The translations under genes were made by a program, and so were the position numbers. A stretch of DNA of 56,441 nt, the filler included, from Platydemus manokwari (Eukaryota), in assembly GCA_037951405.1 (NCBI GenBank). It is 3 parts of 3 records of this genome, joined end to end, with 100 filler letters (N's around TTAATTAATTAA, not from the genome) between each part and the next. Parts side by side here need not be neighbours in the genome. Positions count along the whole stretch, not along the records: positions 1 to 12,727 come from JBBMOY011986932.1; 2 more parts are not named here. The stretch is one strand, 5' to 3'. The notes beneath the pieces are model-generated. The model ran no database searches. It saw only the letters and a program-made list of their open reading frames with translations, and had not been told where the DNA came from. This document shows, piece after piece, positions 1 through 56,441 of this stretch (position 1 is its first letter; the number at the start of each line of letters is the position of its first letter).

Positions 1-1499
1 AATATCAAGGTTTGGGAAATAATTGATGTTAATCATGATATTTCATCTCTGGTGGCTTAATGCCTTTAGTCGATCATTTAATAACGGTAATTGTGCTAAT
101 AATTAATTAGCAAAATGTTAAGTGATTATAATTGTTAGTAAATCATTAATTTTTTCCCTTCTTTCTGTTTTCTAACATTTCCATATAAGCATGAACAGTT
201 AGGTTTCATTCTTGTGTTGAAGATATTCTACAGTCAAACTGTCGTTTTACCTTTTATTTCTGATACATTCAAGTCTTCATTATATTACAAAAACGTGGAT
301 ATCATACAATAAACATTCCTACGAGAACCAGAACTCTCAAAAATTCACAAGACTGCGTAACGGATTACTTCATAACATCCAGGCAGATGAAATTTAAAAA
401 AACACCAAAAATGTGCCCAAAATTTCCAATCAGAATTTGCTGTCTGATGCTACTGCGGTTGCATTGGACCAGTTACTGGGTTAAAATACCACTTCGAGAG
501 TCACAAACTACAAACTACCAGCGCAAAAACAACACTGATATTAATGCCTTACTCCTCACAAATGAGGATCTAATTTCGGAATGACTATCAGGCGCTGCCA
601 TGGAAGCCCATCTGATCAACAAAATCTCAGACAATAACAACAATATCTTCATCAAACCACAATCTGCCATAGCAATAGAAAATAATGACTACCAGTCATT
701 CTACAAATAATTCCCGTTCCAGAAGCTGGCAACATGACAAAGCGCATTCTGGTTAATTCACTGGAACAACTGGCATTGGAACCTGTACATAGTCGACCTC
801 GATAAAGAATGCTCTTACTTCATCGATCAAAAAACGAGGCATCTCTCCACACCTCAAAAGTCTCTATGGAACAAATTGGACTCAATTTTACAAAATCTAA
901 TTACAATCAAAGAACCGATTTATCTGAAACATTCAACTCTTAGATGAACTTCCACTTCAACTAAACTCACCGAACTGTGGCCTCTTCGTGATACAACATA
1001 TGCAAACAAATGTCAGGTATTCCACACCCCAGTCCTACCTCATCTTCGAAATGACATCAACAAGATCATATCAGACACAATTCTCTTCCACAAACTGTCA
1101 ATTCAATCCAACAATGAAAACAGTCCCACGATGAACTCAATTATGATCGAAGCAATAAAACTGAACGAGACTAGAGCTGATTGACCTCACACAAATGCTA
1201 ATATCAGTGCGTACTGCAATAGCAATAACCGATCAAACCCGTTTCTCTGCAGAGAAAATGGTCAAACCATCAGTCCTCCACTTCTCAGACCAATTAACTT
1301 CAGACTATAAACTTCGCAATCAATTCCTCAAGGAGTCAAAATAGACACTTCGAAGTATCATGCCATCAATAAGCCCGACCCCTAGTCCATCCGTACAAGA
1401 AATTATAAATCATTATTCAAAACCAGCTCCGCCGCAAATCACAGAAAAATCTAAACCAATTATTCCTAGACACAAATCTAAATGTTATCACTCGCACTG

Positions 1500-3535
1500 A
1501 TATTGAGCACACCTTCAAAAAACTGACAAACTCGGCACCTGGAAACAATGGGATCAATTAAAAAGATTGGAGATTAATCGATCCCCAGCACATCTTCCTC
1601 CAATCAATGTTCAATAGAATCCTCAAGAAGAAAACGATACCGAATCAATGGAATAAATGCAACACAAACCTTCTCCTGAAACCTGGAGAACAATCAACAT
1701 CCCACATGATCACATCCTGGCGTCCAATTGCTCTCACGGACTCATCTTACCGGATCTTCACTACAATACTAAACCTAAGGCTACTGAAATGGATAGATGC
1801 TGGAAACTTACTGTCACCAAACCAAAAGGCAATCTTTGCATCAGATAGATGCGCAGAGCACAATGCTTATCTATTCTTACTGCAAGAATACGTAGCTTAG
1901 CACAACAAGGACCTACATCTCAGCTGGATCTACCTCAAAGAAGCCTTCCCAAGCCTACCACACGAGGTCATCTGGTATACGCTTAACAAAATGAATTGCA
2001 ATACTCATTACGTTGAGATGATCAAAGCCATAAATCAGGACTCCAAATCAACGTGCACCTATGGAATGCTCAAGACACCACCAATTCCAATCTAGTGGAG
2101 TAAAACAAGGATGCCCCTTGGCAATGATACTCTTCTGCATGTCAATTGATTTCATCCTGCGCTCCTCAGCCAGTATACCGTGCCTCTTACAATATATGAC
2201 ACTCAATTATCAACACTGGCCTGCGCTGACGATATCTTTATCATAGCAAATTCTGGAGAAAACTTGGAAAACCGGCTGAATCAACTTATTCATCAAGCAA
2301 CGGATATTCTACTCACAATCTACCTCCAAATGTGGCTACTTCTGCAAAAAATAATTAAAACCGAATCGGCCTGACAATATTCGAAGAATCAGTGCCAATC
2401 ATGAATAGTGACAATCTTGGGGTGCCCTTCGGTCTACCAAGCGATCACCGGTTGACCACATCCTGGAATCAATCATCACAGACTTTGAATCTATCGCAGA
2501 CTCCAGACTGCATTCTACACAAAAATTTGAGGCTTATAATATTTTTTCTGCACTCGAGATTGCCTTTCCACCCCCGAATCCAACAAGTAGAAACTACCAA
2601 ACTGGATTCAAGTAAACTGATCTCAAACCAAAATAATGAATCAGTACAATCGTTTGACAAAAAAATATGTCGAATATCTCGCAAAATACCAAAAATGAAC
2701 GGATCAAACTCAAGCAATAACAACTTCATCCATGCACCTACCAAACTTAGCGGGATCGGGACTTACTACATCCCTCATGGAATATTGCATACGGAGCATT
2801 GTCGGTGACTTCAGCTATCTCACAAGCTCGGACCAAGAATTTAGAACATTCATGTCAAATCACATAATCAACATTGTGAATCACCAAATTACTGAATCAA
2901 ATGATCTCGCGACAACACTTCTCTGGATCTCTGACAAACTACCAACTGAAAAACCATTCTCGGCAGCAACATGGTGGACTAAAACTCGCCTTGCAATCAG
3001 AAAACTTAGGAAGAGCCAAATCGATTTGGAATTTTACAACCACCACACTGAAATTCTCCTGAAAATCACGGTGGACAACAACAAGACTTATCATTTCAAC
3101 TTCAACAATCGTGGTTAACTCTCAGGCATTCTACACGACTCGGTATCAATGCATTCCTTTGACGAGTGGGTTACCATGAAAAGACAAGGAAGACTGGTTC
3201 ACTGCTTTTCGGCCAGTCATCTCTCGCAAAAGCCTCTGGAAAACTTTCACTTGTCACCAGAAGTTAGGATTTTCACGTATCAGGCCAGAAACAACCTACT
3301 ATTACTGAATTACACACCGTATTTCATGAAGAATGGGAAATCAGTCTTATACCGCGATGCCAAACAGAACAGGAAACTGATGCTCACATATTCAGCCACT
3401 GTCCAGCGGTCCCTGGTCTGGCATCAAAAAGAAACTCAATCATTTTGGACCACCTAGGTAACTACTTACAATCATTCAGACTGGATACCGATATTGATAA
3501 AAGTGTTAGGCGAACCCCCTGAGATATAGTGATCA
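1500..3535 (+). mobile_element. Decayed non-LTR retrotransposon of the restriction-like-endonuclease group (R2/NeSL/Utopia-like): RT, CCHC finger and start of RLE; many frameshifts and stops
   Basis: APGNNGIN*KDW near 1536; WRPIAL...YRIF and LSPNQKA (ORF 1607-1900); GVKQGCPL (ORF 2061-2246); LACADDI at ~2216-2236 (YADD equivalent); QARNNLL (ORF 3149-3457); RCQTEQETDAHIFSHC at 3355-3402; DIVI at 3523-3534 (PD-like start of RLE), after which homology stops. The 5' part probably extends upstream to ~390. Confidence 0.85.
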
Positions 3536-3901
3536 AACATTTTTGTACACACTGGGCAATCATAATTAGCACCCTACATATTAAAACATACATATATCAT
3601 AACCTTGATTATGGACTGATCAAAAGAAGCACGCTTAAGGAGGACAATCCAACAGAAGACAATGCAGCTTCATCAAGAATTGCTTCATCAATAACTATAA
3701 ACTTATTCTTGCTATTATGAATTGCTTTTAACAGTTTTGATATCAACAATAAACAATTGGTGTAATTTTTACTATTATGAATCGTTTTTTATTTATTTGT
3801 TAAACAATTTTTATTATTCATTCTGTAATCGTTTTGTCATAAATGAAATGAATATTTATAAAATTCGTGTATGCGGACGAGGTGAACAAATTCGGAGGAG
3901 G

Positions 3902-4649
3902 TGTCAATAAAGCAAATAAATGATAGTGTTGATAATAAAACGAAAAAGAATAAATAAATAGTTAAATAATAAAATTAAAAGAAAAGAAAATAAATAAATA
4001 AAATATGAAAAAATATGAAAGATGTAAAATAAGGTTAAATTAAATCAATTAGAATAAGCATGGGAAAAATTGATTAAATAAATCGTGAGAAACTAATTAA
4101 TCAAAGTGAGCCAAATTCGTTAAACTAAACCAAAATGAGAGAAATTATGAGAGAAAAATCATCAGTTATTCTTGTGAAAAAATAGACAGGATCAGACGCA
4201 TATAAATACCAGGGCTGATCATAGGTGAATACCATAATAATAATCACACTAAGTGGAGACCTCAGCCGAGAAATTATTATTTCGAATCAAGAAAAGACTT
4301 TGACGGACGAAAATTACGAATGACCAATTGCGGAGGACTATCAGCTTTTAAGTGGCATGTGAACATATATCATCAATTACATTATTTGACTATTAATTCT
4401 GGGGTTTATTTTCATTCGAGATTCAGCAGTAAGTATTTTTTAGGTTACGTTTTTCATTCATTTCTTAAAAACGCTCGCTCGTGATAATTATTGTAATAAT
4501 TAATAATTAATTTTTACATTAGCTATCATTAACTTTGTTATTGGCTTTGTTGATAATAACTTCTTCCGTATTATTTTATTTAATATCTTCATCCGTTGAA
4601 TGGATTTTCCTGTTAATCGATGAGGCGAGGTACGGGGCATTTTGAAACA
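3902..4649 (+). mobile_element. LTR-like sequence (gypsy-type)
   Basis: Purine tract GGAGGAGG (3894-3901) directly before TGTCAA; ends TTGAAACA (imperfect terminal inverted repeat, TG...CA); internal TATAAATA at 4201; followed by TTTTTGGTG (PBS-like). Confidence 0.5.
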
Positions 4650-4759
4650 TTTTTGGTGTTCTTTTTTAATATTAAATGTTACCTTTTCTGTTTTCTAATT
4701 AATAAAGAATTTGAAACTTCATATTGCTATTTTGAATTATAATCAGTACGCATAGAGTC

Positions 4760-4918
4760 ATGTCGATCGCTGTTATACCACGATACTATAGGTTGTCACA
4801 TTACATTAATTTACTAAAGATTGTTACCAAACAGTATAATGTCGAATTCATACCACGAGACTGTATATTGTCATATTATAGTAATTTTATTGAAGATTGT
4901 CTCTATAACGTATAATAT
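4760..4918. repeat. Two diverged tandem copies of a ~78-bp unit
   Basis: ATGTCGA...ATACCACGA.ACT.TA..TTGTCA.ATTA...TAATTT...AAGATTGT...GTATAAT occurs twice in tandem. Confidence 0.7.
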
Positions 4919-5139
4919 CAATCATTTCAATCTTCAGTCATTGTGTTATCATCAATTATTAGCAATTATCATCAATTAATGCCTCCAAGAGAAGTAGAAC
5001 CGTTTGTTAAAGGTATTCGGGCCTAGCCCTATAAATAGGAAGAATATGCGTCTTTGATGGTGTAGATGAATGATGATTTTATATAAATTGATCTTACTTA
5101 TTCTTGCGCAATCTCCTATTGAATCGATAAACAATCGTT

Positions 5140-5660
5140 AAAATTATTTCTTCCAGATAAATCTGGTCATATCCCGTACATGCAATTGAATCTGTTCTAC
5201 TGCTGTTAATGTGCTATCGTGTCGCTTATTAATTGCAGTCACTGCCTTATATTTTCTGCGAATTTTATTTATTATCGTGCATGGGTTTAATGCATTGGAA
5301 TATTTTAAGGTAGTGAAAAATTCTCAGCCATTAATTCTGCCATGCGAGAGAGAAATTCTCAGTGATTATTTTATTCCATGGCTTTTAAATTTAATGCTTG
5401 ATATTTATTGCGCAGGTATTTATTTAATTCATGATATTTATTTAATGTCTAGCTATTTAATTTATTTTAGGTGTATATTTTGTCTGCAATGCGCGATAAT
5501 AGGTGTTAGATATTTTCTGCGCGATAACACATTACGGGTTAATTATAATTATTATTTTATGGGTATTTTTTATTATAAGGGAAATTTTTAAAGGGTTATT
5601 TTAATTGCAATATTTTGTGAGATATTTTAGACGGGTAATGCAATATTATTCTGGGTATAA
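5140..5660. repeat. Diverged copy of the hairpin-rich LTR-like family seen at 43050-43450
   Basis: ACTGCCTTATATTTTCTGCGA (5221-5241) looks like a deletion derivative of 43246-43292; AGTGATTATTTTATTC is shared with ~43390-43405; GATATTTTCTGCG recurs. Confidence 0.45.
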
Positions 5661-6189
5661 TATATTATATTTAAATTATATCAACCGCAAAGCTTTTCCG
5701 GAATTATAATTAAAAAAATTTAAATATTATTTTCATGCAATGTACTTTTATACTTTGATACAGGGGTGATTTTTAATACACTAACTCATGCAAATAACGG
5801 AGTCAGTTTTTTTCAAAACTCCAACAGTTTTATCAAATAAAATAAACTGTTAAGGTACTATTTTTTAATTAATTAATACTTTAATTAATTTCTGACTTCA
5901 ATTGGAATTTTTTAAACTAGGATTGATGCCACTAAAACTATATTCATTGTCTATAACTGAAACTCTGAGTGAATTATAATTAATTATAATGTAATTGTTA
6001 TTAAATACTTTATTTCAACCCAGAATATATATAAATACAGTGCCAAAAGTAAGAAATGAGCACAAAAGCCTTTAACAATAATCTGTAAACCACTATCGAT
6101 AATTACGGAAAAATTAGCTGACACCAAGAACTCACCAAAACTAGCAAAGACTCAAATCAAGGCGAGACGTGATTCAACGAAATCAAAAT

Positions 6190-7100
6190 AATTCATGAAG
6201 TAAAGTTCCATTGTGGTAAATGCGGTAATGCATGCAATTGGATTAATTACTATTTAGACAATATAGGAAAGGTGGAACAGAAAATTTACCAACCGTTTAC
6301 ACAACAATTCTTCTTTGACCTCGATTTTCAACGTAGTTTGGTGCAATTACCTACAACTGCTGGTTATTCAATCTCTTTCGAGGCAAGACAGTGGCACGCA
6401 TATGATCACATCACACAATTTTAAATTTTTATTATAGTACCATACTAATTGTTGATGCTATTGGTGATTTGTTTTATTTTATGCGAATGAGATCTCTATT
6501 TATAATTTGTAAATAATATTTTACGTATCCCATCTTATGCCAACAAACAATTTAATTTATAAGCCATCTTATAGGAAGCCCAGTTCAACTTACAAACATA
6601 ATATGAACTCAGCTAAGGCATAACAATAATAATAATTTAATAATTATTATAATAATCCCCAGTTTGAAAGTTATTTCATATTCCTTTGAGAATGACAGTG
6701 AGCAGATGTCCAGAGCCATACTCTAATTACAACGAAGCATGTGATGTATTCTGAACCTGCAAAAGAACAGACATGCTGATTTTGGAATTTGTTATTTAGT
6801 TTTTTATTATAATAATAATTATTATTCACGACACCATTATCAGTACTATGGAATTCTAAATATCCATTCTAAAGATGTTCTGTTACCTCGAACAACTCTA
6901 ATACACGTATCGAGATGGGATCAGCGGCTCTAGCCAGTGATTTAATTGATTTCTTATTATGTATCAAATCTTTTAATATTCAATGTCACAGATGTACCTT
7001 ACTAAAAGGTAATGAGATGATTCTGAAGGTGATATTATTTACTGAAATGATGTGAGACCTCATGACACCTGCCAAATGTAATATTACAACGACTTTCTGT
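6190..7100 (-). pseudogene. Possible heavily decayed class A GPCR-like pseudogene
   Basis: Minus-strand fragments in the expected order: SLARAAD (6940-6920, TM2 LAxxD-like), SMALDIC (6722-6702, TM3 DRY-region-like), FHLSYIV*IVINPIAC (~6280-6230, TM7 NPxxY-like). Many stops and frameshifts; the motifs are short and could be chance. Confidence 0.2.
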
Positions 7101-10100
7101 TTTAAATTAACTTTTATTATTGTAACAACACTGTCAACAACAATATATACACTTAATAAAAATTGGATAATAAACGACTGATATTTTATACATAATTCCA
7201 GAAGCGTCTAAGTTTAATAAAACCCTGAAAGAAATAATACCAGGTGTTCAAGAACTTTTGGATCAAACCTGATAAATAGGAAGAACATGCAGTTTACAAT
7301 GTAAATAGAGTAGATTGATTGACAATTTGCAAGTCTATGATTGGTTACTGAGTTGTCTATCAATAATACTAGCTTGTATCGATCCTTTGAAAGTTGCTTT
7401 AAATGGATTTTGATTAATTTTCACGTTATATATAAGTTAATATCCCAATAAAAATAAAACACAACTGCCATACTAAATTAACGATTGTTAGATATTCATA
7501 TAATTCTTAAATGTATTGATATAATTGATAGCATATCAAATCTCAAACAGAAAAACATGTAAAAAATGATGTTACAAAGATCATAATAAAGTGGGTTCTC
7601 TTAATAAATTTTAATATTTCATATTCTGAATGCCTTCTCAAAAATCTTTGAAATGATATTGTTTAAGATTTCAAAGGAAAGGATAGCGGTTCCTTTAATG
7701 ATATTACTTAATGTCTATTCATAAATTTATTTTAACCTTCGACAAAATGTTAAAAGATAACTTTGATAGATGTGTTTTTTTACTGAAGATTGTAATAATT
7801 TTATTTTTAAAATCATTTTCCAAATCAGCTAAATGTTTATAAATAACTTTTTAATATAGTATTTAATAATTATATAACTTTAAAACAATAAATTTTAAAT
7901 TTCATAAATATGTATTTTATCATTTCTTTTAAAATATTTTATTTTTATCATACGTAATCTTTTAACTTGTTTACATTTCTTTCATTTATTGAAGTGCAAC
8001 GTCATATCACATTATTTAAAATAACCGGTACATATTTACTAATCTAAGCATACATTAATTTCATATGGCAGTGAAGATTGAAAGTTACAAATTGTAGATC
8101 AACATACATTATAAAATTATAGCTGTCATAAATTTACAGTAATTTCAGATTTGCAAACTATCGATGGATATTAGAACTTTGCTTAAATTTCAATTTAAAA
8201 AATTAATTTTTCGATTTTTCGATACCTAAATTATTTCGAACAAATTTTTAAATATTTGTATTGCATAATTACAATTGAATGTAATTATTTCTGTATATAT
8301 AATGCATAAATACGAATCACTTATAGTAATGTATTGAAAATCACTTGAATGTGTTTCTAATTACTCCTTTTGTCGCATCATCATTATAATTCAATAAAGC
8401 TAATTACATTTATCAATTCAAAACAATTATAATGATACCATTGTTTGGAATAAAACAATAGACAAATTATAACTGTGTCTGAAAAATTAAAACAAAAATT
8501 TGTAATACCAGATAATTTAGCATCTTTTGTCAATGATTAACCTGTACCTAAGCTTATCTAAACATTTAATTTATAGTTGAGTAGTTTAAAGATAACTTGT
8601 TTTAATTGTGATATTAATAAACCTAATAATCATAGTAATTTTAACATGTGTCTGCATGAATGAAATGAGAAATATACGAATTCTACTTCTGTCATTACCC
8701 CAATGTGAAGAACGAATTTTTCCATGAAGTAATAACACATAAACTACTCACTTTAAAGAATAAATATATGCGAGGATCAAAATGATGAAAATGCGTCAAT
8801 GAAATTTAAGTCACAAATGATGTGCCAAACTTAGAATTTATTTGTGCCCCATCATTATAAAGGAATTGTAGATATTTTGATTCTTAATAAATTAGGACTA
8901 ATTGCTATTGTTAGAATATCAACTGAAGTTGAGTACTGAGTAATTATAAATCACAATGAATTATAAAAATCGATTCTTCACCAAACACGACTAAAATCAC
9001 ACTAAATCAACAATAGATAATCATACAAGGAGTGATCAGCACCCGAAAGTTAAATAACAAAATAGAGGACAACCAAAGATGTTAGCGACCAAAAAGACTG
9101 ATAGTGGTTCGTGAAATCTACTCACTTTTATAGACTAGTCGTGTGTGTTCACTTGATGTTTTAGAGTTTTAATTTTCATTCGATAGAGTCGTACATGTGT
9201 CGGTCTGTTAGCAAATTCTCTTGCATCTCTCATACTTTTGGCGAGTCTACATGTTTGTTGCCAGTTGTTGGTGTGGGTCAGTTGATTATTGAGTTCTAAA
9301 TATGGATTGATATATATATATATAAGAAGAATCTGACTGGCACGTGCGCTTATCGAATCTGTGAATTGAGGATTATAACCATCGTTTTCGTGAATATTTT
9401 TGGTTGTTCTTGTGACCTACCTAACACTATGCATTCACCAAATAAATACCAATACACCAAATTCAAACATAAAGTGGATCTCCTGCATAATTTTATTGGA
9501 AGATGTCAAATGCCATTTGATCAACAAAGACTGTTGAAAGATACACACTTCATAAGCCTAAAAATACGAGTAACTAAATAAAAATACTAAGAAGAATAGC
9601 ACCGACTGGAAAGTCGAACTATATACTTTCATATGGTTTATGAATGATCTACTCGCAACATCACAGTATTGAATAAACTTCGGATCAAGAAAATAATAAT
9701 CAATAAAACAGTAATACTATACATCAAAACCAATATTAGGGCAGACTAATTGAATTCCATCGAGATCTTGCTAGTTGAAATTTCAGACAAGTAAAGAATC
9801 CAAACATTCTAGATGGGTATAGAGTGCACAATTCAAATGATGAATTAAAAGATTAATTTAAGAATGAAGTCTTACCAAATTGTTGAAACAAAGTCAAATG
9901 AAGACTTCAAACTTCTTTTCTGAACTGATCAATTCAACACGAATTCTCGTTGGAACGAAAGTAATTATTACCGAGTGAGAAGAAATCCACAGGATAAATG
10001 AGAGTTACTGAAAAATACTACTTATTAAATAAATAGTTATTGTTATAACTGAAAATAATTGCGAGATTGACGATCGATATAACAGCACTTACAAAGCGTA

Positions 10101-11363
10101 ACACTAACTATAAATATTTGAATAAATAAAATTTTCGAAATGAATTTCTGCAATCATTTAAATTATATTTTTCTGTGATACCTATACTTCTTAAATACTT
10201 TATTCAATCAATAATAATCTTTACGATGTTAAGACCTTGTAAATTCATTTCTAATTCTAATCGATCATGAGATGTGGAAAAACGATTTACCTGCTATAAT
10301 TGTCAAATTTATTTTTAAAAATATCTGTTTTTAAATCATTAAAAATAATATTACCTTTTAATGTAGATTTCTATGAAGAGTTATGGCTTGTGAAATATTA
10401 TTAGCAATTACTAATTATTTCTGATCTTATGATTCTGTTATTCTTATATTAATTCAGTAAGATACTATTTATATTAATGCGAACAAACATAGCTACTTTA
10501 TAACATCAAAATATTTTATACAATCTAAATTATTTCAAACAATTTGAAATTTCGTTTTTAAAAAAGCGAAATTTAAATTCTCTTTAGATTTGTCAGAATT
10601 TTCAAATAACATATTGTGTAACGTTAAATAGCAGCTCAATGAAGTAATATAAATAATAACTCAAACCCAAGAGCGAAACATTATCTGTGGTCCACTATTC
10701 CTCAAAATGTTTGTCCTTCACAATTTTATAGTATTAACTAAGATTTGCTTGTTCAAACAATAAAACTAATTAAGTTAGAGATTAATATAAATTACAAACA
10801 GTATAGAAACATCAAATTATGCCAATCAATAAATAAAAATGAAGCTTAAATTTAAAAACAAATTAATGGTCATATGATCATAAAGTATAAAGAACGAGAA
10901 AACTAATTTATTGATAAATGTACAATACTCATTAACTTCCAAAAATAGCTGTAATACTTAGTTACTAAAATTTTTCAACAGAGAGTACAGCAAACTACAC
11001 CTAACGAATTGAAAGACCAACAGAATTAAAATGATACAACAAATAAGTACATCAAATATGAATTTATGAACCAATTCAATTCAATAAACAAATATAAAAT
11101 TTAGACAATATAAATATACATAAATTTAACAATTTCAAGAATATAATAATAAAATTCACCCATAATAAACAAAGAATAGAAATTGACAAGAATTTATAAA
11201 TACAGTTACAAATTTGCGCGCAAGAAATGTAATTTAATTTATTGATTAATTGAAACAACTGACAGTCATCATAACCTGATTGACAAGTAAATCTGATTAA
11301 AACGTCGATAATTATTTGGAATAAAGCTTCACGAGGAGTATTAAGTTACCAAAGTCTGGTAAA

Positions 11364-12347
11364 TTAACGAGAAGTATGTCCGTTGAAATTTGTATAACGA
11401 GTACAACCAGGTACACATTGAGAAGAATCGCCATTGTACTTGGCATGAAAAATACAAATGTTTGATATTTTCAAATCCAATGGTTTCGGTTGAAACGAAC
11501 AACCAAGCTGACATTTCAGAGCACCTGATCCATATTTTAAATGATAAAAACAAAGATTTCGTGGTTTATTTTTGTCGTTGAAAGTATGTAGATCGGAGTT
11601 GATTGTTGGAGATGATGGTCTGGAACTTGATTTGGGTGTTGAAACATGTTGTTTATTTTGGGTTTTATTTTTCGAATTTACTTGCTGTTCTAGTCTATTA
11701 AAATTTTCTTGAAGTGTTTGAAGTTGTAATTTCAAAGAAAAAAGTTCAGTAGATAAATAAGTAATGATTTTGTCATCTGAAGATATTTCATTAGACATTT
11801 CAGTATTTTTAACTGGCTGTTTTTCAGAAATTTTATCAGCAAAGTCTGCTAATTTACGAAGTTCAATATTGGAGATTCCATTCACTATTTTTTGTACCAA
11901 AGGAGGCAATCCAGAAATAAACGAATGACGCATAATCTGATCATTGTCTTTTGTTATACCTGGATATTGTGACTCAAGATCTTCAATAGCTTTATTTAAG
12001 TATTCAGACGGTTTACATCCACTTCTGGAATTTTTAGAAAAATAGTTTTCAATGATCTCATTAGGTTTGCCTTTATAATATTCGTACAGTAAGTCTTTTA
12101 AAGAATTGTATGGATTGCAAGACGTTGACACCTCAACTAAATCATCTGATAAGAGTTTAAGAATATCCAGAGGTAAGCACGATAAAGCTTGATAAAATTT
12201 ATTAGTAGATGATAAGGCAGAAAAATCAAATTTGGCTTCAAGAAGTTGAAACCATGTTTTCGGTGATCCAGACTTATTTAAAAAAAAAGGAAGTTTATCA
12301 ACAGTGTTATCAGAATTTCTCACTGATTTGTTATTTATATATTCCAT
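11364..12347 (-). CDS. Intact stand-alone Ty3/gypsy (CsRn1-like, DUF7041-type) Gag protein, 327 aa, with two CHCC zinc knuckles
   Basis: KLPFF...PKTWFQLLEAKF...KFYQALSCLP...PYNSLK...KPSEYL...FISGLPPLVQ...LADFADKI match the CsRn1-type capsid pattern, followed by a coiled-coil segment, CFYHLKYGSGALKCQLGC and CIFHAKYNGDSSQCVPGC. No stops or frameshifts. No intact pol downstream. Confidence 0.88.
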   Translation of the reverse strand: MEYINNKSVRNSDNTVDKLPFFLNKSGSPKTWFQLLEAKFDFSALSSTNKFYQALSCLPLDILKLLSDDLVEVSTSCNPYNSLKDLLYEYYKGKPNEIIENYFSKNSRSGCKPSEYLNKAIEDLESQYPGITKDNDQIMRHSFISGLPPLVQKIVNGISNIELRKLADFADKISEKQPVKNTEMSNEISSDDKIITYLSTELFSLKLQLQTLQENFNRLEQQVNSKNKTQNKQHVSTPKSSSRPSSPTINSDLHTFNDKNKPRNLCFYHLKYGSGALKCQLGCSFQPKPLDLKISNICIFHAKYNGDSSQCVPGCTRYTNFNGHTSR

Positions 12348-12727
12348 CTAAAATATAATAAATATTACTTCCAAATGATTTGGTATAATTATTTTACTTT
12401 TAAAATTACAAACCCTGTGAAAAATTATAAAAACACAAATTATTTGAAATTCATTTTATATAAAACAAAAACAATAACACATATTAACAAAACTTTAGTT
12501 AACAAATTAACTATACAGATTAATAAAAAATTATTTTAAAATTAAAATACTTATAAAGTTTAAGAATAATTAGTAATGTTGTTAATATTAAAATTATATA
12601 TGAATAATAAATAAAATTTATCATATGAAATTTGAATTTGATTACAAATACTGGTTAAAGCTAAAAAATAATGTCCTAAAATAAAATTTTTAAATTGTGG
12701 AGTGTATTGCAAAAATCTATATAGATT

Positions 12728-12827
12728 NNNNNNNNNNNNNNNNNNNNNNNNNNNNNNNNNNNNNNNNNNNNTTAATTAATTAANNNNNNNNNNNNNNNNN
12801 NNNNNNNNNNNNNNNNNNNNNNNNNNN
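12728..12827. other. Assembly gap with artificial six-frame stop linker
   Basis: 44 N + TTAATTAATTAA (12772-12783) + 44 N. Confidence 0.97.
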
Positions 12828-12829
12828 TC

Positions 12830-13105
12830 TTAATTCATAAAATAACTCTATCGGATTATCACATCGTGCTGAATTACCAGATTGTAATCCTTTTCCTTGT
12901 GATGATGGTGGTGGTTGTTGTGATCCTTTTCCTTTTCCTTTAGAATTTGATTATCTTTTTTCTAATGTATCTCTCAAAAATTTAATGAAAAAATCATCCT
13001 TAACCTCTATGAAAGGTACATTTGCTGCAGTTAGAATTTTAAAATAATTCTCAATTTCTTCAGTTTTTATTGCATCTACATCTTCGAAACGCGTACCTCC
13101 AAATA
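12830..13105 (-). mobile_element. Polinton/Maverick-type ORF fragment
   Basis: Minus translation ...SQGKGLQSGNSARCDNPIELFYELR resembles the GKGL...DDPNEL..RL motif of an accessory Polinton protein; one internal stop; cut by the gap. Confidence 0.4.
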
Positions 13106-13617
13106 TTAATATTGTTGGGGTTTATAAGTTTTACTATCAATCTCTGATCTTTCCCAACTTATATTCTTATTTGCTTTTAAACACCTGACTCCAAAGGTGC
13201 TGTGTAACTATGCTTCGAAAACAACCGAGTTTGTTAAAGATATATTTAAATAATAATTACAATCTGAATAAATACTTAGATACAATTTTTACGAATAAAA
13301 CAAGTTTAACAAATTATGAAGTTTAATAAATTATGACAAATAACCAGGTTTGGCTTAGGGATTCTTAATTTACGATTAATTACGATTCGAAGATTTTATT
13401 GACTCTATGCAGATAGAGCTTGTAGTTTTAGATGTGGTCTCTTAGGTTTCCCCGTAAGAGCCCTAAAGTTTCTAATTTATTGTAAGTTAGACCTACGTGG
13501 AACCGTAACCTCTTAGACTTGATTTTTTGGTTATTTAGAGTTTAATAAATTTAGTCTCTAGATGAACTGGGTTCAGTCTAGAGCATATGTGTAATTAGAG
13601 TAGAATAATTGTCAAAT

Positions 13618-14080
13618 TGTTAATTGGGGGCCACCAGAACAACAGAATAGAGTTGGTGGTGGAAATTAAGTTGTATTAAGCTGTTAATAATCTCCAGAAT
13701 AATCTAACTTAATTAGTAGACAAATTCACTGATATTAAATATGCAATAATTTTTAACGTAGATTAAAATGATACGTATACAAATTCAAAGTTAACTTATC
13801 AAAAGAATATGTACTCTAGTTCAAAGTTAATTTATAAAAGATTATTGAACAATCAAATATTACTAAACAATAAGGCTTATTATTTTCCTTTTTTCCTTAA
13901 GTTTTCAGAAAGCAGTTTCCTTGATTTTATTGAAAATAATTATTATCGGAGTTGCAAATGTTTGAAGTTGATCACGGATTATTCTTGGCGCTGATGAAAG
14001 AACAATTCAGAGTTGAATAGTTTTCCTTGTTTTCTTCTTTTTCTTAGGGTTTTCTTTAAATCATAGTTCATTGAACATAT
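13618..14080 (-). repeat. LTR-like repeat, reverse-complement homologue of 34650-35031
   Basis: GGGCCACCAGAACAACAGAATAGAGTTGGTGGTGGAAATTAAGTTGTATTAA (13628-13679) is close to the reverse complement of ~34972-35023; AGTTAATTTATAAAAGATT and the purine-rich post-TATA segment are also shared. Confidence 0.7.
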
Positions 14081-14399
14081 ATTTAGTAAAATTCACAGAG
14101 AAAATCTGTGAATGACTCCACGCTGCCTATATAAACAGTAACCACCATCATTAGACTGCATAATATTTACATAAGAAGAAACAGAATGTGAAATTATTAT
14201 TATTTTGGCCCCAAATAACTTATTATTTTTAATATTTTCATTTATTTCAAACTTATTTATTATTTCGTCCATTTTTTTTCCTAAAAATACAGTAATAACA
14301 TAATTTTTGCGAATTAATCAATATTTATTTTTTTAGAACTATAGAAAATATTTTTGTTACATAAAAATCACAAAGTATTTACAAATAAGTCAAGAGTTA

Positions 14400-15310
14400 A
14401 AAAAAATCACTAAAGTTAAATCACAAATCAATTGTCTTCATCGATGACCGCTTTTCATCTCAGCAGGGTTTGATAGGATTGAAACTGGGATTTTTGGGAT
14501 TTGTTAGCAAGTCAAATTGAAATCAGATTTCAATATTGAGCTTTGAACGATAATTATAGGTTCACTTTGTACAGTTCTGTCTTCAACAGAAGCAATTTTG
14601 GCAAAAATTGGAACGCCAATGAATAAAATTTAAAACCTGGTCAAGGAATGTGCATTGGCAAAATTGAACATTCAGAGAAAATCTGGCATTTTCACTCGAT
14701 CGGTGTTTTTATAAATTTCATTTAAATTGCACAAAAGCATAAAACTCCTACCCATAGAAAAGCTAAGACGAGTGAAAGAAGAAAGTAAAGTTGTAACTGG
14801 CTGTACCACTATTGCGCCCATGATATCACGAATCGAAGCTTTCAGACCCAAACAGGTTAAAATCAATCCAAACATAACCAAAGAAATTTGTATTTAAATA
14901 AATCTTTAACACATTTACATCAGCGAGTCTTTTGATATTGTTAAAAAGGCTGATTTGAACCATTGTGGCTTGAAAAGGTGAATCAGAGAGTTATGTATCT
15001 TGGATCAGCGTTGTCATTTTAAGTAATATTTTCAACTCTAAAAGGATCAATTTCAAAAAAGAGTTCATCACCCAACACTCATTTTCACCGATTTTTCCCA
15101 CCAGAAAAAGCATCTGTAAAAAGCTGTAAGAATGGAAATAAATTCCACATTTATAACTTCCAATCCATCATTTTACTATTGAAATAAATAGATTATGGAA
15201 AGACAATCATTCACCAAATTTGTCGACAATATTAAGCGGCAATCCTCACGATCATTTACCAAATTACGCCAATCTTTCGTAAGTTAGTCTCCAAATAAGC
15301 AACAAGAAAT
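14400..15310 (+). mobile_element. Copy 1 of an unclassified repeat family (family X) with a decayed zinc-knuckle-type ORF
   Basis: 15130-15310 aligns with 24540-24720 and 33740-33915 (ERQSFTKFVDNIKRQSSRSFTKLRQSFVS*SP); 14570-14870 aligns with the reverse complement of 53775-54070. Confidence 0.65.
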
Positions 15311-15329
15311 GTTAAATTTTACAGCGGTT

Positions 15330-15830
15330 AACTAAAAAGGAAAGGATTTTGAGATTTGGTTGAAATTGTGTAAGAGATTTGATATACGTAAAGTTAAATT
15401 CATTCTTAAAATTTCAAGATAGTGGAAGTTACTTATTTGAATGAAGATGTTTTACTTATGTTTTATGATCAGTTTTTACAATGAAGACTACATGATGATT
15501 TTGGCATTGTACCAGAAAACGATGGTATTTTTAAAATGGAAAAATCATGTAATTGTTGAGTGAAGAAATGCCAAAACAATTATAGCACATACGAGTGCAA
15601 TGTAAATGGAAAGCCATTGAATTTCAGTGAAATCGTAAAAAGCTTGGAAATTATCAAGGAAAATATATAGCCATGTTTCAAAATTTAATTTGCCAATTTA
15701 TCAAAGTGATGATGTTTTAAATATAATGAAATTTTAAGACGTTATTATTAAAGAGAACAAAGAACCTAATGGAATTGGAATAATAAATAAATAAAATCGA
15801 ATATATCTGACTAAATCAGAGAAAAGAAAG
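15330..15830 (+). mobile_element. Polinton protein-primed DNA polymerase B (pPolB) fragments, decayed and rearranged
   Basis: YLNEDVLLM (15434-15460) followed by DDFGIVPEN matches YL..DV.LL...FGLDP; AH..CN (~15585-15602) and IAMFQNL (~15667-15687) match AH..CNL and FHNL. Confidence 0.55.
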
Positions 15831-16019
15831 AGTAAAACTTCAAAATTTTGAATGTTCTTCTTAAAGTTTTGGAACGAAGCTATAATTTTTATGATAATGA
15901 TATTTTACATTAGGGATGAAGTCAAAATTAAACTTGTGCTTGATTGCTCTTAAACATGGATGCCAAAAATGTATTCATTAATGAGTATAATGAAATGTCC
16001 AGAAGCATATCAAATGAAA

Positions 16020-16330
16020 GTCTCTAGCGATGACAAAGAGTACCATTTTTATATAAGAAATCATATTTTATGAGATTTCAGGTAAAAAAGTGCAACGTTA
16101 AAAAGATGACTTTTATTTTTAATTATGCAGACTTTTAAATCGGAAAATTAAAAATAGCAACAGAAATAATATTATCTGCGAAAAGAGGCTATACAATGAG
16201 AGAATCTATTGAGCCATGTAAAATTTTAGGACAATTCGTCGATAAACCTTTGGCAATCGAAGAATGTTACAGTGGGAAGGTGGATTGTATTCAGTTATTA
16301 TAGATAATTACAATCCTTATTGAAAAATAA
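16020..16330 (+). repeat. Dispersed repeat with coding decay (probably Polinton-derived); second copy at ~26230-26590
   Basis: GCAGACTTTTAAAT.GGAAAATTAAAAATAG...AAAAGAGG.TATA.AATGAGAGAATCTATTGA is present in both copies. Confidence 0.6.
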
Positions 16331-17556
16331 AAAAGAGTAAAAGATGAAGAGCTTGTCGAAAAAATGTAAAATATTCATTGTCAGATCTGAGCAGAAGAGA
16401 TGGAATGGTTTGGAAAGGATTTGTTAAAATATTGAATAGGATAGAAATGCAAATAGAACAAATCAGTCCTTCTCAAAATATTATTGTATAACAGAATAGA
16501 ATTGAAATTGTAGCAGAATTATTGATTTTATTAAAGAATTGAATACATATTTATGGAAATTTGAATGTGGTGAAACAACTTATTTAAATCAAATATCTCA
16601 ATGATTTAAATCTTTACCGAGTTTCGGTTCATTAACAGTAGATAATTGGTATTCTTCCAAAAAATCTAAATCCTAACAAAAAATTAGTTGGTGTTCGTCA
16701 TATAAATAATCAAAATAATACAATTTATGACTCCAATGAATATTGAAACAATAACTGACGTGCCCTTAATGAATTAAAATCGGCGGACGGACTAGATGCT
16801 ACCTACTCCTAATGAAACTAAATGAGAAGATTATTTTTATACGCCTACACATTCTATGCCAACTTTGCAGATGTTATGATTGACTTAATGGCTTCCAACT
16901 AATCTCCAATCGGGGATTGATGAAAGGTGAATAAAATTACTAATAACAAGAATAATTACCATTGTGCGATCGAAATATCCAACTGAATTAAATGTCTGAA
17001 ATCAGAAAGTTTACGTATGATTAAAGTGTCACGAAAGTTATGAAAACCAACTAATTCTGTGTAAATTCCAATGATGGTGATGCAAGACCAAATAATGACT
17101 TGAAGCAAATGTACTTCATTTGTAGTGAAAATTTTTGTGCAATGAAAAGTTTATATAATATTTCTCGCGAGTAAGTGATTAGGCGTAAATATTCATAGAC
17201 ATGCGTTCTCGGAGTTTTTTAACGTTGCCATGGTTTTTGATTATTAATTTAAATTGTAATTTTTGACTTTTAATTTTTTTAAATATATGTAATTTTTTAT
17301 TATTTTAATTACATATTAGTTGGAAGCAGTAGCAATGTTGTGACATTATTATCGTCACTCGATATTCCTTGTAGATTATTGAAACCATTTCTGATTTAAA
17401 ATAAATGCAGGACATATCATAAAATATTTAATTTTGATATAAATCTTAATTGATAATTTTTTGCATGTGTTGGGAAAATATATATAAATAATTTTTTTCA
17501 ATAAATAATGAATTACGTTGCATTTGTATAAATAATAATAAGTGTTTAAGGTGTCA

Positions 17557-19571
17557 TCGGCGACCACGTCATACAAATCAATGCAATAACAAGAAAGCAG
17601 CAGAAACCATTATTAAAGAGTTTGCCGAAAAAGGTACAAGAAGCGCCCAATTTTAATATTAGTAAATTTGATTGAAGGAACTCAAACGAGGTCTGCAAAG
17701 GGGATGCAAGATACAGAGGAATGGCTATTAATTAATTGTCTCGTTTCAGCCTGATCAACACATTCGATTTACCACCTTGAGACGAGGCAGGCATTTTGTG
17801 GAAAAACTTCAAATCGGAAGATACCACAGAAGAATCATCTAAATCGAGCTTTTAAGATACATTAACAATCAAAAAATCTATAACGGATATGATTATCGAA
17901 CTTGTAAATGTTCAACAATCGGAGAGCGAACAGTTTGCCACTTTCGATATAAGAGTTCACAGATTGGTTGAGAGAGTGATGAATTCCGAATTGAAACAAG
18001 ATTCAATGGTGAAAGATATCATCAACAAGAAAACGCGTTCGAAAGGATTAAAAGACGATCTTGCCTTGAAACCAGACATAAATATCATGGAAGTTTGGAA
18101 TGCTGGAAAGGCGTTGCAGAATAGAGAATAAAGTGTACAACGAGATTGTGCTCTCTAAGGCACAAATGCCATCTAATACGAGGTACAGGACACATAGTAG
18201 AAGGTAGAATTTTATGTATTCAGAACGAGATCGAGGAGCAATTTTATCAAATTAAAGACCCAGTAATGCACAAGATAGAAGATCAAAAAAACCACATCAA
18301 CTCCGTCGCATACATTTCGTCGGTGGGGTTGAATCAGTAGATAAAAAGAAAATTCGAAATGAAACCAGGTGTAAAGAGATGTTTAGGAAGGACGACACTA
18401 AGGTGTGGAGTAAAGTGTTGATCAAAGAAGCTGAAGTATAGATGTTGAGGGATTTGGAAGCGTTTATCACAGTGAACAGCGAGAACTATTTGAAGAAAAT
18501 GGGAAGCCCAGAATTGCAGGATAATTTTATTACGCGTATTGGAGTGTTTTCAACTGGTGCGAACACTCCTGGGTTACTCAGATGTGATGCCAAGTGGAAA
18601 GGAAAGAAAAGAAAAACTAGGTTGTGATAGCAAAAAGAATTTTTCCCAATTTCATTGGAGGTGTTGACACAATGAATGCATTTGGGATTCAGCTGAAAGA
18701 GGTGGCCACAACCGATTCATTAACGACAAATATACAGATGAGGAAAGATCGAAACACGCAATGGAAACGATCAAGACATGCAATACGGGCAAAATTGGAA
18801 GACTCATCGAGGAACACAGAAAAATATTCATGGCTTCGATTTTGGTTGTTCACAATATTATAATTACCGGAAATCCTATTTCGCAGAATCTCAAAAGGCA
18901 GCCCGTGAGCTTAGAAACAAAGAATTGAAGACGTGATAAAAAACCTGCTCGAAACAGGAGTAATAAGACCATGTAAGAGAAAATCTGAGTTTCCCCATGT
19001 ATGATATCTACCAACTTCTAAACTGTTTAGCGGATGCTAAATATTTCTCCTCTATAGATTTGAGTCAAGCTTATTACCAAGTCTAACTAAGTCCGAGATC
19101 CCAAGATTACACAGCTTTTAGCACAAGAACCGGCCAACATACACCAGTTTGGACTATCTACATTATCCGCTACTTTTCCAAAAACTAATCAACAAGCTGT
19201 TAGATGGGTTGATATTTAAAAGCATTGTGATATATTTGGATCGTGTGTTAATATACGGAAAAAACTCATCAGAAAAAGTCATCAGAGCGGTACGAGATAT
19301 GATTACAGCTACTTTAAAGGGTAAGAGTCATGAGAAAAATTGGTTTAAAATGTTGCCATGGATAGAATTCTGCATCAACGCAACACATCAATCAACAACG
19401 AAGTTCTTGCCTTTTGAGCTAATCTACGGGCGTAAGATCAATGTTCAAATAGATTTGAGTTACAAGAATCAAAATCGAGATGATACTGCATCAGTAGCTA
19501 GAGAAAACATTAAAGTGGCAGCCGACATAATTATGACTGAAAGTGTTTATGATTTAATTACAATTGTATGA
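17557..19571 (+). mobile_element. Internally deleted, decayed Ty3/gypsy LTR retrotransposon (gag-PR-RT joined directly to late integrase)
   Basis: PBS-like CGGCGACCACG ~17558; gag QQSESEQFATFDIRV; RT FPMYDIYQLLNCLADAKYFSSIDLSQAYYQV*LSPRSQDYTAFST (~18990-19130) and FQKLINKLL...IYLDRVLIYG; joined in frame to integrase EKVIRAVRDMI...W..MLPWIEFCINAT..STTKFLPFELIYGR. Confidence 0.9.
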
Positions 19572-21059
19572 AAATCTTAATTTAGTTTTCTTTTCTTTCT
19601 TAGTTTTATGTAAAATGCATATTCTACTTCAGTCGTAAAATGGTGCAAACAATTGTAAATTTCATATATTTAATATGTTTTTTATTTCACCTGGAAAGGT
19701 GACGAGAATTAAAGATATTGAGGTAAACTAAAATAAATTTTAAATATTTGATTATATCTAACAAGTTTGTTAATCAGATGTTACCTCAACAACTAACATT
19801 AAGATTAAAATTACCTATATAAAAATTATGAATTGCTGTAAAATTTGATTGGTTAAATAAAATTCATTCCTAATTTTCTATTGTTAAAAATATTTTCAAG
19901 TTGAAATATTTGAATATAGAATAATATAAAAATTGAAATCGAATTAATCATTAGTGTGTCAAATTGCTCGGTATAACAGAATAGGATCAAAACTACTACT
20001 GCTACTTTTATAACAGAATTAGAAATATATTGATCTGTTGGAGCTGAGAAAGGATTAATAAATAGATCTGGTCTTAGCTCCAACACATGATTCTATCTTG
20101 ATATTTGAAAATTAATTTTAATAAAAATATAAACGAGCTTGATTATATAAAACTTTTGCTATTTTCCCTTTATTTTACAACATCAGCAACTGTTATAAAA
20201 ATGTTGTTTTCTGATTTTGTCATATGATGCCATACACATTTTAAAAGCAAGGAAGGACATAAAATAGTAGAATAGAAGACCCGTATTCGACGGCATAGCC
20301 TACGAAATTCTTTATCAACACACTCATGTCTTATTCAAGACACCAAAAAAGTTTATAGTTAAAAACACTTTCAATATTTAAGCTAAACATGATTATGAAA
20401 TCTCATATCAACACAATAAAAATTCAAATAAATTTCGTATCAATAAAAATAATTTCTTAACAATAAAATAAAAATAAATATTGCTTCAATAAATAAATTT
20501 CAAAATTAATAAATAATTACAGCTGAAATTTCACAATATCCGCAAGGTTTTGTATGAATTCCATCTATTTCAATGTTAATATAAGTTATAGGTTTTCGTT
20601 TAATAAAATCATCAAGTAATAAATATTTTCTTTTTAAAATTTTGTAGTATAATAAATATTTTAAAATTTATTAAATATAAATAATAATTATATTAAGTAT
20701 TATGAAAGTTCAAATGAAATTATAAACAAACGATAATAAATAATATTAAATAAAATAAATTAATTAATGATAATACTACATAATATTAAATCCAATAAAT
20801 AAAAATAAAAGTCAGGTTAAATAAATAATATTATTATTTTAAGTTAATATAATTATGTTAAATATAATTATGTTAAATAAATGAATAAACTGATAATGTT
20901 AAACCTATTATAATATATTACAATACATTGTATAATAATAACAATAATTATTAAAAGTAATATATAAAATAAATAAATATGAAAAATAATAAATCTTTTA
21001 ATAAAAAAGAAATTATATTAAATTGAATAATTTCTAATAAAATTATGACAACGCTTGAA

Positions 21060-24000
21060 TTTCTATATATTCGATATGAGTAAGTTATCGCGATATTGAT
21101 ATTTTCAATTTTATATGAATTTTGATAAAATTATTTTGCGCTTATATCATATATTTATCGATTTTAACCCGGAGAAACGTTTCCATAGTAGCATTTTATT
21201 AAAATATAATTAAATTATATTTGATCAAATGAAGAATAATTTGTCTGACAAAATTTTTCAATTTTCAATCAAAACAATCTAATAAGGAAACTCAGTATTT
21301 ATTCAATTCATCAATTGATCAATAAATCTGTGAGTCACAGCATTGATTGAGTGATCGAGAATGTTTAATTTGGTGATTCGAGACTCTTTTGACACAGCAT
21401 TTGATAAAAAGTTGATCGCTTGAGCGTAGCGCTGGATTGGCCGATATTTCTACCAGCTTTATAAATCGACGGAAACCATATCCACTATTTAGTTCGCTTG
21501 TTGGCTTCATCCACGGCGTGCGATCTGAACAATTATAGTATTTCACCATTTTTGACACATGAGCGAGGCCAGTAAATTGATTGATTAGCGAAAACTCTAC
21601 ATTATGTTTGAATGGCCATTCGAGAACATCGTCGAATGGCCTCCTCATGAGGCAGACATAAATTGATAAATGAGTTCATTTTCCATCGCGAAAACCATCT
21701 GGATTCAATTCGAGACACATTTTATAGCCGTTTCGATGAGAGTAGAAACAGTCACTGTAAAAATAATTATTTTTTAAATTTTGTGCCTGCTTTCTTTTGT
21801 CTGCCCAATTTTCGATTTTCCAAATGAATTCCTCACGTCTGTCAAACAATTTTCGCAACTCGTTTGACTGATTTGTTAAATTTTTGATCTCATTTTTCAT
21901 TTCATCAATCGATCGATTTGTTTCCTTGGTTTCTGTTTCGATTTTATCACTGTTTTGCAGGATCTCATTCAATTTAATCTCGACATCCTGATTAAAAATC
22001 AAAATAAGTTATTGATAAATTATAAAATATACGTGTCGATTTTAATATTTTGTTAATATCGTATCGATTTGTTGTTTAAATTGATTGATTTCTTGATTTT
22101 GACTGTCGAATTTCCAGAGAAGTTCTAAAATCTAAACACAACAAATATATCGATTACTTAAAAATCCATTTTACTTGTTTAACCAGTTCATCGTTTACAG
22201 CTTCCAGCTTTGTTGTCAAGTTCCTGTTTTGATTTTTTAAATAATCTATTTCTTTATTCAATTTTTTGATTTCAATCGAATTGCTCTCTTCTCGCTTCTG
22301 TAAATCTTGGATATTTTTCTGAAATAATCAATAATAAACAAAATTTATCACAAAAGATTTTTAACATCCGATTTTCCTTCATAAATTTTAATTTTGTCTT
22401 GTAAATCCATATTTTCTAATCTCAACTTATCGAACTCTCTTTTGATAGTTTGATTATCATTTTGTAATTCTTTGAGCTACATATACGCACAAAGCATTAA
22501 TCGATTATTTAACCAACCTTTTTACTTGCTTAGTTAATTCTTCGGTTACCGTATCTAGATCAACAGTCGAGATTCTGCTTTGATTTTTCGAATAAACTAT
22601 TTTGTCATTCATTTCTTTTATTTCTTTTGAATTTTTCTCTTCACGTTTTTGCAATTCTCCAATAATAATCTAAAATAATCGATAACAGAAAAAAACTACA
22701 AAATATTTTACATCGGTTTTTTCTTCATACATTTTCATTTTTTCCTTTAAATCGATATTTTCCAATCTTAAATTATTGAAATCTATTTTACTGGTTTGAT
22801 TGTCATTTTCCAATATGTTTATCGATTCCATTAACAATTTCGTATGAGAATAAATTTTCGTCAAAAGATGCTCATCAATGTCATTAACTGATAATTTATC
22901 ATTCTCACATCCAATCATTTTATACGGACAACATATAGGTTTCTCATTGCAGACTCGTAAATGATTTTCGATCGTTTTCATTGTATTTTTTGTCTTGCAA
23001 GTCGACATTGGACAATATACTTCTTTTCTTGATATCTTATTGTCCATCGCACAATCACGATATGTATTAGCATCAATTTGTATGATCTCATCTTTGCAAT
23101 AATCTGATTGTCCTGGACAAAAGGTTTTCCCCTCTTTTAAATATTCATCAATGCAGACTTTACAATATCGACAACCACAAGGTCCAGCATAAGTGTTTAT
23201 CAATATTCTCCTACAAATCGTGCAATAACAATCAGAATTTATTTCTTCAACAAATTCCAGATCGTATTGTCTTATAATTTGCCACATATTTTCGAATTTA
23301 TTGCTCTCCATTTCAGTGTTCAATCTAAAATTTATCTCAAAAGTAAAGCCGATTAAGATTTTTAATAAAATTATTTTCATCAAATATTCATTTACAATAT
23401 CCAAAAATTTCATAGAGACTAAAATTCAAAATGTTTATTATTTAAAATTAATTGGTTTCAATCATTAACTAAGATAAAAATCTCAATTAATTTAGATAAA
23501 GAAAATAATCGATTAATAACTGTAAAAATTCAGTTAATATTTCAAAGTTTAAGCGCGAAATCGTACATTTAATTATTTTGTTTTCAATAAATTGGAATAA
23601 TTTGGATAGATATGTTTGTAATAACTATGCTATTGGCGTAGATAAACAAATTAGTAATTTTTTTAAAGTTATTTTAGGTTTTTGTTAGTTAAAAATGATT
23701 AGAAAATTCGATTTGATATTTGGAAAACACGATGGTAATAATATTTTATTCTTTTAAAAAATGAATATTAAAATAGGACACTAAATTCGAATTTAAAAAA
23801 TGGAAATAATCACACATTAACACAGGCATAAGGATTGACCAAATCAGAGTAAACAAAATCGATAAATTCAATTAAAATTTGAAAAATAATTGTTCAAATA
23901 AACCATGATATATAAATCGCAAGTATAAATATTGATGCGAAGATGTCCAACGCCTTTTGGATGCCGAGTTTTATATCGTTATTATGTATTGGCTTATTAA

Positions 24001-24770
24001 GTATTTTTATTTAGTTCTAGAGTAATTTATGTACACCCTGATTAGTATTTTGCAGTTGTATAATTCTTTTGGAGAACAGCAATTTCTGGTCATTTATATA
24101 TCGGAAATAAACAGAGATAATCAATATCTCATTAACCAGATTAATAAAGTTTAACAACAAGTTTAACTTAAGATCAAATTTCCAGGTAGATTTTATCACC
24201 TGTCAGAAACTAATATCGAACCAATCCGATAGAGATCTGGTCTATTTCATTGAATTCATGACATATTATTTATGTATACCTCTGTTCACGGACAATAATC
24301 CAACTACTATCTCTACTTTAAAAGTGCTGCCAGTGACTATCCTAAAAACACTCTATCGGAGAAATTGATCGATATAGATTTGAACTCGAATAATTAGTCA
24401 TAAAATTTTCGACTTTCAACTCTATAAAGACCAAACCGGAAAAGCTGTGGAGGATAAATTTTTTGAAGCATTTCTTCACCCCTTCAATAAAGCACTAGGT
24501 CTCCCCGATTATTTGGACTATGATGAACATAAAGGCCACGAGTGTGGAAATGAATTCCACATTCATAACTTGCTAATCCATTACTTTGTTAAAGAAATAG
24601 GTACGTTATCGAAAGGCCATTATTCACTAGATCTATTGACGACATTAAGCCGAACTCCACGCTATCATTTACTAAATTACACCAATCATTTGTAAGTGAC
24701 TCTCCAAAGAAGCAACGAGTAATCACGTGCAAAAGTGTAAACGAATTGGGCACTATAGAAATCAGTGGAA
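21060..24770. repeat. Tandem segmental duplication unit 1 (TRAF gene plus flanks); unit 2 at ~29835-33955
   Basis: Colinear similarity runs through the 3' flank (TCGATAT...AGTTATCG.GA.ATT), exons, introns, promoter region and the upstream family-X element. Confidence 0.85.
21319..23311 (-). pseudogene. traf: TRAF-family gene A (RING, 2 TRAF ZnF, coiled coil, MATH) with two in-frame nonsense codons
   Basis: Predicted exons 23311-22712, 22669-22526, 22476-22366, 22318-22175, 22131-22033, 21987-21319; all GT-AG phase-0 introns of 42-49 nt. TAA at 22044-22042 (GAA in paralogue). TGA at 21678-21676 inside GK*THLS. MATH motifs FIWKI, GYKMCL, WPF, FIK. Confidence 0.9.
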
Positions 24771-25280
24771 AATCTCATTTGATAATCAGTATTGTTCAAA
24801 ATTTTGAAGGAAGACCACTTATCCAATACTCATTTCAAAAAAAAAGATTCAATAGACCCACACTCAAGGACATTTTCCAGGTCATACATACTGAACACAA
24901 ATAAATATCAGCAATAAAAGGTAAATATCAAATAGAAGGTAAGCTTTCAAGACAATCAATACAAAGTTAATTTGAATGTCATGCTCAATAGAAATCCGAA
25001 GTATTGATAATGAAAGATAAGTTATGTTAATGGGCAGGACCAACAAGATCAGCATCAACAACAATGTCCTCAGAAGGATCATTTTTCTTCAGTATACCAG
25101 AAAATCAAACTCAAACTCCAATCATCTCAATCGATCTCCTATCATAGCCTAAAATTCAGGTGGAAAGTCAATATGGACGAATAATAAACATTTGACTCTT
25201 TTGTGATTTATTGACTTAATTCTTTTAACACTTTGTGATTCAACTCTTTTTGCATGATTTATTTGATTTATTTGTAATTT
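23900..25280 (+). mobile_element. Copy 2 (most complete) of family X: decayed ORF ending in CCHC knuckle(s), possibly bounded by diverged inverted repeats
   Basis: ERPLFTRSIDDIKPNSTLSFTKLHQSFVSDSPKKQRVITC-[frameshift]-KCKRIGHYRNQW at ~24610-24768, then QYCSKF*RK; patchy inverted similarity between ~23910-23990 and ~25137-25215. Confidence 0.55.
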
Positions 25281-25860
25281 TTTTAAATTATTATTGTATA
25301 TAAAAGCAATAAAAAATTATATTTTTTAAATAATATGCAAAACATTATTTTTAAGAAAAAATTATGAGAAATAATAATAATAATAATATCGTAGAAAATA
25401 GATAAAATAAATAAAAGGAAAATAATAAATAATAAACAAAACGATTATTCAGAATCCGTTCTAGGAAATATTATATAAGGAATGGCAATATCACAAATTT
25501 CACTCTTACAATCAGATAGTTAACTGCAACTTATAAAAACTATTGGAAGCAGGAAACGTAAACAGACGGAAATATACATATATTAAAAATCGGAATAAAA
25601 ATAAAAAGGTGTGAATATTTAAAAGAAAAAATATAGTTAAAGGGTCTGCCCATGTGGTAATATGTGTACTCATATATCGACACAAAGGAGGTCCTGTATC
25701 TGAGGCTCCACTTGTTGAGAAACTTTTATTAAATTTCGCGTTTGTGTAAATAATTTGTGTGAAAATTTAAAGGTAAAAGGGATTCATAATATTTGTAATT
25801 GTATAAAAAAGTTGTTATATTTATAAATTAGCTTTCACAACAAATAAATCTTATTGCTGC

Positions 25861-26218
25861 AATCGTTATTTAACCAACCTTTTTACTTGCTTAGTTAATT
25901 CTTCGGTTACCGTATCTAGATCAACAGTCGAGATTCTGCTTTGATTTTTCGAATAAACTATTTTGTCATTCATTTCTTTTATTTCTTTTGAATTTTTCTC
26001 TTCACGTTTTTGCAATTCTCCAATAATAATCTAAAATAATCGATAACAGAAAAAAACTACAAAATATTTTACATCTGTTTTTTCTTCATACATTTTCATT
26101 TTTTCCTTTAAATCGATATTTTCAAATCTTAAATTATTGAAATCTATTTTACTGGTTTGATTGTCATTTTGCAATATGTTTATCGATTCCATTAACAATT
26201 TCGTATGAGAATAAATTT
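25861..26218 (-). pseudogene. Isolated near-identical fragment of TRAF-A (end of exon 1, intron 1, exon 2, part of intron 2)
   Basis: Matches 22499-22857 with about 4 differences by eye; retains the 42-nt intron. Confidence 0.92.
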
Positions 26219-29200
26219 GTAATTTTGACAGAGTATCATATCATAGATCAAATTCTATTAGAGTTCAAGTAGAAGAGTTCGTAGGTAAAAAGAGAATCTT
26301 TATTTTTTATTGTGCCAATTCGAGCAATGCGTAATTAATTATGATAAATGCAATTGGTAGACCATCAAAAATAGATGCTGAATATTATGTAGCAGACTTT
26401 TAAATAGGAAAATTAAAAATAGTCACCGAAATTAGACTGTCAGCAAAAAGAGGTTATATAATGAGAGAATCTATTGAATGATATAAAATTTTCGCACAAA
26501 ATTTTCAAAAAAGCTTTAGTAATAGAATAATTATACAGTTGGAAGGTAAATTATATTCTATTAATACGAATAAATAGCATTCTTAATGAAAAATTTAGCT
26601 GAAACATAATTCGAAATTATCGTTGATTAATTTTATAACAAATGTCATTTGTTATCGTTATAATAAAATATGCCTCATTGTAGTTGTAGAGAGTTTTTGC
26701 TGTTTCCATGTCTAACTTATTAGTTTTTACTATTTTTCCTTCTATACGCAGGGTAGTTCAATAATCTAAATGAATGACTTTATTTTTACTTTTCCTATGT
26801 TTATCTGTAATTTTCAGCTGAGAAAAACCAGTCTGTTTATTGCTAACATTCATTGGTTACTCTTTTTCGCTATTTATTTTCAAATTATCATATTTATTAG
26901 AATTTTAGTTTTCTTGTTTATTTTAATATTATTCTTTGTTATCATTATTTATTTATTTTTATTATTTCTCATTATAAACCAATTACCATTCCTCATTTTC
27001 TAGTTAAAAATTAAACATTTTCATTCAACGACCAACTATTAAAGTTTTATGTTTATTTACTTTAAATTAAAAAAATATATAATTTTACTTCCTAATTTTA
27101 TTTTTGTTTTATTTATTTTTAATAATTATAATTTTATTTTAACAATCATAATATTCTTTCAGCATTATTTAATGATTTTTATCCTTAAGAAAATCAAGTT
27201 TAGTTTGTATTAATTTATTTTATTTAAAAGTTCTCAATGACTTTATATTTGTTTATTATTTTTATTTTCTGGGATCCTCAGATTTTTATAATTTATTTGT
27301 TTTTTTCACTATACATTTCAATATCTACTTTCTTCTTTTCTCCTGGATCTTATTGGGGGTATCTTGCTGATTCTTCATTTTTACCTTCTAATTCAACCCT
27401 CAAAAACATTCTTCGTGGCTTTTAAAAAGAAGCTATTATTAAATTAATCTCCAAATATCTTTTTCTAAATCACTTTTGTACGTTATTCTTAAAGCTGTAC
27501 TAAATTAATGAAATCGTTCAACTACAATTTGTGAGAAAATTCGGTTATACCTTTCAGATTTAAAAGTGGAAATAAAATATGCTTGGTATGACGTCATATA
27601 TTCTTAATAAGTGATTTCTTCTGTCTTGATTGATAACATTTTAATGTTAAATTAATTTACAAATTTATGTATTATCTGTTTCCGTCGCAACAGTCGATTT
27701 ATCATTCTTCATCAGAAAAGAGTTTGATTTAAAATTTGAGTTAAATAAGGATTTGAAACGATTTGCAACAAAATTTCATAAACGAATAATTTAATTCTTT
27801 TTTCAATCATTTTTCATTGAAAACGATTAAATGTTATTATTAATGGAAAGTTTAGAAAATTTACAGAAAGATCAAGCAAAAGTGTTCTTATAAGAAGAAA
27901 TAACGGCCAACGTTTGAAATTATTCAAAATCCACGAATTGAAACCTTTGAATGAAGAATACAAAGGTTTACACATTCTTTAATCTCAGACCGTAAAACAG
28001 TGGCCAACCGCAATTCTTCAAATTACCAAGTTTGTATATCAACATTGGATATGCCCTCAGAAAACTACGAAAGTCGAAATAAGTCAATGATATAAGATAT
28101 TGAAGGAAATCTATCAAGTAAATACTAAGTATTAATTTTTGAGAACAACTAATAAAAATTTTATGGTGATTACATTGTTAGGGTTTCAATATCGATAGTA
28201 GAGTTATCATGACAAATACTTATTAGTAGAATAAATAAAATGTACTAATTACATTTGGCTCGTAGTTAAATAGAAATATGTATGAAAATATAAATTGAAA
28301 TTGTTTAATAAAGATGTTAAATTATTTGTGTCGATTCGAGAAATCTAGTATTTGTGTTTAAATTCGAGCTAAAAATTGCCTCGTAATGCAATAATTGGTA
28401 CATAATAACTTTGTAATTTGTCACTTCATTTCGCAAGAATACGTTTTTAGATTTTAGTACGAATTATGATTGTACGTGCTAAGTTATATCTGACTTTTTA
28501 GCCTAAATGCCTTGCGGTGTGTATTGCTTCTTTCCACATTCTGAGCCTAATTTGATTAACTTAGTAAGCCAGTTTTTAAATTTTAAAATCATCTACTAGT
28601 TTTGGTGTCTTATATAGCTAATATTGCTACTTGAAATTGTAGTAATTGCACGGTTAATGAAAATGGATTAGTGTTCACATTTGATTTTGAAGTCTATTAA
28701 ACAAAATGAAAAATAAATCATTTAATCAGAAAATTTTGTTTGTTTAAATTTTAAATAATATTTATAATTTGTTTTCAATCCGTACTTAATATAATGGTAG
28801 CTACTCACAATGACAATATTTAATTGATTATCGTGTGCAATTAATTATTTTGATTTATCCATTTATCTTAACGCGCTATACACAGATGGATTGCATCCCT
28901 TAAACCTTTTGAATTGATTATGTTATTAACTTTCATATTTTGAGCAATTACTTTTTATTATGTTGCGATTGTAGTTTAATTTATCCTTTTTTATGTGATC
29001 GATATTTGAGAGTTTATAAATTTTAGGAAAAAATAGACTAAATGCAATTCGCTGTCATCCAGTTTTAAAGACACAGAAAGCATAATGGCTAAAAATAAGA
29101 ATTCGGTGAACTTATGTATTGATCGATCGGAATTTCAAAGAGCTCAAATATTTACGAACTGATTCGGCCGGAGGAAATGAAAATACTTTAGTGAATATCA

Positions 29201-30154
29201 ATCCAAATTAACCTGTGAATAAATCGACCTGAATTAACTATGTTGACTGTGATAATTATTCAGGATAAATACTTACGCATATGATTTTTTTTCCTAAATA
29301 TAGCAATCTTCTAAATATCTCGTGTCTTTTCGATTTCATTTTTCAATTTCTGATCGAATTCTTTATTTTTATTTGAATCTTTTACATTATTGCAATTGAG
29401 TTCTTAATAAATTTTTATCAATAATTTAAGTTTATTAGATTTATAAAGACTCATCGGAAGATTTACTTTATTCTGAGTCCAGTGGTATTTTGATATTACA
29501 TTGTTTCATTTAAGAATAATAGAGTTTTATATCAAATAATCAAATGTTTATGGAATAATTTTATAACTTGTTACTCGATTTAATAACAGCATAATGCGTT
29601 TATTGCTGCTTCAATGTTTTTGTTTTCATATTAATATTAAATTATTTTTAAAAATTAATTTTGTTTAATTAAATCAAAAAAATATGAATGGGATTTTTTA
29701 TTTAACATCCATTACCGTGATGATTATTTACCAATTACAGTTTTTATTTTTGAATAAATTAATATTTTTATGATTGAATTATGAATTCTATTTTGATAAT
29801 TTAGATGGACTTTTTGGTTTTGCATTTGATTTGTATTGATTCGATATAAATTAGTTATCGTGACATTCATCTTTATCATTTAATATAATCTTTCAGAAAA
29901 CTTGTTTATACTAACATTGTGTATTTATCGATTTCATCAAGTTTTCAATGAAAAAATCAAGATAAAAGTTTCCATAGCAACATTTTATGAAAATTAAATT
30001 AAATTATTTCAGATAAGATGAAGAACATTTCGAATACATCAGAAAATTATCGATTGAGAAATCATAAATTTTAACTTTATCTGTATCAAATAATCTGAAT
30101 TTATTTGCCAAGATTTTTCAATTTTCATTCAATAAAATCGATTCAGATAACTCA

Positions 30155-32170
30155 TTAATTATTCAAATCATCGGTTGACCAATGAAAATTAGTGGCAAAA
30201 GATTCTGTGAGTGATGAAGAACGTTTTCTATAGCGTTTCGGGATTCGTTTGACAGAGAATTTGATAAAGACTTGATCGCTCAAGCACAGTGCTGGATTGC
30301 TCGATATTTCTGCCATCTTTATAAATCGATAGAAACCATTTCCTATATTTTTCTCACTTGTTGGCTTCATCCACGCTGTGCGATCTGCACATGAGAAATA
30401 TCTCAGCGTCATTGTCTTATGTGCAAGGCCAGTGCATTGATTGATTAACGAAAACTCTACCTCATGTTTGAATGGCCATTCGAGAACATTATCGAATAGC
30501 CCTCTCATGATGAAAAAAAAAATCGATAAATGAGTTCTTTTACCACGGCGAAAACCATATGGATGTAATTCGAGAAACATTTTATAGCCATTTTTCTGAG
30601 AGAAGAAACAATCGCTACGAATTGATTTGCTGAAGCCATTCTGTACTTGCCATCTTGTGTCTGCCCATTTATCGATTTTCCAAATGAATGCCTCACATCT
30701 ATTAAAAAAATCTCGCAACTCGATTGACTGATTAAATAAATCTTCAATTTCATTTTTCATTTCATCAATCGATCGATTTGTTTCCTTGGTTTCTGTTTCA
30801 ATTTTATTACTTTTCTGCAAGATCTCATTCAATTTAATCTCGACATCCTGATAGAAAATCGCGATAAATTATTGATTAATTATAAAATTTACTTTTTGAT
30901 TTTCACATCTCGCTATTATCGTATCGATTTGCTGTTTGAATTGATTGATTTCTGGATTTTGATTGTCGAATTTCTTGATAAATGAAATCTGCACACAAAT
31001 ACGCCAAATATATCGATTATTTAAAAACCATTTTAACTGCCTTACCATTTCATCATTTACAGTTCCAAGCTTTGTTGACAGGTTTCTGTCCTGATTATTT
31101 AAATAATCTATTACTTCATTAAATTCGTTTATTTCAATAAAATTACTATCTTCTCGCTTCTGCAAATCTTGAATATTTTTCTGAAAAAATCAAAAAAAAG
31201 CTGAATTCAGGACAAAAATTCATTTAAAAGTTTACATCCGATTTTCCTTCATAAATGTTTATTCTGTCTTGTAAATCGATATTTTCTAATCTCAATTTAT
31301 CGAAGTCTCTTTTGATAGTTTGATTATCATTTTGTAATTCTCTGACCTAGATATATGCACAAAACATCATTCGATGATCTAAACAGCCTTTTTACTTGTT
31401 TAGTTAATTCTTCAGTTACCGTTTCTAGCTTTGCAGTCGATATTTTCAAACAAACCATTTCGTCATTTAATTCTTTTATTTCTTTTGAATTTTTTTCTTC
31501 ACATTTTTGCAATTCTCCATTAATAATCTTAAATAATCAATAATTGAAAATTACTATAAAAATATCTCACATTGGTTTTATCTTCATAATTTTGCATTTT
31601 TTCTTTTAAATCCATATTTTCCAATCTTAAATTATTGAAATCTATTTTACTGGTTTGATTGTCATTTTGTAATACGTTTATCGATTCCATCAATAATTTT
31701 GTATGAGAATAGATTTTCGTCAAAAGATGCTCATCAATTTCATTAACCGATAATTTCTCATTCTCACATCCAATCATTTTAAACGGACAACTCATTGGTT
31801 TCTCATTACAAACCCGTAAATGATTTTCAATCGTTTTCAAAATAATTTTTGTCTTGCAAGTCAATATTGGACAATTTACTTCTTTTCTTGATATTTTATT
31901 GTCCATCGCACAATCACGATGTACATTAGCATCAATTTGTATGATCTCATCTTTGCAATAATCTGATTGTCCTGGACAAAAGGTTTTCCCGTCTTTTAAA
32001 TATTCTTCAATGCAAACTTTACAATATCTACAACTACAAGGTCCAGCATAAGTATTAATCAATATTCTCCTACAAATCGTGCAATAACAATCGTCATTTA
32101 TTTCTTCAATGAATTCCAGATCGTATTGCTTCATAATTTGCCACATATTTTCGAATTTTTTGCTCTCCAT
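30155..32170 (-). CDS. traf: TRAF-family gene B, intact, ~588 aa (RING, TRAF ZnF, extended coiled coil, MATH)
   Basis: Predicted exons 32170-31571, 31527-31396, 31346-31236, 31180-31046, 30988-30893, 30847-30155; phase-0 GT-AG introns of 43-57 nt; open throughout. RING CTIC...PCSCRYCKVC...CPGQSDYC; MATH FIWKI...NGYKMFL...GKRTHLSIF...MRG..D..LEWPF. Confidence 0.92.
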
Positions 32171-33069
32171 TTCAGTGTTTAATCTAAAATTTATCACAAA
32201 AATAATCTCAAAAATAAAGCCGATTAAATTGTCTAATAAAAATATTTTCATTGAGAATTCATTTCAAACATTCAGATCTTTCACCGAGAGTGAAAATCAA
32301 AATGTTTGAGCTTTTGACTAATTTGTTTCATTCATTAACTAAGACAAAAACATTTTACAAATAAAATTAATCTTATTACTGATTTAGATAAAGTAAATAA
32401 TCAATTAATAAATCTAAAAAAAAATACATCGGTAAAATTTTTAATGTGAGATCTTACATTTAATTATTTGCTTTTCAATAAATCGGAATAATTTGAATAT
32501 ATATCTTTGTAATATCAGTGCTTTTGACGTAGATAAACAAATTAATAAATATGACTGCATTAATTGATATGATTTATAATGATTCAATTCAAAATGAAAG
32601 TCGATCAATATGCTACAATTTATTTTTTTTGTCACAGGCTTTTAAAAATTATGTTGACGGTCACTTGCGTCTATAATCGTCAATTTCGAACTTCATTTGT
32701 TCCTACTGTCCGTCAATGTGTTAAAAATGATTTTAAAGAAATTTCGACTTGATATTTCTAAAATACAATGGTAATAGTATTTTATTCTTTTTAAAGATGA
32801 ATACGAAAATTAAATTTGTTGACACTGAATTTCGAATGAGTACTGGATGAAATATCACAAAAGAAAGCTAGTTATCATCTTGGAATCCTCATTCAACATG
32901 TCCATGCCTACATAACCATACAGACATCGGAATCAGCCAAACAGACATTATTTAGGTTAAAAATTCTAATTTAATTTACACAATAACAGACAGGGATTAA
33001 CTAATCCAGAGTAAACAAAATCAATAAATTTAATTAGAACTTGAGAAATAAAAGTTCAAATAAAAACAT

Positions 33070-33955
33070 GATATACAAATCGCAAGTATAAATACTGATG
33101 CAAAGATGTCCAACCGCCTATTGAATGTAGAGTTTTGTACTGTTATCATGAATTAGTTTATTAAGTATTTTATTTAGTTGTAGAGTAATTTCTGTATACA
33201 CTGATTAGTATTTTTCAGTTGTACAATTCTTTTTGAGAACAACAATTTGTGGTCAGTTTTATATCGGAAAAAAACTTAACTTAAGATAATCAATATCCGA
33301 TTAACCAAATTTCTAAAGTTCAACAACAAGTTTAACTTAAGATCAGATTCCAGGTAGATTTTATCTCCTGTCAGAAACTACTATTGAAACAATCCAGTAG
33401 AGATCTGGTCGATTTCCTTGAATTCATGACATATTATTTATGTATACTTCTGTTCACGGGTAATTATCCAACAACTATCTCTACTTAAAAAGTGCAGCCA
33501 GTGAAAGATCATGAAAACACTATATCGACTCGAATGATTCGGCATAAATTTTTCTACAGGTTATAAAAAGTTAGTGAAACAGTTGATGATTTTGTGTAAC
33601 ACTTTTTGACCGAAAAGAAACAAACCAGAAAAGTTGTGGAGGATAAATTTTTTCTAAAGATTTTATGATCCAATAAATACATTGCTAAGCCTCGCTGATT
33701 ATTTGGATTACGATGAACATATGAAAATGGCCACAAGAGTGGAAATGAATTCCACATTCATAACTCGCTAATCAATTATCTTGCTACAGAAATAGATATG
33801 TCATCGAAAGGCCATCATTCACTAAATCTATCGACGACATTAAGCCGAAATCCACACGATCATTTACTAAATTGCGCTAATTATTTGTAACTGGCTCTCC
33901 AAAGAAGCAAAAAATAGTCACATGCTTAAAATGTAACCGGATTGGGCAGTATGCT
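33070..33955 (+). mobile_element. Copy 3 of family X (co-duplicated with TRAF-B), truncated at the zinc knuckle
   Basis: Colinear with 23900-24760; ends SPKKQKIVTCLKCNRIGQYA. Confidence 0.7.
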
Positions 33956-33999
33956 TTTGGGGTTCTGGCCCAACAAGTCAATTAAAACAATTAATATAC

Positions 34000-35031
34000 T
34001 GTTGGGGTATAACATGAACCATGGATAAATTATATGTTGGGAGAATAGAATAACACATGATAATAATACATGATAATAATATATAATTAAAGTTACTCAA
34101 CAACCTAATAATTTGTTAATGGAAAATATTAAGATTAATCATTAATAAGAATAGATTCGAATAAAATAAAAAATTATCCTAAAAATAAATTTAGATTATA
34201 TAAATTATGCTAAAAATAAAATCAAATTAAAAATGGTAATTAATAAATAAATAAATGGAATCACTGAAAATTAAAGATAAAAAAGGGAATAAATAGATAA
34301 ATAAATGGAAAATTAATTTAAAAATAGAAATAATAAACAACAAAAATAAACTACGAAAAATGAATTAATAGAGGAAAAAGTATAAAGACAAGTGAAAAAA
34401 TTGAGAAGACCAGAATTTTTCTAATAAAAAGAAAACGAATCTTTCAACTAATAAAAAATCAAATCAATCATTACTGTCAACTGTTATCTCAAAAAAGAAA
34501 TCAGTTCAATTAGTAAAGAGGAAATTAATCATCATTACTGCCAACCATTATCTTGAAAAGGAAATCGGTTCAATTAGTAAAGAGGAAATCAATCATCATT
34601 ACTGCCAACTATTATCTCAAAGAGAAAATCAAGGAAGCAAATTATTTCGAGACCGAGCAATTGAACTATTATATAAATACACGGAAATAACAAAGAAAAA
34701 AGGAGAAGAAAGAAGAATCTATACAATTCTAAGGCATACGTCCAGCTCATCTTTTTATTCAAGAGTAATACTTCAGAAAGCCATAAAATAGTAAGCTTTA
34801 TACGATAATACCTTTCTCGTAAAGTAAAATTATTGTTTAAAAATCTTTTATAAATTAACTGTTCTCTTTAATTGAAATACGTTCAGTTTATTAAGCATCA
34901 TTATATATTCGATATCAATGAAATATGTATTATTTTTTGAACATTTACTATCAGTAAATCAGTGTTAAATTTTAATACAACTTAACTTCCACCAACAACT
35001 CGATTCTGTTGTTCTGGTGGCCCTAATTTCA
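34000..35031 (+). mobile_element. Solo-LTR-like element
   Basis: Starts TGTTGGGG and ends CCCTAATTTCA; A-rich 5' part, 64-bp tandem array, TATATAAATA ~34670; 3' part shared with 13618-14080. No target-site duplication recognised. Confidence 0.5.
34462..34630. repeat. Tandem array of ~64-bp unit, about 2.6 copies
   Basis: AATCATCATTACTGCCAAC.ATTATCT...GAAATC.GTTCAATTAGTAAAGAGGAAAT starting near 34462, 34527 and 34591. Confidence 0.9.
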
Positions 35032-35045
35032 TAATTAAATTAATA

Positions 35046-35145
35046 NNNNNNNNNNNNNNNNNNNNNNNNNNNNNNNNNNNNNNNNNNNNTTAATTAATTA
35101 ANNNNNNNNNNNNNNNNNNNNNNNNNNNNNNNNNNNNNNNNNNNN
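35046..35145. other. Assembly gap with artificial six-frame stop linker
   Basis: 44 N + TTAATTAATTAA (35090-35101) + 44 N. Confidence 0.97.

Positions 35146-35218
<73 letters not shown>
35146..35218. repeat. (TAT)n microsatellite
   Basis: About 24 perfect TAT units abutting the gap. Confidence 0.97.
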
Positions 35219-35220
<2 letters not shown>

Positions 35221-38200
35221 ATTTTTTTCATATTTTAATGCGTACATTTGAATTTCATAAATTTCAAAACCTCCTTCGGTGTTCAACTAGTCATCCTTAT
35301 ATTTATCGCGACGGATATGTTTGTTATTTATAGAAAATTTCTGAAATATATTGTAGAGATCATTTAACGGGTATTTACTTATTTATTAAATTTCAAACTT
35401 ATAAATGTGGTTTTTTTCAAATCTGGAAACGCTGGAATTTGTTGTCATTTTACTTACATTTGTTTCATTTTCATTGGACAGCTTTTTTGTTCAAAATATT
35501 TATTTAAATGATAAAAATATTGATTAAGAAAATTTTTTCTCATTAAACTAATTTTCACTATCATTCTCTCGTAAGATCTCATCAGTCGAAGAAAAATATG
35601 TTGTTAAGTAAGCTTTTTATTCAATAGTGCTGGCTTTAGCTTGATGACGCACTAAGATGAATTTAAGACAACATTCAAATTACTTAATTAGTTACAAGGG
35701 AAAAATTTAGAGCAAAAAGAATCTTGATAATTCTCATTTTCAATATCAATTCTTTATATGTCTGTTTTGGAACTTCCCTTTCTCTTTCAAGTATTTATGG
35801 CCAATGTAATAAAATTATCATGAATATTCCTATCCTCATAACACCACACATCAAATTTCTGTTTTCCACTACAATTTGACGTTATTCAAATCTGTAAATC
35901 AATTTTACACTTCTGTTAAGTCCAAAAAACTCATTAATGAAAATCAATTTAATAAACTCGGAAAATATTTAAAATTCATCGATAAAAATCTTTAAACCGC
36001 TACGAGTCGAAAAAAACAGAAGTTATTATTAAACATAATTGGAACTTCTTAATCAAATCTGGAAGGAAATCGTAAAATTTAATATAATGCCAGAAGTAGA
36101 AAAGAGAGAGGGAGAAAATTAAGAAATTAGAATGTTAATAAATGTTAGTAACGTCAATATTCACTGCTAGAAGTGTCAGTTTCAGATAAATATACAAGAA
36201 GCCAGAATCAATACTGTGAGCTTATAATATTGCTAAAGTGAAATCTCAGGTAGCGGAGACTTTGCATGACAAGTATAATTGGTAAAGATTGTGTGTGTTT
36301 GTAATAGATTATGGCATCAGATGCTATGTTATCTTATATGTTTCTTATCGGCTATATCAATTTAGCACTGGATTCTATTCATTCTTAATTTGAGTCAACG
36401 TACTAACTTGACTAGAAAATGAGTTAGATAAATTTAAGAGAATAAGTTAGGATTATCAGCTATTCTATATTGAATACCATAAAACGGATTTTATTGTTAG
36501 ATTTTTCGAAATTTTTGATAATTCAGATTTTTTAATAAATTTTGTTTTCATTCCGACTCCACAGCTCTGTTTCTAATATAAATTATTTTAGAAATATTAG
36601 ACAGTTAAATAAATTTATTCGAATAAATAAATGATTTTAAATCTAAAACAAAAATCATGCGGAATTCTGACGAAGTTTAATCAATTCTTAAAAATAAAAG
36701 GTTAGAACATGAATAAAACGAAAGAAGTACAAAAATAATTATAAAACAATTTATATGTACTCTATTATCAATTTAAAAATTGGCTTTCCAAATGCAGTTC
36801 AAAATCAATTAGTTGTCAATGCGATAAAAGTCTGAACAATTTTTTCATTAAAAAAATCTCAGCTGAAATTTTCGTTGATGAAATTTTTAAAATATTTAAT
36901 ATACGCAAAAAAATATGAATTTTAAATATGTGGTTTAATTATAAATATCAAATATTTTAATGAGTAGAAAATACAATATTCGCGATAATTTGTTAAACAT
37001 GAATTTGAAAAAGGATTAACAAAATTCAAGTATGGAAGTAATGAATTAGCAGATGAATTTTATAGGAAGTTAATATTAAATCAAAAAAATTAAATTAGTT
37101 CCAAACAATATAAGAAACTAATAAAGCAAATAAATTGATGACACACGAAAACTAAGTAAATAACACAATCAATATGAAAAAAACCAAAATTAAAAAAACC
37201 AGGGTATTACCGAATCAGTTTACGTTCACCCAGTTATTTAGAATTATAATTTAACAGCGAGACCAGATAATATACGTTCAATGTTCATGGTATAGGCTCA
37301 AATTCGTTATTCTTGTCACAATTTGAAATAAATATAAAAAATAAAGGTGCATTTAGTCATCATGACAAGTGTTGATTATGAATATTATACCTCAAAGAAA
37401 TCGAATCAGTGTAAATCATTTTGTGGGAACAGTGGAGAAAGAAAGCACTTGTAATACCGGGTGTATTGAATTTGCTTACAAAAGTATTTTTAAACAGTAA
37501 TTTATAAACTTTATTCAACTTCAGTAAAGTTAAGATTTTGAATTTGAATTTATGACAATAGTTGATATAAATAATTTTAGAAATCCAAGTTAGCCCACCC
37601 AATTCCCATACTTAATAAAAAATTTTAGTTTAAATAAAATTTTAAACTTTATTTAAAGAAAAATCAACAAAGTTTTTATTGTCCCATTTTTACGATCATA
37701 TTTTATCAAATATTTCTTTTCATTTGAATTTAAATTATTTCTTGCACATCAATCGTTTAAACACAATTTCATTTGATCTTAATAATTACATAAAATAACA
37801 ATATTAGTTTAATTATTAGTTACTTCTTAATTATAATAATATTACTAATATTTTAATTAGTACTGCATTTAATTAAAAGATTATTTTAGTAAAGACTGAG
37901 TCTAAAAATGTACAGTGTTAGTTTACGAATTATAGGATAAATGGTAAACATAATTTTGACCCAATCTATAATAATGGGATTGGTTTTGTATTTATACAAA
38001 GGCTGAAAACCAAACAGAATTATTAATTATTTTCTCAATTGCTTTGTTTCCTAGTTAGAACTGGCAGAATATTTAAAGTGGCAATTAAAATTTGAAAGTG
38101 AATTTAAAATTATAATCCACGAGTTCTTTGATGGAGCTTTTATTGATTGTTCGTCCAAGGTAATAAATTTATCATTTTCATTGAACAACTAGCAATAATA

Positions 38201-38779
38201 ATTTAAATAAATATTATTAATAAGTTCTTACTGGTGAATTTATTATAAATTAAATTTTGCGATGATAGATTACATTGTGCCTATCTTCTAGTCAATGAAT
38301 TTTAATTGTCGCCGTTGTGGTGCACCCGCCCATGTCGATTTTATATTCCTATTGAGTTATTTTTCTTTCAATGTATCTCATCATTGAAGTTTCTTTCAGA
38401 ATGTTTTAATCATCTTAATAAACATTATGTTTTGTTTGACACACCTCAAACTCAATGAATTCTATTTTTCCTACTCACTAATTTTCTAACTTTTTATTGT
38501 ACTGAGATGAAAACAAGAACAAATCCTTATTTTTCTAAAATTTGTTTGATAAAATATTGAATTCAAGATTCTGATTTACAATAGTTTTCAAAATAGAACT
38601 TCGTCCAAATATTTCTGTTGCAGCTATCAGATCAAGAACTCCGAGATGTCTAAGTATTACATTGTTTTATTTTTTTATCGGTATTTCGTACGCTTTTCTC
38701 ATGAATTAATTATTATTATTTTTGCTATTTTTTGCATTTTTATTATCTTATTATTTTTGTTATTTTTTATTAGTTATTA

Positions 38780-39550
38780 TTATCTAATACCACGAGCTTA
38801 TTTGTAATTGAATTGGGTTGGGCTCCAACAAAACTGAGGACTGATCAATTAGATGAGTTTTATCGTATAGGTCAATGGTATGTGAACAGTGCGATTTACA
38901 AATATTTTGACCAAGGAAATCATCCTTAAAATGGATGATAAATTTATGGTCAGCCAAATGTTCCTTCTTATAATACAATAGTGATTTTCGTGACTCTTAA
39001 GAGTTCTAGAAGCATATGTGACTACTCACTCTTTTTCATTACTATCTATTTTTTCCAAATAAATGTAAATATATTGTTTTATTGTATTTTTTATTGTTGA
39101 ATCCAATATAAAAGATTCTTTGAGCTTGCTGGTTTGCAGTCCATGCAAAACAAATAATCCAGTGATTTCCTCTATTGATATCTTCAAAATTTCTGTGACT
39201 AGTTTGCTTACATGAAGCTCGTAGTTTCTGATTTTTCACCGACCAGTTATATAAGTGCTGACAACTCTTTAAATTTGTAACGCAGATATCGACTGCTCAT
39301 TTTCAACAACCTCCTGCCAGTAAGATGCCAACATGACGTCATAACTTTATTAATAAAAAAGAAAACCCGTTTATTTAAGCGAACTTCTCAGATATTATCT
39401 AACTATAAGAAACCTCCTCTCAAATTGCAGGTTCCAAGTCGGATCACCAAGCAGAGATGCCATTTATCCATTCAATATAACCTAGACGAATAGAGTGGTT
39501 AAAACCTTGGGACATGTCTTAAAATGTTGCTAGTAATGCACTTGTTTAAA
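38780..39550 (-). mobile_element. Decayed hAT-superfamily transposase remnant
   Basis: SHCSHTIDLY (ORF 38784-38978) resembles hAT HC.AH.LNL; SQGFNH near 39500 resembles TTF-finger GF.NW; DNA similarity to 52545-52620 (TGGTCAG.CAAA.GTTC; GACT.TTAAGAGTT.TAGAAGCATATG). Confidence 0.45.
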
Positions 39551-40789
39551 TAAATTACTTTCAAGTTTCTGATGTAGTTTTATGAATATTAATTGGAACG
39601 AGACAAGTCATCTCTTTCATTTTCTATTGGCTCTAATTATAATTGATTTAAGATAGTTATATTTATTTAACAATTTGGAAATATTTAAAATAACTCAAAA
39701 ATATAAACCAATTATTAGAACAAATCTTAAGGTTGAATAAAAAATAATTATAACATTATTAAAAACTCCAATAAGCAGTTTTTACTGACAGTTATCAAGT
39801 AATGTACTTATTTTGTTATTTATTTATATGATGCATGTATTGATATCATGATAGTTATTTACGTCATTATGACGCCTATGAACCATACGGACGATGGTTT
39901 TGTAAACCAATGTCGATGATGAAACCCAGTCCCATTTTTTAATAACGATAAATATCACGTGATTGGTTTTAGTAAAGCTTTATTATTATTATATTATTAT
40001 TATTATTAATATTATTCGATTATAAAAAGATGTTGAAAAAATATCAATAAAATATTTTGAATGTAAACAAAATAATTTTGATAAAGGTTATTTGTGATTA
40101 ACACAGAGGAATCAAAAACTAGATAAGGTGTTAAAAGTTTTTCGCTTGAATTTTTATATGGATCAAATTTTTACTGCGACTTTTATTTACTGTGCTCACA
40201 TACAGTATGGATCTGCTTTTTAGATGACTACTTCAGACTGAATTGTGTGTATGTATATGTGAGTGCATGTGTGAAAAAGAATTTTGTATTGCAATCAAAT
40301 CTCGATAACTGAAACGTGATGTGGGTGGTGATGTTATTGGCAATGACGTAATTTTACAGATGAGTGAAACTTTAAAAGTCCAGATAAATAATTTACAAAA
40401 TAAATAACATCGCAATATGATTAATAACACATAGATGTGACATCAATGTGTCTGATAAACGCTAAACGTGTCTTGTAATTGTTAGAGAAATCACCAATCG
40501 ATGTTTTGGTTCATTTGGATCCATCTGTATACGAATGGTTCATTTCAAGAAATCTATTTATGATGGCATTAATAAGGAGTTAAATTTAATTATTGTTTAT
40601 AATGAAAAAATTTCTAAAACCAAACTTTTTCAACTCGAAAATCCAAGGCAATTATTTCATCTATTTATGTTCGTGTTGTGTTATGCTCAATTGGGTAGTG
40701 TTTTGCTCGTTAATGAACAATTATTTATTTTTATTGAAGAGAAGTAATTAATAAATTGAGGAATAAACATTTTAAATATTTCCACATAG

Positions 40790-42300
40790 CAAATAATTGT
40801 ACAAACCCTTGACCTGTTGGAAATGGAAAAAACATTTTTGTTTAAAACGTTATAAGAAAAATTACTGCAGTAAATGTAAGGTTTATGAATGTTTGCAATT
40901 GTAGAACTTCTGACAATTTTAACAAGTGATGTAATCCAATATTTTCGCTTAATGGTGAATTCGGACTTTCGGGTATTTCACTCACTTTTGGTTGACTGTA
41001 AATACTCGCGGCAATTATATTTTGATAATATATCACAGACAGTATTAGTAGATCAATAATTTGACTTCAATAACAGAACTGTTCGGTCTTCAGTGTTTGG
41101 TAATTGCTTATAATTTTTTTTTGAAAGTTGAATACCAGTTAGAAACTTTATGGTAACCCTTTTAATATGAAAGGATTTTGAACACTCTCAAAAGTCCTCA
41201 TTTTTTAATTTTTTTATAAGTTTTTTCTATTTTCTTGCTTCAACAGTAAAATTATTCCCAATTTCGATGTTATTTATTTTGCCCTTATAATATTCCAAAT
41301 ATCAACCCATGTATAGATTTTAATTTAGGATTTATTTCAATATATTTTTATTTTTCTTTATTTTTAGGAGGATTTTCATCAAAAATTATATTTTCAATAC
41401 AACACAAATATTATGGAACATTTTATTTTTTAAACATTAAAACTGTTGTAATCATTTTTATAATCATTTATTATCTTTCTTAAATCAGTAATGGTTTACG
41501 CTATGTTTTAATTTCATTTTTATCTTTTTATAACAGAAATAAGAATTTGAAAAATTATTTAATTTCTCATCTAATTTTTTTGTCTACTTGTTTTCCAAAT
41601 TGAAACCTTAAATATGCAGCCATCATCTCTATAAATTCGGTTTCTGTTTTATCTTTTAGGAATTTTAATTTGATTGACTTTTTCACAAATTAATTTTATT
41701 TCTGCTTTATTTATTTAATTATTGATTTATATAATGATTGAAGTTTATCAATATTTTCCTTATTTTTATGGATTGATGTTTTGTTATTTTTAATTAATTC
41801 AGATCTTTTACTTGATGAAGAAATATGAATTCTAAAATTTTTATTAGTTTTCATATCTTCAGTTTCTGAACATCTTTTAATTAATTTGAGATATTTTCTA
41901 TTATCATCGGTATTCTTTGAGAGATTTTGCAGCATCATTTGCACACTAATCAAGATCCCTTATATTCATTCCTAAAATTCCTTTCATTTCATCACCTAAT
42001 TCAGATTAATATATTTATTATCGTAAATTCTTTCTCAAGCATAAATCATCTATGTAACTTCGTTCATATTATTTCCCAAAGCATTCCAAAATTTAACGCT
42101 CTGAAATATGCTGGATATTTCCTGCGTAAAACTTTGATTTATTCCTTGAAATTTCAATTTCACACATTTATTTATTATTTTTGAATTTCGGTGAGCATGT
42201 TATCGATTTTATACTCAAATTTTAAACATTTATTTAAACAATATAAAACATACATTCATAACTGTCCTCTTAATTCCCCATCAATTTGAATTTGAATTTT
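40790..42300 (-). mobile_element. Possible very old L1/Tx1-like LINE ORF2 remnant
   Basis: Weak motifs in the correct order on the minus strand: IDGELR (~42280, GDFN-like), KIDNML (~42200, RID-like), Lys/Ile-rich linker, PLSEN..DY (~40940, RPISL.N.DY-like), GQGFV (~40805). Confidence 0.3.
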
Positions 42301-42475
42301 ATTACAAACAGTAGTCATATCCTCGAAGAAATCATAAACTTCTTTCGTCAATAATATATCATAAGGATCATAATAAATTCACAAAGGGCACCCAGAGGCT
42401 ACTTTATGAAATAATCCTGCTAATATATTTCTTTCTAAATTTAATCTTATTTATTTTCAATTACTTTAAACAACT

Positions 42476-43575
42476 TGTTACGTTCGGGACTTTTTGATTT
42501 TATTGTTTAACTAAGCTTAATCCTATTGGATACCGCTACTGTCTCAATCAGTCTCTATGAGCTCTTGTTAAGGCCACAGGTGTAATCTACCTTATGTTGA
42601 TGTTCCTTCACCTCGCACAGCCTTATTGTGTGATGACAATAGGTGTGGCAGTAGTGATATATTTTACTGAACTTAACTATCAGTCTCAAATTTTATAAAA
42701 CTATAACTATTCAAAACTATTATCTATGTTAATAACAATGAGTAACAATTTTACAAGCCCTGTATGAATAATAACTGAAACTTTAATGCTACAATTGTTT
42801 ATTAAATATAACACCAATACTAATTATCAAACATAAAATAAATAAAATAAAAATTGATGTTAAAACTACACTATACACAAATATGTTTTCAAGACTGCTT
42901 GCAATTTCAAGACAAAGGCGGTTTATATATCCAGCTCTTGGATTAAAACCAATGTTAACTCAAGATTTTTGAGCAAAAACTCTATAATATGAAATACATG
43001 ATACAGTATATAATATAGATCAGTATTTTACAGGTACGGTCTTAGTTTGGGTCTTCCAGCAAATGCCGGGCATAAACAGGAAAATTGGTCTTCTGCATCT
43101 GAAGATCTTCTTCAGTGCGTTGAATTGGAATTTGAATGGTGGGTATTCTCCAATTGATCTGACGTCAGACAGCGATAGTAACGGCAGTAACAGAATTTGT
43201 GTTGAACAATTATAGCGAAAAATAATGTCCGTGTTGATTGTGATTACTGCCTTATATAGGCAGTGTGAATCACTCGCAGATATTTTCTGCGATTAAATTT
43301 AATGCCAGTGAATTTATTTACTGGTAAGAGAGATTCTCTCTGAATAAATTTATAAGGCAGAGAAAATATCTCTCGATTAAATTTAATCGAGTGATTATTT
43401 TATTCTGCTATAGAAATTTCATGAGCGAAAACAGATGACAATTTATTTGTCGCTGTTGGTGCACGATATCCTATTTCGTGTTAATATTTTATAAATTAAT
43501 TTATTATTTTAGGAAATTTCGATGGATTTGCTATTGGTAATTTTATTGGTATTATTATTTTACGTATATATCAAT
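42476..43575 (-). mobile_element. LTR-like repeat containing a dense hairpin/palindrome array around a TATA box
   Basis: Minus strand ends ...CCCGAACGTAACA at 42476; CCTATATAAGG TATA-like box at 43260-43250; serial inverted repeats at 43240-43455; related segments at 5140-5660 and 14085-14150. The upstream boundary is uncertain. Confidence 0.45.
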
Positions 43576-44894
43576 AATAATTATTATAAATATCAATATT
43601 TTAAACGGTTTTTCCCCAAAAATTCAAGAGTTATAGAAAACATAAATAAATACGTGGTGATTAAATCAAAATTGGTACAATAAAAATTAATCCACATTTT
43701 ATACGTATTATCATGCACATAATTTTTCCAATGTAAATTAATTGTTATGGATTAAATGTTGGGCCAGAACAAAATCATTAATAATTTCTTTAAATAAATT
43801 TAATTATTTTACCATTATAATTAAATGATTTTGGTTTTCCGATCTTTATAATTTGTTTTGAAAGTTTTTCATCATTACTCTTATTTTAAAAAATACAAAA
43901 AAGTTAGTCATTGATCTCGTGCATCTTTCCTCCTTTAATTTTTATCTCAACAGCTTTTTCTTCAAGAACACATACTAAATTTAAACCTATTATCTTTTGT
44001 CATTTCTAAATTTCTAAACATCACATTTATTGACAACTAATTTTTCATGTTGTGCGCTTATATCAGAACAAAATATCGAATATAAATTTGGATAATCTCT
44101 ACCATATTTAATTGGGGGATATTTTCGAATTTTCACATAATTTAGCATAAGCCAAGTAAGATTCAATTCGGTTATTTGTGTTGATCTCAAAATTCATTGG
44201 ATTAGCAAGATAAAGAGAATCATCTAATTTAACTCTTAATCAATGTTATTTTTTTATTATTTTCATTGTTTTGAATAAATTTTGAATTATTTTTTGTAAA
44301 ATTAATATCTGAATCGCTTAAACCAATTATTTAATATCTTGTTTTATTGATTAACGTTAGCATTAGCCAATAGTGAGTTGATCTTTCGGGATTATCAACA
44401 GTATTTATTAATATATTCAAATTATCGTCATATATTATTTTTAATAACTCTAATTCATGCTCTGGATTTACAACGAATTCGGGCATGCAGTATTGTAAAG
44501 ATATAATAGTTAATTTTCTCAGTTTCTTTTGTTCCTCAGAATAATATTTTCACATCTATATTTCCATTTAAAATTAATCATTTATTGTGATTTTAAAAAA
44601 TCAAAACATTTGTTTTAGCAGAAATATTTCTGAAAAAATATATTTTCCATCGTTCTCTTTCAAATTGTAGAACGCTTTTCTTTTTTCCAGGAATTACATG
44701 ACCAGTTATTCTTAAATTATTTACTACGTTTATTAAGATCATGTTTATTTTCAATAGATTTTAAATTTTTATTTCAAAGTCATTGTAATGAGGCTATCAA
44801 ATTGTTGAGAAAATTCATAAGGAAGGATTTCACAAATTTCTACAATAGTTAAAGATTTATAAAATTCACCTTGTTCATGCAAATATTTCATTTA

Positions 44895-45385
44895 TGGTTT
44901 CTCTTGATAATTCGTTTTTAACCAAGAGGTAAATTTTTCAAAACGTTTGGAGATGTTAACGATATTATTTTCTGTCATACAGAAAAGGAAGGAAAAACTG
45001 TATTTGGTGAAAGATTTATTAGAACTTAGGAAACCATTATAAGAAAACATTTTACGGCCGTTGGAAATTAGAAAAGACGTAATTTTTTATTACAGAATGT
45101 TATAAATAAATATGATAAAAAATTCATTCTAGTATTATAGACCTGCGGAAGCTAGTAAACATCCTGAAATTGTTAAAGAAATTATTGAAAAACATAATAA
45201 TGAAAATTTTTAGTATTAGATCGTAATATAATATAAAAATAAATTTCAAGAAGGTTATAATGCAAATTATACTAAAAAGTATTTATTAATAAAGAGGTTT
45301 GCAAAACAGCCCATAGCTTATAAATTAATTGATTTAAATGGTGAACAATATTTGAAAGATTTCATAGTAATGGATTGGTTAAAAA
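44895..45385 (+). mobile_element. Polinton/Maverick retroviral-like integrase, C-terminal half, decayed
   Basis: ERFIRT (~45009), KY...HSSI..RPAEA, FQEGYNANYTKKYL, PIAYKLIDLNGE: matches Polinton integrase ERFNRT, YN..HS.I...P, F.KGY..NWT.E.F, P..Y.L.D..GE. Confidence 0.75.
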
Positions 45386-45819
45386 ATATTTTGAAGCCAA
45401 AAGTAAAAGCGTCTCAATTTGACTTAAGCACCCCACAAAGAAGAAATTAAATAGACTCCTTAATATAGAAGTAATTTGAAAAGGATTATTTGAATATAGA
45501 TCTCCGAGAGAAGCTGGGGGAGAATATGATACAATATTAGTAATATAAAGAGTTAAATTTTATATCTTTAATTTTTTATTATATAAAATAGAGAATAGGA
45601 TAAGTGAGTGAGTATAATAATAATAAAATATAAAAATAAATTGATAGTATGTGACCAAAAACTGACCTATCCATGATAAACTATCCGAGACTAAAAAATG
45701 ACGATCAGTATTCTGGAGTCCTAATGGCCCACATTTAATTATGAACATAATATTAAGATATATTTAAAAATTTTACAAAAATAAACATAAATGTTTATAA
45801 AATAAAATATTGAAATTTG

Positions 45820-46060
45820 TTTTAGAATGTCGATGAAAATTTACGTAGGTTCCACAAAAATGCCGGGAATTGTTACCTAAATTGTTTCTTGCATGGTATC
45901 AAATATAATACTGGTGAGAAAATATAATCATATTTTATAATCATTCTTACAAGATATCCGATAAGCTATAAGAGTAAATCATGTTTGAATATTGAATTTA
46001 TAACTGAAATGTTTGCAACCATTCTTAATCGTGACGATGGACAAAGTTTTTTATGAACAG
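45820..46060 (-). mobile_element. Possible Polinton minor capsid (penton) remnant
   Basis: Minus translation VANISVINSIFKHDLL followed by SY-like and IPGIFVEP segments, resembling penton VNI..VNSI...C.L...SY and PG..I.E.P; lies next to the integrase fragment. Confidence 0.35.
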
Positions 46061-49000
46061 TCTATCAAGTATAGTACGCTAAGCAAATCATTTTAAAATA
46101 GAATATAAAGTAAATTTTTACAATTAGAGGAGTATGATAAGAGAAGTATGTTGGAGAAAGCAAATTTGAAAAATGATCCTTCAAAAAGGTTAAAAGGGCA
46201 CTTTGAAAAATACCGTGAGAATCCTGTCTTGATATAGAGACTGTATATTGTTCATAAGACAATTCAAGACTATTAGAGTTTCACTTAATGAACCAATCAA
46301 GATGATGGTACTTTTCATTTAAGATAAACTCATCAGTAAATGAGGATGCAATGAGTAAGTCCATGTTTTTATATTTTTTCAAATTATTTTAGACATTCTT
46401 ATTCGCCAGACATGTCAAACTTTTGAAGAGGGTATGCAGAGGAGCATCAACTTCGAGGTATTAAACATAGAAGAGAACAAGACTTGTACAATCGAAAAGA
46501 GGGTAAATTCAGAAATATTATAAAGTTGTTGATGTAAAACACTTATACTACTCGTCTAAAGGTCTACTATATTCCCATCTGAAGAAATTCGCTGAATTTT
46601 GACCATCTCGGTCTCATTGAAAAGGGCTAAATAACTCTCTGAAGAACCACTGCATTGAACATCGATTGAAATTATTCTTGATCTATGATAATGCAAAAGA
46701 AATGAATATAATATGACGAGTTTGAGTTCGTTCAAAATATTTTTTTACTTTAAAATTATGTTAATCTTAAGGCATAAAAAATAAAATTCAATTTTTTATA
46801 AATTATCATTATTCTTATTTTTATTATTATCATTTTTGGAGCTACTTAATGTAGTAAGTAGTAAATTAAAAGATAATTAATGAAATATTAAGTCAACATC
46901 ATTTTAATACATTTAGTGTTGTTTTCTATTATCGGTTATTTCGGATAAATCCATGCTGAATAAAATTGCTGTTCACAATCGTGGATGGAAATTGCCTCAT
47001 CTTTATGCTATATATAGCATATATATAGCATATATTCGTAGCTTATAGCAATTTCTATCGATTATTATAATGATATTATTAAGAACTAATACAAGCCTCA
47101 CTTTATGTATTATAATAAATGAAAATATATTACTCTCAAACAACATACGATAATACAAATTCATGTACGGAAACTCGATTAATAACCATTTGATATTTAG
47201 CTCAATTGAGAGCAACAACACAGACAAAATACAAAGAACATCTTCAATGAATGAAACATCGATAATAGAAAAGCTATCATTGAAAAACTGAAAAAAAACA
47301 AACGCAAAACTGGTCGATTATGAGATTATTGGAACTATTGAAACCTGGACAAGCTGTACAAAGTACGTGAAGGTGAATAATTTCAATGTTGTCTCAAATC
47401 AAATAAACAAACAAAACAGAACAATGCGAAACTTCAATCACTAATCTAACATTTTCCATTGAATTTTATTAAGAAATCCGTATCAAACCGAATTATCGAT
47501 CATATTTAATTATCCAATATTAGCGCGATTACTCATAGTTTTACCTCCTACGGTTCTATATGAACAGTCACACAGAATTATCTAGTGGCAATATTTCCGA
47601 TTCTTGCTTTCGTGAAATCAAATCTATTAGTGGCCTACGCTAAACTGGCAATTTTTTTTTTAATATCAGGTATTGCTATAATATCCAATCAACAGACTTA
47701 GCAATATTTGTTTCAATGAAGCCGATGGAAAACTATTTTGGACGAGTTTCATGTTGGATAAATGCAACAAATTGCATTCACTTGGATTGAGATCAAATTT
47801 TTTGAATAAATTACTTGTTTATTTGTTTTAATCATTATTTAATCAATAATTTATCAATTAATTATTGATTGAAAAATATCAGAGACATGATTTAGATTTG
47901 AGAACAACCAATATTTGAAATCTCGTCTCTTCGGTATTTTTCGTTGGATTCGGTCTTTGACAATCGCGAATCACTAAGGGATATTTTTTGATTTCCTATC
48001 AATTGTCTGGAATTTAATTTTAATATAATTATTATTTATTTATTATTATAAAATCACTATGGAGATGAATATTTGTTTGTATTCATTATTTTAGCCAATT
48101 GCATGACAGATTTACCAAGCAGCACCCGTTAATTCAAATTTAAGAGTTTCATGCTTGTCATTTTCAATTTTAAAAGTGTTATCCATAAGATCATTTTATC
48201 CGACAATATAATCAATAAAACAAAAAATCAATAAATTTTCTATTTGAATCCGAATTCTCAGAATCGCAATCAGATAATTCGGCTAGAGTTAAAATAAATG
48301 GTTCTACAAGGAAGTTTTAAATCTGTTGAGTGTATTGCAAAATTCGATATAGTTTATTTAATTATATTCTTTAAAAACAGTCTGAATTTTTATTGAAGTA
48401 CTTCAGAAGAATTTTAATTAATAATAAAAAACTAGAGCTTCAAAATCTCTTAAAATTGGATTATTTGAAAAAGGGATCAATGTACATCGAAAAGCAATTT
48501 AAAAGATAATTAGCGAGGACCCGTTTTTTAACATTAGAAGCAAATTGAGATATATTCTCAATTTTTACAATTATTTTATAAAAATAACCAATGATATTAT
48601 TAAACATGTCTGTAATTAGCTAACTCGATTTATAATCAAAAAACTTAAATTTAAAAACTCGAATAATCATGTATAGAAGTGTTGTAATTAGAATGGGAAC
48701 TTGGTTTTAAAACTATGTTTGTCACTATTAGACATCTTAAAAAATGAGATACTAACTGGATTATACGAATAAATCAAACATCGCATTTATATATAAAATT
48801 AAGTTATAAATTTATCTTATGCGCGAAAATTCATTATAACGAAAGTAGGTCAAAAAACCCTTTTCCTTAACTTAAACCAATTTTTCCATACCTAATATAT
48901 TTGAAATAATTTTAAAATTAAAACAAACTTCCCGCCGAATCATGCCTTGAAATAATAGTATCCCCAAATCTATTGAATCACGTATTTGTAGTTGTAATGG

Positions 49001-49594
49001 ATAAGGTTATCTATTCTGGATTGAAATTGCAAGTGATGCTAATTAATTTAGAAAGTTGTTGACTAAGCCATGGGAATCAATCGGATGTGAATTGATTTAT
49101 TTACATAACATCTATTGTTCTTAAGATGAGTTCTTATGATATAATTTAGAAATAATCTCCCGGATATATTAAAAATAATTGAGCATAACGAAACATTTTA
49201 AAGTTATTTTAATTGAAGATATTTCTGGAAACCAGTTTGAAAATATTGACAAATCATTTTCTACGAATGTTTTAATTTGGCGTGATTTTCATTATATTTT
49301 ATCGGTAGTATTATTTTAATTGGTTATATCGATACTTGGGTTGTCATCAAGTTCATATTATAATAGCGAGTAACTGAGTATGATATTCTGTAAATCGTAT
49401 CTTTAAATATATCTTTAAGATATTTTGGAATGATAAGCTTGCCTAAAATATTTTAAATGTCTGATAAATCTCTTAAAAGTAAATCGAAAATAATATAAAC
49501 AAATATTAATAAACCATTTTATTGATCTCGATTGTTTTCATTTTTCAATCTTAAATTGGAGAATCTGTTTTTGGTTGTTGTTAGCATGTAAATA

Positions 49595-50870
49595 TTGGGT
49601 TGGTGGATAAGTTCGTGGGGTTTTATTTGTTGCAAACAAAACACACCGACGTCTTGTTTTAACTGATTTGAGTTATATTCACTCAGTCGAATTATCTATT
49701 TAAATAATTTTAGACCAACTTTCACTCTCAATACCTCATTAAAATGGAGTACCAGGTAGATAAAAATGAACATATCCGGCATCTATTCATTTTCTATTCT
49801 AATCAGCATTTAAACGCTGCAGAACTCACCGGAACGATTTGTTGCGTTTATGGAGAAAAGGCAGCCAGTGAATGAACAGCAAAAAAGTGGTTTTCGAAAT
49901 TTAGTAATGGATATTTTGATATAAACGATGCACCTCGGCCAGGCCAACCTAATGACTTTGATAGAGACTGTTTGAACCAATTGATTTATGATGATCCGTG
50001 TCAGTCGACACGAGCGATTGGACAAGCCATGGCTTGTGATCACACCACTATTTCTCGATCATTGATAACTCAACTTCTCAAAGAAAGTCACAAAAATCAC
50101 TGTTTCGATTTCTGCCTCTTTACTGATTCGCCATCAATCGGTTGTGCAGGAACATCAATCTTTACTTTCCAGGATCGAAACAAGTGATACGAAATGGTGC
50201 CTGTATGTAAATTTGAAACACAGAAAAGCTTGAGTAAGTCCTCAAAAGCAACCACAAAGCAACCACATTCGAAACCAGAAGTTCGCCAATGCAAAATTTT
50301 GTTGTGCGTTTGGTGGGATTAAATTGATGTTATTCATTACGAAACCTTGCCAGGAAACCAAACAATCTATGCCGAACCTTATTGTGAAAAACTCAAGCGA
50401 GTAAACCCTGTAATCAAAGCGCAAGAGACCAATAAGAAGCAGATAATTTTACAGCATAACAATGTTCGGCCTGATGTCGCCATAATGACAAAGTCGGCTA
50501 TTGAAAAGTTTGGTTGGAAAGTTTTTCGCCATCCTCCATATTCGCCCGACAAATTTTCATTTTTATCGCTCCATATCGAACCATCTTTCTGCTCTCACAT
50601 TTGAAAACGAAGAAGCAATAGCAACGTGGATTGAAGAATTTTTCGACCAAAAATCACCAAGCTTCTTCAAATGTGGGATTGAAAAACAGTGGAAGGAACT
50701 GATCGATTGTGGCAGAGAGTATCTCACTGATTGAGACTGAGAGATTTCTTTTTTTTAATGATTTCATAGATTCATTTTGTTATCTGGAATTTTTTACGTG
50801 GTTTTTATTCTTGATCAGCATGTATTTTTCCTAATTGTCAAAAACCGCACGAACTTGTGCACCAATCCAA
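49595..50870 (+). mobile_element. mariner (DD34D) DNA transposon, near full length with both TIRs, inactive transposase (49744-50734)
   Basis: TA-flanked TIRs TTGGGTTGGTGGATAAGTTCGTGGGGTTTT and AAAACCGCACGAACTTGTGCACCAATCCAA; motifs KWFSKF..G.FD..DAPRPGQP, IETSDTKWCLYVN, LCVWWD, LQHNNVRP, HPPYSPD; WVPHEL region missing; frameshifts. Confidence 0.95.
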
Positions 50871-51989
50871 TAAATTATTGTCCCAGTAATCTCTCATATT
50901 TGTTATTATAATTTCAAGGGTTATCAGGTTCATTGACAAGGTTTAACGTGTCCTATTCATAAACGATAAACTCATTATCCAATAATTGGCTTTTTTGCTG
51001 GATTAGAATTTCACGTCATTTTACATGCAAATACATTGGCTATCATTTATCAAGTAACTGTTTATCGTTAGCTCCATATCGACTTATATTTCACAAGAAA
51101 TTATGATGTTTTTATCAATATCTCTCATTCGGAAACAAATTCCCTTTATTACAAACCTTTTCAAATCATCTAAAAATATTTGAGATCAACATTAAACTCG
51201 GATATTTTCTATTAATAGAAAGCAAATCTATGAAAATTGATAATCGTAAATTAATTATAAAAATAGCTACTGATTCAACAAAAACATTTTGAACGTTTTT
51301 CTATTTGTTTGTAAGTAATTTTGCACTGGAATATTTTGTTATTAGGATTTCTCCACTTCGAAACTAATCGATTTTATGAAACAAATCAATAATGAAGCCA
51401 TTTAAATATATTACCACTTCATAATAAGTTAAACACTCATAGGAATTTATTTGTAAATATTTTCAAAAGTTGATATTTATGTGAGCCAATTTAGGTGTCT
51501 CTGGTTATTACTAATAGGTTTGCACATATAATAGGAATAATAATAATAAAAAACATATTAAAATTAAAAATAACTTAAAAAAATAACTTAAATTACCTAA
51601 AATATCACTTTACTGATAAGATAAAAGTAAAATATATTATGCTTTAATTATATTTTATCGAAATTTTAGTTTTAATAAACATATTACTGTCAAATTTATG
51701 AGTACATTAAACAACAATGAGAAAAGTGGCCAAAATAACCCGATTTTATGTTTTTACCCTCTCGTCTTTCAAAAATTCATAATAATATTCTGCATAGACT
51801 TTTGTTATTAATATCTAACTATTGGTTATTCGAATGGATATACTGGTCTCGTCTTGTTTGATAAGTGCTATTATACAGAGCTATTATACAAAAGCAGATA
51901 AATACATGATTCTGGATTTGAACTCTTTGAAATGATCAGCATCATCTGCGATTTGTTCGTAAGAACCAATATATCTATCGGATAATCAT

Positions 51990-52640
51990 AATTTCTTTTG
52001 TTGTAACCACATTAGCCTTTCGTTTTATATAAATATCCCATTTCTGAACTTCTTGCTCAACATTTCGAGACAATTTTGATCCATGTTAAACATTCTGAAT
52101 ATAATCAATCAATTTCTTACTACAGATATGACATAATTTTTCACGAAGATATTTAGGTAATTTCTGCGAATGTGATTCTAGTGTAATTATGGATTTCTTC
52201 AAACGGCTCATACTGCTCTGAGTTTGGAAAATATATGCTTTTCTTGATGGATGCGTTGACTCCACTTTCCAATGCTTGTAACCATTTTCGAATTGAACCG
52301 ATGACAATATAAGACTGTTAAAGCTTTCTTTATTCTTAGCTTTTTGAAATGGAGAATTTTGTGTTGTGTTAAACATAATGAACAGAAAGCTGCACTTAAT
52401 CAAGAGACTCCATCTGTATATCAATAATCAGTTCTCTTTCAAGATAGGAGATCAAAATAAGTACCCTAAAAATCGGATTTAAATTAAGGAGTGATCCTTT
52501 AGTGATTTTTCAAATATAGGTCAATACTTAAAATGCATAATATCTCTTGGTCAGACAAAAGTTCATTTCACGTAAAACAATAACCTTTCAGGACTATTAA
52601 GAGTTATAGAAGCATATGCAATTGCGTCATGCACAGTGGT
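51990..52640 (-). mobile_element. Decayed hAT transposase remnant with TTF-type zinc finger
   Basis: AAFCSLCL (52393-52370) and FENGYKHWK (ORF 52086-52424) match the TTF finger FC..C / GF.NWK; similar to the 38945-39020 segment. Confidence 0.55.
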
Positions 52641-53627
52641 TTCTTTATTTTGTCATGGTTTGCTTCTACAACATCTGGACTAAATATGTGATCCAAGAAA
52701 ATTAATTATTAACACTATTTTCTGCGATGATTTTCAGTTCCAATGACTTAATCAGCTTGAAAACCTGAAAGAGTTTTGTATGATGATTCTCAACTACCTT
52801 TCCTTACACTAATAGGTAAAAAAGGACGCCTTTATGTATTCAATTTCTAAAATTTGCATTTATTAACACCTGAAAAGTTGATGGAGAGATACAAAGTACA
52901 GAAGGAAACCTATTAAAACAAAACTGTCTCGTTCATGTAATGAAAGCGATTTTTAACTTGGAATCAAATAAACATAACAACAGTAAAAATAAAATATCAT
53001 TCATATATCAAATATAACTTTTATGTTTCAGATACAATTAAGAGGATTGTTTATTGTTTGGTTAAAATTATAAAACTTAAAATTATTATATTAAGATTAA
53101 AATCAAGGAAACAATTAACGGCTCAATTACGGACTGGAAAATCACTAGCTATTATAATTGCTACCATGAATACCGTCGCAAAAAGGGTTGGAAACAATGC
53201 TTCAAATCTTGCAATTCTATTCCAGTGATTTATTTTGTCATTGGAAATTCATTGTGAAAAAATTTATAATAATTTTGATTGATGGTCACTGATATTCATA
53301 AACTGGTAAATCGGAACTAGAAATCCATTAATCTTAACAACTTCTTTTAAATCTTAACGTTTCACTAGAGATATTTCAATATAAAAAATCTTCAGAACTT
53401 TTATCAGGAAACTAATTGATATTTAGCCTTCTAAATATATGAACCCCATCAATTATGTAAAAAATCTGACAAAACATTATTTTGTTATTCTAAACAAAAT
53501 ATCTAATTATAAAATCGTGTATAAAATCATTTTTAATAAATAATAATAATAAAAATTATAAAATAATAGCACAATATGTTATATTTTTAATTTTACAACT
53601 ACATTTATCAACTAAAATTTAGATTTA

Positions 53628-53755
53628 ATTACTGTGACTACATTTTGTCTAGGACTTTATATTATTTACAAAGTCGATATCATTACGTGTATGCTTATAA
53701 ATATAATTCAAATCTTTCACTAACTTCAAAAATTTTTTATTTGAAAATTCAATAA
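53628..53755. repeat. ~128-bp direct repeat, second copy at 55953-56080
   Basis: ATTA.TGTGACTACA...GACTTTATATTATTTAC.AAGTCGATAT...TTATAAATATAATT...TAACTTCAA.AA.TTTTTATTT..AAATTCA in both copies. Confidence 0.85.
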
Positions 53756-54129
53756 AATTTTGTTGATTTTTATAGGATTGGTTTTGACCTACTGGAAGCT
53801 TTTGATTTGTGACGTCATCGGCTCAGTAAAGGCCAGGCCTGTTACAATGTTGCGTTCTACTTTCCCTCACCTCGGCTCTTATTGAGGTTAGAATAGTTTG
53901 ATTGTTTAATAGATTAGATGAAATCTATCAAAACACCGTTCGAGTGAAAATGCTAGATTTTCGCTGAATGTTCAATTTTTCAATCTCACATCCTTTGACG
54001 AGGTTTCAGATTCTATTCTTTGGCGCTCCAATTTTTCTAAAATTGCTTTAATTGAGGCTGGAATTATACCTGCATTATGATTTCTTTGAATTGTGGCAAA
54101 ACCTGCAATTTTGACTTTCTTCAAGCTTA

Positions 54130-55930
54130 CTCCATATCAAATTCTACAACTTTCCCACTATAGTTCGAGCCAAGTTAATCTAGCCTCTGGCGGGTTCGAT
54201 GACATCGCATGTGCTGCTCCTGATGATATAATTATTTTTGAGCAGTTACTGACTCTGGTAATTCCGGAAACTCAGAAGGTGAATGCATTACATTAACAAC
54301 AATCAATCGCCCGCTAACAACTTGGCTTCCTACACATATGCTGATGCTTGACGACCGCTCCACTATATGCACACTTCGCAAAAAAACTTACCACTTCTCA
54401 TTTTCAAGCATTACGAAGCAGTACACTGATAAAAATTCAAATAAATACCTCTTGACTTCACAATATTGTGTCATTGCAATTTTAAAGGGAGTTTTCTACA
54501 CTTCAATCTCCATATGTTTGAGCAAAAGAACGCTGCATGCTCAATGCCTCCCAACCTGCTTTCAAAGATGTCCAATTGCTCCCAGAAGAACGCATCACAT
54601 AATGACTATCTTGTCCTCCCATTGAGACATTCGTCATTTCTAAGATCTTGTGCTCCACCGAACATATCTTTATAAAATCCCGACCCTTAAATGCCATCCT
54701 TAAACATGATAAGAAACAATCTACCATTTATTTCCGTTCCTCTCCTCGACAATTTATTTTTAGTTTATTCATCTTTAATCCTTGTATAGTCGATATTATC
54801 AAATCCGTGTCCTTTTTCATTGACTCCCAGAGAACGTTATGGAGAATTCTAGATTTACTCCTTCAGAACCTCAATGCATTTAGATAAAATATTTCCATTA
54901 GAAAATCTCTTATCTCAAATCACCCCAAAAAACTAAACAATACTGACTGTGGCCTTTTCAGCACATCTTGAACTATTCCATCCAATCCGAAATCTTCCAT
55001 TCTCCACCCCAACGAGATTTTAGGATTGAAATTAATAAGATCGTTTCAAACATTATCCGTTTTCAAAAATCACATAAATATTACATCATAACATATAATT
55101 AACCCTATTCTAAATGATGTCCTGAAATTTGCTTGAATTGGACTCCCCAAAACCTTTGTGATATACTTGCATTTGCCCGTAATACAAATAACGCTCTAAA
55201 GCCCATAAGCTTCAACAATATGAAATCAATACAACAATCAGTCTTGCATTTCATTACTCCAGAATTTTCTGATTTTAAGCTCCGGCAACAAAACAAGCTT
55301 TAGCCCGAGAACAATTACCAAGTCCCGTCTCCATGCATCCTACAAATTCTAGGAATATAATGCTTTTTTGCATTCTCTCATTTCATGTCACTTCCGAATC
55401 TAACAAACACAAACCACTCAATTAGGTTCCCGCTCTTTGATTCATCGCTATGAAGAATCCAAAACCAGGACTTTGACAAAAGAGTTCGATCAATTCCCCT
55501 TGACATCTTACGCATTAATGGCTCAAAATCCTCGAATATCCCGTTTTTTATTCCTCTAACAAACTCACATCAGCTTAACTTGAGTTTTGTATCCAAAGCA
55601 TTAGTTACTCATTTCGATTCCTTACCAGTCTTGATCTTACGTTCCTTGACTTCATAATCTCATACTTGTTATACATTGATGGTAAACGCCTTAACTCATC
55701 ATGTATAACTGACTTACACACCACACTCTCCTGGATTAGTGATAACATTTCATTCTCGAAAAACCTATCCTCTACTTGGTGGACCAAAACCTCTTCTCAA
55801 TAAGGAAACTCCGCAAATACAACATTGACATATAACTCCTCCAACACGATTCTGAAACGAGCATTAAAATGATTGTAAAGAATGACCTCAGTTACCACTT
55901 TTCGGTGGACAATGGGAATAAACTCCTCGA
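54130..55930 (-). mobile_element. Probable decayed DIRS-like tyrosine-recombinase retrotransposon (RT-RNase H-YR order)
   Basis: MLYLRSFLI (~55825-55799, YLDDFL-like); ILHSDESKSG (55458-55429), SIIFLEFVG, KTDC, QISGHH (RNase H-like); FLSCLRM, YCEVKRYLFEFL, SGAAHAM...WES (YR-like). All motifs are degenerate. Confidence 0.45.
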
Positions 55931-56366
55931 TGTTCTACAAAATTTATTTTTTATTAATGTGACTACACTTTTCTATGACTTTATATTATTTACTAAGTCG
56001 ATATTATGATGTACAAGTTTATAAATATAATTTAAAGCATTCTTTAACTTCAAGAAAATTTTTATTTAGAAATTCATTAACATTGTTTCACATTTTAAAT
56101 TTTTCAGTGCATCATTGTTATCATTAATACCACTAATGGGACTCCATGTCGGACAGTAGCCTTATTAACTAACTGGACTACTGTTTAAAATATCTGCTAT
56201 ACATCAAAGTTTTCAGAGTTATAACTAAATGATGATCAAAATTGTTTTTCACATCAAAATCACTAAATATTTTATTCAGATCACTTGTGTTCTTTGTTGT
56301 TATTATATTATTTTTATTTATTTCAATAACTTCGAGTTAATATATTAATATGCATTATTGATTTTA

Positions 56367-56441
56367 TTAGGTCATCCGAAAAGTAATGTCCGTTTTTTAT
56401 TAAAAGAATAAAATTGAAAAAGATTTTGATTGAGATTTATT
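56367..56441 (+). mobile_element. Probable TIR of another mariner-like element running off the window
   Basis: TA followed by TTAGGTCATCCGAAAAGTAATGTCCGTTTTTT resembles mariner TIRs. Confidence 0.45.

Follow-up and report, generated by a model that had tools for sequence, protein, structure and literature searches.

Introduction

An uninterrupted gag open reading frame (ORF) that stands alone, with neither a pol gene nor long terminal repeats (LTRs) beside it, raises the question of whether it is a host gene made from a retrotransposon or simply what remains of one. Gypsy-type gag genes have repeatedly become host genes, as Arc, dArc, PEG10, PNMA and Gagr illustrate, and to our knowledge the gag domestications known from invertebrates are few. 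We address this question here for a locus of Platydemus manokwari in a window of 56,441 nucleotides (filler included), by which we mean the whole stretch of DNA presented; the piece analysed comprises positions 1-12727, and upstream of the gag ATG only 380 nt can be read before the edge of that piece. A first-pass annotation had proposed that the locus is either a host-retained gene or a gag-only element, and to these we add a third live alternative, namely that it is a leftover from which pol has been lost. Within the piece the locus is a stand-alone gag of a Ty3/gypsy lineage with CHCC zinc knuckles (CsRn1-like), with no pol or LTR, and the argument below turns on which history best explains that arrangement.

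Results

An intact gag ORF in A+T-rich DNA

The piece is 62-80% A+T in every 500-base interval, with 73% A+T in the flanks of the ORF, and at flank composition stop codons would be expected at a spacing of 12 codons. The probability of 327 open codons is then about 5e-13, which together with strong homology rules out a chance ORF; the reading frame is thus genuinely coding, whether because it is recent or because selection maintains it, and its description as uninterrupted stands (Table 1). It is the only ORF of at least 140 aa in the piece. A tblastn match to one relative ran 26 codons past the ATG, and an upstream extension of the ORF was considered and set aside, given that the upstream 380 nt contain 14 in-frame stops and that the encoded protein (hereafter the window protein) begins with the same residues as its closest relative, P0001; we take the ATG at 12347 as the start of gag. 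An 89-codon open stretch that begins in the gag frame a few codons after the gag stop was likewise considered as a relic of pol and rejected, with no similarity found to any Pol or Pfam family and a length of which about one example is expected by chance in the piece.

The piece contains no tRNA genes or Rfam families. It does contain one other transposable element, a decayed LINE-like retrotransposon followed by an A-rich tandem tract, and for this element the earlier statement that all other transposon ORFs are broken holds: its RVT_1 and zf-RVT matches lie in three frames, with at least two frameshifts as well as stops. Its GC content is about 0.39-0.42, compared with 0.27 around it, and because this relic is so much broken and yet so far from the local base composition, the decay of ORFs here is much faster than compositional drift.

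Table 1. Features of the gag locus and its surroundings, with positions counted along the window.
Feature	Position	Strand	Basis
Intact gag ORF, ATG start, 327 codons and TAA stop	11364-12347	minus	No breaks; homology to Gag ORFs of LTR elements
Capsid-like two-lobed all-helical domain, residues about 20-180	11808-12290	minus	AlphaFold2 (AF2) and Foldseek
Pfam DUF7041 (PF23055) match, residues 28-94	12066-12266	minus	28 bits
Long single helix, coiled-coil-like, residues 191-228	11664-11777	minus	AF2; weak coiled-coil family matches
Disordered Ser/Lys/Asn-rich linker, residues 232-259	11571-11654	minus	AF2; main length difference from P0001
First CHCC zinc knuckle (CX2HX9CX3C), residues 266-283	11499-11552	minus	Exact motif
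Second CHCC zinc knuckle (CX2HX9CX3C), residues 298-315	11403-11456	minus	Exact motif
Putative 66-nt 5'-UTR intron, GTTTGT donor and TTTTAG acceptor	12348-12413	minus	Candidate sites by sequence
AATAAA, 121 nt after the gag stop	11238-11243	minus	Motif common in the piece
89-codon open stretch in the gag frame	11079-11345	minus	Pfam and Pol comparisons
Decayed non-LTR (LINE-like) retrotransposon	about 500-4020	plus	Two collinear weak RVT_1 matches and a weak zf-RVT match
A-rich tandem tract after the LINE relic	3934-4022

The encoded protein is a complete Gag

The window protein is a complete capsid-nucleocapsid Gag, running from a short disordered N-terminus to two zinc knuckles. Its match to DUF7041 is a borderline assignment to that family, scoring 28 bits where the curated threshold is also 28 (E 3e-06), and its relatives score up to 99.5 bits for the same domain, which is present throughout the family; a literature search on DUF7041 found no paper. 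An AlphaFold2 model built on an alignment of 91 sequences has a mean pLDDT of 83, rising to about 87-98 over residues 21-180, with helices from residue 30 to residue 176. The best PDB matches of this model in Foldseek are retroelement-type capsids, namely rat Arc (probability 0.99), human Arc (0.91), the murine leukaemia virus (MLV) capsid (CA), the PEG10 CA C-terminal domain (CA-CTD), dArc1, the Ty3 capsid and PNMA2, with TM scores of 0.4-0.6 on the target and no E-value at or below 0.001; the CA-CTD of Ty1 p22 also appears among the matches, at a probability of 0.3-0.44. The predicted model thus has the two-lobed fold of retroviral-type capsids, and the comparison with Ty3 and Arc that had been proposed as a check comes out in favour of a capsid, with resemblance to domains of Arc, dArc1, PEG10, Ty3 and MLV. 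PDB sequence searches with the protein and with the 91-sequence profile gave no meaningful match, and a library of predicted viral structures gave only scattered, uninformative matches of low TM score.

A family of autonomous CHCC-knuckle elements

A word search returned a single relative, P0001, after which a full profile search was run; this returned 2244 representative proteins at E <=0.001, with 324 at <=1e-10. At least one CX2HX9CX3C motif is present in 141 of the 152 proteins that were fetched, and CCHC is present in none of the 152. Replacement of CCHC by CX2HX9CX3C (CHCC) is the signature of Gag in the CsRn1 clade of Ty3/gypsy (PMC2582038), and the window protein has two exact copies of the motif; knuckle spacing and homology together bear out its earlier identification as a CsRn1-like Ty3/gypsy Gag. 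It also shares the helix-rich body of the Gags of CsRn1, PwRn1 and AgCR (PMC2582038), a clade spread over ecdysozoans and lophotrochozoans; the named relatives found here are from ticks, insects, schistosomes and other flukes, and a cuttlefish, often in many copies, and nearly all relatives in cluster look-ups are unnamed metagenome or read-archive proteins. It differs from that clade in having two knuckles and in standing without pol, LTR or tRNA-Trp primer site in the piece. No search returned a protein named CsRn1. The window protein is a candidate member of the CsRn1 clade in the strict sense: its knuckles conform, the primer site does not and a reverse transcriptase (RT) is absent. Placement by RT phylogeny and a 4-bp target-site duplication also define that clade, and the locus has neither an RT nor element ends.

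The genomic context of the family could be read for seven relatives (L001-L007), which are metagenome and read-archive contigs. Their Gags are 24-32% identical to the window protein over nearly the whole length, their capsid domain, helix and CHCC knuckle or knuckles being arranged alike, and the window Gag matches all seven, each with pol directly downstream, at E 1e-39 to 1e-30, as expected of a Ty3/gypsy (Metaviridae-type) Gag. What sets them apart from the window locus is an ORF encoding RT, RNase H and integrase (RVT_1, RT_RNaseH or RT_RNaseH_2, Integrase_H2C2, rve) that overlaps gag or starts at most 313 nt after it in all seven. One of them, L001, has a pair of LTRs of about 320 nt spaced 6.5 kb apart, gag begins about 100-300 nt after the LTR in relatives, and fused gag-pol gene models are found in Dicrocoelium (fluke), Ornithodoros (tick) and Megachile (bee). 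Since pol lies beside gag in every relative with readable context, with an LTR pair in L001 and the fused gene models besides, the normal state of the CHCC Gag family is that of an autonomous LTR retrotransposon.

Several of the L001-L007 Gags carry N-terminal extensions of 130-420 residues, which the window protein and P0001 do not have. We note that in four proteins of the family (P0028, P0032, P0033 and P0061) a ubiquitin-like domain lies directly N-terminal of the DUF7041 capsid part, and such domains may explain the extensions in the nearest element Gags. P0061 has a RING finger in addition; as the genes of its metagenome contig were predicted without introns, the RING, ubiquitin-like and Gag parts are probably encoded by a single uninterrupted ORF. 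Between its 5' LTR and gag, L001 also has an extra ORF of 437 aa that matches no Pfam family (L001:411-1724, plus strand), of which no counterpart was found in the window.

Absence of pol, LTR and primer site

Similarity to pol was sought across the piece, including the 11.3 kb downstream of gag, with eight comparator Pols, namely the seven family Pols of L001-L007 (38-57% identical to each other) and the Dicrocoelium gag-pol. None was found, the best E-value over all eight being 0.47. The description of the locus as pol-less, with no intact protease or RT, is thus upheld, and the faint relic of pol that had been suggested after the gag stop finds no support.

The earlier report of no LTR pair also stands within the piece, with its 380 nt of readable upstream sequence. 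There are no long direct repeats, only short A+T-rich repeats of the kind expected by chance, and the similarity of the 380 nt upstream to downstream DNA is no higher than in shuffled sequence, with 41 of 100 shuffles reaching the observed score. Because gag begins 100-300 nt after the LTR in relatives and no repeat is seen here, the missing repeat argues mildly against an intact LTR-gag-LTR element, from the 380 nt that were read. Within the piece an intact gag ORF thus stands without pol or LTRs, an arrangement shared with domesticated gag genes, and not in the pol and LTR context of a Ty3/gypsy element.

A tRNA-Trp primer-binding site is the pattern given for CsRn1-like elements (PMC2582038), and no match to it occurs in the piece with up to two mismatches, in agreement with the earlier finding of no primer-binding site. 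The pattern has no exact match in L001-L004 either, including L001, in which the end of the 5' LTR is present; the branch of CHCC Gags to which these four belong may use another primer, in which case the tRNA-Trp pattern would not be diagnostic there. No other gag-like piece was found in the window, and no close relatives were found in collections of viral, prokaryote-genome and metagenome contigs. An exact look-up of the window protein in protein and contig collections, which do not include the host genome, returned nothing.

Splice-like sites and poly(A) signal

The layout of a spliced gene had been described for this locus, and each of its motifs is present where it was placed. TTTTAG ends at 12348 and abuts the gag ATG, its TAG being an in-frame stop, and CAGG|GTTTGT, with its GT at 12413-12412, would make a 66-nt interval with that acceptor; a loose pattern picked up no other donor-like site in the upstream 380 nt. 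The AATAAA at about 120 nt past the stop is also there. Both AATAAA and TTTTAG are common in this A+T-rich piece, at 3.3 per kb per strand and 0.7 per kb respectively, and are therefore unremarkable; individually, the splice and poly(A) motifs are not beyond chance. The putative intron is non-coding (5' UTR), and the coding exon was searched as it stands. Origin from a retroposed mRNA was considered and rejected, there being no A-run after the AATAAA.

P0001 and constraint on the ORF

P0001 (UniParc UPI0006041148; 344 aa), which is known only as a protein sequence, is 55% identical to the window protein by BLASTP and 62% identical in alignment, and among about 15 billion proteins no other exceeds about 32% identity. 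The two have the same first residues, the same end, the same domains and both knuckles, and identity is 69% in the capsid domain, 69% in the knuckles and 40% in the helix. The 32 extra residues of P0001 lie in the disordered linker, and lesser length differences fall between the domains and in the C-terminal tail. These shared ends and knuckles, with length differences mostly in the linker, indicate that constraint acted on the lineage connecting the two proteins. Of the 37 columns in which at least 70% of relatives agree, the window protein has the family residue in 33, and in comparisons with 15 outgroups its private changes are fewer than those of P0001 in 14; to judge by its predicted sequence, it is without sign of decay. 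The GC content at codon positions 1, 2 and 3 is 0.38, 0.34 and 0.21, compared with 0.27 in the flanks, which identifies a coding lineage long resident in A+T-rich DNA. P0001 is alone in its cluster, and this singleton with the same ends hints at a low-copy gene. The signs of constraint at the protein level fit a host gene and a recently active element equally well.

How old an unselected ORF of this kind could be follows from its composition. Of all single-base changes in the gag ORF, 5.9% create a stop, and the neutral probability of gag staying open is 0.32 at K=0.02, 0.06 at 5% divergence and 0.003 at 10%. The intact ORF is compatible with a neutral age of up to about 2-3% divergence. Pol cannot have faded slowly beside an unselected gag, since a neutral gag would by then be broken too; either pol was removed recently in one step, or gag has been kept by selection.

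Discussion

The reading that we prefer, at even chances, is that this gag is still in the transposon state, as a leftover or a gag-only copy and not a demonstrated host gene. Pol would have been lost in one step, with gag too recent to have decayed, or alternatively a gag-only copy would survive on the enzymes of full elements; if expressed, the Gag would be expected to multimerise through its capsid lobes and helix, and its knuckles to bind nucleic acid, as in Gag proteins of the superfamily. Such a state is what the family leads one to expect, given that every relative with readable context is an autonomous element, and it is consistent both with the neutral age allowed by the intact ORF and with splice and poly(A) signals no better than chance. 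Several points speak against it: for all of pol to go in one step while gag stays whole to its stop, the break would have to fall within a short span; a portion of the 5' LTR would be expected in the upstream 380 nt, and a matching 3' copy was not found; P0001 as the sole protein above ~32% identity is more suggestive of a gene in few copies than of a repeat family; and the retention of conserved columns, with fewer private changes than P0001 against nearly all outgroups, shows no sign of decay. A host-retained, or domesticated, capsid gene is a reading that we consider a serious contender of somewhat lower probability than the transposon state. Pol and LTRs would then have been lost long ago and gag kept by purifying selection, which would account for an ORF that is intact without recognisable pol or LTR, slow decay of pol being expected to break gag as well. 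Conservation of P0001 in its ends and knuckles, its lack of other kin above about 32% identity, a window branch no faster than the P0001 branch, and a GC3 far below GC1 and GC2 as from long coding evolution in an A+T-rich genome all agree with retention, as does the acceptor-like site that abuts the ATG; transcription may start at a host promoter, with a short intron in the 5' UTR, and the function could be RNA packaging of the Arc/dArc kind, or restriction of related elements as a Gag-derived inhibitor. It is conceivable, and again short of an even chance, that the window ORF and P0001 both represent one such CHCC-type capsid gene, as orthologues or old paralogues, with that promoter and intron. 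Against this, constraint between two Gag lineages is equally expected of active elements, and motifs of the splice and poly(A) kind abound in the piece. Co-option of a gag is accepted on synteny across species (or on a gene tree congruent with that of the hosts) together with measured selection (PMC8321522).

Two further histories are less probable than either of these. A gag-only non-autonomous element (LTR-gag-LTR) that borrows its enzymes from full members of its family would explain a complete Gag with both knuckles and no pol, and full autonomous relatives are widespread; we consider it improbable nonetheless, as the 380 nt upstream has no LTR-like similarity to any downstream DNA, no tRNA-Trp primer site is seen with up to two mismatches, and a second copy appears neither in the piece nor in the collections, from which the host genome is absent. 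It is very improbable that gag belongs to a full element with its pol and LTRs situated outside the piece, or beyond more than 11 kb of inserted DNA, or across an assembly join. The 5' side is indeed largely unseen, with the piece ending so close to the ATG; however, pol overlaps or closely follows gag in relatives and is found nowhere in the 11.3 kb here, and no recognisable young insertion adjoins the gag stop.

The locus resembles the domesticated gags Arc, dArc1/2, PEG10, PNMA, Drosophila Gagr and Crtg (PMC8321522, PMC7231272) in being a stand-alone gag-derived ORF without LTRs, and Arc, PEG10, dArc1 and PNMA2 are among the best PDB matches of its predicted capsid fold. It differs from them in that they have no detectable sequence similarity to the window protein, derive from other gypsy clades, and owe their status to synteny, selection and expression. 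Gag-derived inhibitors such as Ty1 p22 offer a parallel of idea only, in that a piece of Gag without pol could interfere with related capsids; p22 belongs to another superfamily, and the window protein is a full-length Gag and not a fragment. By analogy, the protein would work like any Ty3/gypsy Gag, with the layout of a knuckle-bearing relative of Arc or PEG10.

Our searches of literature and databases found no domesticated gag from the CHCC-knuckle clade. If the locus is a leftover, it is ordinary, and records that a CsRn1-like family was recently, or still is, present in this A+T-rich genome. If it is host-retained, it would be the first report of a co-opted gag in the CHCC-knuckle (CsRn1-like) clade, and were it fixed, syntenic and expressed, it would represent an independent domestication in which the complete layout of capsid and knuckles survives, with two zinc knuckles and a coiled-coil helix, unlike Arc and dArc1, which have lost their knuckles. 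A host-retained gene of this kind would provide a simple case for asking what role an RNA-binding capsid protein plays in an invertebrate host.
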